Below the pieces are notes generated by a model. That model was not told where the DNA came from. It did no database searches and worked only from the letters and a program-made list of their open reading frames with translations. A stretch of 64,000 bases of DNA from Nitrososphaeria archaeon (GTDB taxonomy: Archaea; Thermoproteota; Nitrososphaeria; JACIWG01), in the NCBI GenBank assembly GCA_050011875.1, contig JBEKIG010000012.1, positions 11,278 through 75,277 of the forward strand. The letters run 5' to 3'. Each line of letters starts with the position of its first letter. Positions within the stretch are counted from its first letter, which is position 1. Shown in pieces: positions 1 to 64,000 of this stretch. Made by a program: the position numbers and the translations under genes.

Positions 1-390
1 GGTGACGGTTACTTTAAGGTTGTATCTCAGCTCGGTGATCCACAAAAGAAAGCTTTGGAGCTGATAAAAGAAAAAGTGATGGATAAATGGGGTTCAACTG
101 GCGTTCAGGAAACAATTAACTTCACATTTAAAGAGCTTCTCGGGCTAATCACGGTATATCCGGTTGAAGATGAGCGTACTTTATCAGATAAGAAAGGCAA
201 CGTCTTACCAGAAGCGCATTTAATCAAGAAAGGTTCTACGGCAAAGGATCTCGCTTATAAAATACACACGGATTTGGGGGAAGGCTTCCTTTACGCAATA
301 GATGCAAGAAAGGGATTAAGGGTCAGCGCTGATCATGAGCTCCTTGATTGTGACGTCATAAAAATTGTTTCAGCTAAGGCTAGGGGCTAA
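1..390 (+). CDS. ychF: YchF/Obg-family GTPase, C-terminal part with TGS domain (5' partial)
   Basis: Frame is open from base 1; VYPVED...GNVLP...GSTAKDLAYKIHTDLGEGFLYAIDAR is typical of the archaeal YchF TGS region. Confidence 0.85.
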   Translation, partial: GDGYFKVVSQLGDPQKKALELIKEKVMDKWGSTGVQETINFTFKELLGLITVYPVEDERTLSDKKGNVLPEAHLIKKGSTAKDLAYKIHTDLGEGFLYAIDARKGLRVSADHELLDCDVIKIVSAKARG

Positions 391-990
391 TTCTTTCTCT
401 TCGTTCTTTTGATAACTTAACACCTTGAGCTTTCTTATGCTCGTATATCGTATCTTAACTATCTTCTTTGAACCATCGAATATTTCAGAAGCCATCTTTC
501 CTAAAACTGATTCCAGCACGAATGGTCCAAAAGTAAGCTTATTTGCCTTCTCTTTCACTATATCATCAGCTATCTTCCTTATGGCTTTCTTCCTAGAAGC
601 GTTTATCTTAGTTGAAGTATAAATAATTCCAAAGACCCTGAGTTTCGCTCCATCTTTTGTTTCAATATTTTTATAGAAATCGACTATCGATGTTCCCTTT
701 CTAATTAAACTCTTAAGGGTTTCTCTTGCCAGTTCAAACTGCTTGAAGTTTGTTTTTGCTGAGTTTCCTTGTACCTCTTTAACTTGAAACTTCAGCTTCA
801 TTGCATGTTGTTCTTCTTCCTCGCCTACCAAGTCATATAATGTTGTTTCTACTATTCTTCCAGCAGCAAGCTCTGTATCCATAATCGGGATCTGTGCTAC
901 CACTTTGTTCCCAAATATTGCTGGAGCTTCAACTTGAAGCCACGTCTTCTCCTTCCACTTATCCTTCACTTTAATCGCTTTTCTTGGCAT
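370..990 (-). CDS. rps3ae: 30S ribosomal protein S3Ae (eS1)
   Basis: KVKDKWKEKTW...APAIFG, GRIVETTLYDL, IRKLKVL motifs; start trimmed to MPRK. Confidence 0.95.
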   Translation of the reverse strand: MPRKAIKVKDKWKEKTWLQVEAPAIFGNKVVAQIPIMDTELAAGRIVETTLYDLVGEEEEQHAMKLKFQVKEVQGNSAKTNFKQFELARETLKSLIRKGTSIVDFYKNIETKDGAKLRVFGIIYTSTKINASRKKAIRKIADDIVKEKANKLTFGPFVLESVLGKMASEIFDGSKKIVKIRYTSIRKLKVLSYQKNEEKELAPSLS

Positions 991-991
991 T

Positions 992-2515
992 TTATTCACC
1001 TAAGACTTCTTGATATTTTTCTCTTACCGAATCTGGCCAATCTTCCTCTTTAAAACCTTTTTCTGCAAGGAATGCAGCAACCCATCTGGATAAACCCAAG
1101 CCAGTGCATCCAGTCCATATTTCAACATTATCTTCACTTTTTATTTTAAAGGATTCAATAAACTTCTTTTTGTGAACAAAGCAGCCTGCCACCTCGAGCC
1201 ATTCAGACTTCTCCCTTGGCCCCCTATATGGTAGGTATATCTCTATGTCATATGCCGGGACTTCTATACTGTTATTGGGATTAAATTTAGCTGAAGATTC
1301 CTTGACATAGAATGGGGTTGCTGCTGTTATTCTCCATTCCAAATCTAATACTTTATCAGCAACATATGTCCCTCTTTCCACTATTTTATCCCTTATCTCA
1401 ACTATTTGTTCTGGTAGGCCAACATAGGTCAGCTCTATTCGCTGAAATTCTGTAACACGGACTAGACCTTCTACACCTCCGCCTTCCCATCTGTAGGTAT
1501 ATCCTGAAGCATCATAGTACTTTAGCGGATAAGAAGAAGAATTGTGCCTCGCGACGCTGTAATATTGCCAGAAAGGTTCACATTGTGCCGGAGCTAACAC
1601 ATAAGCTGGATCTCTTAAGACCTTCTTCAGTTCTTCTATCGGAATTTCTTTTGTGATTTTATACTCTTGCTTAAAGTTATCAAACGCCTCTGGCTCCCTC
1701 GGCGGCGGTGAAACATAGAACATTCCTTCTGGTATGCTGTCAAAATATCCGGGCATCTTCTTCATAACCTCAAATGGAATCAATTTTGGCAGAAGAAAAG
1801 GTTTGAATTTAAGCTCCTTTTCGATATCTTTAATCAAAATTGACTTGATTGTCTCAAAGAGTGCGCTATACTTGCTTGTGTAAATAAACTGGCCTCTACC
1901 AGGAAAGTTAACAATCCAACCTAACTCTAGTCCTGAAATAAGGGGGTCGCCAGAAAATTTCATTTTCTTTTTCTCTGAAGTTTTAACTATAGGCTGCGTC
2001 TGTTCGTATGAGGCATGTTTTTCTCTAGTTACTTCTTCCACTAAGGTTATCAGGCGGTCCACAAGATTTTCTCTGAGATCTGTCTCTTCTAGTGGTTGCA
2101 GTTCGATTATCGTTTTCTCTTTATCTGAAAGCGCAGCTGAAACTTTGGGGATGGATTTTATTTTGTTTATTGATACATCATCCATTTTCTGGTCGAGAAT
2201 GATTTCAAATTTCTTTGTCCCCGTATCCCTAATCCCTATTCTAAGTTTTTCTCCAAGATTCTTGGCGAAGACCTTTTTAAGCCTAAGCATACCTACATGT
2301 GCTCTTACGAGGTTTCCTGATGTAAGATTAACATTCAAAATATTTCCATTAACATCCCAATCGTTCAAATAGCATGCGTTATCAGGATCTCTTTCTGATC
2401 CCTTAAGCAAAGCTAACTTGGCTTCTTCTACACTTTCTTCTATAACCTTGTTAATATCCTTCTGTGCTTTGCTAAGAATAAAATATCCCTCGACGTTAAT
2501 TCTTATTTTTACCAT
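992..2515 (-). CDS. serS: Seryl-tRNA synthetase, type 2 (methanogen-type)
   Basis: SG..VRAH...LRL N-terminal domain, LAPAQCEPF, YRWEGGG..GL.RV.EF.RIE and IWTGCTGLGLSRW motifs. Confidence 0.9.
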   Translation of the reverse strand: MVKIRINVEGYFILSKAQKDINKVIEESVEEAKLALLKGSERDPDNACYLNDWDVNGNILNVNLTSGNLVRAHVGMLRLKKVFAKNLGEKLRIGIRDTGTKKFEIILDQKMDDVSINKIKSIPKVSAALSDKEKTIIELQPLEETDLRENLVDRLITLVEEVTREKHASYEQTQPIVKTSEKKKMKFSGDPLISGLELGWIVNFPGRGQFIYTSKYSALFETIKSILIKDIEKELKFKPFLLPKLIPFEVMKKMPGYFDSIPEGMFYVSPPPREPEAFDNFKQEYKITKEIPIEELKKVLRDPAYVLAPAQCEPFWQYYSVARHNSSSYPLKYYDASGYTYRWEGGGVEGLVRVTEFQRIELTYVGLPEQIVEIRDKIVERGTYVADKVLDLEWRITAATPFYVKESSAKFNPNNSIEVPAYDIEIYLPYRGPREKSEWLEVAGCFVHKKKFIESFKIKSEDNVEIWTGCTGLGLSRWVAAFLAEKGFKEEDWPDSVREKYQEVLGE

Positions 2516-2762
2516 CGTTGCCCACCATTAAAGCTTGTACACATAAACCTATGCTATCGAGAACCTCACGAACAGTGGATATTAATGTTTCGTAACCTTC
2601 TTCAGAGGACACTATTAACACTATCTTGTTTCCTATAAAATCAAAGTTGAAAGACACTTCCTTTGGAACGTTCACATTATCCGGTTTTAAAGCATTAAAG
2701 ATGGCTGAGACGATCTTCTTATTTTCTGACTCAAATGTTAGGTTTAAGGTTATTCTATTCAT
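2496..2762 (-). CDS. pcc1: KEOPS subunit Pcc1
   Basis: 88 aa, ALKPDN motif, conserved position between recJ-like gene and serS/rps3ae. Confidence 0.8.
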   Translation of the reverse strand: MNRITLNLTFESENKKIVSAIFNALKPDNVNVPKEVSFNFDFIGNKIVLIVSSEEGYETLISTVREVLDSIGLCVQALMVGNDGKNKN

Positions 2763-4161
2763 CGCCTACCTTTTTAGCAATTTCTGCAATAAACTTTTCA
2801 TATTGCTCCAAAGGTATTTTTGCTCCTGCGGCTGCTGCATGTCCTCCTCCTGTTCCCCCTATCTCTTTGACAACTTCCCTTATCACTAGACCTAGGTTAA
2901 GATCTTTGTTCGCTTCTCCTCTTCGAGCTGAAATCTTTAGGTCGTTCTCTTTTGTCTTTGTGCGTAAGATTATTATTTTCTCTTTAAATGCAAGTGAGCT
3001 TGAAAGAATTGAGGAGACCGCTCCGAGCATCTTTTCGTCCACTAGATCGTCGCCGATTACCTGTACGATTCTCTTTCCACTTTGCATTCGTTTAGGATCT
3101 GTGTTTATGACTTGGAGGTACTGTGTCAGCATTCTTCTGTAATCTTGGAGTATCTTCTCTCCTCCAGAATACGCTTCATTTCTGTCTCCTAAGCATATTA
3201 GAATTCCTGAGCCAGCTTTACCGCTTCGGCCACACGCATTGAGAAGTGAACTAAACTCTCTCGCATCTCTTAGATTTGACCTCTCCTCCTCCTTAAGCAT
3301 TGTGTAAACATTACCGAAAAGTTCCTCGACGACATCGCTTTTAGCCCCTCCTTTAGTTATGTAAGGGATGAATATCTCTATTAGCTTCATCTTTTCTTCA
3401 TAAGAGAGCTCAGAGAGCGTTCTCCATCTTTCGCCCTCTTTTACTTTGAAGTTGGCAGAAACAAGAGCTGCTAAGCATGCATCATAATTTCCAGTTAATA
3501 AGGGTATAAACGGTATATTGGTAGACGCTATTGCTTCATGGATGGGTTTCGTTTCCCGTCCATAGAATATGAGATCCTTTTCTTCTTTTATTAACCCTAT
3601 GTCCTTCGCGTCCTTTAAGGGAACTTTTTGATTTATTCCTATCAGGCTTTTTGATGGCCCTTGATCTTGTCTATCTCCAAGTGCTCCTACAACTGATATC
3701 GCTGAAAGCTCTCTGTTAGAACTGTTCATTTTCTTGGCTACGACATAGGCGACCCCTGAGCCGGAGATTTCAGTTCCCCCATCTACTCCAAATTCATGGG
3801 GGTTTAGAACTCTAGCATGCTCTATCTCATCCTTAGAACTTTGATGGTGGTCAAGGATCGTCCACCTGTCATCAAGTTCTTTATCGAAAATGCTGACGTA
3901 TCCCATTCCGATATCTGTGAAAATATAAAAGTCATATTCTTGCCTTTTTAGATTAAAGATAGCATTTGGGCTGAGATCATTGACAGCTCTTATGACGGCT
4001 TTCCCATCTTCTTTGAATATACTTTTTCCAATAATGCTTCCTGCCGTTAAACCATCTGCATCAAGATGGCATATAACAATTATCTGTTTTCTTGCGTCAA
4101 TAGCTCCTTCGATGAATTCAGAAATAACTTCTGCTTTTTCTCTGAATTCTTTAAGCCCCAT
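2755..4161 (-). CDS. RecJ-like DHH/DHHA1 nuclease
   Basis: HLDADG, LDHH, GDRQD, GGGHAAAAGA motifs. Confidence 0.9.
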   Translation of the reverse strand: MGLKEFREKAEVISEFIEGAIDARKQIIVICHLDADGLTAGSIIGKSIFKEDGKAVIRAVNDLSPNAIFNLKRQEYDFYIFTDIGMGYVSIFDKELDDRWTILDHHQSSKDEIEHARVLNPHEFGVDGGTEISGSGVAYVVAKKMNSSNRELSAISVVGALGDRQDQGPSKSLIGINQKVPLKDAKDIGLIKEEKDLIFYGRETKPIHEAIASTNIPFIPLLTGNYDACLAALVSANFKVKEGERWRTLSELSYEEKMKLIEIFIPYITKGGAKSDVVEELFGNVYTMLKEEERSNLRDAREFSSLLNACGRSGKAGSGILICLGDRNEAYSGGEKILQDYRRMLTQYLQVINTDPKRMQSGKRIVQVIGDDLVDEKMLGAVSSILSSSLAFKEKIIILRTKTKENDLKISARRGEANKDLNLGLVIREVVKEIGGTGGGHAAAAGAKIPLEQYEKFIAEIAKKVGDE

Positions 4162-4171
4162 ATATTTGGCC

Positions 4172-4621
4172 TTATTCGAGTTGAGCTATTATAGTTTTAT
4201 ATCTCCAACTTTTTTCTAGTAGTCCTTTTTCTTTGTAGTATTTTGAAAGTCTGTGTATTCTAGCTTCTGCAAGTTCCAGTGACCTAACATTATTTCCATC
4301 TTTTTTGTGCGTTTTAAGATGCTCCTGCAATTTCATAGCCTTCCTGATTAGATTTTCTAGATCAGGGGGCATTTTAGGTATAAAATTATTTTCTTTTAAA
4401 ATCTCTGTTATAGTCTTTCCTGTTATTTGTTTCTGGAGAGGTATACCATATTCATCCCTTAGCTTGATCCCTATCTTACTAGGTTCTATTTCATCAGTAG
4501 CCATTTTAATTATCAAAGAAGCTACTTCTTCAGGCGTGTATGTGACCCATTGGGGACTAAGTTTGTAAACTGGTCTAGTAGAATGTGATTTTCCCCTTTT
4601 ATGGGAATATTGTCTTGTCAT
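4172..4621 (-). CDS. rps15: 30S ribosomal protein S15 (uS15)
   Basis: RGKSHSTRP, IGIKLRDEYGIP, EARIHRLSKYYK. Confidence 0.95.
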   Translation of the reverse strand: MTRQYSHKRGKSHSTRPVYKLSPQWVTYTPEEVASLIIKMATDEIEPSKIGIKLRDEYGIPLQKQITGKTITEILKENNFIPKMPPDLENLIRKAMKLQEHLKTHKKDGNNVRSLELAEARIHRLSKYYKEKGLLEKSWRYKTIIAQLE

Positions 4622-4649
4622 GTGCGAACACACTCTCTACTTCTATGCT

Positions 4650-5219
4650 TTAAATATATTTTGTCTTTTGTAACCATTCTCCTAGTGCCCTGAATGCTTT
4701 TCCTCGGTGTGAGAGTTGATTTTTCTCAAATAAACTCATTTGAGCGAAAGTCTTTACATTTCCTTCCGGAATAAATATTGGATCGAACCCGAATCCTGAT
4801 TTCCCAACTTTAATGTTTGATATTGCCCCAACTGTTTTTTCTTTAAAGAGCATTTTTCTTCCCTTATATTTGTAGCCTACTACCGAAATAAATTCCGCTT
4901 TTCTGACTTGTTCATTTGCAATTAGACTCAAAATTCCATCACATCCGATTTTTTTGAAGACAAAAGAAGAGTAGGGTCCTGGAAAGCCATTTAACTTGTC
5001 GATAAACAGGCCTGAATCTTCGATGACAACAATTCTATTCTGTTTTTTGATTTGCTTAAGAGCATAGGCGACTATTTCTTCAAGTTTTTCAGCCTGCAAT
5101 TCTACTTTTTCAGTGTACACCGGTTCTACTTTTATCCCAAATTTTGAAAGTATCTGTCTTGCCTCATAAATTTTATTTTTGTTTTTTGTTGCAAAAAATA
5201 TTTTAATCAGGGGCTGCAT
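4650..5219 (-). CDS. rdgB: Non-canonical purine NTP pyrophosphatase (RdgB/HAM1)
   Basis: EDSGLFI..LNGFPGPYS, GFGFDPIF, SHRGKA. Confidence 0.95.
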   Translation of the reverse strand: MQPLIKIFFATKNKNKIYEARQILSKFGIKVEPVYTEKVELQAEKLEEIVAYALKQIKKQNRIVVIEDSGLFIDKLNGFPGPYSSFVFKKIGCDGILSLIANEQVRKAEFISVVGYKYKGRKMLFKEKTVGAISNIKVGKSGFGFDPIFIPEGNVKTFAQMSLFEKNQLSHRGKAFRALGEWLQKTKYI

Positions 5220-5829
5220 ATCTTCCTCTCCTCTCGATTTCTTTAACGTTCTCTAGAATTCCTTTAAGCGACGTGAACACACTACCATATCCCGTTAAAA
5301 TTTTTTCGTATCCAGTTTCATAAAATTCTGAATGCGCGCTTTTCATGACCTGTTTTAACAGATGCAGGTCAACCGCCTTGTCTTCAAGCCTTAGGGAATG
5401 AAAAGCAAGTCCAAAGTCTATGAAATAGAGTTTATCTTCCCTAACAATAAAGTTTGAAGTTGTTGGATCACCGTGTATAACATTATGGGCATGCATACGC
5501 GCAAGGTCCTTCCCTACCTCGTAGAGCATGTTGTACCCTTTTTGAGTGTCCTTCTTTAGCAGGTCTTTAACCCTTTCACCATTTATGTATTCCATAATTA
5601 TCTCTCCCTTAAAAGGGTCCACAAAATAAATAGTGGGCGCTAGAACGCCATACTTCTTAACGGTGGAGATGAACTCCGCTTCCCTTATTGTTCTAACTCT
5701 TCTTATCTTCTTGTCTAATTCCTCTCTCCAATAAGGTTTACGTCTTCTCACCTTTCTAATTACTTCTGATCCACCCCAGTGGTCAAGGTATATGTTAGCT
5801 TCAGCACCCATCCTAACTAGTCTCTCCAA
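5203..5829 (-). CDS. bud32: KEOPS kinase Bud32
   Basis: GAEA, HGDPTTSN, IDFGL, EDKAVDL, RGRY terminus. Confidence 0.95.
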   Translation of the reverse strand: MERLVRMGAEANIYLDHWGGSEVIRKVRRRKPYWREELDKKIRRVRTIREAEFISTVKKYGVLAPTIYFVDPFKGEIIMEYINGERVKDLLKKDTQKGYNMLYEVGKDLARMHAHNVIHGDPTTSNFIVREDKLYFIDFGLAFHSLRLEDKAVDLHLLKQVMKSAHSEFYETGYEKILTGYGSVFTSLKGILENVKEIERRGRYAAPD

Positions 5830-6812
5830 GTTACATCAACCTCATCTATCCTCCATGACTGTCTTACTTGACTCCTGTCAATACTTATCAAATTGTTAGA
5901 TCGATATTGCAGTAGCCCTACTAACGAAATCTGGGCTCCACAATCACCGCTAAATTCCTTTGGTATTGCTGAGAAACTTGAGCTGTGTACTTCACTCAAA
6001 CCTTTTATCATATCTTGGAGCCTTCTGTTTGCAGCGACCCCACCGGTTAATATTATCTCATTCTTTTCTGAGAACGCAAGTAGCCTTTCGGTTACCTCTG
6101 TTAGCATTGCAAAAGCTGTTTCTTGAACTGAGAAGCAAACATCTTCTATCCGGCTTCCTTTCTTGATCAAATTTTTTGCGTATGTTAATAGACCGGAATA
6201 AGAAACATCGTTGCCCTTAACCGTATACGGCATTTCTAAGTAGTTCTTACTTTGGCTCGCTAAAACCTCAATACGCTTTCCTGCCGGGGAATTATAACCA
6301 AGCTCGCGTCCGAGTTGATCAAATAACTGCCCTAAAGTGATATCTAACGTTTCTCCAAATATCCTCCATCTTTTTACTAGGTACGTTGAAACTAGCGTGT
6401 GTCCTCCTGAAACCAAGACTATTACAGGATCTTTTGATTCCGCAAAGAAGTTCGCCAATTCAATGTGCCCTATCGCGTGATTGACAGCTGTCAAAGGTTT
6501 ATCATAGTAGGCGGCAAGGCTTCTCGCCACGACCGCTCCTACTCTTAGACATGGGCCTAAGCCTGGCCCTGCTGAATATGCTATGACGTCTACATCTTCT
6601 ACACGTTTTCCACTCTTATCAAGTGCGTTCTGTAAGACCCTTCTAGCTACCCTAACATGGTGTTGTGCTGCTTCATATGGATGAATTCCTTGGCCCATGG
6701 GGGGGACATAGGTATCCTTTTCATTCGAAATTATTCTGTCATTCGATATTATTGCCACTGAAAAGGTGTGGGCCGTAGACTCTATACCAAGACAGATTTG
6801 TTCTTTTTCCAT
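5817..6812 (-). CDS. kae1: t6A threonylcarbamoyltransferase Kae1
   Basis: LGIESTAHT, GPGLGPCL, NHAIGHIE, VSGGHT, GGVAAN. Confidence 0.95.
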   Translation of the reverse strand: MEKEQICLGIESTAHTFSVAIISNDRIISNEKDTYVPPMGQGIHPYEAAQHHVRVARRVLQNALDKSGKRVEDVDVIAYSAGPGLGPCLRVGAVVARSLAAYYDKPLTAVNHAIGHIELANFFAESKDPVIVLVSGGHTLVSTYLVKRWRIFGETLDITLGQLFDQLGRELGYNSPAGKRIEVLASQSKNYLEMPYTVKGNDVSYSGLLTYAKNLIKKGSRIEDVCFSVQETAFAMLTEVTERLLAFSEKNEIILTGGVAANRRLQDMIKGLSEVHSSSFSAIPKEFSGDCGAQISLVGLLQYRSNNLISIDRSQVRQSWRIDEVDVTWRD

Positions 6813-6871
6813 TTGTTCATTTTGGGTTAAAAATTTATTTATTTATGTTTATAGTAATCAGCGAATTAAAG

Positions 6872-7333
6872 ATGGGACAGAAGCATAAAAATATGGTGAT
6901 TTTGGAAATGTCGTTTAGTGTTCACGCTACAGAAGATGAGAAGAAACTTTTGGGTATTTTGAAAAATAATTTTGGTATTGAAGAATCTGCCTTTTTTAAA
7001 ACAGTTTTTGAAGGATATCACGGTAATCCCATTTCCAAATATAATGCTACAATAACAGATGCCTTGGCACAGGACATTTTTAAAATAATTTTTAAAAAGC
7101 TGTCCTCTAACGATAAAAAAAAGTTGTTAGAAGATATCTCTCAGAATATTGATTCAACAAAGGCTCTGTACGTGAGGTTGGACAAATCAAGTCTCTTTGA
7201 GGATCGATTTAGAATTAATGGGTCTAACATCTTCCATTTCAAATTTAAGCCTAGGGTGAAATATTTAACGGAGGCGTCGGATTTTTACAAGAAATTAATT
7301 TTGGACTCTGACGATGCAAAGGGAAAAGTTTAA
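6872..7333 (+). CDS. COG1325/DUF54 putative RNA-binding protein (exosome superoperon)
   Basis: VHATEDE, EGYHGNPI, LYVRLDK motifs; position upstream of psmA. Confidence 0.85.
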   Translation: MGQKHKNMVILEMSFSVHATEDEKKLLGILKNNFGIEESAFFKTVFEGYHGNPISKYNATITDALAQDIFKIIFKKLSSNDKKKLLEDISQNIDSTKALYVRLDKSSLFEDRFRINGSNIFHFKFKPRVKYLTEASDFYKKLILDSDDAKGKV

Positions 7334-7522
7334 ATTGTTATCACGTCTATTAAAGACTTGGGATGAAGTGCAAGCCGTCCCAGACTGAGCCTTGAAGGCA
7401 TTGAAGAATTTACAACTACACTGACCAAAATATTTTCTTCATTTTGATTGGATGGTTAAAATAAAAAGGTTTAAACATACGTTTTAGAAGACTACTGTTT
7501 AGAAAAAAAGAGGTGTAGGAAT

Positions 7523-8254
7523 ATTTTCGGACCTTCGGCAGGCTACGATCGGGCGTTAACAATATTTTCGCCTGATGGACGCCTATATCAAGTGGAATAT
7601 GCTTTAGAGACGGTTAGGAGAGGTACAATAGCTTTAGGCTTGCGTGGAGTTGATGGCGTAATATTAGCTGTGGAAGAAAGAACACGCAAACTTCAAACTC
7701 CAACTCTTTCACAAAAGATTTTTCAAGTAGACGATCATGTGGGAGTTGCCGCAGCCGGATACGTACCAGACGCAAGGGTTTTAGTGGATAAAGCACGAGT
7801 CTTCTCTCAATCTAATCGTCTTCTTTACGACGAATCTGTTGACGTTGAATCAGTAGCTAAGTATCTAGGTGACTTAACGCAGGAATTCACGCAATACGCG
7901 GGTGTTCGCCCTTTCGGTGTTTCACTAATAATAGCTGGAGTTGATAGAAGAGGCCCCTCTGTTTTTCTAGTTGACCCCAGTGGAAGCTACCTACAATACG
8001 AAGCTGTATCCATAGGAGCTGGCTCTGACCAAGTAACCCAATTTCTCGAAACCAACTTTAACACCTCGATGTCCATTGAAGAATTGGCGGTTCTGGCTGT
8101 TAAATCGATTTATTTAGTGAGCGAGGATAAGGCAAGCGTCAGTCACATAAGGATAGCTTCTATAGATAATAAAACTAAGAAACTTAGGAGATATACGGAG
8201 GAAGAAGTTATGAAGTTTGCAGCAATGGCCAAGGAAAAATTCAATCCTCCATAA
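7523..8254 (+). CDS. psmA: Proteasome alpha subunit (probable ATT start)
   Basis: Frame upstream of the GTG at 7592 encodes the conserved GYDRALTIFSPDGRLYQVEY N-terminus; GAGGTG SD at 7510-7515 precedes ATT 7523. Confidence 0.92.
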   Translation: MFGPSAGYDRALTIFSPDGRLYQVEYALETVRRGTIALGLRGVDGVILAVEERTRKLQTPTLSQKIFQVDDHVGVAAAGYVPDARVLVDKARVFSQSNRLLYDESVDVESVAKYLGDLTQEFTQYAGVRPFGVSLIIAGVDRRGPSVFLVDPSGSYLQYEAVSIGAGSDQVTQFLETNFNTSMSIEELAVLAVKSIYLVSEDKASVSHIRIASIDNKTKKLRRYTEEEVMKFAAMAKEKFNPP

Positions 8255-8266
8255 GGTGTAAAAGGA

Positions 8267-8962
8267 ATGAGTAGTAAATTTACAAGTGTCCGTTTAACAG
8301 CGAATGGGGAACGTTTTGAGCTCCTTGTCCGTCCTGATCCAGCTCTTAACTACAAAACAGGTAAACCCTTAGAGCTCTCCCAAATAATAGGCATAGAAGA
8401 GATATTTTCAGATTCAGCTAAGGGGCTGCGTGTTTCTGAAGATAAACTAAAAAAGGTTTTTCATACCACTGATTTCTATACTATTGCAGAAACCATCCTT
8501 AAAAAGGGTGAGCTTCAACTAACTTTAGAGCAAAGAAGGAAGCTTATAGAAGAAAAGAAGAAGGCAATAATTGCAATACTGTCAAAAAATTTCGTTGATC
8601 CAAGAACGAATTCTCCTCATCCACCAACCAGATTTGAACAGGCTCTAGAACAGGTTCATTTGTCAATAGATCCATTCCGCCCTGCAGAAGAACAACTTCA
8701 GAATGTTGTGGACGCGCTGCGTCCAGTAATGCCATTAAAATCACAGAATGTAATTCTTCAAATAAAGGTTCCTGCTCAGTATTCATCCAAGTCCATTGGT
8801 CTCCTCAAGTCTTTTGGAAAACTCTCTAAAGAACATTGGCTTCCTGACGGCTCATATACGGTTGAACTAGAAATCCCAGCCGGTTTACATCCTGCCCTTA
8901 TCGAGAAGCTTGGTTCACTAACAAAAGGTGAAACCGAAGTTAACGTGGTGGCGAGGAAGTGA
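8267..8962 (+). CDS. sdo1: Ribosome maturation factor Sdo1/SBDS
   Basis: GERFELLV, IFSDSAKG, GELQLT.EQRR, DPRT..PHPP. Confidence 0.95.
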   Translation: MSSKFTSVRLTANGERFELLVRPDPALNYKTGKPLELSQIIGIEEIFSDSAKGLRVSEDKLKKVFHTTDFYTIAETILKKGELQLTLEQRRKLIEEKKKAIIAILSKNFVDPRTNSPHPPTRFEQALEQVHLSIDPFRPAEEQLQNVVDALRPVMPLKSQNVILQIKVPAQYSSKSIGLLKSFGKLSKEHWLPDGSYTVELEIPAGLHPALIEKLGSLTKGETEVNVVARK

Positions 8963-8969
8963 TTCTAGA

Positions 8970-9647
8970 ATGACGGTTGTTCGGTCAAAAGTTCTACCTG
9001 GTGATCTCATTGGAGACGTACCTCCAGGGCCTCTGCCCTTTAACACTTATAGGGTTGGAAACAAACTCTACTCATTAAAGGTCGGACTAGCGGAAGTTGA
9101 AGATAAAGAAGTAAAGTTCATTCCTCTCTCAGGGCCCTATATTCCACGGGTAGATGATTTCGTTATCGGGACTGTAGTCGATCTTAATGCTTTTACTTGG
9201 GATGTCGACATCAACTCCTTGTATATGGCTCATCTTCCAGCACAAGATGTCTTTGGAAGAAATTTCTCATCTGTATCAAATTCTTTAACTGAACAGTTTA
9301 GCGTTGGTGACATGATGATCGCAAAGATTGTAACATATGATAGGACAAGGGATCCGTTGTTGACGATCCGCGAACCTGGACTCGGTAAAGTATTAAGAGG
9401 CGAGCCTGTCAAGCTTTCTTCTTCGAAGATTCCACGGCTAATCGGCAAAAAGGGTTCGATGGCTAAAATCATCGAATCAAAGACAAAGACAAAGCTGTTT
9501 ATCGGACAGAATGGTATTATAATTGTTCAAGGTCCTCCTGACGGAATAGTCTTAGCAATTAGAGCTATTCGATTGATAGAAGAAAAGTCGCACGTCGCCT
9601 CCCTTACAAATATGATTAATGAATTATTGTCAAAAGAGGGTGTTTAA
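8970..9647 (+). CDS. rrp4: Exosome subunit Rrp4
   Basis: VLPGD, YIPRVDD.VIG (S1), PRLIGKKGSM, GQNG (KH). Confidence 0.95.
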   Translation: MTVVRSKVLPGDLIGDVPPGPLPFNTYRVGNKLYSLKVGLAEVEDKEVKFIPLSGPYIPRVDDFVIGTVVDLNAFTWDVDINSLYMAHLPAQDVFGRNFSSVSNSLTEQFSVGDMMIAKIVTYDRTRDPLLTIREPGLGKVLRGEPVKLSSSKIPRLIGKKGSMAKIIESKTKTKLFIGQNGIIIVQGPPDGIVLAIRAIRLIEEKSHVASLTNMINELLSKEGV

Positions 9648-9648
9648 C

Positions 9649-10368
9649 ATGGGAGAATTGATCGCGGAAAATGGTATACGCCTTGATGGGCGTAAGTTAG
9701 ACGAACTAAGACCTGTAAAGATTGAGGTAGGAGTAATAAAGAATGCGGATGGTTCAGCGTACATAGAATTCGGCAATAACAAGATTGTCGCTGCAGTTTA
9801 TGGACCTCGAGAAGCGCATCCAAAGCACCTTTCTCTTCCAGATAAGGCGTTCATTAGATGCAGATATCATATGTCACCGTTTTCCACAGAAGAAAGGAAG
9901 CCGCCACAACCAACAAGAAGAGAAATTGAAATTTCGCTAGTTTTACGCAGAGCCATGGAATGTGCTGTCTTCCTAGAAGAGTATCCGAGGTCAATAATTG
10001 ACGTCTATGTTGAAGTTCTTCAGTCTGATGGTGGCTCTCGATGTGCTAGTATTACCGCGGTATCTGCTGCTTTAGCGGATAGTGGTATAGCAATGCATGA
10101 TCTAGTAGTTGGTTGTGCCGTAGGAAAGGCAGATGATCAAATAATCTTGGACTTAAGCGATAAGGAAGACAAGGAAGGTCAGGGTGATATTCCTGTTGCA
10201 TATATGCCAAATCTAGATAGGATTACCCTACTCCAATTTGATGGAATATTCACTGAAGAGGAGTTCAAGAAGGCTATCGAACTAGCGATTATAGGAAACA
10301 AGAAAGTCTATGAAATCTTAAGGAACGCGTTAACAGAAAAGTACTTTAAATTAGGAGAGGAAAAATAA
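9649..10368 (+). CDS. rrp41: Exosome exoribonuclease Rrp41
   Basis: RLDGRKLDELRP, ADGSA, VYGPRE, DGGSR. Confidence 0.97.
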   Translation: MGELIAENGIRLDGRKLDELRPVKIEVGVIKNADGSAYIEFGNNKIVAAVYGPREAHPKHLSLPDKAFIRCRYHMSPFSTEERKPPQPTRREIEISLVLRRAMECAVFLEEYPRSIIDVYVEVLQSDGGSRCASITAVSAALADSGIAMHDLVVGCAVGKADDQIILDLSDKEDKEGQGDIPVAYMPNLDRITLLQFDGIFTEEEFKKAIELAIIGNKKVYEILRNALTEKYFKLGEEK

Positions 10369-11184
10369 ATGTCTCTTAAAAAATCTCCAATAGTAGAGAA
10401 CCTAAGAAAGACACAGATGCTTGATCTAATGTCAAAGCAGAAAAGAGTTGATGGAAGAGCGTTTAATGAATATCGTCCAATTACGATAAAGCTGAATCCA
10501 ATACAGAAGGCTAACGGCTCAGCAGAAGTATCTATAGGTAATACAAAGGTGATCGCGGGAGTCAAAATAGCAACTGGGACACCTTTCCCTGATACACCAG
10601 ATCAGGGTCTCTTAGTGGTCAACGCAGAATTTCTTCCATTATCTTCCCCATTGATCGAACCTGGTCCACCCGACGAAGATTCAATAGAAGTTTCAAGGGT
10701 AGTGGATCGTGGAATAAGGGAGTCCCAAATGCTGGACCTGAACGCTTTAGTGATAGAAACAGGGAAATTAGTCAACTGTGTATTCGTTGATGTAGATATA
10801 TTGAACATGGATGGAAATCTCTTTGATGTAGCTTTCATAGCAGCCGCTTTGTCGCTTGCTACCGCGAAATTTGATAAGAAGATAGTGAAGGAGGATGGAA
10901 CAGAAGAAACCCAGAAGGTATCGTTGCCATTACGTTTGATCCCAGTGTCTGTTACATCAATAACAATCGGCGATAACATAATACTTGACCCAACTGCAGA
11001 AGAAGATTCTGTGCTTGATTCTAGGATGACAATAACCTTCGATGAACAAGGACATATATGCGCAGGGCAAAAAGGCGGATCTGTCGGTCTTCCTGTGGAA
11101 CAGTTATTTAAAATAGTTAGCATTTCCAAGGCTAAGGCAGAAGAAATACTGTTGATGATTAAGAAAGTGGTGGAGAATGCCTAA
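10369..11184 (+). CDS. rrp42: Exosome subunit Rrp42
   Basis: RVDGR, PFPDTPDQG, EPGPPDE, RVVDRGIRES, DGNL. Confidence 0.97.
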   Translation: MSLKKSPIVENLRKTQMLDLMSKQKRVDGRAFNEYRPITIKLNPIQKANGSAEVSIGNTKVIAGVKIATGTPFPDTPDQGLLVVNAEFLPLSSPLIEPGPPDEDSIEVSRVVDRGIRESQMLDLNALVIETGKLVNCVFVDVDILNMDGNLFDVAFIAAALSLATAKFDKKIVKEDGTEETQKVSLPLRLIPVSVTSITIGDNIILDPTAEEDSVLDSRMTITFDEQGHICAGQKGGSVGLPVEQLFKIVSISKAKAEEILLMIKKVVENA

Positions 11185-11389
11185 AGCAAAAACACCAAGA
11201 ACCACTAAAGGACTAGGTCCACGCTACGGTTCTACGGTTAGAAAACGCGTTTCTAAGGCTGTAACTGTTCTCAGGCAAGTTAGGCAGTGCCCATCATGTG
11301 GTTCTGAAAGATTTAAGAGAACTAGTGTTGGTATATGGGCTTGTAAAAAATGTGGTTACGTAGTTGCAGGTGGAGCTTACGAACTATAG
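11177..11389 (+). CDS. rpl37ae: 50S ribosomal protein L37Ae (eL43)
   Basis: GPRYG..VRK, CPSC...GIWACKKC, AGGAY. Confidence 0.97.
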   Translation: MPKAKTPRTTKGLGPRYGSTVRKRVSKAVTVLRQVRQCPSCGSERFKRTSVGIWACKKCGYVVAGGAYEL

Positions 11390-11405
11390 AATTTGGTGAT
11401 ATGAC

Positions 11406-11777
11406 ATGAGTGAAGAAATCCCTCCATGGTTAAAAGAAAGGCTTGCAAGATTTGAAGAAACCCAGAGAAACTTTCAATCGGTTCAGATACAGAAGAGGCA
11501 GGTCGAACTAGAAATCAACGATGTCGAACACGCTCTAAGTGAACTCAAGAAGACGGCAGATGAAGATCTCACGTACAGATTTTCAGGTCAGATATTGATT
11601 AAGGTTAACAAAGATGATCTTCTTAAGGAGCTAGAAGAAAAATTGGAGCTAGACAAGACAAGGACAACAATCTTGGCAAGGCAAGAAGAGAAGCTTAAAC
11701 AAAGTCTCGCTGAAATTCAAAGCAAAATAAGTGGTGCACTTTCAAATCAGCCTAATCAGGGTTTGAAAGAAAGCTAA
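11406..11777 (+). CDS. pfdB: Prefoldin beta subunit
   Basis: Coiled coil - beta hairpin (YRFSGQILIK) - coiled coil; conserved position. Confidence 0.9.
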   Translation: MSEEIPPWLKERLARFEETQRNFQSVQIQKRQVELEINDVEHALSELKKTADEDLTYRFSGQILIKVNKDDLLKELEEKLELDKTRTTILARQEEKLKQSLAEIQSKISGALSNQPNQGLKES

Positions 11778-11779
11778 GC

Positions 11780-12793
11780 ATGGAATCTCTTTTTTCTAAT
11801 ATAGATCGTCTTGAATTACTGACAGTTAAGAGGGTTTTCATTGTTACACATAGGCTTGGCGATGTGGACGCTTTCTGTGCAACATATGCCTTAAATTTTC
11901 TTTTAAAGAAAAAGAAGCCATCGATACAAATTGGTTTCATATTTCCAGGCGGTCTAGACTCTAAAGCTGAAGATCTTAGGAAGTACTTCCCAGTAGAATC
12001 GTCAGAAACAAAGGTCTTCGACAAATCTGACTTTGTAATCGTGGTTGACACCGGTTCTCCCAAACTACTAGACGAGTACTTTGAAATTCTAAAAAATACT
12101 GTGGCTCAAAAGCTATTAATAGACCATCATCCAATACAGGAAGAAAGTAAGCTCTTTTACAATTACCTTTATGTTGATCAGGAGACTACCTCTTCTTCTG
12201 AAATGGTTCTCACATTATTTAGGAAGTATTTTGTCGCTCTCCCATCTGATATGTCAAACCTCCTTTTGTTAGGGGTCCTTTTCGATACGAGACATCTTCT
12301 GGTGGCGCATGAAGAGACTATAAAGAACGTTTCATTTTTAATAGAATCGGGGGCTAGATTAAATTGGGGTCAAAACCTTATCACACATAAACATGATCGC
12401 TCGGAGGTTATCGCTAAACTAAAATCACTGTCAAGACTTAGTCTATATGAAGCTGGCGAAATAATAGTAGCTATTGTCAAGGTCGGATCATTCCATGTAT
12501 CAGTCGCAAATTTTCTCGTTGGCGTAGGCTGTGATATTGTGATAGCTTATGGGAAAGAGGACAGTCTGCTTAAAGGAAGTATCAGATGCTCTATCGAAGT
12601 AGGTAGGAACGAACTGGTCGCACTAAACGTTCTAGCTGAAACTCTTGGGAAGACATTTAATGGCGTTGGGGGAGGTCACAGGCTAGCCTCTTCCTTTAAT
12701 ATTCAATCCGATGAAAACGAGTTTATTTCGACAGCTCTTAATTTAATTGAGAGTATGTTATCTAAAAAAATAAGGAAACTACCATTAAAATAG
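11780..12793 (+). CDS. DHH-family phosphoesterase (NrnA-like)
   Basis: THRLGDVDA, VVDT, IDHH, GGGH; usual neighbour of pfdB. Confidence 0.85.
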   Translation: MESLFSNIDRLELLTVKRVFIVTHRLGDVDAFCATYALNFLLKKKKPSIQIGFIFPGGLDSKAEDLRKYFPVESSETKVFDKSDFVIVVDTGSPKLLDEYFEILKNTVAQKLLIDHHPIQEESKLFYNYLYVDQETTSSSEMVLTLFRKYFVALPSDMSNLLLLGVLFDTRHLLVAHEETIKNVSFLIESGARLNWGQNLITHKHDRSEVIAKLKSLSRLSLYEAGEIIVAIVKVGSFHVSVANFLVGVGCDIVIAYGKEDSLLKGSIRCSIEVGRNELVALNVLAETLGKTFNGVGGGHRLASSFNIQSDENEFISTALNLIESMLSKKIRKLPLK

Positions 12794-12827
12794 TAATATC
12801 CTTTTATATTGTATTTTTGTCTGCTAT

Positions 12828-13688
12828 GTGGAAACGTTGGCCCCTCCAATACAGTTTATTGACTTCAGCTTTTCCTATCTAGGATCATCCGCCCCTATTC
12901 TGAAGAATATCAATTTGGAAATTAACGAAGGTGAGTTTGTCCTATTAGTAGGCCCAAGCGGTTGTGGAAAGTCAACTCTATTGAGATGTGTTAATGGCCT
13001 TATCCCTCATTTATACAATGGAGTATATCAGGGTAAGGTCATCGTAGACGGGGAAATTGTGTCTGAAAAAAGTGTTAGTGAGTTAGCGACGAAGGTTGGT
13101 TTTGTCTTTCAGAACCCTGAAAACCAGATTTTTATGTTTACTGTCGAAAAGGACATCGTCTTTGGTCTAGAGAATATAAGGGTTGATAGGGAAGAAATAA
13201 GTAGACGAATTTCTTGGGTTCTAAAGACATTAAATATAGAGCATTTAAAAGATCGAGCTCCTTACGAGCTATCGGATGGACAGAAACAGAGGGTTGCGAT
13301 TGCAGGAACGCTTGTTATGAATCCGAAGATATTGATACTTGATGAACCTACATCCCTTTTAGATCCCCGAACGGCCTACGACTTTATTCTTACACTGAAA
13401 AGGTTGAATAAAGAACTTGGTATAACAGTAATTGTTGTAGAACACAGAATCGACTTACTTACAAATGTTGCGGACAGAATTGTCGTTATGGATAATGGAA
13501 AGATCATGCATGACGGTCCTTTAAGAGACATAATAAAGCTGAAAGATCTGTATCTTTACGGTGTCTCTGTTCCTCCGATAATAGCGCTGCAAAACAGTCT
13601 TTCTGAATCTCAAATAAAACTACCAAACTTTTGTTTGAATGTTAAAGACTTTGCCAAAATGGTAAAAGAAGAGGTTTCTAGTAAATGA
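12828..13688 (+). CDS. ecfA1: ECF transporter ATPase A1
   Basis: GPSGCGKST, FQNPENQ, LSDGQKQR, LDEP. Confidence 0.9.
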   Translation: METLAPPIQFIDFSFSYLGSSAPILKNINLEINEGEFVLLVGPSGCGKSTLLRCVNGLIPHLYNGVYQGKVIVDGEIVSEKSVSELATKVGFVFQNPENQIFMFTVEKDIVFGLENIRVDREEISRRISWVLKTLNIEHLKDRAPYELSDGQKQRVAIAGTLVMNPKILILDEPTSLLDPRTAYDFILTLKRLNKELGITVIVVEHRIDLLTNVADRIVVMDNGKIMHDGPLRDIIKLKDLYLYGVSVPPIIALQNSLSESQIKLPNFCLNVKDFAKMVKEEVSSK

Positions 13689-14506
13689 TAGAAATCGATT
13701 CTCTCTACTTCAAGTATCCGATGGCAAAAGATAACATCTTAAAGAACATTAATCTAAAAATTGGTTTAGGTGAAGCTGTTGCTATAATGGGCAGCAATGG
13801 TTCTGGAAAAACTACTCTTATAAAGCATTTTAATGGTTTGCTCAAGCCTAATGAAGGTTCTGTCAAGGTTTTTGGGAAAGATACCCGTGATGAATCAGTG
13901 GCTTTCCTCTCAAAGAGGGTTGGTCTGGTTTTTCAAAATTCCGGACATCAGATATTTTCTGATACAGTTTGGAATGAGTTAGCCTTTGCACTGAAGAACT
14001 TTAACTTAGAAGAAGAGGTTATAAATAAGAGGGTTAAATGGGCTCTGGAGTTTTTTAACTTAACACAATATAAGGACACTTCTCCGCTTCTCCTAAGTGG
14101 TGGTGAAAAGAAGAGGTTATGTCTAGCATCCGTTCTAGCTTGGAATCCAGATTATGTTATTCTAGACGAGCCTACAGTTGGCCAAGATTTTCTTCAAAAG
14201 GAAAAACTTAGGGAAGTTATCAAGATGTTGATTACACAGAATAAATCGGTTATAATAGTATCGCATGATGTCGAATTCGTATGGCTTCTGCAACCGAGAT
14301 CGGTTTTGTTGTCTAACGGTGAAGTGGTCAAAGACGATAAATGTATTAACGTCTTCAAGGACAAAGATTCTCTAGAGAGATGCGAAATAATAAATCCTCA
14401 GTTCGTTGAGCTCCAAGAAGAGCTTTCCACTTTGATCTCAAGTCCTCCGATAGACGTTCTTGAATCAAGAGCCGTTCTCTTGAATCTTTTCAAGGAGGAT
14501 ACGTAA
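13685..14506 (+). CDS. ecfA2: ECF transporter ATPase A2
   Basis: GSNGSGKTT, LSGGEKKR, LDEPTVGQD. Confidence 0.9.
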   Translation: MIEIDSLYFKYPMAKDNILKNINLKIGLGEAVAIMGSNGSGKTTLIKHFNGLLKPNEGSVKVFGKDTRDESVAFLSKRVGLVFQNSGHQIFSDTVWNELAFALKNFNLEEEVINKRVKWALEFFNLTQYKDTSPLLLSGGEKKRLCLASVLAWNPDYVILDEPTVGQDFLQKEKLREVIKMLITQNKSVIIVSHDVEFVWLLQPRSVLLSNGEVVKDDKCINVFKDKDSLERCEIINPQFVELQEELSTLISSPPIDVLESRAVLLNLFKEDT

Positions 14507-14508
14507 TC

Positions 14509-15243
14509 TTGTTCTGGCTTGCTCAAGGCTTAATCTACCGAAGTCAGAAAAGCCCTTTCCATTCACTTGATCCGAGGATCAAATTGTTTTTCTCAATAAT
14601 GTTGTTTTCACTATCATTATTAAGTGGCACGATACTAGAATTTATTGTAATCCTATCAATAATCCTCCTCATAGGACTTGTCTCTAAGGTTATTAAGAGG
14701 ATGGCTAAGACAATAGTTTTTTCGGCTTCCTTTTTAGTTCTTATATTTATAATAGATATATTGGTTGGATATAGCATACTCTTCTCCGTAATAGTATGCT
14801 TGAGATTCGTCTCTGTGGTCTCTTCTTCTTCTATATTCTTCTTAACCACATCTCCCGACGAACTTGAGCTTGTAATGAAAACATTCCGTTTACCATATGA
14901 TCTGATTTTTGCTTTTGTGACCGCGGTACGATTTGTCCCTGTAATAATGCTTGATGCACTTCAGATCTTGGATTCCCAAAAATCAAGGGGTCTAGAAATA
15001 GAGAAAGGTAACATAATGAAGAGAATAAGGAACTATCTTCCTGTTCTGGTTCCTTTGATAGTTCAGTCAATAATCAGAAGTGAAGAGCTTGCTGAAGCAA
15101 TGGAGTCAAGGGCGTACGGTTTCTCCAAGAAAAAGACATCATATTATTCTTTACATCTTAGGAAAAGGGACTACCTAGCTTCTGTTCTATGTTTGATTTT
15201 CATAATACAGTTTATAATACTCGTATACTTCTTGCACATATAG
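14509..15243 (+). CDS. ecfT: ECF transmembrane component T
   Basis: LDPRIK, RFVP, SQKSRG, AMESRAY motifs. Confidence 0.9.
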   Translation: MFWLAQGLIYRSQKSPFHSLDPRIKLFFSIMLFSLSLLSGTILEFIVILSIILLIGLVSKVIKRMAKTIVFSASFLVLIFIIDILVGYSILFSVIVCLRFVSVVSSSSIFFLTTSPDELELVMKTFRLPYDLIFAFVTAVRFVPVIMLDALQILDSQKSRGLEIEKGNIMKRIRNYLPVLVPLIVQSIIRSEELAEAMESRAYGFSKKKTSYYSLHLRKRDYLASVLCLIFIIQFIILVYFLHI

Positions 15244-15246
15244 AAG

Positions 15247-15918
15247 ATGGGTATGAGCTACATTATCGTGGATCACAGAGAGTCCAAGTCTTCGGTGCCA
15301 TTTCTGTTAAAGGAAATGGGCATCAGAGTTGAATTCAAATTTTTGGAAATTGGTGATTACATTATAAACTCTGAAATAGCTGTTGAAAGGAAGACTCTAC
15401 ACGATTTTATTTCCTCTCTATTTGATGGCCGCCTATTTCAACAGGTAGACCGTCTCTCATCAAATTACTCTTCACCTTTTCTGATAGTTGAAGGGAACTA
15501 TAGCGAAATTGAGGTATACGTTCAAAATCCGAAGTCAGTATACGGTGCATTAGTGTCCCTTCTGTTGATCTATAGGATCAATTTGATCAATGTACCTTCT
15601 GAAAGAGAAACAGCTGTTGTGCTGTCTTCATTAGCTAAACAATTTTCTAGGAAGCCCTCTTATTCCATAAAACATGCAAAGAAAGAAAGCTTCATAGACC
15701 AACAGATTTACGTTATTTCTTCTCTGCCAAGTGTGGGAAAAACGATTGCCACCAGGCTCCTGGAGCAGTTTGGTTCACCAAAGGAAGTTTTCCTAGCCTC
15801 TACTGACGAACTTGCAAAAATTAAAGGCTTAGGGCCTAAAAGAGCAAGAGAAATAAGATCATTGCTTGATACTTCATGGAAAAGATACAGAAATTACTTC
15901 GAAAACATAGGCAAATAA
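15247..15918 (+). CDS. xpf: Short XPF/ERCC4 structure-specific nuclease
   Basis: VDHRE, GDY, VERKT..DF..S..DGRL and tandem HhH; no helicase domain. Confidence 0.9.
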   Translation: MGMSYIIVDHRESKSSVPFLLKEMGIRVEFKFLEIGDYIINSEIAVERKTLHDFISSLFDGRLFQQVDRLSSNYSSPFLIVEGNYSEIEVYVQNPKSVYGALVSLLLIYRINLINVPSERETAVVLSSLAKQFSRKPSYSIKHAKKESFIDQQIYVISSLPSVGKTIATRLLEQFGSPKEVFLASTDELAKIKGLGPKRAREIRSLLDTSWKRYRNYFENIGK

Positions 15919-15950
15919 CCTTTTTATTCTCTTAAAATCAACCAAAAAAC

Positions 15951-16553
15951 ATGAGCAATAATAGCACAAAGGTCAAAGACAAGGCTATTATTCTCTTAGA
16001 CGTAATCAAGGAAAATTTATCTCAACTTGAAGAAAAAGAAGTTGAACAGTTCATCGAAATTCTGAAATCCCATAAAAATAATAAACTCCTAATCATGGGT
16101 GCAGGAAGAAGTGGACTTGTCGGACGGGCCTTCGCAATGCGTTTGCTTCACCTAGGCTTTAATGCATTCGTCCTCGGAGATACAATCGTGCCTTCAATAG
16201 ACAAGGACGACCTAGTTATTGCTATATCTGGCTCTGGTTCTACGAAATTGATTGTTACAGCTGCTCAAGCAGCTCAACAAGTTGGCGCTAAAATTGTATC
16301 CTTAACGTCTTATCCTTCTTCGCCACTTGCTAAACTATCAACTCATACGGTGCTTCTTAGAGGTCGAATAGAAGTGTCTACAAAAGACTATTTTGCAAGG
16401 CAGATATTAGGTTTGCATGAACCTCTAGCCCCTCTCGGCACTGTCTTTGAGGATAGCGCGATGTTGCTTCTGGATTCTGTCATAGCATCATTGATGGTGC
16501 AACTTAATGTTGAAGAGGCAGAGATGCGTAGGAGGCATGCCAACATCGAATAG
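15951..16553 (+). CDS. hxlB: 6-phospho-3-hexuloisomerase
   Basis: GAGRSGLV, FAMRL.HLG, ISGSGST, APLGT.FE, HANIE terminus. Confidence 0.95.
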   Translation: MSNNSTKVKDKAIILLDVIKENLSQLEEKEVEQFIEILKSHKNNKLLIMGAGRSGLVGRAFAMRLLHLGFNAFVLGDTIVPSIDKDDLVIAISGSGSTKLIVTAAQAAQQVGAKIVSLTSYPSSPLAKLSTHTVLLRGRIEVSTKDYFARQILGLHEPLAPLGTVFEDSAMLLLDSVIASLMVQLNVEEAEMRRRHANIE

Positions 16554-16607
16554 ATTTACCAAAATCTTTTAAAAGTATCTGTTTAGTGGTTTAGTGTATG
16601 ATTTACT

Positions 16608-18831
16608 ATGCCAAGATATAAGTCTACTACGGAAGCATTAAAGATAATAGGCAACAAAGATCAGATTCGAAAGGCCTAGAAATAACAATTCTAGCCCGAA
16701 TTATCTGGGCGTTGTTGCTCACGTAGACCACGGTAAAACGACAATGAGCGATAGCCTCCTAGCCGCATGCGGTATGCTCAGTCCTTCCCTCGCTGGGCAA
16801 GCGCTAGCTCTGGATTATATGGACTTGGAACAACAAAGGCAGATGACCATCAAAGCAGCAAACGTCACACTTTACTATGAGCAAGATAATGTTCCATATG
16901 TTATTAACCTTATCGACACACCTGGTCACATCGACTTTACCGGTAGAGTTACGAGAAGTTTGCGCGCAATCGACGGTGTTGTTGTTGTTTCTGATGCAGT
17001 TGAAGGCGTAATGACGCAGACTGAAACCGTTACTAGGCAGGCTTTAGAAGAGAGGGTTCGTCCTGTACTTTATATTAATAAGATTGATCGATTAATCAAG
17101 GAACTTAAGCTTCCACCTGAAAAGATGCAGGCTTGGCTTGCGAACATTATTAACGATTTTAATAATCTGATTGATATATATGCTGAGACCGAATATAAAG
17201 ATAAGTGGAAGGTTAGCATACAAGATAGCAGCGTCGCTTTTGGTTCAGCAAAAGACAGATGGGGCTTCAACTTTACGACCACTCAGAAGAGAAGTGTAAA
17301 ATTCAGCGATATCTACAAGGCTTATGAAGAAGGTGATATGAAAACTCTCTCGGAAAATTTTCCGTTACACGAAGCCATTCTTTCAATGGTTATTAAACAT
17401 CACCCACCTCCACATGTCGCTCAACGATATCGTATTCCAAAAATATGGAAGGGTGACCCGGATTCTGAAATCGGTCAATCGTTGGTTAACTGCGATGAAA
17501 AGGGTCCGATCGTAATGATGGTTACAAACGTTGTAGTGGACCCTCAAGCCGGAGTCGTCGCCGTTGGAAGGCTGTTCTCTGGAACAGTTCATGATGGTGA
17601 TGTAGTATACCTGCACGACGCTAAGACTCAAGCGAGGATACAATCGGTTAACATGTTCATGGGTCCTTTTAGAGAACTCATAGGTGTCTTAGGTTCTGGC
17701 AATATACCTGCTCTGCTAGGACTGGACGCCGCCAGGTCAGGAGAAACGGTTTCCTCAGTCAAAGATATAACACCATTTGAGGTGATAAAGTACGTTTCCG
17801 AACCTGTTGTCACAATTGCTGTTGAGCCAAAGTTTCCGCGTGATCTACCTAAATTGATTGATACCTTAAGAAGAATCTCTATCGAAGACCCAAACCTCGT
17901 CGTCAAAATCAATGAAGAAACAGGAGAAATGCTGATGGCCGGTATGGGTGTATTACATCTTGAAATCGCAACCACTCTCATACAACAGGCAGGGCTTGAA
18001 ATTGTGACGACTGAACCTTTGATTAACTATCGTGAGACAATCACAGGTTCAGCAGGTCCAATCATGTCCAAATCACCTAATAAACATAACCGCATCTTCA
18101 TCAAAGTAGAACCCCTTACCCCTGAAATAATTGAATTAATCAGGAATAACACAATCAACGAACAGCTTGATAAAAAGACGGTGGCCAAAATATTAAGAGA
18201 GCACGGCTGGGACGCAGATGAAGCGAGGAATGTTGTTTTAGTTGATAACAAAGGAAACATATTCGTTGACGCAACTAAGGGTGTACAATTTATGCAAGAG
18301 TCAATAGATTCGATAAAGGTTGGTTTTTCGAATGTGATGGAGAATGGTCCTTTAGCGCAGGAAGCGTGTAGAGGCATTAAAGTTATACTTCATCACGCAG
18401 AATTTCACGAGGATTCAGCACATAGAACATATGCGCAGCTTCTACCGGCTTCTAGAAGCGCAATATTGGGTGCAATGCTCCTAGCGAATCCAACGCTTCT
18501 CGAACCGATATTAGGTATCGAAGTCAAAGGAAGCAGCGATCTTATAGGTGCTATCGCAGGTGTTATTTCAGGTAGAAGAGGAAGAATGCTTGATGTCCAA
18601 CAAAAGGGTATTCTGACGATAATCGAGGGCGTAATTCCTGCATCTGAAACATTCGATCTTAGTGAAGCTATGAGGGGAGCTACGGCAGGTAAAGCTATGT
18701 GGAATACCCATTTCAAAGAATGGAATATAGTTCCCCAAAGTCTATTACCGCAGTTAATCGTATCAATCAGGAAGAGGAAGGGTCTAAGCGAAACGTCACC
18801 TACAGCGGATGAGTTCATCGACAAAGAATGA
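16608..18831 (+). CDS. fusA: Elongation factor EF-2, two exons: join(16608..16671,16703..18831), 730 aa
   Basis: Exon 1 MPRYKSTTEALKIIGNKDQIR is the typical EF-2 N-terminus; exon 2 gives LGVVAHVDHGKTT, DTPGH, NKID and the domain IV HED..HR motif; the two parts are in different frames separated by 31 nt. Confidence 0.93.
16672..16702 (+). other. 31-nt bulge-helix-bulge intron in EF-2 mRNA
   Basis: UCAGA(16661-65)/UCUGG(16704-08) outer helix; UUCG(16666-69)/CGAA(16697-700) 4-bp central helix; 3-nt bulges AAA(16670-72) and UUA(16701-03); inner GG-CUAGAA/UUCUAG-CC stem; removal yields codon AAT (Asn) in frame. Confidence 0.88.
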
Positions 18832-19110
18832 TCATCCATACCCTTTTCCTATGTTTTCTTCCTCAGCATTCTTCCACTCCTTTAGAAAGTTCTTTAATAT
18901 TCTAGTTGACTAACTATCGACTAAGCTGATAATCCTTATCTTGCCGAATCTTTTTTGCATTATTAATCCATTTCTTCAAGTTCGATTAGGTACTTTATTG
19001 CTAATGGATAGGCTATTTGCGTTCTTCTCAAAAGCGCAGAAATATTAATTTCTTCTTCCTCTAATAGTATTTGCAATATCTTAGACTTTCCACTGCTGCA
19101 GAAGGATTCT
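18832..19110 (-). pseudogene. Decayed ArsR-like winged-helix gene
   Basis: Reads SGKSKILQILLEEEEINISALLRRTQIAYPLAIKYLIELEE / LIMQKRFGKIRII across a frameshift and internal stops. Confidence 0.6.
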
Positions 19111-19114
19111 TATT

Positions 19115-19300
19115 AGGCCAGAATTGGGTATATTTTAGAGGTTCCGTGTTATATTTTTTACAAGTTACATCATATTCTGCTCTAATTCCTTTGATGTAAC
19201 CTTTTCTCCAAAGTTCTCCTTTTAGCATCTTCGATAATGATAAGAGTATGAACTTCCCGTGATCATCTAAATAGCTCAGTCCTCTTTTCCAATCCTTGAT
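19115..19300 (-). pseudogene. Cdc6/Orc1 C-terminal winged-helix remnant
   Basis: LSYLDDHGKFILLSLSKML...EYDVTCKKYNTEPLKYTQFW resembles the Orc1/Cdc6 WH consensus (L..H.K.LL.A...EY..VC..Y..EP..HTQFW); no start and no AAA+ domain. Confidence 0.55.
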
Positions 19301-19464
19301 ATTAGGTCTACAGTTTCACTTTTTACTGCAAAATATGTTAGGGCTCGGCACTCAAGATCTATCTCATGAAAGATCGATGCCGTTTTTCCTCATCGCCCTA
19401 CAAAAATATATTTAATAACTAATTTATAGACGTTTGTCTTGGAACCAAGCAGACAGGCGATGAT

Positions 19465-19884
19465 ATGGTAGAAATAAATCTAACTGTACATTTGGATAAA
19501 GTAAGGTATTTTCTCATAGATAGCACATGTCGCTCTTTCATGCCTATTAGTTATCTTAAAGATCCAGAAGTCTTTCCCGAAAAAGAGAACGGCCCAGGAT
19601 CGATATACATCGAAGCTGTTGATAAAGTGACCTTAACCAAAATTCAAGATATCACATTTGTTGACGCCAAAGATATTTTAGGAATCATATACGTATCAAA
19701 AAGTGGTAATACTAAGTTGAAGTGGAGGCAGATAAGGGGGAGGATGGGGAAACTGATTGGTAAGGCTTCCACGAATTCCTTGGTCAACTTGGTAGAATCT
19801 GGGATTTTATCAGTTGATCAGGTAAGGACTATTGTCTCTAAACAGGAGGAAGAGTCGCCCTCTGAGCCTCCAAAGGAAGTTTAG
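19465..19884 (+). CDS. Conserved hypothetical protein
   Basis: 139-aa ORF with upstream AT-rich TATA-like element and normal composition; function not recognised. Confidence 0.7.
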   Translation: MVEINLTVHLDKVRYFLIDSTCRSFMPISYLKDPEVFPEKENGPGSIYIEAVDKVTLTKIQDITFVDAKDILGIIYVSKSGNTKLKWRQIRGRMGKLIGKASTNSLVNLVESGILSVDQVRTIVSKQEEESPSEPPKEV

Positions 19885-20809
19885 TCCATCTCATAAATTC
19901 TTCGCTTGGTCTTTCATTTTGATAAAGTTCTTCACGCTTTGCCTCCAGCAGTAGGTTTGGCTTATCTTGATATTCCGCAAAGGTTTGCACTCTGTTTCCA
20001 AATTTTTTAGCCTTCCTGTTTAATTCTCTTACAAAGTCTAATGTTCTAAGGTCTCTTAGGAGGTGATGGTCAAGTATCATCAGCTTCGTCTCTTCTATAA
20101 GTCTACTAAGATTTCTTTTCGCCTGCTCAATATTTTCTTCATTTACGTTGCTTAGGTAAGTTGGTGGTCCCCCTATAATTAAGACATCGGGTTTCTCTTT
20201 TAAAATAAAGTCAAGCGTTTTATTCGATATTGGACCTTGGACGTCTGATGCGTGTATAAAAGTTAAGTCTCTACTTCTGAATATTGTTGCTAGAACATAT
20301 CCTAGTTTGCTGCCCTCTTCTCCATGATACAGTGGTTCACTGAATTGGATCGTAGTTCCTCCATAGTAAAAGCTCCTGCCATCTGCCTTGTAAACCATTT
20401 TGGCGACATTTTTGAGTAATTTAGAGAAGATCCATCCCCTTCCTTTCTGACTATAATTGATGGAGGACTTAAAATCCTTGATGTATACTATTTTGTTTGA
20501 ATACACTTCCTCTGCCACTTTCTTGTCGCACCAAGTCCACTTGGTGTCCAAAGTGCTGAAAAACGGTGAGAAATGATCATAATGATAATGAGAAATGACT
20601 ACCACATCACTTTTTGCTGCGTAGTAAGCTATCTTTTTCTTAGCCTCTCCTAGAGCCTTATATTCTAATGTATGAGGGAGTAAACCATTCCTTGGACCTA
20701 GAGCTGCACCCGCATCTATTAGAACTTTGATATCAGGTGTTTCTACATATGTTGAGGTAGACCTGACTCCTAGGCTTTCAGCGCATAGTGGCTTGACTAG
20801 TATTTTCAA
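19838..20809 (-). CDS. MBL-fold metallo-hydrolase (UPF0282-like)
   Basis: AESLGVRS, ISHYHYDH, HASDVQGP, GGPPTYL, LDHHLLRD. Confidence 0.88.
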   Translation of the reverse strand: MKILVKPLCAESLGVRSTSTYVETPDIKVLIDAGAALGPRNGLLPHTLEYKALGEAKKKIAYYAAKSDVVVISHYHYDHFSPFFSTLDTKWTWCDKKVAEEVYSNKIVYIKDFKSSINYSQKGRGWIFSKLLKNVAKMVYKADGRSFYYGGTTIQFSEPLYHGEEGSKLGYVLATIFRSRDLTFIHASDVQGPISNKTLDFILKEKPDVLIIGGPPTYLSNVNEENIEQAKRNLSRLIEETKLMILDHHLLRDLRTLDFVRELNRKAKKFGNRVQTFAEYQDKPNLLLEAKREELYQNERPSEEFMRWTKLPLEAQRATLPPV

Positions 20810-20882
20810 TCAACGGAGGGTATTAAATGGTAAAAGATTAATTTTTATTTCTAGGTAAATATAGTGGTGATGGTGAAAAAGC

Positions 20883-21212
20883 ATGGTATTAGTTAAAGTA
20901 TTCAGAATAACTAGCTACAGTGCCCCTGATACAGGAGCTCAAGGAAAACAGATAGAGCTAGTTGAAGTAAAAAGACAACCGGTTATGGGCCAGCAATATG
21001 GCGATGATACAACTCGTGTTACTCAATCAATAATATCACAGATACAGTCTATGGGTATCTTTCCTCCCATGCCAAAGGAGATCACATATCCTAAAGTCAT
21101 CCTCTTTCTTACCGAAAATGAATTTGATCAGCTTCAAGTTCCGATGAATGTGAACGATACCTACGAAATGACTTTCGAAAAAGAAAGGATGATATTTAAG
21201 CTACCTGAGTAA
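20883..21212 (+). CDS. Arcadin-1-like protein
   Basis: Size and pattern (IELVE...SMGIFP....PKVILFLTENE.......VND.YE..F) resemble arcadin-1 as recalled from memory. Confidence 0.6.
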   Translation: MVLVKVFRITSYSAPDTGAQGKQIELVEVKRQPVMGQQYGDDTTRVTQSIISQIQSMGIFPPMPKEITYPKVILFLTENEFDQLQVPMNVNDTYEMTFEKERMIFKLPE

Positions 21213-21223
21213 AAAAATAACAT

Positions 21224-21297
21224 GCGGCGTTGATCCAGTGGCCAAAGATGCCAGCCTCCCAAGCTGGATAGCCCGGGTTCAAATCCCGGACGCCGCA
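21224..21297 (+). tRNA. tRNA-Gly(CCC), intron-less
   Basis: GCGGCGT/ACGCCGC acceptor stem, CCAGC-CTCCCAA-GCTGG anticodon arm, GGTTCAAATCC T-loop; CCA not encoded. Confidence 0.95.
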
Positions 21298-21597
21298 TCT
21301 CCGAATGGAATACTTTCGATCAAATTGCTATGATTTAAGAATAAATGCTTGTACAGAAACTGTTAGAAGAAAGTTATAGGAAGCAAACAATCAGGAAAGG
21401 ACTAACTGATATCTTGTCGTTATAGAAACTGGCTTTTCTATAAAAACTTTCTACAGAATTATTTTATTTGAATTTGGCGTATTTTTCTGGGTTTTAACGT
21501 TTGTAAGCGCTATAAAAAACAATTTAGCTAAATCGCCTCTATACAACGTTTTCTTTTTATACCCGTCACCTCGGTTTCTATGAATAGGTGATATATC

Positions 21598-22029
21598 TTG
21601 GGGATGGTCAATATCTCTGAAAAAAAAGAGGTTAAAAGGGAAGCTATCGCTGAAGGTAAAATAATTTTAAAGCCTGAAACAATAAATTTGATCAGAGAGA
21701 AGAAGATAGAAAAAGGTGACCCCCTACAGATATCCTTGGTCACTGCTACCAATGCTGTCAAAAGAACTCCCGAACTCGTACCTTTTTGTCATTTTATTTT
21801 ACTGGAAGATATTAAGGTTAGCTTTGTTGTAGATAATTTCTCTATCACCGTCAGAGTAAAGGTGAAATCGACTTCCAAGACAGGTGTTGAGATGGAGGCT
21901 CTTTCAGGTGTCTTAAATGCGCTTTTGAACATTTGGGACATCGTCAAAAAGTATGAAAAAGACGACTCTGGGAATTATCCATTCACTTTTATAAAGGATG
22001 TTCGCGTAATTAGTAAAGTGAAGGGTTAA
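21598..22029 (+). CDS. moaC: Cyclic pyranopterin monophosphate synthase MoaC
   Basis: MVNISEK, KGD, P.CH, TGVEMEAL, WD.VK. Confidence 0.95.
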   Translation: MGMVNISEKKEVKREAIAEGKIILKPETINLIREKKIEKGDPLQISLVTATNAVKRTPELVPFCHFILLEDIKVSFVVDNFSITVRVKVKSTSKTGVEMEALSGVLNALLNIWDIVKKYEKDDSGNYPFTFIKDVRVISKVKG

Positions 22030-22553
22030 TGAAGAGTTATGAAATTCATAGGGCTTCTGCTCCCTCTAAAATACGATGTTCCGTAGTGACCGTTAGTACT
22101 TCGAGGTATATTGAAGCTTCTAAAGGCCACAAGTTAGACGATGTGTCCGGTCTGAAGATTGCCGAGAAGTTGATGAAAAATGGGTATATCGTCGCGTCTA
22201 GGAAGATAGTATCAGACGATATTGGCATGATTAGAAAGGAGACATTGAGGTCAATTTACGAGGAGGGCTGTAGCGTGGTGGTTCTAACTGGTGGGACAGG
22301 TGTAGCATCATCAGATGTGACTGTTGAAGCTTTGTCATCTCTTTTTGATAAGGAGCTTCCCGGATTTGGAGAAATATTTAGAGCGCAAACTTTCTTAAAG
22401 GCTAAGGGTGTAGCCCTAATTTCTAGGGCAAAAGCGGGAATAATCGCCTCTTCTATCGTTTTTTGTCTGCCAGGTTCGCCTGATGCAGTCAACACAGCTC
22501 TGGACATAATGGTCGACGAATTACCGCATATAGTGAAACATGCTCGTGAATAA
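22029..22553 (+). CDS. moaB: Molybdopterin adenylyltransferase MoaB/Mog
   Basis: TGGTG...DVT.EA, PGFGE.FR, SRA, LPGSP. Confidence 0.93.
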   Translation: MKSYEIHRASAPSKIRCSVVTVSTSRYIEASKGHKLDDVSGLKIAEKLMKNGYIVASRKIVSDDIGMIRKETLRSIYEEGCSVVVLTGGTGVASSDVTVEALSSLFDKELPGFGEIFRAQTFLKAKGVALISRAKAGIIASSIVFCLPGSPDAVNTALDIMVDELPHIVKHARE

Positions 22554-22555
22554 GT

Positions 22556-23470
22556 ATGTTGTTGGATCTGTACAACCGTCCAATATATAATCTGAGAATT
22601 TCGGTTACCTCAAAATGTAATCAGGATTGTTTCTATTGCCATTCTGAAGGGGTTATGAACAAAGAAAATGGAGAAATGTCAATCGACGATATCGTTATGA
22701 TAGCTAGGCTGGCCGCTTCGTACGGTGTAAAGACAATAAAGTTGACAGGCGGCGAACCTCTTTTAAGGAATGATATAGTAGAAATTGTGAAATCTCTTCG
22801 AGACATTGAAGCCTTTTCAGAGATATCAATGGTGACAAACGGTCAGCTTTTAAAAAAGTACGCTTTGAAACTGAAGTCTGCAGGGCTGAAGAGAGTTAAC
22901 GTTAGCCTTCCTACCTTGAATGAAAAAAATTATAAAGAAATAACTGGAGAAAGTTTAAAACCTGTTCTTGATGGTATAAGTGAGGCTTCGAAAGCAGGTC
23001 TTGATCCAATTAAAATAAATATGGTGCTGCTGAAAGGCATTAACGAACATGAAATCGATTTTATGATATCATACTCTGCAAAATCTAGTACGGTATTGCA
23101 GATCATCGAACTTGAACCGGTAGGAATATCGTCGAAGCTTTATTCCAAATATCATGAGCCAATTAATGTCTTAGAGGAAAGATTGGCTAGCATGTCAAAG
23201 GCTGTATATTTTAGAGATGACATGCATAAGAGGAAGATATTTGAACTTGATTCAGTAAAGGTTGAAGTGGTTCATCCAATTGAAAACACTGAGTTTTGTT
23301 CACATTGCAATCGGCTTAGGGTGACGTACGACGGCTCCTTCAAACCTTGTTTGATGCGTTCAAATAATCAAATTGACGCCAAAAAGTACCTAGACTCTAA
23401 AGACTATGATGGATTAAGATATACGTTTCTTCAAGCGGTTATGATAAGGAAACCATTCTGCACAGCCTGA
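22556..23470 (+). CDS. moaA: GTP 3',8-cyclase MoaA
   Basis: LRISVT..CNQDCFYCH radical-SAM motif, TGGEP, FCSHCNRLR...KPCL. Confidence 0.95.
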   Translation: MLLDLYNRPIYNLRISVTSKCNQDCFYCHSEGVMNKENGEMSIDDIVMIARLAASYGVKTIKLTGGEPLLRNDIVEIVKSLRDIEAFSEISMVTNGQLLKKYALKLKSAGLKRVNVSLPTLNEKNYKEITGESLKPVLDGISEASKAGLDPIKINMVLLKGINEHEIDFMISYSAKSSTVLQIIELEPVGISSKLYSKYHEPINVLEERLASMSKAVYFRDDMHKRKIFELDSVKVEVVHPIENTEFCSHCNRLRVTYDGSFKPCLMRSNNQIDAKKYLDSKDYDGLRYTFLQAVMIRKPFCTA

Positions 23471-23472
23471 TA

Positions 23473-23805
23473 TTAAGAGCTCATAATATAGCTGGCATAA
23501 TTTTCTTCGCTTTTTAAACAATCTTTGCAGAGACACAGTGTGGATGAGTTGTAATAATCGCATTTATTATTATATTCACAAGTTCGGCAATCTACTTCTT
23601 TCAAACAAATGGCACATTTTTTGTATATGATGACATCCTCTTTTAAAACTTCTGTCAAAAACGTTACAAGGAGTTTCTTGTTAGTTCCATCATAAATCAG
23701 CATTCCCTTTGATTTATCATATTTTAAACCCAAGGACATTAATGTTTTAAAATCGTCCGTGCCAACATATGGAAGTCTAAACCATTCTCCTTCAAGTATT
23801 TCCAT
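23473..23805 (-). CDS. Cys-rich hypothetical protein (putative Zn finger)
   Basis: CAIC...CRTC...C...CLCKDC; start overlaps the rfcL stop. Confidence 0.7.
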   Translation of the reverse strand: MEILEGEWFRLPYVGTDDFKTLMSLGLKYDKSKGMLIYDGTNKKLLVTFLTEVLKEDVIIYKKCAICLKEVDCRTCEYNNKCDYYNSSTLCLCKDCLKSEENYASYIMSS

Positions 23806-25010
23806 CAGCCCTTCACCTTTTTCTCGAAAAATGAAATTACGCTGTCATCAAAACCCATACGCCCTAGATAGCTTAGAACAGTTCCTTTATCTTTTCTAGC
23901 TAAACTGATTAGGCATGGTAGATAATACAGCGAAAACTCTCCCTCAGAGATGTGGTACTTCTGATTAATTCTCTCCCTCATACCTTTAAACACTCTTAAT
24001 TCCGTCCAATACTTTAGTTTCAGATCCCAGATAGGTTCCTGCTCAGAGTATCTGAACCCTTGTCCAATATCTAATGTACGAAATCGTCCAACGATTATTC
24101 TATCATACCATCTTAGCATCCTCCACTCTTGTGTGCTCTCCAATCTTCTCTCAAAAACGTCTACGTCTGCTATTGCCTTCAACCCAGCTTTCCTCTGTCC
24201 TTTTTCAAGGTAAGATGCCAAGATCGAATAGAATAAGATTTGTAGTTTTTCTCTGGCGTCAGCATCTATTTTTGAGAATTTGTTATACGCTTCCTCAAAT
24301 GTCTTCTCTTGGAATAATGCGAGTGCCGCATCCTGTCTTGAGATAACTGCATCCTTTAATATTTTCATCGGTTCTACCGTATCTGGTACCTTTATTACAC
24401 TCTGGAGGAGATTTATGGCTGCTCTAACATCCCCACTGCTCTTTGCTGCGACCTCGCTGAGCAATTTGTCGCTGACGCTAATTTTTTCTAGGTTAGCAAT
24501 ATGTTTTAAGTACATGGCAATCATTCTTAACGGCACTTTCTGAAAGGATATCACGATAGTTTTCTTAGAGAGTTTTATAACACTCTCATTTAGGATGTCG
24601 TTTGCTGTTAACACTATCGGAACAGGCGGTTTTTCCAAGAGCTGGTTTACGTATTCTGTTCCCCCATAGTCTTCTCTTCCATATATTCCGTCTACCTCAT
24701 CAAGTAGGACCATTCTCTTTTCATCAAAGAGATCTGAGGTGTAGAGAGAGTTTCCAAGCTTCTTATTAAGATTCTCCCTCGTTCTTATGTCACTTGCGTT
24801 AAGTTCTATGATGTGATATTTGAGTTCACGAGCTGCTGCATATACCGATGTATTTTTTCCGGTGCCCGCTTGGCCTACTAAGAACACAGCTTTGTCTCCT
24901 ATCTTCCAGTTCTTTAGCCAGTTGTAGAAGGACTCCCTTGCCTCCTCATTACCGATGATCTGGTTAAATTTTATGTTCCTATATTTTTCTGTCCACATCT
25001 GCGCCGCCAT
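23805..25010 (-). CDS. rfcL: Replication factor C large subunit
   Basis: WTEKYR, IELNASD.R, LDEVDG, GDVRAAIN.LQ; Walker A reads GQAGTGKNT. Confidence 0.9.
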   Translation of the reverse strand: MAAQMWTEKYRNIKFNQIIGNEEARESFYNWLKNWKIGDKAVFLVGQAGTGKNTSVYAAARELKYHIIELNASDIRTRENLNKKLGNSLYTSDLFDEKRMVLLDEVDGIYGREDYGGTEYVNQLLEKPPVPIVLTANDILNESVIKLSKKTIVISFQKVPLRMIAMYLKHIANLEKISVSDKLLSEVAAKSSGDVRAAINLLQSVIKVPDTVEPMKILKDAVISRQDAALALFQEKTFEEAYNKFSKIDADAREKLQILFYSILASYLEKGQRKAGLKAIADVDVFERRLESTQEWRMLRWYDRIIVGRFRTLDIGQGFRYSEQEPIWDLKLKYWTELRVFKGMRERINQKYHISEGEFSLYYLPCLISLARKDKGTVLSYLGRMGFDDSVISFFEKKVKG

Positions 25011-25011
25011 G

Positions 25012-25902
25012 CTATCGAATCACCATTTTTTCGGCAATAAATGCTATGAAACCAAGCAGCATTCCAATTAAAGCAAATTTTTTAACACGATATACATTTG
25101 CGCTCGAATAATTTTTTAGTATTGAGTAAGAGAGATAAACAAACAGTGCGTCAGGAACCATCACCATGGCCAAATACAGTATCCCTGCTTGTTTTGAGAG
25201 GTAAGGTCCAAAGGTGGAAAACACCGCCAGGATAAAAAGAGTTGCACCAGCTCTAGCAGAATTTTCTTCTCCAATGGAATGAGTTATCGATTTGACTCCT
25301 CTTGTTCTATCCCCTTCTGCGTCAGATATCGTTTTTATGACTTCTCTCCCTGTAACAGCTAAAAAGGACACTATAACAGCCCAGAGAAGCAAGGAAGATG
25401 AGCCTAAAAAAAATGTGCCTTGAATAGTTGGAACCACAGCAGCTGAGACCACGCTACCGTAGATGTAGGGAATCGAGGTTGAAAGTGCGACCGTCAGATT
25501 TCCGATAATTCCCTGTTTCTTTAGATAGAAGTTGTAAAACCAAGATATGAATCCAAATACTACAGTGATAATGAATCCTGTCAGGCTTGTTAATAATGAG
25601 AATACTATGCCGAGAAAAAGTAATGTTATAGCATAAGCCCAAGCTACAGAAATTTTTATTTCACCTTTGACAAGAGGTCTATTCAGCCGATTAACACGGT
25701 CAACCTCTATATCATAAATATCATTGACTACCATCGAGAAACTTGCGACAAAGAAGCCAGTTAAAAAACCAAAAAGAGTTTTCCATACGAGAACCGCCTG
25801 CAAAGAAGTAAGAATGACACCGATAATTACGGCCGCGCCTACCATAACGCTATTTGTAGGCCTGATCATCTTAAAGTACGTGTTTAAACTAATTTTCTGC
25901 AT
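25012..25902 (-). CDS. UbiA-family digeranylgeranylglyceryl phosphate synthase
   Basis: RP.N, NDIYDIEVDRVN..NRPL..G, REVIK.ISDAEGD; multiple TM segments. Confidence 0.9.
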   Translation of the reverse strand: MQKISLNTYFKMIRPTNSVMVGAAVIIGVILTSLQAVLVWKTLFGFLTGFFVASFSMVVNDIYDIEVDRVNRLNRPLVKGEIKISVAWAYAITLLFLGIVFSLLTSLTGFIITVVFGFISWFYNFYLKKQGIIGNLTVALSTSIPYIYGSVVSAAVVPTIQGTFFLGSSSLLLWAVIVSFLAVTGREVIKTISDAEGDRTRGVKSITHSIGEENSARAGATLFILAVFSTFGPYLSKQAGILYLAMVMVPDALFVYLSYSILKNYSSANVYRVKKFALIGMLLGFIAFIAEKMVIR

Positions 25903-26425
25903 TAAAGACCGCCTCAGATATCTGATAATATATCACTTCTCCCCTTCTATCTATAACTGCTATGATAGATTTCTTCCCCATCCTTTTAATATCAATAGCA
26001 TCCTGTACGATCTTCTCAAATCTAACATCATTTCCTTCATTTAAAACGAAGACAACATATTTTGCTGTCTTTTTACCATATTCCCCTTTATCGTAGACTC
26101 TAAAGTCAACCCCGAAACCGAAGCCTTCTTTGACAATAAAACCTCTGCTCCTAAGGTCTCTATAGACTAGAAATCTGGTTAGAATTTCCTTATCTTTATT
26201 GTAGAGTATGCCTATTAAACTGTCAAAGTTTATGATCTTCTTCTTTCCAATCACGTCAACCCTATTAATACTGCAAAGATAGAGCGCTTCATAGGGGTTC
26301 AACACAAGACTCTTTCTTTCCTTTTCTCCAAATCCACTCTGGTAAAGTTCTTGGGCATCATCAAAATTTTCAATAACAATGCGATTTAATTTTAACTTTC
26401 CAGAAAGTCTTGTTTCCTGACCCAT
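25889..26425 (-). CDS. endA: tRNA-splicing endonuclease subunit, probably structural (beta) subunit
   Basis: L...EALYL, FLVYRDLRSRG, GFGFGVDFRVY, AVIDRRGEVIYY; the catalytic His position reads KKTAKY, so no His. Confidence 0.85.
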   Translation of the reverse strand: MGQETRLSGKLKLNRIVIENFDDAQELYQSGFGEKERKSLVLNPYEALYLCSINRVDVIGKKKIINFDSLIGILYNKDKEILTRFLVYRDLRSRGFIVKEGFGFGVDFRVYDKGEYGKKTAKYVVFVLNEGNDVRFEKIVQDAIDIKRMGKKSIIAVIDRRGEVIYYQISEAVFNAEN

Positions 26426-26518
26426 AACTACTCGTCTCTACCATAAAAGCATGATTTAAAGTTCTTGATAAAATAATCCTATTTCGAATATTTTGTTAAA
26501 AATAAAGCTTTTAAAGAG

Positions 26519-26842
26519 ATGTTGGGGAGACTGGGTGTGAATAATTTGAACATCTCTCAGCTAAGGGATGGCATGAAAAAGGTTGATATTGTTGGTAGGA
26601 TAACTGATAAGCCAGAGCCTCGCGAAGTAATGTTAAGAACTGGTCAGAAAGCCCGTGTGGCAGACCTTACAATCACTGATGAAACTGGTAAGGTAAAGCT
26701 TACTCTTTGGGATGACCAAATTGATAAGGTTGATGTTAACGATACTGCTAAGATAGAAAATGGTTACGTCAACAGCTTCAGAGGGGAAATCCGTCTTAAC
26801 GTCGGACGTTTTGGAAAGCTAGATGTTATTACCAACGAATAA
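26519..26842 (+). CDS. ssb: Single-OB-fold ssDNA-binding protein
   Basis: DETGKVKLTLW, IENGYV..FRG...LNVGRFG. Confidence 0.9.
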   Translation: MLGRLGVNNLNISQLRDGMKKVDIVGRITDKPEPREVMLRTGQKARVADLTITDETGKVKLTLWDDQIDKVDVNDTAKIENGYVNSFRGEIRLNVGRFGKLDVITNE

Positions 26843-26860
26843 GTGTGATGCTGAAAAATA

Positions 26861-28939
26861 CTAGTTATCTGTCTGAATATTCAGTATTGATGCTGAGCCA
26901 CATTTTGGGCATCTAGAAACGGATGTGCTCTTAGCACCACATGTCCCGCAAGAGATAAGATTCTTCCTTACTTTAAAAACACCAATTCTCGAAAGCATAT
27001 TCTCTATGGCGTCCCCTATGTCAAGTTCATCGGTTAGTGTTGAAACATCTAATATCGCATGATATCCTCCCTTTGTCTTGTCTATCCTAGCCTGTATCCT
27101 TTTAAGAAAGTTCTCATCTTCTAATGCCTTAATCCCAAGAACTGGTATTTGTGAATACTTCCCTGTGATTGATAGAGTCTTACTTTGGGCGGTTTCTGGA
27201 AAAAGTTCTCTGTCAAGCTCATAGAATCTTTCTGCTGAGCTATCCACGTAAACTGAAGTGAAGACTCTTGATTTTGTCTTTTCTCCTTCTAGTATTTTCT
27301 GAGAAAAATCAATCAGCTTAATCCACATTTTATTTTGTTCTTCTACGTCTTGGGGTATAAGATATCTTACAAGCTCTTCTAAACCAACCATATTAAGTAC
27401 TATTTCTATACTGTTCTTTGGAAAAAGATCGTTATTGTATTCGTAAATATATAAAAGTTTTTTCTCCATCAAATCTATTAGGATATTTTTCCTTGTTTCC
27501 ATGATGTTATATGTCTTCTGAAGTCTGATCTTGAGTAGACTCTTAAGGTAGGATTCTTCTGTCCCACTGAAAAAAAATCTTGGTAGATTTAACGCTAGTG
27601 AGTGTAGGACTATTGTTCCCGCTGGTAAAATATCGTTATCATCGAAGTTCTTCCTTATGCCGAGGTAGGAAATAGGTCTGGTTGGCTGTGAAGCGATCAT
27701 GATGTTTCCTCCATTATTTAAGATTGTTATGAACGAACCTAGTTCCTCTTTGAACAAGGTTCTATCGTAGACATTTAGGACCAGCTTTACTCTAGATCTT
27801 AGTGTTCCTCTTAGATATAGCATGTAGGCATCTATAATGCCTTCCAAAGCCTTCCTGTCGGTCTCAGCATTCAGGTTGATCTGGAAGCTCAAAATGTTTT
27901 TAGATATAGGATTTATATTTGATATTGAATTGGAGATCAACTCGTAGACCTTTTCTTTTATCATTTGTCTATCTTGATTTCCACTTATCTGGGAAATGAA
28001 TTCAACAAAATTTTCGATAACTATTTCGTCAGAGGTTTCTTCAAGCATTTTTTTAATAATAAGTTTTATTTTCATTAAAGCAGGTTCATTGTCTTTCTCA
28101 TTGCTCACCCTTGACATTGCAGGATTCTTTACCCCGAACTTGACATCTGACGAAATTAAGCATAACGCATCGAAGAATACACTATCTGGCATTATTCCCC
28201 AGCATCCAGAGTTGACAATACTAATATCTCCTGAAAGATGCATGTCAAGCGCTTCAGAGCCTATCTGCGTTAGAAGAAGGTAGTCTGTGAATACTGCATC
28301 TGCAGCGGCTAATCTGAGGGAAAGGACATCACCCTCGGAAAGTCCTATCTGATATATTCTTTCTGCTACATCCTTTACGGGTAGACCTAATCTAGTAAGT
28401 TTATTTCTATATTCGTCCAAGCCCTTCTCGACAAGTATTGAGTTTACTAGTTCGCGGATCAAGGGAGCGGTCAAGTGGACATTCTCTAGTTTACTTATTC
28501 TTGACTCCGCTTCTGCTGTAATCTTTGAAGCTAGATCTCTCGGAATATTGGCTTCCCTTATCAACGACTGATAAATCTTGTCGCTGTCGAATTCCTCTAT
28601 TTTATGTCTAGATGTTCTAACATAAATTTTACCTGATGACTGAAGTGCCGCATCCTTCAACTCATTTGTTACGGTAAGTACTACTCTTCCAAAAGGTGTC
28701 AGAGAATATTTTCGAGTATTTTTATTCAAGGAAATTAAGTTAACAGCAGAGAGAAGTCTCAAATGATAGGCAAACCTACCGGACTCCCTTTTCTTAACAA
28801 AACCACAGTTATTCTTTAACTCAGTATAAGAAAGGGAACCGCTTTTATTCAGATCCCTTAAAATGGTCAAACGTTCATTTGATCCAAGAGCCGAATAGAC
28901 ACTTTCAAAATTGACGAGGTCATCAGACATTATAGCCAA
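26861..28939 (-). CDS. wHTH + ATP-cone + degenerate class III RNR (NrdD-like) protein
   Basis: N-terminal HTH (LSYTELK...FAYHLRLL), ATP-cone (VRTSR...EEFD..KI..SL.RE...LTAPLIRE), RLGLP, HLSGDI, LNLPR, C-terminal CxxC...CPxC; no Gly-radical motif. Confidence 0.8.
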   Translation of the reverse strand: MAIMSDDLVNFESVYSALGSNERLTILRDLNKSGSLSYTELKNNCGFVKKRESGRFAYHLRLLSAVNLISLNKNTRKYSLTPFGRVVLTVTNELKDAALQSSGKIYVRTSRHKIEEFDSDKIYQSLIREANIPRDLASKITAEAESRISKLENVHLTAPLIRELVNSILVEKGLDEYRNKLTRLGLPVKDVAERIYQIGLSEGDVLSLRLAAADAVFTDYLLLTQIGSEALDMHLSGDISIVNSGCWGIMPDSVFFDALCLISSDVKFGVKNPAMSRVSNEKDNEPALMKIKLIIKKMLEETSDEIVIENFVEFISQISGNQDRQMIKEKVYELISNSISNINPISKNILSFQINLNAETDRKALEGIIDAYMLYLRGTLRSRVKLVLNVYDRTLFKEELGSFITILNNGGNIMIASQPTRPISYLGIRKNFDDNDILPAGTIVLHSLALNLPRFFFSGTEESYLKSLLKIRLQKTYNIMETRKNILIDLMEKKLLYIYEYNNDLFPKNSIEIVLNMVGLEELVRYLIPQDVEEQNKMWIKLIDFSQKILEGEKTKSRVFTSVYVDSSAERFYELDRELFPETAQSKTLSITGKYSQIPVLGIKALEDENFLKRIQARIDKTKGGYHAILDVSTLTDELDIGDAIENMLSRIGVFKVRKNLISCGTCGAKSTSVSRCPKCGSASILNIQTDN

Positions 28940-29027
28940 CCAACCATCAAGATATGGTTAGACAACTAAAAAATGTTTAAGAACAAATCAATAATTATAT
29001 ACACAATATTCCGTAAGACATGAGTAA

Positions 29028-29103
29028 GGGGTCGTGGGCCAGTCTGGTCTACGCTGCGCGGCTTGGGACCGCGCGGACGTGGGTTCAAATCCCACCGACC
29101 CCA
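29028..29103 (+). tRNA. tRNA-Pro(TGG), intron-less
   Basis: GGGGTCG/CGACCCC acceptor stem, CGCGG-CTTGGGA-CCGCG anticodon arm, GTGGGTTCAAATCCCAC T arm. Confidence 0.95.
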
Positions 29104-29434
29104 TTAAAATTGAACAAAGTTTTTACGCAATTAAATGTTATTATTGTTTTCTAACATCCAACTTATTTATAACAACTTTTTGTTAGCAAACAAAGCGTTA
29201 AGCTAAGTTGGAATAGAGTGGTCATGATCCAAAAGTTTCTTCTAAGACATCATTTTTGACCGTTTTAATATCATAATTTCCAGGGTTTTGATTACGTCAA
29301 TGGTTACAAATACGAATTGGAACAAAAAGGGAGGGTAACCAAAGTATAAACAGCATGTGTGGTCTTTCTTTATTTTCATTCTCAAGGAAAAGGAAAAATA
29401 TAACGTTTATATAATAAATGGTGGTAAAAGCCTA

Positions 29435-29722
29435 ATGAGTGAAGATCAGTTTCGTGAATAGGTCAATAGTAGATCACGCCTACCCTTCGCAGTTAAGGTG
29501 CACTCGTTCGTAATTAAGGGTTATAACATAATCTTGGTTGATGGAGGACAGTTTGTGTACGAAGAGGCATTGCAGCTGGTGAGAATACTTAACTCCAGGA
29601 ACCCCTTCACGCAAATCAATGCCAGTATAATGATTTGGGAACGGAATGGGATTCTTCGCTTGGTCGTCTTGGCCCTGATAGCAGTTATTCTCGCTGTCAT
29701 TATAATTCTTGCTTGGCGCTAA
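29435..29722 (+). pseudogene. Small C-terminally anchored protein with in-frame TAG at codon 9
   Basis: ATG 29435 follows a TATA-like element and is in frame with ORF 29498-29722; TAG at 29459-29461; hydrophobic C-terminus. Confidence 0.5.
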
Positions 29723-30093
29723 GCTCCGAACTGTTATGACTTAATGGTAACATAGTATAACTTAGTCACACTTTGGACAGGGATTCTGAGAATGCCAAAG
29801 TTAAGGTTTTCAGAAACGTCAACCCAAGCATAGATAGCTTTCCTCAGTTTCCATTTGTTTAGAAAGATGAGAATTGGAATATTTAAGAATTTAAAAGTGT
29901 TAAAAAAAAGCTATATGTTAGGTCGCTCGAATAAAATATCGTTAATATTCTCTGAAGATAAATTATTTTTTACGATAGTTTCTCTATGAGCTATATTTAA
30001 TTTCTCTAAACTTATAATGAAGAACTACTCACTGAGAAAAGCCGGTGCCATATGATATAGTTAAGTCTCTATATCGAAAAGAAATGGAAGAAG

Positions 30094-30169
30094 CGGGCCC
30101 GGTGGGATTTGAACCCACGGTCCCCGGCTTCGCAGGCCGATGCCTTAATCCGTACTGGGCCACGGGCCC
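30094..30169 (-). tRNA. tRNA-Arg(GCG), intron-less
   Basis: GGGCCCG/CGGGCCC acceptor stem, TCGGC-CTGCGAA-GCCGG anticodon arm, GTGGGTTCAAATCCCAC T arm. Confidence 0.95.
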
Positions 30170-30378
30170 ATATCTCATTCCCACTATTTCCTTAAAAATG
30201 CTATCATGTATTTTCACAGCCTTCTAAGATAAGTTTAGATTTATCTTTTTTATTCTGTTCTGGCCGGTTAACATATTATCTAAGTTGGGGAACGTTTAAT
30301 CGCTTTAGTTCCTTAATTAAATCGGAAAACGTTCTCCACTTTGGGTCAATCGAAAAAAGTTGATTAGAAAAGTTAATT

Positions 30379-30717
30379 CTAAAGAAAACGTGCTTTCTTT
30401 AACTCTCCGTTGACTTTGTTAAATTCTTTGAAGGTGTCTTTTAATACAATCGGCGCCTTCTTCTGCATGTATCGACCTGAAATAAAAAGGGCCCATCCAA
30501 CCGCATCTGATATTGTTGGATCAGGTAACGCTACCAAAGCGATACCGAAGTTAGAAATTTTTTTGCCAACATTTGTTGAATGAGTAATGTTATACACTCT
30601 GGGCTTTAGAGAATTCGAGTCTATAGAAGATCCTGTTTCCTTTAAAAAGGAATAATGTTCATTATATTCAGTAGACACTTTTTTAATTTTATTGACCTTG
30701 TCCGAGGGCTTGTACAT
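30379..30717 (-). CDS. Hypothetical protein
   Basis: 112-aa ORF with a GIALVALPDPTISDAVG hydrophobic hairpin-like segment. Confidence 0.55.
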   Translation of the reverse strand: MYKPSDKVNKIKKVSTEYNEHYSFLKETGSSIDSNSLKPRVYNITHSTNVGKKISNFGIALVALPDPTISDAVGWALFISGRYMQKKAPIVLKDTFKEFNKVNGELKKARFL

Positions 30718-30805
30718 TATTGTGCATGATTATATTATCTGTTAATTAAATCACTAAAGGTTCGAAAAATGCGGTTTAACGTCAAAAAAATTTTAGCATA
30801 AAAAA

Positions 30806-32389
30806 TTATTGTTCATCAAGTGTTGTGAGCAGTATGGTTCGTGCTTTATCAATACCTAAGTCGACAAGGTATGGACCTAGTCTTGGGCCACTTTCCGTGC
30901 CTAACAGAATTCTATATAGGAGCTTAAAGAAATCCTTCGGTTCCAACGAATGTTTTCTTGCTACCTCGAAAACCGCGAACTGTATCTGTTTGGGATCTAG
31001 TGTATTAAGGCTTTCCAGGAATTCGTTCACAAGCTGTTTTTCGCTATCATTTAGAAACATCTTCTTTCTCTCGACTGCCTGCATTTCTTTAGACCATTTT
31101 AGTGTCATTCCAATTTTCTGTGTTAGTTCTGGATCTACTTCCTTTATCATCCCATACTGCTTAAGCTTATTGCTTACATATTCTATTTCTTTACCTTCAG
31201 GTGCAACTGCGCACAGCTGTACGAGTAGAGAATATGGAACATGCTGTGAAGGTTTTTCCGGAGGACTTAGTAGGTTGATGTACTCGTACAGTCCCCTTGT
31301 CTTTACGTCCTTCATGTCCTCGGACTCATTTTTACTAAAATAGAATTGCTCCAATTGATCCACTTCGTCCATATAGGTCGGTATATCTGAAACTGAAAGA
31401 GTTCTCGTACCAACTATTCTCTTGTAGAGTAAAAGTAAAAGCGATTGAGTTGTCCCATACTCCAACCATGTCTGGGGAGTGAAGACGTTTCCCGCGGACT
31501 TGGATATCTTCTTCCCTCCTTTATCCAGGAACATTTCATATCTGACGTGATATGGGTTAGGATAGTTCAAGATGTTGTCAGACACCCAGTCATTGACCTT
31601 AACCGAATCGGCGATGTCTTTACCGTACGCTTCATATCTTATATCGAGAGCAGCCCATCTTGCTGCGAACTCAACCTTCCAAGCAAGTTTACCGTGAGCT
31701 TCTGTAACCTTTACCTCACCTTCATGACCACATCCTTGTATAAATTTCTTCCTTATCTCAGCCCCTTCACATTTGTATGACACTTTTTGGCTGCCTTTAT
31801 CGTAGCTTATAGCTTTTGGAAGATATATTCTGCCACAATTTTCGCATATCGGAAAATATGGTAGCTGTTCTTCATATTTAGTTTGCCCTGTTATTTCTTC
31901 AATAGCTTTACCTATCACATCCACTTTTTCTAAAATTTTCACTATCTGGGAATTGTAAGCGCCTCTCTTATAGACGTCTTGTCCGCTCATGAACGTATAC
32001 TTGATGCCACACATGTCCATGGCGTCCATAAGCATGGAGCTCATGTGTGACCCATAGCTTTCATGGCATTTGAAAGGATCAGGTATCGTAGAGACAGGAT
32101 ACACTAAATAGTTACTTAACCAATCGGGCAGACCGTAGGGTACCTTTCTGAGCCCGTCCATGTCATCTGAGAAAGCTATAAATTCTGACTTGTATCCAAG
32201 ATTTTCTATGGCAAGCTGAACAGCCGCCGCTCTTGCGGCATCCGCTAAACTGCCTACATGGGGAATGCCGGAAGCGCCGAGCCCGCTCTCGACACGTATT
32301 AGATTCAGCGATCTGTTAAGGCTCTTCTCTCTCTCAATAACCTTACAGCCTACTAGGTCTATCCACGTACCTTTCCCTATTATTCTCAT
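30806..32389 (-). CDS. lysS: Lysyl-tRNA synthetase, class I
   Basis: SGIPHVG (HIGH), DDMDGLRKVP, KISKSAGN (KMSKS), GPRLG. Confidence 0.95.
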   Translation of the reverse strand: MRIIGKGTWIDLVGCKVIEREKSLNRSLNLIRVESGLGASGIPHVGSLADAARAAAVQLAIENLGYKSEFIAFSDDMDGLRKVPYGLPDWLSNYLVYPVSTIPDPFKCHESYGSHMSSMLMDAMDMCGIKYTFMSGQDVYKRGAYNSQIVKILEKVDVIGKAIEEITGQTKYEEQLPYFPICENCGRIYLPKAISYDKGSQKVSYKCEGAEIRKKFIQGCGHEGEVKVTEAHGKLAWKVEFAARWAALDIRYEAYGKDIADSVKVNDWVSDNILNYPNPYHVRYEMFLDKGGKKISKSAGNVFTPQTWLEYGTTQSLLLLLYKRIVGTRTLSVSDIPTYMDEVDQLEQFYFSKNESEDMKDVKTRGLYEYINLLSPPEKPSQHVPYSLLVQLCAVAPEGKEIEYVSNKLKQYGMIKEVDPELTQKIGMTLKWSKEMQAVERKKMFLNDSEKQLVNEFLESLNTLDPKQIQFAVFEVARKHSLEPKDFFKLLYRILLGTESGPRLGPYLVDLGIDKARTILLTTLDEQ

Positions 32390-32430
32390 CTACATATGGG
32401 AAAAATTAGGGATGTAATAAAGAATTTGCT

Positions 32431-34611
32431 TTACCTGTAGTACGGTTTTATCTCCTTTTCCGGTATCTTTCCTTCTTTTGTAGAGCGAACTCTATTTATC
32501 GCTTCATCAACGTGTTTCTGTGTTATGATAGCCTCGTCAGCGTGCTTCTTAGCGTCTTCAGGTGAAGGATACCTTGAGATGTACTCTTGAACAATCTGTG
32601 ATACCGCAGTATTCGCCACCGACGCAAGATCAGCTCCTGAGAAACCATCAGTCGCGTCAGCGATCCTCTCGATATTAATTTCTGGAGCAAGAGGCTTACC
32701 TTTGAAATGTATCTCAAGAATCTGTTTCCTCGCATCCTTGTCTGGTAGAGGAACAAATATTAGTTTGTCGATACGTCCGGCCCTAAGCAGTGCGGGATCA
32801 ACCATGTCTATGCGGTTCGTTGCCCCAAGGACGATAACGTCGTGAAGCTCCTGTATTCCGTCAAGTTCTGTCAGCAGCTGGCTGACGACCCTCTCTGTTA
32901 CCATGCTTTCTCCTAGACCATACCCTCTGACAGGAGCCAGTGAATCGATTTCATCAAAGAAGATTATACACGGCGCAGCCTGTCTACCTTTTCTGAATAC
33001 TTCACGTATGCCCTTTTCTGATTCACCCACCCATTTTGATAAGATCTCCGGTCCTCTGACACTGATGAAGTTGACCTCACTCTCTGTCGCGACTGCTTTA
33101 GCCAACATGGTCTTGCCTGTGCCTGGTAAACCCCATAACAGCATCCCTTTTGGCATCACGTACCCGACTTTCTTGTAGACTTCAGGGAAACGTAGAGGCC
33201 ATTCAACCGCCTCCTGAAGCTCCTTCTTTACACTCTCAAGTCCACCTATTTCAGCCCATTTAACGTTAGGTGTCTCCAAGAACACTTCCCTTAGTGCGGA
33301 AGGCTGCACATCTTTCAAAGCCTTCTCGAAATCGGACATCGTAACTTGCAGCTTCATCAGCGTTTCATAGTTTAATCTTTCCTCTTCAAGTTTAAGCTCG
33401 GGCAGAACCCTTCTAATAGCCTTCATGCCGGCTTCTTTGCAGAGGTACTCCAGGTCCGCTCCTACAAAACCATGTGTAATAGCGGCGAATCTTTCAATGT
33501 CAACATCTTCCGCGAGAGGCATGTTCCTTGAATGGATCTGTAAGATCTCTAACCTTCCCTTCTTGTCAGGAACTTTTAACTCAATTTCCCTATCAAAGCG
33601 GCCAGGTCTTCTTAATGCAGGATCAATCGCATTAGGTCTATTCGTCGCTGCTATGACTATAACCTTTCCTCTTGCCTCAAGACCATCCATAAGTGATAAA
33701 AGCTGGCTTACTACTCTTCGTTCAACCTCTCCGGTGACTTCTTCACGTTTAGGTGCTATAGAATCGATTTCGTCGATAAAAATTATAGATGGAGACTTCT
33801 CTTTAGCTTCCTTGAATATCTCTCTTAATCTTGCTTCTGATTCGCCGTAATATTTACTCATTATTTCGGGTCCACCAATACTGACAAAGTATGCGTTGCT
33901 TTCATTTGCAACCGCTTTAGCCAGCAATGTTTTACCTGTTCCTGGTGGGCCAAATAGCAATACACCCTTTGGAGGCTCTATTCCGAGGCGCTCGAAGATT
34001 TCAGGATGTCTTAGGGGTAACTCTATCATTTCACGCACTTTCTGTATTTCATCCCTAAGACCGCCTATGTCTTCATAGGTGATTTGCGGAACACCCTTCA
34101 AGGCCTCCCCTCTCTCTGAGATCACAAACTCGGTTCTCTTGGTAATTATAACAGAATCAACATTTGGAGCAATTGAGATTACGTTGAAGATCAACTTACT
34201 GCCAAAATAGGGGACCATAATGTTGTCTCCTTTTGTAACAGCAAGACTCTCAAGAACTTCTGCAAAGTACCTTTTATCTAAGGGAGGATAACCTTCAGGT
34301 GGTATAAGAGTGATCTTTTCAGCTGGAAGGGCATTGATTTTCCTTACCATGACCGTGTCTCCTAAAGGAACATCTGCGTTATTTCGTGTGATACCATCGA
34401 TTCTTATAATGTCTTTTCCTTCATCGGATGGGTGCACTGGCAGAACTTTTGCAACAGTTTTCTTTCTACCTCTAATTTCTATTACGTCACCCGTATGAGT
34501 TTGTAGAAGGTCCATAATCGAATAGTCTACCCTAGCTATTCCACGGCCTACATCGCGTGTATAAGCCTCCATTACCTGAAGTTTTATTAAATCGCTCATG
34601 TCCGTCACCAC
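32431..34611 (-). CDS. cdc48: CDC48/VCP-family AAA ATPase
   Basis: Two AAA modules (GPPGTGKT; GLPGTGKT), [13 protein letters not shown], HbYX-like YYR terminus. Confidence 0.97.
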
Positions 34612-34616
34612 TACTA

Positions 34617-35129
34617 CTAAATGACGCTTATATTTGTAAACCCGTCTTTAAATTCCTTAAGTTTAAATTTTACAGTCAAGATTCCGTTCTTGAATGCACT
34701 TAATGCAGAAGACGGCTCCACTTCAGAGTCAAGAATTACTTCTGCATTATATGATCGATCTTCGTCCTTGGCATCAAGCACCAGTTTATTCGTTGAAGAT
34801 TTAAGCTGTATTTCTTCCTTTTCAATTCCTGGCAATTCGAAGATAACAACGAGCTCCTTCCTTTCCTTGTCAATGTACTGATCGTAAAAGGGAGTCCTTA
34901 CGTCTTTAGATTGCATAAGGCTGTCTCCAAATTTCGTTAACTTCGGCATGCCATTATCATTCATCTGTATTGAAAAGCCATAAAATCTTGGTTTATCAAG
35001 CTCCTTCACATCCTCACTTCTGAGAAGCATTCTCATCGATTTCTCCACGTCCTCCAGAGCGTTATCTATCATCTCTTCCAGTTCTTCAAAGAAGTCTTCA
35101 TATTTTTTGTTGTTGTTTTCCTCTTCCAT
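34617..35129 (-). CDS. hsp20: Small heat-shock protein Hsp20
   Basis: YGFSI.....G.P....FG, ELPG.EKE.I, FKNGIL.V; upstream of cdc48. Confidence 0.92.
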   Translation of the reverse strand: MEEENNNKKYEDFFEELEEMIDNALEDVEKSMRMLLRSEDVKELDKPRFYGFSIQMNDNGMPKLTKFGDSLMQSKDVRTPFYDQYIDKERKELVVIFELPGIEKEEIQLKSSTNKLVLDAKDEDRSYNAEVILDSEVEPSSALSAFKNGILTVKFKLKEFKDGFTNISVI

Positions 35130-35131
35130 TG

Positions 35132-35170
35132 CTTACCATCAGTTAATTAACTAAAGGTTAACTTTATAAA
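35132..35170. promoter_or_regulatory. Divergent promoter with tandem (C/T)T(A/T)AC-N5-GTTAA operator-like sites and palindromic TTTATAAA TATA box
   Basis: CTTAC-CATCA-GTTAA (35132-46), TTAAC-TAAAG-GTTAA (35147-61), TTTATAAA (35163-70). Confidence 0.65.
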
Positions 35171-35190
35171 GATTTCTATATCATATACTG

Positions 35191-35637
35191 TTGATGAGTA
35201 AAGATAGCATCAAACAGCTCTTTCAAATTATCGGAACCTACAATAGGTTCAAGATGTTAGAGATGCTTTGCAAGGAACCATTAACAATGAACGAATTAGC
35301 TAAAATGCTTAACATCTCTGTACCGGCAGTTTTAAAAAATCTTACAGCGTTAGAGGGAATAGAGATTGTAACCTCCAGAAATATTGAAGGTACAGGAGGT
35401 CGGCCAAGGAAGGTCTATTATCTGACCCAGAAGGTCATACCAAAGATCATTATTGATGACGAAATTCAGGCGATCGAATTCTACATAGTGAAACCAAAAC
35501 CTGGAAAAGAGGAGGTTGTAGATAAAAAAGACCTTGAATTAAGAAAGACAGTACTTAAAATAAAGTTGAAAAGATTGGAGAGGAAGAGGTTAAAGATCAT
35601 CAAAGAACTTGAAAGATTAGATAATGTTAGGAGGTAG
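35191..35637 (+). CDS. ArsR-type wHTH regulator (HSR1/Phr-like heat-shock regulator)
   Basis: ELAKMLNISVPAVLKNL..LE, GGRPRKVYYL, C-terminal coiled coil; divergent from hsp20-cdc48. Confidence 0.75.
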   Translation: MMSKDSIKQLFQIIGTYNRFKMLEMLCKEPLTMNELAKMLNISVPAVLKNLTALEGIEIVTSRNIEGTGGRPRKVYYLTQKVIPKIIIDDEIQAIEFYIVKPKPGKEEVVDKKDLELRKTVLKIKLKRLERKRLKIIKELERLDNVRR

Positions 35638-35684
35638 TTCCCCGATCAAGTTTATAAGATAAATCTGAACCAAGATCCTAATGA

Positions 35685-35970
35685 ATGAAGACTATTTTAG
35701 CACCAATGATGACGGGTACTTTAGTGAAGGTATCAAAGTACTCTAGCTTATGCGGTATCGGGTAGTCCTGCTGACGCTGTCATGCTTGGAATCCATTCCA
35801 TTCTGAGGCAAACACCTGATATTGTTATCTCAGGAATTAATTATGGAGACAATCGCACATTTCAAGACTTTTTCGCAAGTGGTATAGTTGCGATAAGTCT
35901 CAATTTGACAGCGGAAATCAAAAGAGACAGTCTTAACGAACTTGTTGATCCTGTCAAAGAAAGACTTTAA
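35685..35970 (+). pseudogene. surE: SurE 5'/3'-nucleotidase remnant
   Basis: [19 protein letters not shown] then [12 protein letters not shown]...[13 protein letters not shown]; frameshift, stop and large deletions. Confidence 0.8.
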
Positions 35971-35986
35971 ACGTTTTAATCAATTC

Positions 35987-36280
35987 TTAGGGTTTGACCT
36001 CATCCTTCGAATAGTATTCTACTGATACGACCGCTGAATCCTTTGAAGACAAAATATAGAGTTTTTTCGCGTCCAAAATCACAAAAGAAGACTGTGGAGA
36101 TTTGATCAAATTAGCTATCGCAATTTCTTTGCCTGAATGCGTTGTGATAGCGACGGTTATCGAAGAGACATTAAGAGTTAGACCAGAAAGGGCATCACCA
36201 TCTCTGAAGACAAGGAAACCGTCTTCTATCCCAATAAAGTTTAACTTTACAGGTTGTTCAAAAAGATATTCCGAACTCAA
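35987..36280 (-). CDS. Hypothetical protein
   Basis: 97-aa beta-rich ORF preceded by AGGTG SD-like sequence. Confidence 0.5.
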   Translation of the reverse strand: MSSEYLFEQPVKLNFIGIEDGFLVFRDGDALSGLTLNVSSITVAITTHSGKEIAIANLIKSPQSSFVILDAKKLYILSSKDSAVVSVEYYSKDEVKP

Positions 36281-36336
36281 TTCGTCACACCTTCAGTAAC
36301 GTTCATAACCTTTGCTTTAATATAGTGTTCGGTAGG

Positions 36337-36624
36337 ATGGTTAGTACACCGTACTATAAAGGAAGAAGCAGAGAATATAAGGTAATGTCAATGCTGAGGG
36401 AGGACGGTTGGGTATGCAGTCGAAGTGCGATGTCCCATGGCCCCGTAGACGTCTTTGCCGGAAGAGACGGAAAAACGATCTTAGTGCAGGTAAAGTGTGG
36501 CAAAGCGAGGATGGGGAGATTGGAAAAAGAAGAGCTTATAAGATGGTCTAAAGCTTTCGGAGCTAAAGCAGAAATATGGTATTTTAGAAAAAGAAACGGT
36601 GTTATAAAAGAGAAGTTAACTTAA
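36337..36624 (+). CDS. Hjc-like PD-(D/E)xK resolvase/nuclease
   Basis: KGRSREY, RSAMSHGPVDVFA, LVQVK. Confidence 0.8.
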   Translation: MVSTPYYKGRSREYKVMSMLREDGWVCSRSAMSHGPVDVFAGRDGKTILVQVKCGKARMGRLEKEELIRWSKAFGAKAEIWYFRKRNGVIKEKLT

Positions 36625-36890
36625 TATTTTTTAGTATCTTTGAACTTAACCTCGTAAAACAGAATTAGCAAGCCTAAAAGACCGAACGCAACTGCCAGAA
36701 ATCCCAACGCGAACATGAAGTATGGATCGTTTATCGCCAAAACCTGCAAGTTCATATATTTCATCCTTCTTACGTCCTAAGATTATATAACCTTTTAAAA
36801 GGCATCTTTTTCGCTTAACAAAAACATTCACAGGTTCTTCCACCATTCAACAAAAATGTTAAATAGTAACCTTTTACGCAATTACTATTC

Positions 36891-38327
36891 GTGAAAACAC
36901 AAAACATAGACTCGGAACTGCCATCTTATGCAATTGGAGTAGCGGAAAAAGCTGGAGCTGAATATGCTGAAGCACGTATCCAATCAGACGAGCACATAGT
37001 ATGTATGCTCAAAAATGGGCAGCAGCAGCCCATTGCAATCGGTGAATCTTTGGGACTTGGCATTAGAGTCATACTAAATGGTGGACTCGCCTTCTCTGCT
37101 ACGAATATCCTTGACAGAATTCAAATAAGGGAACTTGTCGAAAACACTGTCAAGAAAGCGAAGGCAACCTCAGAGCTTCTCAAGAATAAGATAAAGTTCA
37201 GCAGGGAAAAAAAGGTAAAGAAAAAGTGGCAGGCTGAAGAGAAGGAGAAGCTTGAAGATAGAAACTTTGAAGACATGATTAAAACATTGAAGGATTTAGA
37301 CGGCATTATTATAGAAAGAAAGGAGTACATCCCAATGAGATTTATAGAAATGGAAATTTCTTTTGATAGCAAGATTTTTGAAAATTCTCAGGGAGCGCAC
37401 GTAGAAGGGTATGTGCCAAGACTGTATGTCTCAGGTTTTTTAACAGGGATGAAAGGTGATAAAATGGCTCAGAAGTCAATAGAGTATGGAGGCAGTGGTG
37501 GATGGGAGCTACTTGAGAAACTCAAGATTAGAAATGGATTGGAACACCAAACCAAAGTAATAAAGGACATTATTGACGAAGGCCGTAAGATGGTTCCAGG
37601 CAGCTACGATATAATAACCGGTTCAGAAGTCACAGGTATAATGGCACATGAGTCCATCGGACACCCCTTTGAAGCTGACAGGATACTTGGGAGAGAGGCC
37701 GCGCAAGCGGGCGAATCCTACTTACAACCGTCCGACGTCGGGAGAAAAATTGGAAGTGAACAGGCTAATATCAGCGACGATCCTTCTATTCCTAATTCGT
37801 ACGGCTTCTACCTATATGATGATGAAGGGATTGCTTCTAGGAAGAGGAAACTCGTTGTAAACGGTGTTGTAAACGAACTTTTACACAATAGAACTACCGC
37901 GAGAACGTTCAAGACAAAGAGCAATGGCGCAGCACGATCGGTTGGGTTCGACAGAGAGCCTATTATACGCATGGCAAATACTTTCGTGGAAGCCGGAGAC
38001 TATACTTTTGATGAGCTCATAAAAGAAGTCAAACACGGCATCTTCATCAACTCTTTTATGGAATGGAACATCGATGACATAAGGCAGAACCAAAGATATG
38101 TGGGGCATGAAGCTTACGCAATAGAAAAGGGTGAAATAGTGAATCCCCTTGTCAATCCCATTATTGAAGTAGCGACAGAAAGGTTGTGGAGCAGTCTTGA
38201 TGCTCGCGGAAATAACTTAGATTTTTGGGCCGCGACCTGCGGTAAAGGAGACCCTTCACAGGGCGCTCCCGTCTGGGCAGGCGGCCCCAGCCTAAGGTTT
38301 AGGAACATGATGGTGAAAACCAGATGA
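36891..38327 (+). CDS. tldD: TldD metalloprotease
   Basis: HESIGHPFEADR, YDDEG, RMANT, CGKG.P.Q. Confidence 0.93.
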   Translation: MKTQNIDSELPSYAIGVAEKAGAEYAEARIQSDEHIVCMLKNGQQQPIAIGESLGLGIRVILNGGLAFSATNILDRIQIRELVENTVKKAKATSELLKNKIKFSREKKVKKKWQAEEKEKLEDRNFEDMIKTLKDLDGIIIERKEYIPMRFIEMEISFDSKIFENSQGAHVEGYVPRLYVSGFLTGMKGDKMAQKSIEYGGSGGWELLEKLKIRNGLEHQTKVIKDIIDEGRKMVPGSYDIITGSEVTGIMAHESIGHPFEADRILGREAAQAGESYLQPSDVGRKIGSEQANISDDPSIPNSYGFYLYDDEGIASRKRKLVVNGVVNELLHNRTTARTFKTKSNGAARSVGFDREPIIRMANTFVEAGDYTFDELIKEVKHGIFINSFMEWNIDDIRQNQRYVGHEAYAIEKGEIVNPLVNPIIEVATERLWSSLDARGNNLDFWAATCGKGDPSQGAPVWAGGPSLRFRNMMVKTR

Positions 38328-39661
38328 GCGTCGAAATTCTAGATAGGATAACTGAAGCGACGTATTCGAAAGCTCTCGCATTAAAGCCCGACGATATCTC
38401 AATTATTTCGGCTTACAGCGAAGAATCGATGCTGAGGTTCAGCAATAATTCCGTTACGGTGATTGATACACTGAAAGAAGTGGTTGTGTTCCTATATATG
38501 GCAAAAGAAGAAAAAAAAGTTGTAGGTGCAACATCCACTGTAAATGAATCCAATTTAGACAGCTTTGTCGAGCGACTGTTTTCCAGCATAAAATTCACAG
38601 AAAAAAGTGTGGATTACGTTCCTCTTCCAAAGATTAAATCTATTTCTACTTCAAGAAACTACGATAGTAGAATAGAGAAGTTGGGAGAAAAAATTGTTGA
38701 CTTGGGTGGTGAGGCAATAAATGCCGCACTCAGGGAAGGGGCTGAAAGAGTTTCTGGGGTCTTAACGGCGAACACAGAATCGTACAAAATAAAGACTTCA
38801 GGAGGAGCGGAAAATTCGGACAAGGTGACCTCGATATCGATAAACGTAAGAGCTTTTTCAGGCACTAACTCAAGTGGTCACGGGCTTTCTTGTGCTGCTT
38901 CACTTCCGAACTTCAACGGAGTTGAAGCGGGAAGCACCGCTGGTAGATTCGCCAAAGAATCTCAGAAGACCGGCCATTGGGAAGAGGGCGAATATACGCT
39001 GATAATGGGGCCTACTGTAACAGCAGATTTCCTAGAAATAGTGGGTTACTCTTCTTCGGCTTTCCGTGTTGATGCTGGAACCTCTTTCTTAAAGGATTCT
39101 TTGGGTAAGAAGATTGCGACCGAGGATTTAACGCTCGAAGACTATGGAGCAATTGAAGGAGGACTGGCAGGCAGGTCATTTGATGATGAAGGTGTTCCAA
39201 CTCAGAGAACGGGCATAATAGACAAGGGAACGTTACAGACTTACCTTCATAATTCGTCTACAGCAAAGAAATACGGTACGAAGACTACTGGAAATGCGGG
39301 CATCATCGCTCCTCATCCTTGGAACCTCGTCGTCAAGTCAGGAAAATCTGATTTGGATGAAATGATTCGAGAAACTAAGAAAGGGGTCTATGTTACGAAC
39401 AACTGGTATACAAGGTACCAGAATTATGTGGCAGGAGAATATTCAACGCTTCCAAGAGATGCGACTTTTCTTATCGAAAATGGTTCAATAAAGTACGCTA
39501 TCAATGGAATAAGGATAAGCGACAACGTACCGAGACAGCTGCTGAACATCAAGGGGATCGGCAAAGAAAGAAAGTGGATTGAATGGTGGGAAGTGGAAAC
39601 ACCGATATTGACACCTGCATTGGTTATAGATAACGTTGCAATAACTAAAGCGCAGCTATAG
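38324..39661 (+). CDS. pmbA: TldE/PmbA
   Basis: FDDEGVP, TTGNAG, no HExxxH; coupled to tldD. Confidence 0.9.
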   Translation: MSVEILDRITEATYSKALALKPDDISIISAYSEESMLRFSNNSVTVIDTLKEVVVFLYMAKEEKKVVGATSTVNESNLDSFVERLFSSIKFTEKSVDYVPLPKIKSISTSRNYDSRIEKLGEKIVDLGGEAINAALREGAERVSGVLTANTESYKIKTSGGAENSDKVTSISINVRAFSGTNSSGHGLSCAASLPNFNGVEAGSTAGRFAKESQKTGHWEEGEYTLIMGPTVTADFLEIVGYSSSAFRVDAGTSFLKDSLGKKIATEDLTLEDYGAIEGGLAGRSFDDEGVPTQRTGIIDKGTLQTYLHNSSTAKKYGTKTTGNAGIIAPHPWNLVVKSGKSDLDEMIRETKKGVYVTNNWYTRYQNYVAGEYSTLPRDATFLIENGSIKYAINGIRISDNVPRQLLNIKGIGKERKWIEWWEVETPILTPALVIDNVAITKAQL

Positions 39662-39690
39662 CGCATCCTATAGACCCAAGAGTTTGGCTG

Positions 39691-40935
39691 CTAGTCTTCG
39701 ACAATGTGCCTAATGTACATGTGAGTCTGGTGTATTGTCTGCTTCTTTCCTTCGTATGTCCCGGTGTTCAGTAGATAGAATGAGACACCGCAGCTGTAAA
39801 GTTTTCTAAAGAAAGCTTCTTCAGCGCCCAGGTTGTGCTCTGGTGGATACGGGTTATAGAAAGGCTCGTAACCGTACTGCCCCCATTTCTCAGGTGGGCC
39901 TGAACCCGGTCGTATTATAAACTTCCCTTCCTTGAGCACCCTAATCGCTTCATCTATGCCCAGAAGTGTTACAGGCTTTGTGGTGTCATCGCGAGTTAAG
40001 AGCAGCACATATTTTACACGACATTCGTTTGATAGGTTCTCTTTCCCCTTGGGAACTTCGACGAGGTTTCCTAAGGCGTCTTTTATCATCATAGGAAAAC
40101 GGTCCCTTGGAAACATAACCCTAGAGTTGGCATATGACCAATAACATCTGTCCGCGTTTAGGTCGAAGACGCATTTTCTTTCCCCGTTCATTACAGCTTT
40201 ATAGCATTCACCTATCTTTTCGCTTTCTATAGAGTATTGAGCGCATTTGGCTTTCTCGTTCACGATGTTTTCGAGTGGTAAATCGTTGAAGAACTTGGTA
40301 AATATTGGGTGATTAAGGGCGATCTCAGACCTCATATAGAGCCAACTTTCTGTAGCGTAGGCAATGGGATCAGGTTTAAAGAAGACAAAGACATAGTCGT
40401 CAGAGTGAACTTTAGCATCTCTTATATTATATATTAGTTCATGGAACTGTGAAGTCTTACCCGTGCCTGTTGGTGCGACGATGACGACTCCGTCATAGCC
40501 GTGACTGTTAGGTACGCCAACACATGCGCCGTGAATCGCGTACCCTCCTCTTTTTTCCAACAGACGCGTTGACAAACCCAGTGCGCCAGCGGATTTTGCT
40601 GCTCCATAGTATTCACAATTAACTATAAGAACCCTGCTTGTTTTAAAATCATAGTAGATGGACGGCTCTAAGTCTTCAACATCATTAATGTCATAGATCC
40701 AGCCGTCTATTTTATCTTCCTTTGAACCAGGAAACCAGTTAAGCTTCCAGTATTCATACACGTGGCTAGAATTTGTCATCAGCTTTATTCTGACACCACA
40801 TATGTCGGCAACTGCTTTAAAAGGCAGATCTTTGTGGGTTTTAAGAATTCTATCTATCTCCCCCTTATCCTTTACCTTTGGAGGACGACGGTCGGGATAA
40901 GTGAAATAGTTGTTCTTTATCTTAGGGTCCTGCAT
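39691..40935 (-). CDS. PEPCK/HPrK-like P-loop protein
   Basis: IHGACV...VIVAPTGTGKTS...HSDDYVF matches the PEPCK/HPr-kinase signature; C-terminal FYLLNTG. Confidence 0.7.
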   Translation of the reverse strand: MQDPKIKNNYFTYPDRRPPKVKDKGEIDRILKTHKDLPFKAVADICGVRIKLMTNSSHVYEYWKLNWFPGSKEDKIDGWIYDINDVEDLEPSIYYDFKTSRVLIVNCEYYGAAKSAGALGLSTRLLEKRGGYAIHGACVGVPNSHGYDGVVIVAPTGTGKTSQFHELIYNIRDAKVHSDDYVFVFFKPDPIAYATESWLYMRSEIALNHPIFTKFFNDLPLENIVNEKAKCAQYSIESEKIGECYKAVMNGERKCVFDLNADRCYWSYANSRVMFPRDRFPMMIKDALGNLVEVPKGKENLSNECRVKYVLLLTRDDTTKPVTLLGIDEAIRVLKEGKFIIRPGSGPPEKWGQYGYEPFYNPYPPEHNLGAEEAFFRKLYSCGVSFYLLNTGTYEGKKQTIHQTHMYIRHIVED

Positions 40936-41582
40936 CGCAAAAAACCCACTAGACAGCCATCCTATAAACTTTCAAATGGTGATAGTAGCAAAATGATAGA
41001 CAAAACGCAATTTAGTTTAACTATTTTTGGCACTTTAACAATTCTTGATTCCCTTAGAAGTACGGATGCTATTTAACTTGCACTTCCTTTATTACCTTGT
41101 GGATTAAGCGATAAGTCCGGAGAAGAGGTGGCGATTAAACCAAGTCGACTATGTTGACTGGCGGGGGAAGAAGCTGCCCAAGATCCCAGTGTTAGATTAT
41201 TTTTTCAAACTGCTGGAAAATGATGGGATAAAAGCCAGACACAGTTTTTGGCGTTAAAAAATCTAAATTTAACAGCAAATTTAACACACAACGCAACATA
41301 ACACCGACTTAACAGACCTGATAGCCTATTTGTCCATAATCAATATTTACCAGACTTTTGTCAAAATTAAAATCATAAAGATAATTCCCAGATCAAACCT
41401 TTTTAATAAAATCGGATGCTAACCCAAAATTGTAGCCAGATGATCGAGTCTTATATAATTAAGTAAGATAGTAAAATAATGGGATCATACGCTATAGTAA
41501 AATGGAAAAAGCTCTCTCCAACAAGGTTTTTAATCTATGTCAAGAGCAACGAAAAGTTCTCAAAACTTAAAGCTTATAGGTT

Positions 41583-42050
41583 TCAAGAAACTTTGACTTT
41601 AAAGTCCTCCTTTACAACGTTAAGAACGACGTTTGTAACTGTTCTTTTCACATAAGGTATGGTTAAGAGTTTCTTTACGAAGACGTTTAAATCGAATTTG
41701 TTCTTAAACCTTACAGTCACTGCGATATCAAAATCTCCTGTAATATCATATACAATAGCAACATTATCAATTTTTGCAATCTCACTTTCTACCTCTAAGA
41801 GGTGAGCTCCTTCAGCTTGGATCAACATGATGGCAGTCATAGCGTATCCAAGTTTAACGGGATCCACGAGGACGGTATAGCCTTTTAAGATTCCTTTTTT
41901 TTCTAAGTTTTTGGTGCGGTTATATGCTGTTCCGACGGATATCCCTAATTTTTTTGCTATCTTGTTAAAACTTAGGCGCGAATCTTCTTGAAGTAGATTA
42001 ATAATTCGGAGATCAACTTCATCGAACTTCTCAAGTGAAGCGGGTTCCAA
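41583..42050 (-). CDS. Lrp/AsnC transcriptional regulator
   Basis: DEVDLRII..LQEDSR, HTH, ITGDFD, RTVT. Confidence 0.93.
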   Translation of the reverse strand: MEPASLEKFDEVDLRIINLLQEDSRLSFNKIAKKLGISVGTAYNRTKNLEKKGILKGYTVLVDPVKLGYAMTAIMLIQAEGAHLLEVESEIAKIDNVAIVYDITGDFDIAVTVRFKNKFDLNVFVKKLLTIPYVKRTVTNVVLNVVKEDFKVKVS

Positions 42051-42185
42051 CGTTTTCTCTCACAAATACTTTTTATTAATAGATATATAAGTATTCATTA
42101 AAGTGCGAAAATTTTAAATATTTATATATATAACTCAAAAGATTTATATATATATCAAAAGGGAAAGTCAATCCATTGAATAAAA

Positions 42186-43661
42186 ATGAGCGACATGAAA
42201 GATGCTGAGCCCTTAGAAAAGGCTATTGAATCCTTGAAAACGAACAATATACGCTGGGTGCACTCGACCTTCGTGGACATGCGGGGTTTGATGCAGGACA
42301 TGGTCTTACCTGCAAAGGAGTATATTAATGGCGACGCTTTTACATCGGGTCTAGGTTTCGATGGATCTTCGATCAGAGGCTTCAAATCAATCGAAGATTC
42401 AGACATGATCCTTATGCCAGATCCAAAGACTTTAGCTGTAATCCCTTGGACTACTGATGCAAACCAGAAGAGCGCAATCATCATAGGAGATGTCTATGAA
42501 GCCTACGGTGGTAAAGAGCCCTCTGAAGTATGTCTGAGGGGATATGTTGCGAAAAGAGCTGTGAAAGCGGCAAAAGAAATGGGATATACTGGATACTTCG
42601 CCCCCGAATTGGAATACTTCGTCTTCTCATCAATCGACCCTACCAAGCTGGTTTGGGACCTTTGGGTAAGCCCGAAAGGAGGTGAAGGGGATTCTTGGGG
42701 AGCCCCAAGAGTTGTACCCCAATCAAATGAGATCACTCCTGGAGGTTTCATTCTCAGACCTAAGGAAGCGTACTTTAGGCCCCCTCCAGAAGACACAACT
42801 TGCGAATATCGCAATGAAGTCTCTTCAATACTTGAGGATTACTTTGGCTTTTCAATCGAGAAACATCATCATGAGGTAGCTACATCTGGCCAGCTTGAAA
42901 TCGACTTCCGCTACGGAGGCTTGATCGACACGGCCGATAAAGCATTATACTACAAGTTTGTAGCTAAAAATGTAGCCAAAAAATACGGGTTGATAGCTAC
43001 CTTCATGCCGAAACCCGTCTATCTCGACAACGCTAGCGGAATGCATGTCCATGCTTCTTTATGGAAGGGTTCAGAAAATGTTATGTACGATGAGAATGAC
43101 GAATACGGGGAGTTCAGCCAGACTGGAAGATACTTTATCGGCGGGCTACTGGAGCACGCCAGAGCTTTGACAGCGGTATGTTGCCCAACAGTCAGTTCTT
43201 TTAAACGGCTTGTCCCAGGCTTTGAGGCCCCAATCTACATCATGTGGTCCCGTCGTAACAGGTCTGCACTGGCAAGAATACCACTGTACTACAAGGGGCC
43301 AGAGCACGTCTCTCAAAAGCGCGTTGAATACAGGGGTGTTGACCCATCGTGTAATCCCTACATCGCATTCTCATGCATTCTAATGGCCGGGCTTGATGGA
43401 GTCAAGAAGAAGATCGATCCAGGCGACCCTGTTGACGAAGACGTCTACAAACTGTCTCCCGAAAGGCGAAAATCTTTGGGGATAAAGGAGCTCCCAACAA
43501 CGTTAAAGGACGCCTTGGAGGAGATGAAGGGTGATGAAGTGATTCATAAAACACTTGGGAGCCACATATTCGATGCCTTCATAGAATACAAGACGAACGA
43601 TTGGAACCAGTACTGTCTATACGTGACACCGTGGGAGATAATGAAATACCTCGATTATTAA
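42186..43661 (+). CDS. glnA: Glutamine synthetase type I
   Basis: FDGSSI.GF..I..SDM, HHHEVA, TFMPKP, SGMHVH, NRSA..RIP, EYR..DP..NPY. Confidence 0.97.
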   Translation: MSDMKDAEPLEKAIESLKTNNIRWVHSTFVDMRGLMQDMVLPAKEYINGDAFTSGLGFDGSSIRGFKSIEDSDMILMPDPKTLAVIPWTTDANQKSAIIIGDVYEAYGGKEPSEVCLRGYVAKRAVKAAKEMGYTGYFAPELEYFVFSSIDPTKLVWDLWVSPKGGEGDSWGAPRVVPQSNEITPGGFILRPKEAYFRPPPEDTTCEYRNEVSSILEDYFGFSIEKHHHEVATSGQLEIDFRYGGLIDTADKALYYKFVAKNVAKKYGLIATFMPKPVYLDNASGMHVHASLWKGSENVMYDENDEYGEFSQTGRYFIGGLLEHARALTAVCCPTVSSFKRLVPGFEAPIYIMWSRRNRSALARIPLYYKGPEHVSQKRVEYRGVDPSCNPYIAFSCILMAGLDGVKKKIDPGDPVDEDVYKLSPERRKSLGIKELPTTLKDALEEMKGDEVIHKTLGSHIFDAFIEYKTNDWNQYCLYVTPWEIMKYLDY

Positions 43662-43704
43662 AGATGAAAAAAAGAAGAAAGAATAATATTCCAAAATGAT
43701 ATAA

Positions 43705-43880
43705 ATTCCTACCGGTTCATAATAATAAATAGGAACTCAGGTGCTGAAAGGAAAATAGTTAAAGAACTCAAAAAGATAATTGAAGTCAAAGAAGTGCACC
43801 TGGACTACGTCAGATTCGACATTATAGACAGTTCAAGCGCACTTGATGGAAATAAGACTGTTGCAACAATCTTAATAGAA
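43705..43880 (+). pseudogene. Stand-alone Lrp/AsnC ligand-binding (RAM) domain remnant
   Basis: FIIIN...GAERKIVKELKKIIEVKEVHL.Y..FDII resembles the RAM consensus; no valid start, internal deletion. Confidence 0.55.
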
Positions 43881-44022
43881 TCGCTTTCGTCCCTTTTGAG
43901 TGAAGGTGCATGTGTAAAGGAACCCAAATGGATTAACTCTCTTCGGTATCGAATGTTAAACTGCGAGCGCAGCATCCGTGCGGGGGGAGCCTCCGTCAAT
44001 CCTCCAGTTGTTGAAACTTAAA

Positions 44023-44568
44023 CTATACGATTCTACAAAAGTTCAGAATCAGCTCTGCGTTAAGTACTTCAGGATGGAATAAGCAGCCGTATATTTCCTG
44101 GCCTTTCTGTTTGATTATGCTTGCTATGCAACCAGTTGTAGCGATCACATCGAAACTGCTATTTACCTTAACTATTTTAGAAACCAGAAAATATGAATAG
44201 AACTCCCCGCTAGATGACAGAGGATTCTGCTTCACAACCTTGACCTCATGTTGGCCGATTATTTTTCTATCCAACAGTTCACCACCAAACGTCTTCGCTA
44301 TTATCTGCATTCCTGCACAGATACCTAGAACAGGCTTGCCTAGCCCATTTAGATAATTGAAAGCCTCAATATGGTGAAGGTATTCGAAGTCTTTGAGGGA
44401 AGTACCGCAAATTATGATCTTATCTACATTTATTAGTTCATTTGAATTGACTTTTAAATAATGTTTTACTTGGAAGACGTTATTTACTTTTTCAAGAATT
44501 TTACTGATCGGTTCGACGAATTCTAGCTCACTTAATCTGTCAAGGCAGACGTTAACTATAAGAATCAT
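44023..44568 (-). CDS. Class I glutamine amidotransferase
   Basis: PVLGICAGMQ nucleophile elbow and FHPE. Confidence 0.88.
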   Translation of the reverse strand: MILIVNVCLDRLSELEFVEPISKILEKVNNVFQVKHYLKVNSNELINVDKIIICGTSLKDFEYLHHIEAFNYLNGLGKPVLGICAGMQIIAKTFGGELLDRKIIGQHEVKVVKQNPLSSSGEFYSYFLVSKIVKVNSSFDVIATTGCIASIIKQKGQEIYGCLFHPEVLNAELILNFCRIV

Positions 44569-45245
44569 TTCTTGATCAGCCTAGCTCTCTTTATTACAAA
44601 CCATCCAGAGTAATTTTTGTAGACTATATCGTGCTCTAAGATTTCTATTTCCTTTTTAAAGAAGGGTGCGTTGATAACTGTTGTCTCTATTTCGCCACCT
44701 TCTCCAGCGGGGTTAAGACCATATTTCCTTGCATATATCTCTAATTTTGCTACCATATCATCGTTGATGGTCTTTCCCAAGAAGTTAATGTCCAATGGAT
44801 AAGCAAAGACACCTGAAATGATTGTCTTGATTCCAGCTGATAGGCCTTCCCTTAGAACCTCGACCTGATCTCTTAACCATAGAGGATTAAAGCACCAAAG
44901 AGAAAGTTTGTCACAGACTTTCTGTATCCTGCTAGCTTGATAAATTGATTTTATGGATCCCATAACAACCCCTTCGATTTCAAACTTCTTTTTAGCGATC
45001 AATATTGCCGCCTCAAGATCTAACAGTTCCTCTTCCTTCTTTCCTTCTGTTATCTTATGGATCAAAGGCAGGCCTATTGCCTGAGCCTGCAGTGATGTAA
45101 TGGAAATATTGGGCACATGGAACATGTAACTCTCCTTATTTTTAGAAATTAGACTGATCAAACAGACAACATCATGATATCTTCTAGCTTTGTAAAAGGC
45201 TAAACACGAATCCTTTCCACCTGAGAAGAGTATGCCGACTCTCAC
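44565..45245 (-). CDS. dph6: Diphthine-ammonia ligase (Dph6) family ATP pyrophosphatase
   Basis: LFSGGKDS, SYMFH.PN, PLW, GEGGE.ET. Confidence 0.88.
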   Translation of the reverse strand: MRVGILFSGGKDSCLAFYKARRYHDVVCLISLISKNKESYMFHVPNISITSLQAQAIGLPLIHKITEGKKEEELLDLEAAILIAKKKFEIEGVVMGSIKSIYQASRIQKVCDKLSLWCFNPLWLRDQVEVLREGLSAGIKTIISGVFAYPLDINFLGKTINDDMVAKLEIYARKYGLNPAGEGGEIETTVINAPFFKKEIEILEHDIVYKNYSGWFVIKRARLIKK

Positions 45246-45443
45246 AATGTATCACAGAACTTCAATATCTTATAAATGCTGTTCAATAGGTAGTATATGA
45301 ATTTCACTTTTACTGAAGAACTGTTAGACTTGTCGAGGTGGTCAGTTTAATATACAATGTGAAGGTTTTAAATAGAAAGCTTGAAAATTTCAATTAAAGG
45401 CTATGAAATGATTATAAGTAAAAAACCTTCCAAAGGTTAGTGT

Positions 45444-45950
45444 TTGAATATGTATCCTATGCTGAGAAGTGAAAGAAAGATGGATGCCAAAAAAGTCAAG
45501 GAATTCTTGATCGAAGCTAAAGTGGGGAGATTAGGTTTGTCGCAGAACAACGAAGCATATGTAGTCCCAGTCATCTACATCTATGATCCAACAAATGGGA
45601 TGATTTATATTCACTGCGCCAAAAAGGGGAGAAAGACTGATATGATAAAGTCTAACCCTAAGGCATGTTTTGAGGTAGACGAATCGTCCGGACTTGTAAC
45701 CGGCAGCTCTCCATGTGAAAACGATCAAATCTACCGAAGTGTGATAGCGTTCGGAGAGGCTAATTTCCTTCATGATCCATCGAGGAAGGCTGAAGTGTTG
45801 AACATGATCGTAGAAAAGTACGCTTATAGCGAGAGAAAAAACAGGGCTTCGGTTACACCTGAAAAGGCTGAGGGAACACAAATCATCGCGATAAAAGTTT
45901 TGAGTAAATCTGGAAAGGAGAACAAGGGCAAGACCATACCATATCAATGA
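45444..45950 (+). CDS. Pyridoxamine 5'-phosphate oxidase-like / NimA flavin-binding protein
   Basis: GRLGL....AYVVP, YIHCA..GRK...I..NP..CFEVD, YRSVI.FG. Confidence 0.85.
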   Translation: MNMYPMLRSERKMDAKKVKEFLIEAKVGRLGLSQNNEAYVVPVIYIYDPTNGMIYIHCAKKGRKTDMIKSNPKACFEVDESSGLVTGSSPCENDQIYRSVIAFGEANFLHDPSRKAEVLNMIVEKYAYSERKNRASVTPEKAEGTQIIAIKVLSKSGKENKGKTIPYQ

Positions 45951-46213
45951 ACTCCAGCGGTGAAAAAATAAAGAAAGTCAGGTGAAGGGGATCCTTTTGT
46001 TTAATAAAATATAGGTTCGGGTGTGATATTGCTTCCGTATAATTGTTTTCAGAGCTTAGATCCAGAGGCCTGAAGATGTTGGAACTTGGCATTACGTGGA
46101 GTTACTAATGGATGTCGATAAAACCTTTGAGGCAAAAGCTCAAGTGAAGATGACAAGAAAGCTTGGGTTCTAAATTTAATATTCTTCTTTCCCATTTCTG
46201 CCTTAAATAGGAT

Positions 46214-46732
46214 CTACTTTGTTATTCTTTTATAGATCACGTTCATTATCTTCGCGTGTCTATCTTCATCTACGATGATCCAGTCTACAATTGTGCTTAT
46301 CAGACCTACGTCTATGCCTATCTCCTGCGCTTCAAGCTTAGCTATTTGAAGGTTTAATGAAGTATACTTCTCTTCGCCTATAAAGCTCTCGAACTGAGAC
46401 ATCTTTTCTACAAGCAGAGGTAAATTTGGTTCTCCAGAATCCATTGTCTCCTTCATAGCCAATTCTTTTAGTCTACTCCATACTGCACCCATAGAATTTT
46501 CGCAGATTATGATATCTTGATTGAATTCGAAATCATCCACGCTCTTAGCTATGGCGCTTAAGATAAGTGAATGCTTATGGCTGTCAGTTGAAATGTAGAG
46601 TAAAAGTTTCTTAACAATAGCATCATTAACGGTATCAGCAAGGCTCTCATAAGCTTTGGATATTGCGTTTTCTAACAAACTTGTACAGAAAAACGTCTTA
46701 GCTATTTCTCTCTTGTTTACTCCACTGTTCAC
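46214..46732 (-). CDS. Ferritin-like di-iron protein
   Basis: Repeated E...DSHKH and E...DEDRH helix pairs. Confidence 0.7.
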   Translation of the reverse strand: MNSGVNKREIAKTFFCTSLLENAISKAYESLADTVNDAIVKKLLLYISTDSHKHSLILSAIAKSVDDFEFNQDIIICENSMGAVWSRLKELAMKETMDSGEPNLPLLVEKMSQFESFIGEEKYTSLNLQIAKLEAQEIGIDVGLISTIVDWIIVDEDRHAKIMNVIYKRITK

Positions 46733-47259
46733 AATAGATAATTACTTAGGGGCTTATATAAAATTTATATATTGTATTCACCTTAATGCAATTTTCGAAT
46801 TTCTGGCCATCTCACCAAACTAGCTGTCACAGAAGTTGTGTGAAATTAAATTTTATAAGACGGTAAAGGAGTACACGAATGTTACCATTTGATCTATTCG
46901 CAGAAGCTTATTCAGCAAAGAAAAACTTTAGCAAGCTGATATCTGCCTACAGAGAATATCGATCATTTCTTCTTTGGCGGTAATGATTGAACATATTTTA
47001 TTGAACACCAACCATCGCCTAATTAAATCTAGGCAAGACTTTAATTTTAGTTAGATTTGTTAAAAGCTTATATTATTTAATTATTTGGGTGTTTTGGCCA
47101 AAATTCTCCATCAATTGGTTCTTGACGGATGAATGGGGGCTTAGTTTTTGAGCCCTCAACATTTGGCCTAAAAAACTGCTATCATCTATCTCCTTTTAAT
47201 CGATGGTTGCAAGACTTGTCTATCCTTAGCTGTGAGTTAACAATATTAAGCCTATTTTT

Positions 47260-47555
47260 CATTCAATCTAATTTATTCGTTTCCCTCTCTTCTTTTTATT
47301 TAGTAACCCTCGGAAAGCTTGGCGACAAAAATCAGATATCTACGATCACATTATCCGCCGAAAAATATTGGGATTCAATGCTTCTTGGAATAAGGATTGC
47401 TTTCGCAAGCACAGTTGGTGTTGGAACGATTCTTGGGACAAAAGTAGTTGTCCTCTCTTCTTAAAAAATGGTTGAGAATCGGTTCATATGGCTTGTTCAT
47501 AGCTATTGGAATAATCTCTGTCATAAGCTCAATTATTGGGCTAAGTATCTTTTAA
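47260..47555 (+). pseudogene. GDT1/TMEM165 (UPF0016) transporter remnant
   Basis: FYLVTLGKLGDKNQISTITLS is a degenerate ExGDK(S/T)Q motif; last TM helix (WLRIGSYGLFIAIGII) lies in another frame. Confidence 0.6.
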
Positions 47556-47861
47556 AAACGTTATCCCGGAAAATCTGGCTGTTTAATATGTTTCGAAGGA
47601 AAGTTTAGTGCGTTATCCTTCTCTTGGTGCTCATTTTTTACAAACTTTTTTTTCGCTTTTATTATGGTTTCGATGAACTGTATGCTGAACAGAATCAGAT
47701 CCTTAAGAAATATAGAACTAATAATTTATATAGACATTTTCCAACTGGATAGATACCAACCATGCGCAAGAGAATAGATAAAAAAGAGTTTAAACTTAGT
47801 GAAGAAAGGTCCACCACATTATCAGTGCTCTGGTTGTCTAAAGTGCATTTTAGGTGATTGG

Positions 47862-48698
47862 ATGATTCATGATAAAATAATGGTCTCTTTTCAAGGAGAG
47901 TTTGGAGCGTATAGCGAAGAAGCCGTATTCAAATTTTTTGGCGATAAGATGAAGACGCTCCCCTGTAAAACGTTAGCTGACGTCTTTAAAGCTGTAGAAG
48001 AAAAGAAGGTCAAGTACGGCATAGTTCCAGTGGAAAATTCTATTGAGGGAAGCATTTTTCAAACATACGATTTGCTGCTGCAGTCAAACCTTAAAATCTG
48101 CGGGGAGATAATACTCAGGGTAGCTCACTGTCTTATTTCATGCGAGAAAGAAATGACCTCTGTGAAAGAGGTTTACTCTCACCCTCAAGCCTTGGCGCAG
48201 TGTAGAAAGTTTCTGGAGGAGCTGGGATGCATTGTGACACCTACTTACGATACTGCAGGTAGTGTTAAGATGATTAAGGAGAGAAATCTGAGGAACGCGG
48301 CAGCGATTGCAAGTGAAAGGACGGCTCAAATATACGGCATGAATGTTCTAGCACGGCATTTAGAAACGAACCCCCAAAATTATACTAGGTTTTTGGTCAT
48401 ATTCAGCAGGGACCACAAGATGACGGACAATGACAAAACTTCGATAATCTTCTCAACAAAGGACATTCCTAAAGCTCTTCTAAAAGCACTTGTACCACTT
48501 GCTAAGAGAAACATAAATCTCATGAAGATAGAGTCTCGTCCCATAATCGGAAAGCCTTGGGAATATAACTTCTACCTCGACTTTGAGGGTCACAGGGGAG
48601 AGGAAAGGGTTCAGAAGGCTTTGAAAGAATTGGGGATGAATTCAACTTTTTTGAAGATATTAGGTTCTTATCCGAAGGCGAAAGAAGATGCTGTATGA
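47862..48698 (+). CDS. pheA: Prephenate dehydratase
   Basis: FQGE.GAYSE, PVENSIEGS, SHPQALAQC, NYTRF, IESRP (ACT). Confidence 0.95.
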   Translation: MIHDKIMVSFQGEFGAYSEEAVFKFFGDKMKTLPCKTLADVFKAVEEKKVKYGIVPVENSIEGSIFQTYDLLLQSNLKICGEIILRVAHCLISCEKEMTSVKEVYSHPQALAQCRKFLEELGCIVTPTYDTAGSVKMIKERNLRNAAAIASERTAQIYGMNVLARHLETNPQNYTRFLVIFSRDHKMTDNDKTSIIFSTKDIPKALLKALVPLAKRNINLMKIESRPIIGKPWEYNFYLDFEGHRGEERVQKALKELGMNSTFLKILGSYPKAKEDAV

Positions 48699-49758
48699 GA
48701 TCGCTGAAAAAGTGATAAAGCTTCAGAATGAAGGAAGGAAGATAATAAAGTTCAACGTGGGCGATCCGGATCAGTCTACGAATGAAGAAATTGTGGACAC
48801 AGCATTTAAAGCGATGAAAGCTGGAAAGACAAAGTACGGTTCATCTTCTGGAGAGAAAATACTTAGAGAAAAGCTGGCCGAAATCTACAACGTTAAGGCG
48901 GAAAATGTAACAATCGCGCCTGGATCAAAGTGGGCAATTTTTTCATCGATGTTTGTCACGCTTAAGAAAGGTGACAACATTGTTCTTCCATCTCCCCATT
49001 GGAATGCGTATTCACTTATGGCGCAACAGATGGGGGTGGAAACAAGGCTTTTGAAATGTGAACTAAAGTCGGACTGGAAGATAGACGTGGACAAGATGAA
49101 TGACCTGATAGATGAAAGAACTAGGATGATAATCTTGAACAATCCGAACAACCCGACCAGCAAGGTTGTGGACGGAAAGACCGTTGAAAAAATAGTTGAA
49201 TTGTCAAGAGAAAACTGCTTACCTATTCTTTCAGACGAATCCTACAGCGACATAAGCTTCCTTAAAGTAAGGAGTATCTTAGATTTTCCAAGGGACAATA
49301 TCTTTGTAAACAGTTTTTCGAAGACTTTTGCGATGACGGGGTGGAGAATAGGCTTCACGATATCAAATAAAGAATTGGCTGAAAAACTCACGAGGTTAAA
49401 TCAGATAACTATTTCTTGCGTTCCACAGTTCATTCAAGAAGCTGCCATTAAAGCTCTGGAGCTGAGGGATAGAATTGCAGATGAAGTTAAAGAAGTGTAT
49501 AGAAAAAGGGTGGAGCTGGCTTACGACATTCTTTCAAGAAGTAAACTGGAATTTTCTAAGGCTGATTCACCCTTCTACCTGTTTCCAAGATGCGGTGGAG
49601 ACTCGGAGAGGTTTGCTCTTAGAATGCTTGATGAGGGCGTCGCCGTAACCCCTGGAACCGCTTTCGGAGATTATAGGGAACACTTCAGAATTGCCCTAAC
49701 AGTCCCGGATGTGGAAGTTGAAGAAGGGTTGAAGAAGATAGCTGAGATGTTTCCATGA
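48688..49758 (+). CDS. Class I/II PLP aminotransferase (aromatic/aspartate)
   Basis: NNPNNPT, SDESY, SFSKTFAMTGWRIG. Confidence 0.92.
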   Translation: MLYEIAEKVIKLQNEGRKIIKFNVGDPDQSTNEEIVDTAFKAMKAGKTKYGSSSGEKILREKLAEIYNVKAENVTIAPGSKWAIFSSMFVTLKKGDNIVLPSPHWNAYSLMAQQMGVETRLLKCELKSDWKIDVDKMNDLIDERTRMIILNNPNNPTSKVVDGKTVEKIVELSRENCLPILSDESYSDISFLKVRSILDFPRDNIFVNSFSKTFAMTGWRIGFTISNKELAEKLTRLNQITISCVPQFIQEAAIKALELRDRIADEVKEVYRKRVELAYDILSRSKLEFSKADSPFYLFPRCGGDSERFALRMLDEGVAVTPGTAFGDYREHFRIALTVPDVEVEEGLKKIAEMFP

Positions 49759-50582
49759 ACTTGAAGAGTGTTGCGATAATAGGCGGAGCTGGGAAGATGG
49801 GGCGATGGTTCGCGAGATTTTTTGTCAAAGAAGGCTTCAGGGTTGTGGTCTCAGGTAGGACTCAAAGCAAATTAGCTAAGCTTAAGGAAGATATACCAGA
49901 AATTGAAGTTGCAGAAGATAACGTTGCAGCAGTGAAGGACATCGACATGGTTGTGATTTCTGTCCTTCAACAAAACTTTGAGTCTGTTATAAGAGAAATA
50001 AGCTCTTATCTGAAGCCTAGGCAGATAATAATCGACATAACATCAGTGAAGGAGTCTCCTGTAAAGTTAATGCACAGATACATCAAAGACTGTGTGACCC
50101 TTGGGACACATCCAGTGTTCGGTCCCTCTGTAACAGACTGTAACCAAAACTTTATTCTTACCCCAACCAATAATAAAGAAAAGGATTTTGCAGTAGGGTT
50201 CAAGAAATGGCTTGAGGAAAGGGGGTTCAGAGTGAGTGTGATGTCACCTAAAAAGCACGACTATCTTATGAGCACGGTACTGGGGCTCTCGCATTTCATA
50301 GGGTTTGTAACCTGTGAAACCTGGTTGGACATGAATCTGAAAGAATTGAAGAAGGTTAGCGGAACCAGCTTCAAAACGCTATTTAACCTAGTGGATAACG
50401 TTGTACACTCTGACCCAGAATTCTATTCTGAGCTGCAAATGAGCTTTCCGGACGTAGATAGAATTGAAGAAAGATTTGAGTTCAACGTTAGGAAATGGTT
50501 AAAAATAGTGAAGAGCAAGAACAAGAATAGATTCACAAATGAAATGGAGAGATTAAGGAAGAACCTCGATAATCTAGGATAG
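49755..50582 (+). CDS. tyrA: Prephenate dehydrogenase
   Basis: GGAGKMG, DITSVK, HPVFGP, HD..M..V.GL.H. Confidence 0.92.
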   Translation: MNLKSVAIIGGAGKMGRWFARFFVKEGFRVVVSGRTQSKLAKLKEDIPEIEVAEDNVAAVKDIDMVVISVLQQNFESVIREISSYLKPRQIIIDITSVKESPVKLMHRYIKDCVTLGTHPVFGPSVTDCNQNFILTPTNNKEKDFAVGFKKWLEERGFRVSVMSPKKHDYLMSTVLGLSHFIGFVTCETWLDMNLKELKKVSGTSFKTLFNLVDNVVHSDPEFYSELQMSFPDVDRIEERFEFNVRKWLKIVKSKNKNRFTNEMERLRKNLDNLG

Positions 50583-50709
50583 GCCACCGCAGACGGGAAC
50601 TTTTGTCATCATCTTTCCGTTCCCTTCTAGAAATCAGTTTGTTTGACATGTATCCATTGCATAAAGAGACTGAAATCGTCCATTTACTCTGGATAAACTG
50701 TTGCTCCTT

Positions 50710-51003
50710 TTAATCTGCGTTGTCCTTGATGTTTTCCGCGTTTCTGCACAACTTTATTATTTCTTTAAAAACGGTTATGCAATCTTCTGGACTTGTCCCA
50801 AGTTGCTTTGCACTATCTTCAATTTTCTTATAAATTGCGGTTTCTCTTCCAGAGTCTAAAACTGGTCTGTTAAACTTCTTTTTTACTTTCCCGATGTCTT
50901 TAGCGAGGTTAACTCTCTCAGATAAGAGCTTCATAATGTGCTCGTCTACGGCATCTATCCTTTTCCTAAGTAGAGCTATTTCTTCTTCACTTGTCAAAGC
51001 CAC
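50710..51003 (-). CDS. Chorismate mutase (AroQ)
   Basis: LRKRIDAVDE.I..LL.ER..LA..IG..K, D..RE. Confidence 0.92.
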   Translation of the reverse strand: MALTSEEEIALLRKRIDAVDEHIMKLLSERVNLAKDIGKVKKKFNRPVLDSGRETAIYKKIEDSAKQLGTSPEDCITVFKEIIKLCRNAENIKDNAD

Positions 51004-52099
51004 CGCCTCTTAAAACTCTGGGTAGTAATCCGGCTCTTATAGTGTGGTCTGCGAGTACGATCGCAATCATGCTCTCAACAACCGGTACAGCACGTGGCAC
51101 AATACATGAATCATGTCTTCCCTCAACTTTTAATTTTACAGGTTCCATCTTCTTGAGATCGACGGTGTCTTGACTTTTTTGGATAGAAGGCGTGGGTTTA
51201 ACGGCTACTCTCAATAGGATTGGCATTCCGTTACTTATTCCTCCTAGGATTCCGCCGGAGCTGTTACTTTTTGTGATCACTTTTCCTCCCTTAACTGTGA
51301 AGACATCGTTACTTTCTGACCCCTTCATACTCGAAAGCTTGAATCCGGACCCGAATTCAACCCCCTTTACTGCAGGAATTGCGAAAAGTGCTTTAGCCAA
51401 GTCGCCTTCTAAGGTATCAAAAATCGGCTCGCCGAGGCCAACCGGCACATTAAGAGACACACTTTCTATTACTCCTCCTACGCTGTCTCCTTCGTCCCTT
51501 GCCGCCTGAATGCTTTTAATCATTTTTTCTGCAGCGGTGAGGTCAGGGCATCTAACCGAATTCTTTTCAACGTTACTTATGATTTCTTTTATCGTCTTCG
51601 GTTCAGCCTTTATGCCGGCGATTTCCAACGTATATGCGAGGATTTCGATATTCAATAAAGCTAACAATTTTTTTGCAACTACTCCTGCCATCACAAAACC
51701 GGCTGTAATCCTGCCAGAGAACCTGCCTCCACCTCTGTAATCGTTGAAGCCTCCAAATTTGGTAAAGGCGGTGAAGTCGGCGTGTCCTGGTCTTGGTGTA
51801 AACTCTATTTTTTCATATGCGCTAGATTCTATGTCTTTGTTCCACACAATCATGCATATTGGAGCACCAGTAGTGAACCCATTGAATGTTCCTGAAACAA
51901 CTTCTACTCTATCTTCCTCCCTTCTTTGGCTCGCATAGATGCTTTGACCCGTCCTCCTCCTTTCCAGCTCCCTCTGAACAGTATCTTCCGAGATTTCAAG
52001 GCCTGCTGGGCATCCGTCCACGACTGTACCCACACATCTTCCGTGACTTTCCCCGAAACATGTTACTTTGAACGCCACACCTATAGTGTTCGCGTTCAT
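50987..52099 (-). CDS. aroC: Chorismate synthase
   Basis: FGESHG, PRPGHAD, GGGRFSGR, IPAVKGVEFG, GRHD.C. Confidence 0.97.
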   Translation of the reverse strand: MNANTIGVAFKVTCFGESHGRCVGTVVDGCPAGLEISEDTVQRELERRRTGQSIYASQRREEDRVEVVSGTFNGFTTGAPICMIVWNKDIESSAYEKIEFTPRPGHADFTAFTKFGGFNDYRGGGRFSGRITAGFVMAGVVAKKLLALLNIEILAYTLEIAGIKAEPKTIKEIISNVEKNSVRCPDLTAAEKMIKSIQAARDEGDSVGGVIESVSLNVPVGLGEPIFDTLEGDLAKALFAIPAVKGVEFGSGFKLSSMKGSESNDVFTVKGGKVITKSNSSGGILGGISNGMPILLRVAVKPTPSIQKSQDTVDLKKMEPVKLKVEGRHDSCIVPRAVPVVESMIAIVLADHTIRAGLLPRVLRGGGFDK

Positions 52100-53349
52100 G
52101 CAACTCCCTCCAAGTTGGCATTCAAACCTTTTATTACGCGCCAAAAGTTTGGGAAGGACTTGCTTACACATTCTGCGTTCGTTATCACCGTCTGCCCTTC
52201 CGCTGTTAGGCCGAGTATCGCCGAAGCCATCGCTATCCTATGGTCGTTAAAAGGGTTTATCTTTGCGCCGATCGGTTTAGAGCCAAATATTTTCAAGGAC
52301 CCGTCTTCTATTATTGTTTTAATACGCATCTTTTCCAAACATTTTACCATAGTTTTAACTCTATTTGATTCTTTAAACTTTAGTCTACCTATTCCAGTTA
52401 TTTCGCTCACACCATCTGCTCTCGCGCAAAGAACACAGAGTGGAAGGAATAGGTCCGGACAGTCGGATACATCAAATTTTATCGGCTTGGGAACCGATTT
52501 TCTGACCGTAATCGTTTCCCCCTGTGTTTCAACCCTAATTTCCATCATCTCCATAACATCAATTATCACCCTGTCGGCTTGTATGCTTTTTAGATCTAGA
52601 CCACTTACGGCTACCCTACCTGTAACTGCGCCAGCAACTAAAAAAAAGGACGCTGAACTCCAATCGCCTTCAACCTTAAAAGTGGTTGGTCTATACCGTT
52701 GAGATGGAACCTCGAATCTCACGTCTCCAAAGCTTTCCACTTTGACTCCGAATTTTTTTTGCACATCCAGCGTCAAAAACACATAAGGCTCGGATCGAAC
52801 TGCTGTGACAGATTTGATAGTGGCTCCATGTTCGATTAGAGGAGCTATCAGCAGCAGCGCTGAGATGAACTGCGAACTCACATCGCCTATTACATCGACT
52901 TCCCCACACTTCGGCTTACCTTTAACAGATACGATCATATTTTTTTGATAGCATTCTACCCCTAAGTATTTGAGAGCGTCAATCAGCGGCTTCATAGGAC
53001 GCTCCATCAAGCTCTTGTACCCGGTAAGTTTACATTCTTCTCCAACCAGACAGCAGACAGCGGTAAGAAAACGTAGTGTTGTCCCAGAAGCGCCACAAAA
53101 AATCTCTCTCTGAGGTCTTTCCAACCTGCCGCCTTCCGCGATCAGTTCGTCCTCTTTAACATCCAGCACAACACCTAATCTTCTTAAGCCTTCTATTGTA
53201 GCAAGTGTGTCATCGCACAATAAAGGAGATCGCAGTACGCTTTTGCCATCCGCTAAGCCGGCACACACGAGTGCTCTATGTGTAACGCTTTTTGAAGGTG
53301 GCGCCTGGAAATTCCCCTCCATTTCACTTTTTCTTACTTTTACTTGCAC
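52096..53349 (-). CDS. aroA: EPSP synthase
   Basis: PPSKS..HR, SGTTLRF, SSQFISALL, KESNR, DHRIAMA. Confidence 0.96.
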   Translation of the reverse strand: MQVKVRKSEMEGNFQAPPSKSVTHRALVCAGLADGKSVLRSPLLCDDTLATIEGLRRLGVVLDVKEDELIAEGGRLERPQREIFCGASGTTLRFLTAVCCLVGEECKLTGYKSLMERPMKPLIDALKYLGVECYQKNMIVSVKGKPKCGEVDVIGDVSSQFISALLLIAPLIEHGATIKSVTAVRSEPYVFLTLDVQKKFGVKVESFGDVRFEVPSQRYRPTTFKVEGDWSSASFFLVAGAVTGRVAVSGLDLKSIQADRVIIDVMEMMEIRVETQGETITVRKSVPKPIKFDVSDCPDLFLPLCVLCARADGVSEITGIGRLKFKESNRVKTMVKCLEKMRIKTIIEDGSLKIFGSKPIGAKINPFNDHRIAMASAILGLTAEGQTVITNAECVSKSFPNFWRVIKGLNANLEGVA

Positions 53350-53872
53350 CTATACCACAACTCTTTCTAACAATTTCAGTAACCTTTTCAGCTACCTCTT
53401 CTACACTTAATTCTGTAGTATCAATTACGTAATCAGCTGAATTTTCGTATAAGGGGTCTCTGAAATTAAACATCCTTCTAATTTCCTCTGTTCCGCCTCC
53501 AGCCATTAAAAGAGGCCGTTTTCCTTCTTGCTTCGAATTCCTTTCTAGGATAGCATCAAACTCTGCTTTAAGCAAAAATATGATTCCGTTTTGTTTGAGC
53601 CTGTCGATGTTCACCCTATTCTTAACCACGCCTCCACCACAATCGATAACCACATCTCTCATTTTAGAAACTTCTTCTACCGTATTTACCTCCTTTTTTC
53701 TAAACACTTCCTCTCCTTCTTCATAAAATATTTGCGCAACCGTCTTCTTGGATTTTTCTACTATCAAGTCATCTGTGCTCACATACCTCCTCCCTAGTTT
53801 CCTTGCTACTTCCTTAGCAGCGCTAGTCTTTCCCGTAGCCATAAAACCTATGAAAACTACGTTTTCCTTTAT
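53324..53872 (-). CDS. aroK: Shikimate kinase, AroK-type (probable ATA start)
   Basis: (M)KENVVFIGFMATGKT Walker A, GE..FR, GGG, RPL; the beta strand preceding the P-loop lies upstream of ATG 53842. Confidence 0.9.
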   Translation of the reverse strand: MKENVVFIGFMATGKTSAAKEVARKLGRRYVSTDDLIVEKSKKTVAQIFYEEGEEVFRKKEVNTVEEVSKMRDVVIDCGGGVVKNRVNIDRLKQNGIIFLLKAEFDAILERNSKQEGKRPLLMAGGGTEEIRRMFNFRDPLYENSADYVIDTTELSVEEVAEKVTEIVRKSCGIGASKSKKK

Positions 53873-53878
53873 TTAGGC

Positions 53879-54733
53879 TCACCCTTTTAACGCTTCAACT
53901 GCAACATCCTTCATTACATCGACGGGCGCTTTGCACCCTGTCCATATTTCAAAAGCGAAGGCCGCCTGATTCACGAACATGTCTACTCCATGTATAACTA
54001 TCGCGCCGGCTTCTCTGGCATCTTTCAATAATCTTGTCTCAAATGGAACGTACACTATATCCATGACTGCAAGCCCTTTCCTCAAGAGATTTTTTGGAAC
54101 CAGTGTTCCATTAAGGTCAGGCGCCATACCGACTGAGGTGCAGTTTATGATCAGATCTGTATCTCGTATTTCATCCTTTAACGACTGATTTTCTAGCTTC
54201 TTTGCTGTGACTGGAATGCCTGTTTTAGCTGAGACCCTGTCAGCGAGTTCCCCAGCCTTCTCTTTAGTTCTGTTCAGTATCACTATGTTATGTGGTTTCC
54301 CTTTTGCGGCTGAGTAGATGACAGCTCTTGCGGCACCTCCCGCTCCGAGAATAAGAACTTTCATGCCCTGGAGAGATATTCCACTTTCGACCAAAGATCT
54401 TAAGGCTCCTTCTCCGTCAGAGTTGTATCCAACGAGGATTCCGCTGTCGTTTACAATTGTGTTAACAGCCCCTATATCATTTGCGACTTCGTCTACAAAG
54501 TCAATGTAGTCCATAACTTTGACCTTGTGGGGGATGGTAACATTCATTCCACGTATGTTAAATGCTCTCATGCCATCAACCGCTCCTTCAAGCATATTCT
54601 CCCCCACCCTAAATGCAACGTAAACAAAGTCCAAGTCAAGGGTTTGGAACGCTTTATTATGGATTATAGGTGAAAGAGTGTGTTCTATCGGATCGCCGAT
54701 AACGCAGCAGATTTTTGTCTTATACGATGTCAT
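53879..54733 (-). CDS. aroE: Shikimate dehydrogenase
   Basis: H.LSP..HN, NVTIPHK, GAVNT, GAGGAA, DIVY.P. Confidence 0.96.
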   Translation of the reverse strand: MTSYKTKICCVIGDPIEHTLSPIIHNKAFQTLDLDFVYVAFRVGENMLEGAVDGMRAFNIRGMNVTIPHKVKVMDYIDFVDEVANDIGAVNTIVNDSGILVGYNSDGEGALRSLVESGISLQGMKVLILGAGGAARAVIYSAAKGKPHNIVILNRTKEKAGELADRVSAKTGIPVTAKKLENQSLKDEIRDTDLIINCTSVGMAPDLNGTLVPKNLLRKGLAVMDIVYVPFETRLLKDAREAGAIVIHGVDMFVNQAAFAFEIWTGCKAPVDVMKDVAVEALKG

Positions 54734-55413
54734 AGATTATCACAAGATGAAAGCTCGGACCCGAGCATTTCATATATTTTTCTAAAGCTGTTTAATTCGA
54801 TCTGTCCGCCAGCAGATTCTAAACCCGCTCCAGCCGACACGTAAGCAAAGTCGCTTCCGAATAGGGGTGAGAGCACCCTGCTGATGGAACCTTTTTCACC
54901 CATACAGAAGGAGATAAGGCGTGTGCGATTCGCAAATTCTTGAAGAAGTTTAAGGGCAGTCAAGTTGTCTTCAAACTTTTCAGCCATCACAACCACTTTA
55001 CATAAATCAGCATCTAAACCCATCTGTTTCCTAACGATCTCCCTAAGCTTCTCAATTTCAGGTGTCCCCTTAAAGTCATGGAAAGAAATGAGAACTTTAC
55101 TATCCTTTCCTTTAACATGCTCAACGACTTTCTGTATGTTAGGCGAATTAAGTTCTATGTCGATAAAGGATGCTCCTAGAGAAGCCGCTCTCAAAAGTTC
55201 TTTGATTCGATCTTTTTCATTTCCAGACCAGAAGCCTCCCTCACTTCTTAGCCTGTTGCATGCTATCCAGGGCCTCTTGAGACCTTTAGACAACTCGGAC
55301 CAGGAACTTCCTATAATATCTATTCTTACTTCTATGAGATCCGCTTTGTTGACAACTTTTACGCTTTTCCTGTCGGTATTTGTAAGCACGGCACAAAGTT
55401 TAGGTTTTAGCAT
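54730..55413 (-). CDS. aroD: 3-dehydroquinate dehydratase type I
   Basis: IEVRID, R...EGG, IDIEL, SFHDF..TP, MGEKG..SR. Confidence 0.93.
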   Translation of the reverse strand: MLKPKLCAVLTNTDRKSVKVVNKADLIEVRIDIIGSSWSELSKGLKRPWIACNRLRSEGGFWSGNEKDRIKELLRAASLGASFIDIELNSPNIQKVVEHVKGKDSKVLISFHDFKGTPEIEKLREIVRKQMGLDADLCKVVVMAEKFEDNLTALKLLQEFANRTRLISFCMGEKGSISRVLSPLFGSDFAYVSAGAGLESAGGQIELNSFRKIYEMLGSELSSCDNL

Positions 55414-55420
55414 CCATCGA

Positions 55421-56458
55421 TCACCCTGCAAGGGCCTCAAGTAGATCTTTCTGCTCCACTTCCCTGACCACAACCTTCCCTATCCGCTCTGGTAGAACGA
55501 GCACCGTTTTTCCATACCAAGCTTTCTTATCCTTCAGCGTTTCTTCGACTATTTTCCTCCTTTCTAGCCTTGTTGATACGGGTAGGCCAAACTTTTTCAA
55601 AACATCCTCCACCTCCTTTTTCTGCTCGAATCCAATCATCTTTTCTGCAACACTGCACGCCATCATTATACCTATTGAAACTGCGAAGCCATGTCTTATC
55701 TTGTAATTTGACATCTTTTCTATAGGGTGACCGAAGGTGTGGCCGAAGTTTAAGATTCTGCGAAGGCCCCCTTCTCTCTCATCTCTTTCCATTACATCAA
55801 CCTTCATAGAGATACATCTTTCTACAATTTTCTGTATGATTTCTTGATCCTTTGCCAGAACCTTTCCGGCATTATCTTCAAGGAAACTGAAGAAATTTTC
55901 ATCAAATACAACCGCGTATTTGACTACTTCAGCTAAACCGTTCAAAAATTCCGCTTTAGGCAAGGTGTCTAGGAATTGCGTGTCAACCAAGACAAACTTG
56001 GGCTGATAAAAGGTTCCAACAATGTTTTTTCTGTGGAAGTTCACTCCAGTCTTACCCCCTATGCCTGCATCAACTTGCGAAAGCAATGTTGTTGGCACCT
56101 GGGCAAAATCTATCCCACGCATAAAAGTTGACGCAGCGAAACCCGCTACGTCGCCCACTATCCCACCGCCTAAGGCTATAAGTAGGGATTTTCGTGTGAA
56201 ATCTTTTTCAAGAAGTTTTTTCCAAATTAATTCCGCAGTAGCCAGACTCTTGTATCTCTCTCCATCGTCGATTTCTATCGTATCAAAATTGTTATCTGAG
56301 TCGATGATCTCAGCCACTTTATCGAGCCAGAAGGATGCAACAGTCCTGTTTGTCACAATACAAACCTTTGAAGGACTTATTTTTTCAATCTCTGCATTTA
56401 TCTGATTTAGCACATTCCTTCCAACCACTATGCTGCTGAACTTACTTTTTATCTTCAC
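55421..56458 (-). CDS. aroB: 3-dehydroquinate synthase
   Basis: GGGIVGD, PTTLLSQVD..IGGKT, LNFGHTFGH, HG.AV. Confidence 0.96.
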   Translation of the reverse strand: MKIKSKFSSIVVGRNVLNQINAEIEKISPSKVCIVTNRTVASFWLDKVAEIIDSDNNFDTIEIDDGERYKSLATAELIWKKLLEKDFTRKSLLIALGGGIVGDVAGFAASTFMRGIDFAQVPTTLLSQVDAGIGGKTGVNFHRKNIVGTFYQPKFVLVDTQFLDTLPKAEFLNGLAEVVKYAVVFDENFFSFLEDNAGKVLAKDQEIIQKIVERCISMKVDVMERDEREGGLRRILNFGHTFGHPIEKMSNYKIRHGFAVSIGIMMACSVAEKMIGFEQKKEVEDVLKKFGLPVSTRLERRKIVEETLKDKKAWYGKTVLVLPERIGKVVVREVEQKDLLEALAG

Positions 56459-57246
56459 TTTAATTCATCCAACTCGTGCATCAACTCTTTGAAAGAATCA
56501 AAATCGAGCTGCTGTTTGTTGTCGCTCAATGCATGTTTAGGGTCTGGATGCACTTCGATTATGAGGCCATCTGAGCCTATCACCTTAGACGCCTTAGCTA
56601 AAGGTTTAACAAGGTCGCTGGAGCCAGCGGCGTGCGAAGGATCGACTACCACCGGCAGGCTTGAGAGCTTCTTGATTATTGGTATCGACGCCAAGTCTAA
56701 AGTGAACCTGGTTTCCGTTACAAAGGTTCTGATCCCCCTTTCGCATAAAATTACGTCGTGGTTACCTTCGTTCATAACGTACTCAGCCGCGCTAAGCCAT
56801 TCCTCTAACGTCGCGCTAATTCCCCTTTTCAATATGACTGGTCTGTTGGCCTTTCCAACTTCCTTTAACAAGGCGAAGTTTTGCATGTTTCTTGCACCTA
56901 CTTGAACTACATCAGCTATTTCGCAGACCCGTCTTACATCACGTGGATCAAGGACCTCTGTAACAACAGGTATATCCACCTCATCCTTCACCTTCTTCAC
57001 TATGGCTAATCCATTAATGCCAAGGCCTTGAAAGGAATAAGGAGAAGTTCTTGGTTTGAACACCATCGCCCGAAGAAGGTGAGCGCCGCAAGCTTTAACA
57101 AATTGGGCAGTGTTGAGCAATTGCTCCCTAGATTCCACAGAGCAAGGCCCTGCCACAATTGTGAAGTCTTTTCCTATTCTTAAGTCGCCGACCTTTATCT
57201 CCCTTTCTTTTTTTTCTAAGACAAGCTTTAGGTCCATTTTTTTCAC
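56455..57246 (-). CDS. aroF: DAHP synthase type I-beta
   Basis: AGPCSVES, KPRTSPYSFQGLG, GARNMQNF, LCERGIRTF, DPSH. Confidence 0.95.
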   Translation of the reverse strand: MKKMDLKLVLEKKEREIKVGDLRIGKDFTIVAGPCSVESREQLLNTAQFVKACGAHLLRAMVFKPRTSPYSFQGLGINGLAIVKKVKDEVDIPVVTEVLDPRDVRRVCEIADVVQVGARNMQNFALLKEVGKANRPVILKRGISATLEEWLSAAEYVMNEGNHDVILCERGIRTFVTETRFTLDLASIPIIKKLSSLPVVVDPSHAAGSSDLVKPLAKASKVIGSDGLIIEVHPDPKHALSDNKQQLDFDSFKELMHELDELK

Positions 57247-58166
57247 TTTATAAAGGATGAAATCTGCTTGGTTATACCATCAACGTCTAGTTCGAGCTTT
57301 TGTAAGAGTTCTTGATAGTCCCTTGAAGATTCGCCGAACTTGTCCGCCACGCCTATTCTCTTTACTCTTATGCCGTGTTCGGAGAGTGCTTCACAGACCG
57401 CAGACCCTAATCCGCCGATGATGCTGTGCTCTTCTATTGTTACCACTTTCCCAGAGTTTTTGCAGATTTGTATCAGCTTTCCATCCATAGGCTTTATTGT
57501 GTGAAGATCGACCACGGACGATTTTAAACCTTTCTTCACCAACTTTTTGCTTACATTCAGGGCGAAAGAAACCATTATGCCGCATGCAACTAGAACAAGG
57601 TCATCTCCATCTTCCAAGACTTTAGCCTCTCCCAATTTGACTTCGTCTTCGTTTACGTAGATATTAGGACAGAAGTCTCTGCCAATTCTCATGTAGACCG
57701 GCCCCTTGGCCATCACAGCCTGTTCAAGGAGACCCCGTGTAGACGTGGCATCAGAAGGTATGATAACCCTCATACCTGGTATTACTCTCATCAGGGCAAT
57801 ATCCTCTAGGCACTGATGGGATGAGCCATCAGAAAAATCACTCAACCCACCGTGCGTGGTTACGATCTTGACATTTAGGTTATCCCTTGCTATAGTATTC
57901 CTTATCTGCTCCCACGCTCTTAGGATAAACATCGAAAATGCTGTAGCCACAGGGATCATCCCTTCCAATGATAGACCCGCGGCTATTCCTATCATATCTT
58001 GTTCACTTATCCCCACGTTTATGAATCGGTCTGGGAACCTCTGTCTAAACAAAGCTGTCTTAGTTGAATCCCCAACATCTGAATCTAAGACCATCAGCTG
58101 CCTATTCCTTTCCCCAAGTTCCTGCAGCTTTTCCCCTAACGCGTTTCTAAAGCTTTCAGCTTTCAT
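57243..58166 (-). CDS. Transketolase C-terminal subunit
   Basis: GISEQ, DG.SHQ, GPVY.R, EEH..IGGLG. Confidence 0.95.
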   Translation of the reverse strand: MKAESFRNALGEKLQELGERNRQLMVLDSDVGDSTKTALFRQRFPDRFINVGISEQDMIGIAAGLSLEGMIPVATAFSMFILRAWEQIRNTIARDNLNVKIVTTHGGLSDFSDGSSHQCLEDIALMRVIPGMRVIIPSDATSTRGLLEQAVMAKGPVYMRIGRDFCPNIYVNEDEVKLGEAKVLEDGDDLVLVACGIMVSFALNVSKKLVKKGLKSSVVDLHTIKPMDGKLIQICKNSGKVVTIEEHSIIGGLGSAVCEALSEHGIRVKRIGVADKFGESSRDYQELLQKLELDVDGITKQISSFIK

Positions 58167-59226
58167 TTATATCAATCACCGCTCTTTCGTACTCCTCTGG
58201 TGTTGGGACGTAGTGAAAAAGGTTTTTCTTAAATGACTTTATTCCCCCACTCCTCTCGGTTAAAGCGATAACAGCCACAGGTCTAGTCTGGTTTGACTTG
58301 AGTTGCTCAAATATGCGTACAAGTTTTTCAGGGTCATGCCCGTCCGTAACCATCGTTTCCCATCCAAAAGATGACCATTTTTCCTCAAGTGGCTCTAGCC
58401 TTTTTATTTCTTCCGTGTTACCGTTCAGTTGGAGAAGATTTCTATCGACTATCGCGATAAGGTTATCCAGTGTATGATGTGCACCACTCATAGCGGCTTC
58501 CCATATCTGGCCTTCGTTTAGCTCACCGTCCCCTAACAGAACTATGACTTTTCCTTCTTCCCTCTTGATCTTTTTACCCAAAGCTATACCTACTCCAATG
58601 GATAATCCCTGACCAAGTGATCCTGTTGAGACCAAAGCTTCTGGCAAATATTTCCTCTCAGGGTGACTTTGCAGCCTTGAACCAAGACTCCCAAGAGACA
58701 ACAGCTCTTCCTCGTCGATCGCTTTCTCTTCAGCTAGCATCGCATATAACGCGGAAGCAGCATGTCCCTTGCTCAAAACGAGAGAATTACAGCTATTTAC
58801 CATGTTTGGTGAAAACACTCGGAAGATAGATGCGATCAAATCGCTTGCCGATAGAGAAGAAGGAAGGTGACCTACCCCTGTGGAAAATCCCTGCTTCAAA
58901 ACCTTTGTTTTTGCGCCCTTGAAAGCTTGGTCCTCGCTAAACGATTTCTTGGAAACATGTTCCTTTAAGGGAACAAGCATGTCGACGAGCATTCTTCCAG
59001 TTGCTGTAAGCTTAATCGGCCTAGTTTTACCTGCAGTGTAATAGGTTAACAGACCGAATTCCCTAAGAATTCTTGAATTAAGTTTAAGGCTTGATAAAGA
59101 CACGTCTGAAGCCTTCGATAATTTTCTGAGAAACGAAGAAGCAGGTAGGTTTCGGCTTCCCTTAATGTTTGAAAGAATAAGTAATTGGTCTTCATTAAGA
59201 GCTTTGAGTAAAAGTTTTGCGAGCAC
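58156..59226 (-). CDS. Transketolase N-terminal subunit fused to N-terminal winged-helix domain
   Basis: GHLPSSLS, LSKGHA, GSLGQG, GDGELNEG..WE; the first ~85 aa read as a wHTH (SLSSLKLN.RIL.E.GLL...LT.TG). Confidence 0.88.
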   Translation of the reverse strand: MLAKLLLKALNEDQLLILSNIKGSRNLPASSFLRKLSKASDVSLSSLKLNSRILREFGLLTYYTAGKTRPIKLTATGRMLVDMLVPLKEHVSKKSFSEDQAFKGAKTKVLKQGFSTGVGHLPSSLSASDLIASIFRVFSPNMVNSCNSLVLSKGHAASALYAMLAEEKAIDEEELLSLGSLGSRLQSHPERKYLPEALVSTGSLGQGLSIGVGIALGKKIKREEGKVIVLLGDGELNEGQIWEAAMSGAHHTLDNLIAIVDRNLLQLNGNTEEIKRLEPLEEKWSSFGWETMVTDGHDPEKLVRIFEQLKSNQTRPVAVIALTERSGGIKSFKKNLFHYVPTPEEYERAVIDINES

Positions 59227-59501
59227 TACTCTGTTGTTTAAGGATATTGGTTTTCCATTTCCACTCTCACTTAACGAAATTGGCTACCCATGCCCACTCT
59301 CTTCTAAAGTTCTTAGCAAAGGGGTTTAAAAATGTTACTAACATTCAGAGCACATAGATATAAAACAGACGGAAAACTGCATCCACTAGCGTTTTAAAAT
59401 AGTTAACGTAGATGAAGTGAAAACCAAATCTGCATGATCATGTAGAAAAACGCTAAACATCTTATGCGCAACACTTAAAAGGTTAAAAGAGATGTAATAT
59501 A

Positions 59502-60548
59502 TTGGGCGCTGAAATGTCTGTTAAACCTTTTGATGAAACCGAAGCCCTTGAAGCTGTAGACCAGATCGTCGGCAAGTCTCAGTACGTCAATTATATATCA
59601 AGACAGGCGTACAAATCAATAGAGGACGCTCTTAAAAAGTCTCTAGAAAGGTCAAGGGTTGTAATCCCAGTCACAGACCCTGCTCGTGTGATCTTAAGGG
59701 GGACCACATTCCAAATGCTGCTAGATGGGATAAGGAATTATGTAGGTCCAGATGAGCATAAGAAACTTCTTCGAATGTTGGGGGAAGAAATAGGAGAAAG
59801 CTTCGGACATGCCCTCATCGAAACACTCAAACAAAAGGGAAGACTTCCTAAAACAAGTAAGACTATACTTGTCGTTTGGTCAATTTTTGATAGCTCCGCA
59901 AGATGGGGAGATATAACAGTGGATCGATTCGATGAAACGAGAAAGCGTGCGGAAATAAGGGTGAGCAAGAATTTCCTAACAAGTGGTTACGAACATGACA
60001 GGCACCGTCATTGCTCCTTTTTTGAGGGCTACATAATGGGCGTAACTAATCAAGCGTTCATGGAGTGGGGTAGGTGGGTAAAAGAATGGTATCCTTCCTC
60101 AAACACTCTTTTATGCGAATCTATAATGGAAACACAAAAAAATGAAAACTGCATTTTCAGTATGAAATTTAAGGAGGAAGAGTTGACGGGGGCCTGTGAC
60201 AGGTTAGTTGAAGCCATTAAAATGCATGATAATGGTAAATGGGAAGAATCTGTAAAACTTTCCTCAGAAAGCTTGGAGACTGCTTTAAAGGAAAAAGTTG
60301 ATTGGATCAACGGGAAATTCAGCTTTAGCCGAGCCTTAAACGTCTTCCCTAAAGTCGCGGTAACTTTACCTTCGTCTGATCAAGCGATCAAATTTAACAA
60401 GTTCGCAGGTGAAGTTGCACGTCATAAACTGGGGCGCGCGGTTACAGACGAAGATTCTCACGCATTTGTTGTTTTCGCAAGAAGGTTCATCACCGAACTA
60501 GAAGAAATTCGGTTAGGAGAAAGGTTAAGGTCCATTCGAACAGATTAG
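59502..60548 (+). CDS. V4R-domain protein with C-terminal HEPN-like helical domain
   Basis: G..IG..F, WG.I, HCSFFEGYI.G, E.....C.F (V4R); then A...HDNG.WEESV..S.ESLETALK...ARH...TDED. Confidence 0.6.
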   Translation: MGAEMSVKPFDETEALEAVDQIVGKSQYVNYISRQAYKSIEDALKKSLERSRVVIPVTDPARVILRGTTFQMLLDGIRNYVGPDEHKKLLRMLGEEIGESFGHALIETLKQKGRLPKTSKTILVVWSIFDSSARWGDITVDRFDETRKRAEIRVSKNFLTSGYEHDRHRHCSFFEGYIMGVTNQAFMEWGRWVKEWYPSSNTLLCESIMETQKNENCIFSMKFKEEELTGACDRLVEAIKMHDNGKWEESVKLSSESLETALKEKVDWINGKFSFSRALNVFPKVAVTLPSSDQAIKFNKFAGEVARHKLGRAVTDEDSHAFVVFARRFITELEEIRLGERLRSIRTD

Positions 60549-60550
60549 GG

Positions 60551-61162
60551 TTAGACAGGAGTTGTTAGTGATGGTTCCATAGGATAAGTAGAACCAGTTG
60601 GTAACGTTATTGTTGTTGATTGTGTTGTTGATGTAGTAGAGGTTAATGTTGTAGTTGTCGTCGGTGATGTGCTCGTTATATTTGTAGGCATCTGACTACC
60701 GCCCGAAACCGCGACGGATGCTGAAGAGCCGTCAAAACATTTAACAAAATAGCCTCCTCCATGTATGTTCTCCGGTGTTGGAATGTTGATCCAATTGTCA
60801 CCTATGTAGATGCCGCTTGAGAGTATGGTTGTTGTATTACGTAGATCGGCAACATTAAAAATCGGTGAGAATTGGAAGTCGCCAGCTGAAATCTGAGAGA
60901 AGCCGTCTCTGCTCCATACTAAATAGAACTGGCTGCCTGCAAAAGTTACCTGCGCAAAGTTAAGGGTTAAGTTTTCCCCCACAGTTATATATACGGTCGA
61001 AGTCGATATGATATGGGTCTGGGGAGGTACTCCAACAAGTATATCTCCAGACGACGCGTTCGCGACCTTGACGGAGGGTAAGAATGATATAGAAATAACT
61101 GAAAGCAGTATTGCAAGTACTATAACTGTTTCAATTTTATTCATTAGTTTTTGCACCTTCAA
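60551..61162 (-). CDS. Secreted protein with Thr-rich tail, truncated paralog of 62949-64000
   Basis: Signal peptide ending ANA; PENIHGGGYFVKCFDGSSASVAV motif shared with the paralog; no TM anchor. Confidence 0.7.
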   Translation of the reverse strand: MKVQKLMNKIETVIVLAILLSVISISFLPSVKVANASSGDILVGVPPQTHIISTSTVYITVGENLTLNFAQVTFAGSQFYLVWSRDGFSQISAGDFQFSPIFNVADLRNTTTILSSGIYIGDNWINIPTPENIHGGGYFVKCFDGSSASVAVSGGSQMPTNITSTSPTTTTTLTSTTSTTQSTTITLPTGSTYPMEPSLTTPV

Positions 61163-61883
61163 CTTAGACAGATGCTAATAATAAAATAGAATACTAGCTG
61201 CTATTTAATCTTTTGACGTACAATAATAAAGATCTGGCATAGCATAAGAACGGTGCCTAAAGTAATGTGAAAGGCCTTTACGGCAGTACCACAGCTATCT
61301 TGCAATCATAACAGTCTTTTCCTGCTTGAGATCTGGATTTATAGCATTTAGATTATATTTGCAGTGTTGTTTAAAAAAATTTATTTTAGTTAAAGGTTTG
61401 CTCAGAGAATATATTAAGTCGGCTCTTATCTCAGTAAAGTCCGATCGTAACAGACCTCTATGGACTGAATAAAATCTATTATCTTCCTCTCATGTTCAAG
61501 CTTATAGATCGTGAACATCAGAACGACCATCGTATTATCCGATTTAATTTTTAGGCTCGACATTATTCCCAACCTGGCATATTTTTTTGAGGGAAACCTT
61601 AAGATTATCAAGCCTCGTGGGGACAACGTTTGATGCAGAAAGAGCGACATAGTGTTCGAACCCATTTTCTGTGAGACCCCTTCTAATGTTTATTGTAAAT
61701 AAATCTTTAAAGGACAGGGCAAGGTGTGGCCAGTCGACCTCTGACATCCTTGATTCTTCCATTCGATTACATTATCTATAGACCCCACTTTTTGGGCCAG
61801 GGACGATGTTAGACCTTGGCAAAGTTTTCGCCAAATTTTTTATACTGCAGTGTTTCAGTTATAGTCTGGTAGAGTGGTAAATA

Positions 61884-62804
61884 ATGAGAATTTTCAAGCC
61901 GACTAAATATTATAGTACATATAGCGCCTTACATCCGCCAGCTTTTGAAGTGGACAATGGTGAAACATTCACGGTCGAAACCGCAGACGCATATAGAGGG
62001 AAAATTAGGTCAGAATCAGACCTGCCAACCTCCGATAGAATACCTTTCGAGAACGGTAATCCACAAAGCGGTCCGATCTACGTCAAAGGTGCAGAAAAAG
62101 GGGACGTGCTTTCTGTTGAAATAGTCGATATAGTGGTTAATGCAAACCAGGGTGCGACAACGATAGCCCCGGATATGGGGGCTTTAACGCGCACGAACAA
62201 TACAAGATTATTAAATGATCCTCTTCCACCAATTACAAGGATATGTCCTATAAAAGATGGTAAGATTTACTTCTCAAATAGAATTATAATACCTATGGAG
62301 CCCATGATAGGGACGATTGGAACCGCTCCCGAATTTGAGTCGATAACGAGCTTATCGCCTGGTACTTATGGGGGAAATATGGACTGCCCTGATATATGTA
62401 TCGGCAACAAAATCATGCTACCCGTCAACGTCAGGGGCGCTCTTCTTTTCGTTGGAGACGTCCACGCGGTTCAAGGCGATGGGGAAATCTCTGGTTCAGC
62501 AATAGAAGTACCTGCAGTATGTGTTTTGAAAGCTGATTTGATCAAAAAGGGAAAGATAAACTGGCCAAGAATAGAATCAAAAGATTACATCATGACGGTC
62601 GGCAGCAGTAGGCCATTAGAAGATGCCTCAAGAATCGCACTCACTGAGCTGATACTCTGGCTTGAAGCAGAATATAAATTCGATAAACTTGAAGCATACC
62701 AGCTTTGCAGTCAAGTCGCAAAGATGAGGGTAGCGCAAATGGTCGATCCTCTCTATACCATCGTTGCAAAGTTTCCAAAAAAATATCTTCCTAGAATTAC
62801 ATAA
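61884..62804 (+). CDS. Acetamidase/formamidase family protein
   Basis: NPQSGPIYVKGA..GD.L, GGNMD, GDVHAVQGDGE..G.A.E. Confidence 0.92.
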   Translation: MRIFKPTKYYSTYSALHPPAFEVDNGETFTVETADAYRGKIRSESDLPTSDRIPFENGNPQSGPIYVKGAEKGDVLSVEIVDIVVNANQGATTIAPDMGALTRTNNTRLLNDPLPPITRICPIKDGKIYFSNRIIIPMEPMIGTIGTAPEFESITSLSPGTYGGNMDCPDICIGNKIMLPVNVRGALLFVGDVHAVQGDGEISGSAIEVPAVCVLKADLIKKGKINWPRIESKDYIMTVGSSRPLEDASRIALTELILWLEAEYKFDKLEAYQLCSQVAKMRVAQMVDPLYTIVAKFPKKYLPRIT

Positions 62805-62948
62805 CATAGAATCTCTCTGTTCCGAAGTCAAGGTCTAAAAAATTAGAAAAGAGAATTCCCTTATTCTTAATTATGATCAAGTAGAGGCAGCTGGCTTCAA
62901 ATATGCTAAAGGTTCTATAGACTAGGTTACCGAACCCCCTCAAATTCC

Positions 62949-64000
62949 CTATGTCTGCTTTCTTCTACTTCTCAATAGAAGGATTGCGGCAGCCGCCACT
63001 ATCACAATAAATACCACTATGACAGCAGGTATTAGTAAATTTGATTCAGGGCCAGATGGTGTAGTTGTTGATGTAGTTGTTGTAGTTGTCGTAGTAATGG
63101 TTGAAGTTGTTGTAGTTGGTATCATCGTAGTAATGGTTGAAGTTGTTGTAGTTGGTATCATCGTAGTAATGGTTGAAGTTGTTGTAGTTGTCGTAGTAAT
63201 GGTTGAAGTTGTTGTAGTTGTCGTAGTAATGGTTGAAGTTGTTGTAGTTGGTATCATCGTAGTAATCGTTGTCGTCGTGGTAACGGTTGAAGTTTGATTA
63301 ACTGCGTCTTCCAACGTAATTGTGTGTGTTCCCATCGATGTTATAGGCACCCTCACTGTCGTGTTAAAGAATCCTGAGCTGTTCGTCTGCGCTGTGCCAA
63401 TTGCGGTATTATCAAAATAGATGATTACAGCCGGTGGGTGAAAGTAATTGCCTACGATTATAAGAGACTCGTTGACATAAACTTGGACCGTAGAGAACCC
63501 TGTATTGTTGCCGAACATATCACCGGAAGGAGAATAGACGTTACCCACCTGAAGAAGGCCTCTTCTGCCTTCCATGTAATCGGCCTCAGCTTGGTATCCT
63601 GTTGCAGTGTCATTGCTAAAAAACTTGATTATATTGAATGTTATCGGATTATCTCCAGCTGGTATCCACTGTTTTAGGTCCGGAGCTGTAGTTGCGTATG
63701 TGAAATTGCCTTGTGCGTCGGTTGATACGGTCGCGAGCGTTTCATTCACAGTTGTAATGGGATCATAATAGGTTAACTCCACAGCACTGTTTGCCGTAAA
63801 AGCAGTGCCTTCCAGAGAAATTGGAGAGCCTCCTGCCCCACGTGTGAACGGCGTGACTTCTAGTATTGGGAGCACGTTAACGTAGCTGCTTGTAACCGCA
63901 ACAGAGTCTGCGGAACCGTCATAGCATTTGATATAGTAATCTCCTCCAGCTATGTTCTTTGGTATTGGACCGGTGACCGCATCGTAACCCACTGTATAGT
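62949..64000 (-). CDS. Cell-surface protein with Ig-like domains, Thr-rich linker and C-terminal TM anchor (5' partial)
   Basis: Open to the window edge; TDAQGNF / TNSSGFF..T..VP...G.HTI Ig-like motifs, many N-x-S/T sequons, TM helix plus basic tail. Confidence 0.85.
   Translation of the reverse strand, partial: YTVGYDAVTGPIPKNIAGGDYYIKCYDGSADSVAVTSSYVNVLPILEVTPFTRGAGGSPISLEGTAFTANSAVELTYYDPITTVNETLATVSTDAQGNFTYATTAPDLKQWIPAGDNPITFNIIKFFSNDTATGYQAEADYMEGRRGLLQVGNVYSPSGDMFGNNTGFSTVQVYVNESLIIVGNYFHPPAVIIYFDNTAIGTAQTNSSGFFNTTVRVPITSMGTHTITLEDAVNQTSTVTTTTTITTMIPTTTTSTITTTTTTTSTITTTTTTTSTITTMIPTTTTSTITTMIPTTTTSTITTTTTTTTSTTTPSGPESNLLIPAVIVVFIVIVAAAAILLLRSRRKQT
63067..63294. repeat. Coding tandem repeat of 30/36-bp units (poly-Thr linker)
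   Basis: GTTGAAGTTGTTGTAGTTG(GTATCA)TCGTAGTAATG units at 63100, 63136, 63172, 63202 and 63232. Confidence 0.9.

Follow-up and report, generated by a model that had tools for sequence, protein, structure and literature searches.

The window, a 64,000-nucleotide stretch of DNA from an uncultured Nitrososphaeria archaeon, carries the gene for the translation factor aEF-2 on its forward strand with an interrupted reading frame. The gene starts at ATG 16608, and after 21 codons a TAG at 16677 closes the frame; the corresponding open reading frame (ORF) in the ORF list, 16608..16679, reads MPRYKSTTEALKIIGNKDQIRKA and terminates on TAG 16677-16679. The P-loop and the remaining 706 codons of EF-2 lie in a different frame, and the next listed EF-2 ORF opens at ATG 16744 (MSDSLL...). 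This second ORF matches the aEF-2 model TIGR00490 with 822 bits over profile positions 35-718, and since the match begins only at position 35 it is without the P-loop, consistent with the prediction of a first-pass annotation of this DNA that gene callers give a shortened EF-2. An unspliced EF-2 mRNA would encode a 23-aa peptide alone.

In-silico removal of 31 nt (16672-16702) joins 64 nt to 2126 nt, giving 730 codons plus a stop. The predicted splice junction, CGA A|AT CTG, reads R-N-L. Alignment to an intron-less EF-2 relative places exon 1 on residues 1-21, with 15 of the 21 identical, and begins exon 2 at residue 23. Frame and exon alignments agree with the first-pass proposal that removing these 31 nt at 16671/16702 restores IRN ahead of the P-loop in a 730-aa EF-2, and every coordinate given there was verified in the sequence and the ORF list. 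The features of the locus, and the genes for two endonuclease-family subunits, are listed below.

16567..16574, forward strand: TATA-like box TTTTAAAA, about 34 nt 5' of the ATG, found by sequence inspection
16608..16671, forward strand: predicted exon 1 of aEF-2; ATG, 21 codons (MPRYKSTTEALKIIGNKDQIR) and base 1 of an Asn codon
16661..16665, forward strand: outer helix, 5' strand UCAGA, pairing with 16704-16708; the three bulge-adjoining pairs are retained in 31/31 sequences
16666..16669, forward strand: central helix, exonic 5' strand UUCG, pairing with 16697-16700
16670..16672, forward strand: 5' bulge AAA, predicted 5' cut after 16671
16672..16702, forward strand: predicted intron of 31 nt, containing the in-frame TAG 16677-16679
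16673..16696, forward strand: inner hairpin, GGCCTAGAA (16673-16681) with TTCTAGCC (16689-16696), in RNA GGCCUAGAA with UUCUAGCC; one bulged C, 7-nt loop
16697..16700, forward strand: central helix, intronic 3' strand CGAA, partner of 16666-16669
16701..16703, forward strand: 3' bulge UUA, predicted 3' cut after 16702; A16703 is base 1 of exon 2
16703..18831, forward strand: predicted exon 2 of aEF-2; the Asn codon's final two bases, followed by LGVVAHVDHGKT... up to the stop
16704..16708, forward strand: outer helix, 3' strand UCUGG, partner of 16661-16665
25889..26425, reverse strand: EndA-family subunit of 178 aa (PF01974 79 bits, PF02778 49 bits), 9 kb downstream of the EF-2 insert
Contig C9, L036:1234-1782: EndA-family subunit of 182 aa, alpha-like, with a PF01974/PF02778 match

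The TATA-like box is a candidate, and likely, promoter, from which an EF-2 mRNA with a short leader would start; CCAAAATCTTTTAAAAG around it is kept in most of the family f1 loci shown, with one substitution in L004.

The insert has two 3-nt bulges on opposite strands with a 4-bp helix between them, the arrangement of an archaeal bulge-helix-bulge (BHB) motif. Flanking helices of the hBHBh' form are also present in the window (outer helix of 5 bp, inner helix of 8 bp with one bulged C), and the cuts are predicted behind base 2 of each bulge. Energy-based folding alone lends the BHB only moderate support: the 61-nt segment gives z = -2.36, with 6 of 200 shuffles equally stable. The fold centroid pairs U16666 with A16703 instead of A16700, a slipped register with an equal number of pairs, and RNAalifold lengthens the central helix by one pair and does not recover the outer helix. 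The motif had been called a textbook BHB, which holds for the window with its 5-bp outer helix and fails in most relatives, whose outer helix amounts to three weak pairs; 25/31 leave pair 13-94 unpaired. The main evidence comes from conservation and covariation in relatives.

Among Nitrososphaeria, 31 distinct sequences drawn from five families have the same insert at the identical EF-2 codon; records of Ca. Nitrosocaldus and Nitrosomirales are among them. Within the window's family/order the insert is found in 9/9 genomes that include an EF-2 5' end, and likewise in f11 (10/10), f14 (4/4), f19 (1/1) and f20 (1/1). Seen by itself, the window with its apparent frameshift and premature stop could be taken for a broken or decaying gene or for an assembly artefact. 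Against this explanation, the same interruption recurs across five families and independent assemblies (31 distinct sequences), and the exons stay intact and conserved in a single-copy, essential gene; compensatory changes in the stem are also unexpected of an artefact or a pseudogene, and we give it next to no probability.

Intron lengths range from 16 to 63 nt across the 31 sequences, with 37-63 nt in Nitrosocaldus, and fall into all three classes of length modulo 3 (7, 21 and 3 sequences). Each insert holds an in-frame stop, 3-7 codons past the Arg codon, and bulge-guided excision yields IRN[LF]G..AHVDHGKT in 31/31 regardless of intron length. At the 5' bulge, 24 of the sequences have AAA and 7 have AAT; at the 3' bulge, 16 have TAA, 11 TGA and 4 TTA. 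A covariance model finds one sense-strand match per genome, at EF-2 only. Translational recoding, either ribosome bypass of the phage T4 gene 60 type or a frameshift, would yield full-length EF-2 with no RNA splicing at all, and a hairpin with an in-frame stop directly after the last exon-1 codons does look superficially bypass-like. However, matched take-off and landing codons that would give the right frame are absent: the sole repeated codon is CGA, and landing at its second copy (16697-16699) leads to ATT ATC TGG, which is not the EF-2 frame; the TGA-bulge forms likewise land out of frame. Furthermore, the length of the gap differs between sequences (16 to 63 nt), yet the geometry of a 4-bp helix and 3-nt bulges is invariant, which fits the requirement of EndA and not that of a ribosome. 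We therefore hold recoding to be very improbable.

Structure counts were made on an alignment of the 31 sequences (A3) with 500 shuffles. Paired cells make up 89.1% against 81.8% in the shuffles (0/500 as high), in an alignment that was fitted to the model's structure, so that pair counts are biased toward that structure. Double-change cells number 49 against 19.8 (0/500), and the covariation score is 0.257 against 0.125 (0/500); the sequences share kinship, and these shuffle statistics thus overstate independence. Controls with slid partner columns are 23-61% paired. All four pairs of the central helix are invariant in 31/31, whereas the inner stem shows changes on both sides at 6 of 9 model pairs; the first-pass suggestion to align fusA 5' ends of relatives for the insert and for compensatory changes was in this way followed. 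The Ile-Arg codons preceding the junction are ATT CGA in 31/31 intron-bearing EF-2 genes and in 1 of 56 intron-less contexts, indicating that the exonic helix strand constrains codon choice. Together, the sequences strongly support the core BHB reading, with putative cuts at 16671/16702 and IRN restored.

The DNA also bears on how a full-length protein could be made. Exon 1 occurs as 28 distinct DNAs, each of 21 codons, with variable columns at 18 of 21 third codon positions as compared with 10 first and 9 second positions; judged by its sequence, it is under protein-level selection. EF-2 is single copy in this 97%-complete genome. Relative G115, assembled in one contig and 99% complete, also gives a single EF-2 match, whose 5' end carries the insert. 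An intact second fusA copy, named in the first-pass annotation as an observation that, together with unspliced transcripts only, would speak against splicing, was looked for in the genome, which holds one EF-2 gene only. These data bear on the idea that the BHB is a cleavage-only signal by which EndA or another nuclease lowers EF-2 mRNA, with no productive ligation and with full-length EF-2 made by other means. EndA does have non-tRNA substrates, such as the HVO_1309 5' UTR in Haloferax as described in the available text of PMC7714728. However, the DNA offers no other path to a P-loop-bearing EF-2, there being one copy and, in 27/31 contexts, no start codon in frame with exon 2 ahead of the P-loop; moreover, exon 1 is conserved as protein and excision restores the frame exactly in 31/31. 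Cleavage with no ligation accordingly seems to us scarcely credible.

The genome encodes the splicing enzymes, namely two EndA-family ORFs (PF01974/PF02778; 182 and 178 aa) and one RtcB (565 bits). By a reading of the catalytic residues in the two sequences, the 178-aa subunit is apparently the non-catalytic, beta-like partner of the 182-aa, alpha-like subunit, and the pair is the enzyme expected to cut the EF-2 intron. The genome's own tRNA-Met and tRNA-Pro genes share this geometry, and applying the identical cut rule to them in silico gives intron-less tRNAs.

We conclude, with a probability of about 85%, that the EF-2 coding sequence carries an archaeal BHB intron of the tRNA-intron type that would be spliced out before translation. 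Since the sole EF-2 gene is broken and the same insert is present at the same place in dozens of related archaea, the message must almost certainly be cut and rejoined by tRNA-splicing enzymes. In the proposed mechanism, the primary transcript would fold so that exonic UUCG pairs with intronic CGAA in a 4-bp helix between the two 3-nt bulges, which would be flanked by the inner intron hairpin and the outer exon-exon helix. The two-subunit EndA would cleave after 16671 and after 16702, in each case behind base 2 of a bulge, and RtcB would ligate the 2',3'-cyclic phosphate to the 5'-OH end, the 31-nt intron probably leaving as a circle. The ligated mRNA would read ...DQIR-N-LGVVAHVDHGKT... and encode the 730-aa EF-2, with a predicted tryptic junction peptide from Asn22 of NLGVVAHVDHGK in this genome and NFGVIAHVDHGK in Nitrosocaldus. 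From the sequences we infer that cleavage, ligation and circularisation of the intron occur in vivo.

The first-pass annotation had further suggested scanning the genome for BHB motifs at other apparent frameshifts. A loose BHB motif has 29,546 matches on both strands of this genome, and its chance at one given site and length pair is about 4.1e-5. A frame-joining filter, which the EF-2 site passes, retains 1,024 real matches against 1,060-1,131 at eight decoy cut positions, so this genome-wide motif-plus-ORF scan shows no excess of further mRNA BHB introns; the lack of enrichment over decoys indicates that the motif scan is insufficiently specific. A search for sequencing runs with RNA reads over 16200-17400 listed none. 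A degenerate 20-nt motif of the spliced junction was found in 77 stretches of metagenome contigs, 13 of them EF-2 5' ends. All 13 belong to intron-less genes of other lineages (MPKFKSTQD..., MKYKSTEQV... etc.), several on long contigs, and none carries the exons of the window's family. The predicted ligated sequence occurs naturally as a contiguous gene, and the metagenome matches are not cDNA evidence.

Other identities for the insert were considered and rejected. An intein does not fit an insert that contains a TAG and whose homologues of 16-63 nt fall into three frame classes. A group I/II self-splicing intron or a curated RNA family does not fit either, 16-63 nt being far below ribozyme size; Rfam gave no match at E <= 1 within 16500-16900, and neither Rfam nor ARAGORN placed a tRNA at the insert. 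Finally, the insert does not belong to the cbf5 intron family, as the host gene here is aEF-2 and the genome's own cbf5 is uninterrupted, matching TIGR00425 over positions 5-322 with no internal stop.

In Crenarchaeota, the cbf5 pre-mRNA has a BHB intron, reportedly known from work of Watanabe in 2002 and Yoshinari in 2006. It is also covered in the available text of Yokobori 2009 (PMC2738675), whose Table 1 gives no cbf5 intron for Cenarchaeum or Nitrosopumilus. Like the EF-2 intron, the cbf5 intron is short, of BHB type and inside a coding sequence, presumably cut by a hetero-oligomeric EndA; both have a patchy phylogenetic distribution, which indicates gain and loss. They differ in host gene and phylum, the EF-2 case being from Nitrososphaeria, and in form, as the EF-2 motif is a canonical 3-4-3 whereas cbf5 introns often take relaxed forms. 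The HVO_1309 intron of Haloferax volcanii, as far as the accessible part of Schwarz et al. 2020 (PMC7714728) describes it, similarly makes an mRNA the substrate of the tRNA splicing endonuclease, which in the EF-2 case is predicted. The Haloferax intron is located in an untranslated leader and is experimentally shown, in contrast to the predicted EF-2 intron, which interrupts an essential reading frame. Pre-tRNA introns at 37/38 have a geometry identical to that of EF-2; once spliced, the EF-2 exons would fold into a 5-bp stem capped by a 7-nt loop (UUCGAAA), the place of the intron being the 37/38 equivalent. Unlike them, the EF-2 host RNA is an mRNA without a tRNA body.

No report of an EF-2 BHB intron was found in the literature searched, in the available text of which archaeal mRNA BHB introns comprise one coding sequence (cbf5, Crenarchaeota) and one 5' UTR (Haloferax). 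The EF-2 insert is confirmed in sequence as a real, new case within this rare class, and its splicing is what we infer. Here a BHB intron would sit in a universally essential, highly expressed translation factor, directly ahead of the GTP-binding loop. The host phylum differs from that of the cbf5 cases and includes cultivable thermophilic ammonia oxidisers (Ca. Nitrosocaldus), making experimental proof straightforward. Gene callers in these lineages will give an EF-2 without P-loop; because the protein is widely used as a phylogenetic marker, annotation and completeness estimates are distorted when it is called truncated or a 'pseudogene'.

The surrounding codons have received other insertions. 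A second BHB-like intron is found in two more families, within the P-loop lysine codon and 1 nt from the insertion site of an intein. This intein, which lies in the aEF-2 P-loop (GK|T) and has a LAGLIDADG endonuclease, occurs in relatives G008, G010, G035, G044 and G036; it is in frame, stop-free and some 520-610 aa in length, the value tallied for G010 (L033) being seemingly incomplete. BHB site 1, BHB site 2 and the intein all fall within 13 codons, and one genome has intron and intein together. The intein shares this stretch with the BHB intron and is instead removed at the protein level. On the EF-2 tree the site-1 label changes five times, at least three of these changes being forced by well-supported branches. 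A topology that keeps all site-1 genes together is not rejected by the AU test (p = 0.15). Thus, site 1 may have had one origin followed by losses, or several gains, the two standing equal. Within Nitrososphaeria, this intron is either ancient or mobile.

Most likely, the EF-2 intron is a neutral, obligatorily spliced passenger and not a regulator. We think it unlikely that the P-loop DNA is a recurrent landing pad for selfish elements whose mini-introns are stripped-down, formerly homing introns or have been co-opted as an EndA/RtcB checkpoint. HAC1/XBP1 splicing in eukaryotes, carried out by IRE1 and tRNA ligase/RtcB, is a demonstrated stress switch. It resembles the EF-2 model in that a protein endonuclease and a tRNA-type ligase excise a short mRNA intron and change the translated frame, and differs in using IRE1 instead of EndA and another RNA motif, and in its role as a switch, which for the EF-2 intron is hypothetical. 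HAC1/XBP1 splicing is mentioned in the available text of PMC13149111. If the checkpoint were true, new EF-2 would be made only with EndA and RtcB active, tying translation capacity to tRNA maturation; archaea would then have their own equivalent of HAC1/XBP1-type control through unconventional splicing of an mRNA. The EF-2 gene has also been published as a casposon target. With two intron sites, an intein and casposon targeting, the gene may serve as a model for the accumulation of selfish elements in conserved DNA.

The ORF listing of the window gives a 5' EF-2 ORF running from the ATG at 16608 to a TAG at 16677-16679 and reading MPRYKSTTEALKIIGNKDQIRKA. The next callable EF-2 ORF (695 aa) begins at the ATG at 16744, as the first-pass annotation expected when it claimed that gene callers would give an EF-2 without its P-loop. 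This ORF scores 822 bits against the archaeal EF-2 model TIGR00490, with a match starting only at profile position 35; therefore the N-terminus and P-loop are missing from it. The codons for the P-loop, LGVVAHVDHGKT, lie upstream of 16744, in frame with the 16744 ORF, and the window holds no ATG, GTG or TTG ahead of it in the exon-2 frame. Between the two pieces, all the bulge-helix-bulge (BHB) elements claimed earlier are present in the sequence:

16661-65 and 16704-08, + strand: outer helix
16666-69 and 16697-700, + strand: central helix, UUCG/CGAA
16670-72, + strand: bulge AAA
16701-03, + strand: bulge UUA
16673-96, + strand: inner hairpin

In-silico excision of 16672-16702 yields CGA A/AT CTG (slash, junction) in a gene of 730 codons. 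Against the EF-2 of an intron-less relative, exon 1 covers residues 1-21 (15/21 identical) and exon 2 aligns from residue 23, the Asn codon split by the insert being residue 22. Excision and alignments bear out the earlier proposal that cuts after 16671 and 16702 give R-N-L in a 730-codon EF-2. Judging from sequence, we put at roughly 85% the probability that the insert is a BHB intron in EF-2, spliced by EndA and RtcB. EndA would cleave the transcript at both bulges and RtcB would then ligate the exons, a predicted processing like that of the 37/38 tRNA intron; the spliced exons would form a 5-bp stem with a 7-nt loop, UUCGAAA.

Cleavage by EndA follows the second base of a bulge. ARAGORN reports 50 tRNAs in the window's genome, nine with introns. 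A strict parser using the EF-2 cut rule returned intron-less tRNAs for tRNA-Met and tRNA-Pro, two of the eight intron-bearing genes tested, consistent with cutting after the second bulge base; the other six gave no parse under strict criteria. A further ARAGORN prediction, a tRNA-Thr(CGT) in genome G000 (contig C13:17266-19999), contains an 'intron' of 2,637 nt and could be either a false call, a long intron or a split tRNA gene. The window's genome carries one EF-2 gene, one RtcB gene, an uninterrupted cbf5 and two ORFs of the EndA family, both containing PF01974 and PF02778, which appear alpha-like and beta-like by our own reading of the catalytic residues:

contig C9, 182 aa: EndA-family ORF, alpha-like
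window 25889-26425, minus strand, 178 aa: EndA-family ORF, beta-like

Only about 9 kb separate the beta-like gene from the intron-bearing EF-2 upstream of it, the alpha-like gene being on a different contig. Upstream of EF-2 (15247-16553) are an ordinary-looking short XPF/Hef-type nuclease (223 aa) and 6-phospho-3-hexuloisomerase (200 aa).

Folding of the 61-nt EF-2 segment gave z = -2.36, with 6/200 shuffles folding equally well, and alone it is only moderately persuasive evidence for a BHB. The centroid fold contains both helices and the AAA bulge, but U16666 pairs with A16703 rather than A16700; this slip leaves the number of pairs unchanged. Loose BHB motifs number 29,546 across the genome on both strands. 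A scan for BHB motifs at other frame breaks, suggested in the first-pass annotation, yielded nothing above background: the genome-wide motif-plus-ORF filter gave 1,024 hits against 1,060-1,131 at decoy cut sites. The chance of a BHB motif at one particular site and length pair is about 4e-5, and the EF-2 pair is the one demanded by homology.

The window's genome belongs to an uncultured Nitrososphaeria lineage, whose order has 10 species genomes in the collection. In all nine with an EF-2 5' end, one and the same codon (site 1) is interrupted by an insert, of 26, 30, 30, 31 (five times) or 32 nt; the tenth (G005, 76% complete) has no EF-2 match. A class-wide search of 401 genomes matched EF-2 in 389; the five flagged as unpublished are not used for any claim. 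We fetched 33 more 5' ends, the first 20 chosen for short or stop-holding open frames and thus a biased sample, the remaining 13 completing families f11, f13 and f14. The same-codon insert recurs beyond the window's family (f1): in f11, which includes Ca. Nitrosocaldus (10/10), f14, which includes a Ca. Nitrosomirales record (4/4), f19 (1/1) and f20 (1/1). It is absent from f13 (0/10), from the single genomes looked at in f10, f12 and f18, and from those f2, f4, f5, f6 and f7 genomes whose 5' ends were read. A covariance model built from the nine f1 sequences and run on a 151-genome sample of the class matched 12 genomes (f1 9/10, the window's own included; f11 3/3), each with one sense-strand match, at EF-2, and found none in 81 f5, 9 f2, 14 f3, 8 f6 and 17 f7 genomes. 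A pseudogene or assembly artefact is excluded by conservation of the insert in independent assemblies.

We fitted 31 distinct but related site-1 sequences to the covariance model. Their introns span 16-63 nt (length mod 3: 0 in 7, 1 in 21, 2 in 3), and in all of them an in-frame stop follows the Arg codon by 3-7 codons. Excision after bulge base 2 gives ...QIRN[LF]G[VI][VI]AHVDHGKT in 31/31. Ribosomal bypass or frameshifting across the insert is unlikely as a substitute for splicing, because a ribosome landing on CGA, the only repeated codon, would be out of frame, and because the BHB geometry stays constant despite variable spacing. The central helix keeps all four of its pairs unchanged in 31/31. 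Compensatory changes across relatives are found in the inner stem, where 6/9 pairs have changes on both sides. In this model-fitted alignment 89.1% of cells pair, against 81.8% in shuffles; among these kin sequences double-change cells number 49 against 19.8, and the covariation score is 0.257 against 0.125, each level being reached in 0/500 shuffles. Sliding the partner columns as a control lowers pairing to 23-61%. The outer helix is weak beyond the window's family, one of its column pairs (13-94) being unpaired in 25/31, and RNAalifold finds the 5' bulge together with the central and inner helices, but misses the outer helix.

Ile-Arg is spelled ATT CGA in 31/31 intron-bearing genes against 1/56 intron-less contexts; the coding sequence is thus constrained by the exonic strand of the central helix. 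Exon 1 has 21 codons in every case. It varies mainly at third positions, where 18/21 columns differ, compared with 10 at first and 9 at second positions, and pairwise codon differences are 2,348 synonymous and 1,537 non-synonymous; exon 1 is therefore translated in its frame. In 27/31 contexts, no start codon lies ahead of the P-loop in the exon-2 frame.

A second position (site 2), within the P-loop Lys codon, holds a 28-29-nt BHB-like insert in two genomes each of f16 and f15:

L062:88-144 (-) (G318, f16): site-2 insert
L063:88-145 (-) (G332, f16): site-2 insert
L064:88-145 (-) (G284, f15): site-2 insert
L065:88-145 (-) (G374, f15): site-2 insert

The insert forms a central helix ACGG/CCGU (ACGG/CCGA, one mismatch, in f16), with an AAA bulge on the 5' side and a hairpin that covaries. 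On the 3' side the cut falls in an internal loop, which is closed by a long helix between the exons. Removing the insert leaves HGK-TTMSD, and we predict site 2 to be a second BHB-like intron in archaeal EF-2. One nt from site 2, between the P-loop Lys and Thr codons, five genomes carry an intein:

L032:60-1898 (-), G008: LAGLIDADG intein
L033, L034, L135, L136: LAGLIDADG inteins (G010, G035, G044 and G036 are the other genomes)

The G008 intein (613 aa) has matches to the LAGLIDADG_3 and Intein_splicing families. Since the site-1 intron is also present in G008, 36 nt upstream of the intein, making EF-2 in that genome would take protein splicing as well as RNA splicing. In the window, the P-loop coding region (16709-16760) has a computed fold as an exon hairpin (GCUCACGUAG... 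/ ...CGACAAUGAGC), and site 2 and the intein fall in the loop of the equivalent hairpin in the genomes bearing them.

The EF-2 tree needs five site-1 changes, at least three forced by well-supported branches; keeping all site-1 genes in one clade is not rejected (AU test, p = 0.15). The exact predicted ligated sequence occurs in intron-less metagenome EF-2 genes of ammonia-oxidiser-like lineages (13/77 motif matches), with the junction CAR ATT CGA AAT YTN GG:

L157, L160, L162, L166, L169, L172, L174, L188, L195, L203, L209, L213, L218: intron-less contigs with junction motif

Such genes are what precise intron loss would leave, or how an empty target site would look. The EF-2 gene is given as the commonest casposon target in Thaumarchaeota in the relevant passage of Krupovic 2019 (PMC6563490). 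A regulatory or mobile-element role for the EF-2 intron is speculative.

Our full-text literature search, subscription journals lying outside its coverage, turned up no description of an EF-2 BHB intron, in agreement with the first-pass annotation, whose author knew of none. The passage on archaeal mRNA introns in Schwarz 2020 (PMC7714728) has, besides the HVO_1309 5' UTR, only the cbf5 mRNA intron reported by 2020, and the cbf5 passage of Yokobori 2009 (PMC2738675) lists none for Cenarchaeum or Nitrosopumilus. The predicted EF-2 intron adds to the known class of BHB introns in archaeal mRNAs.
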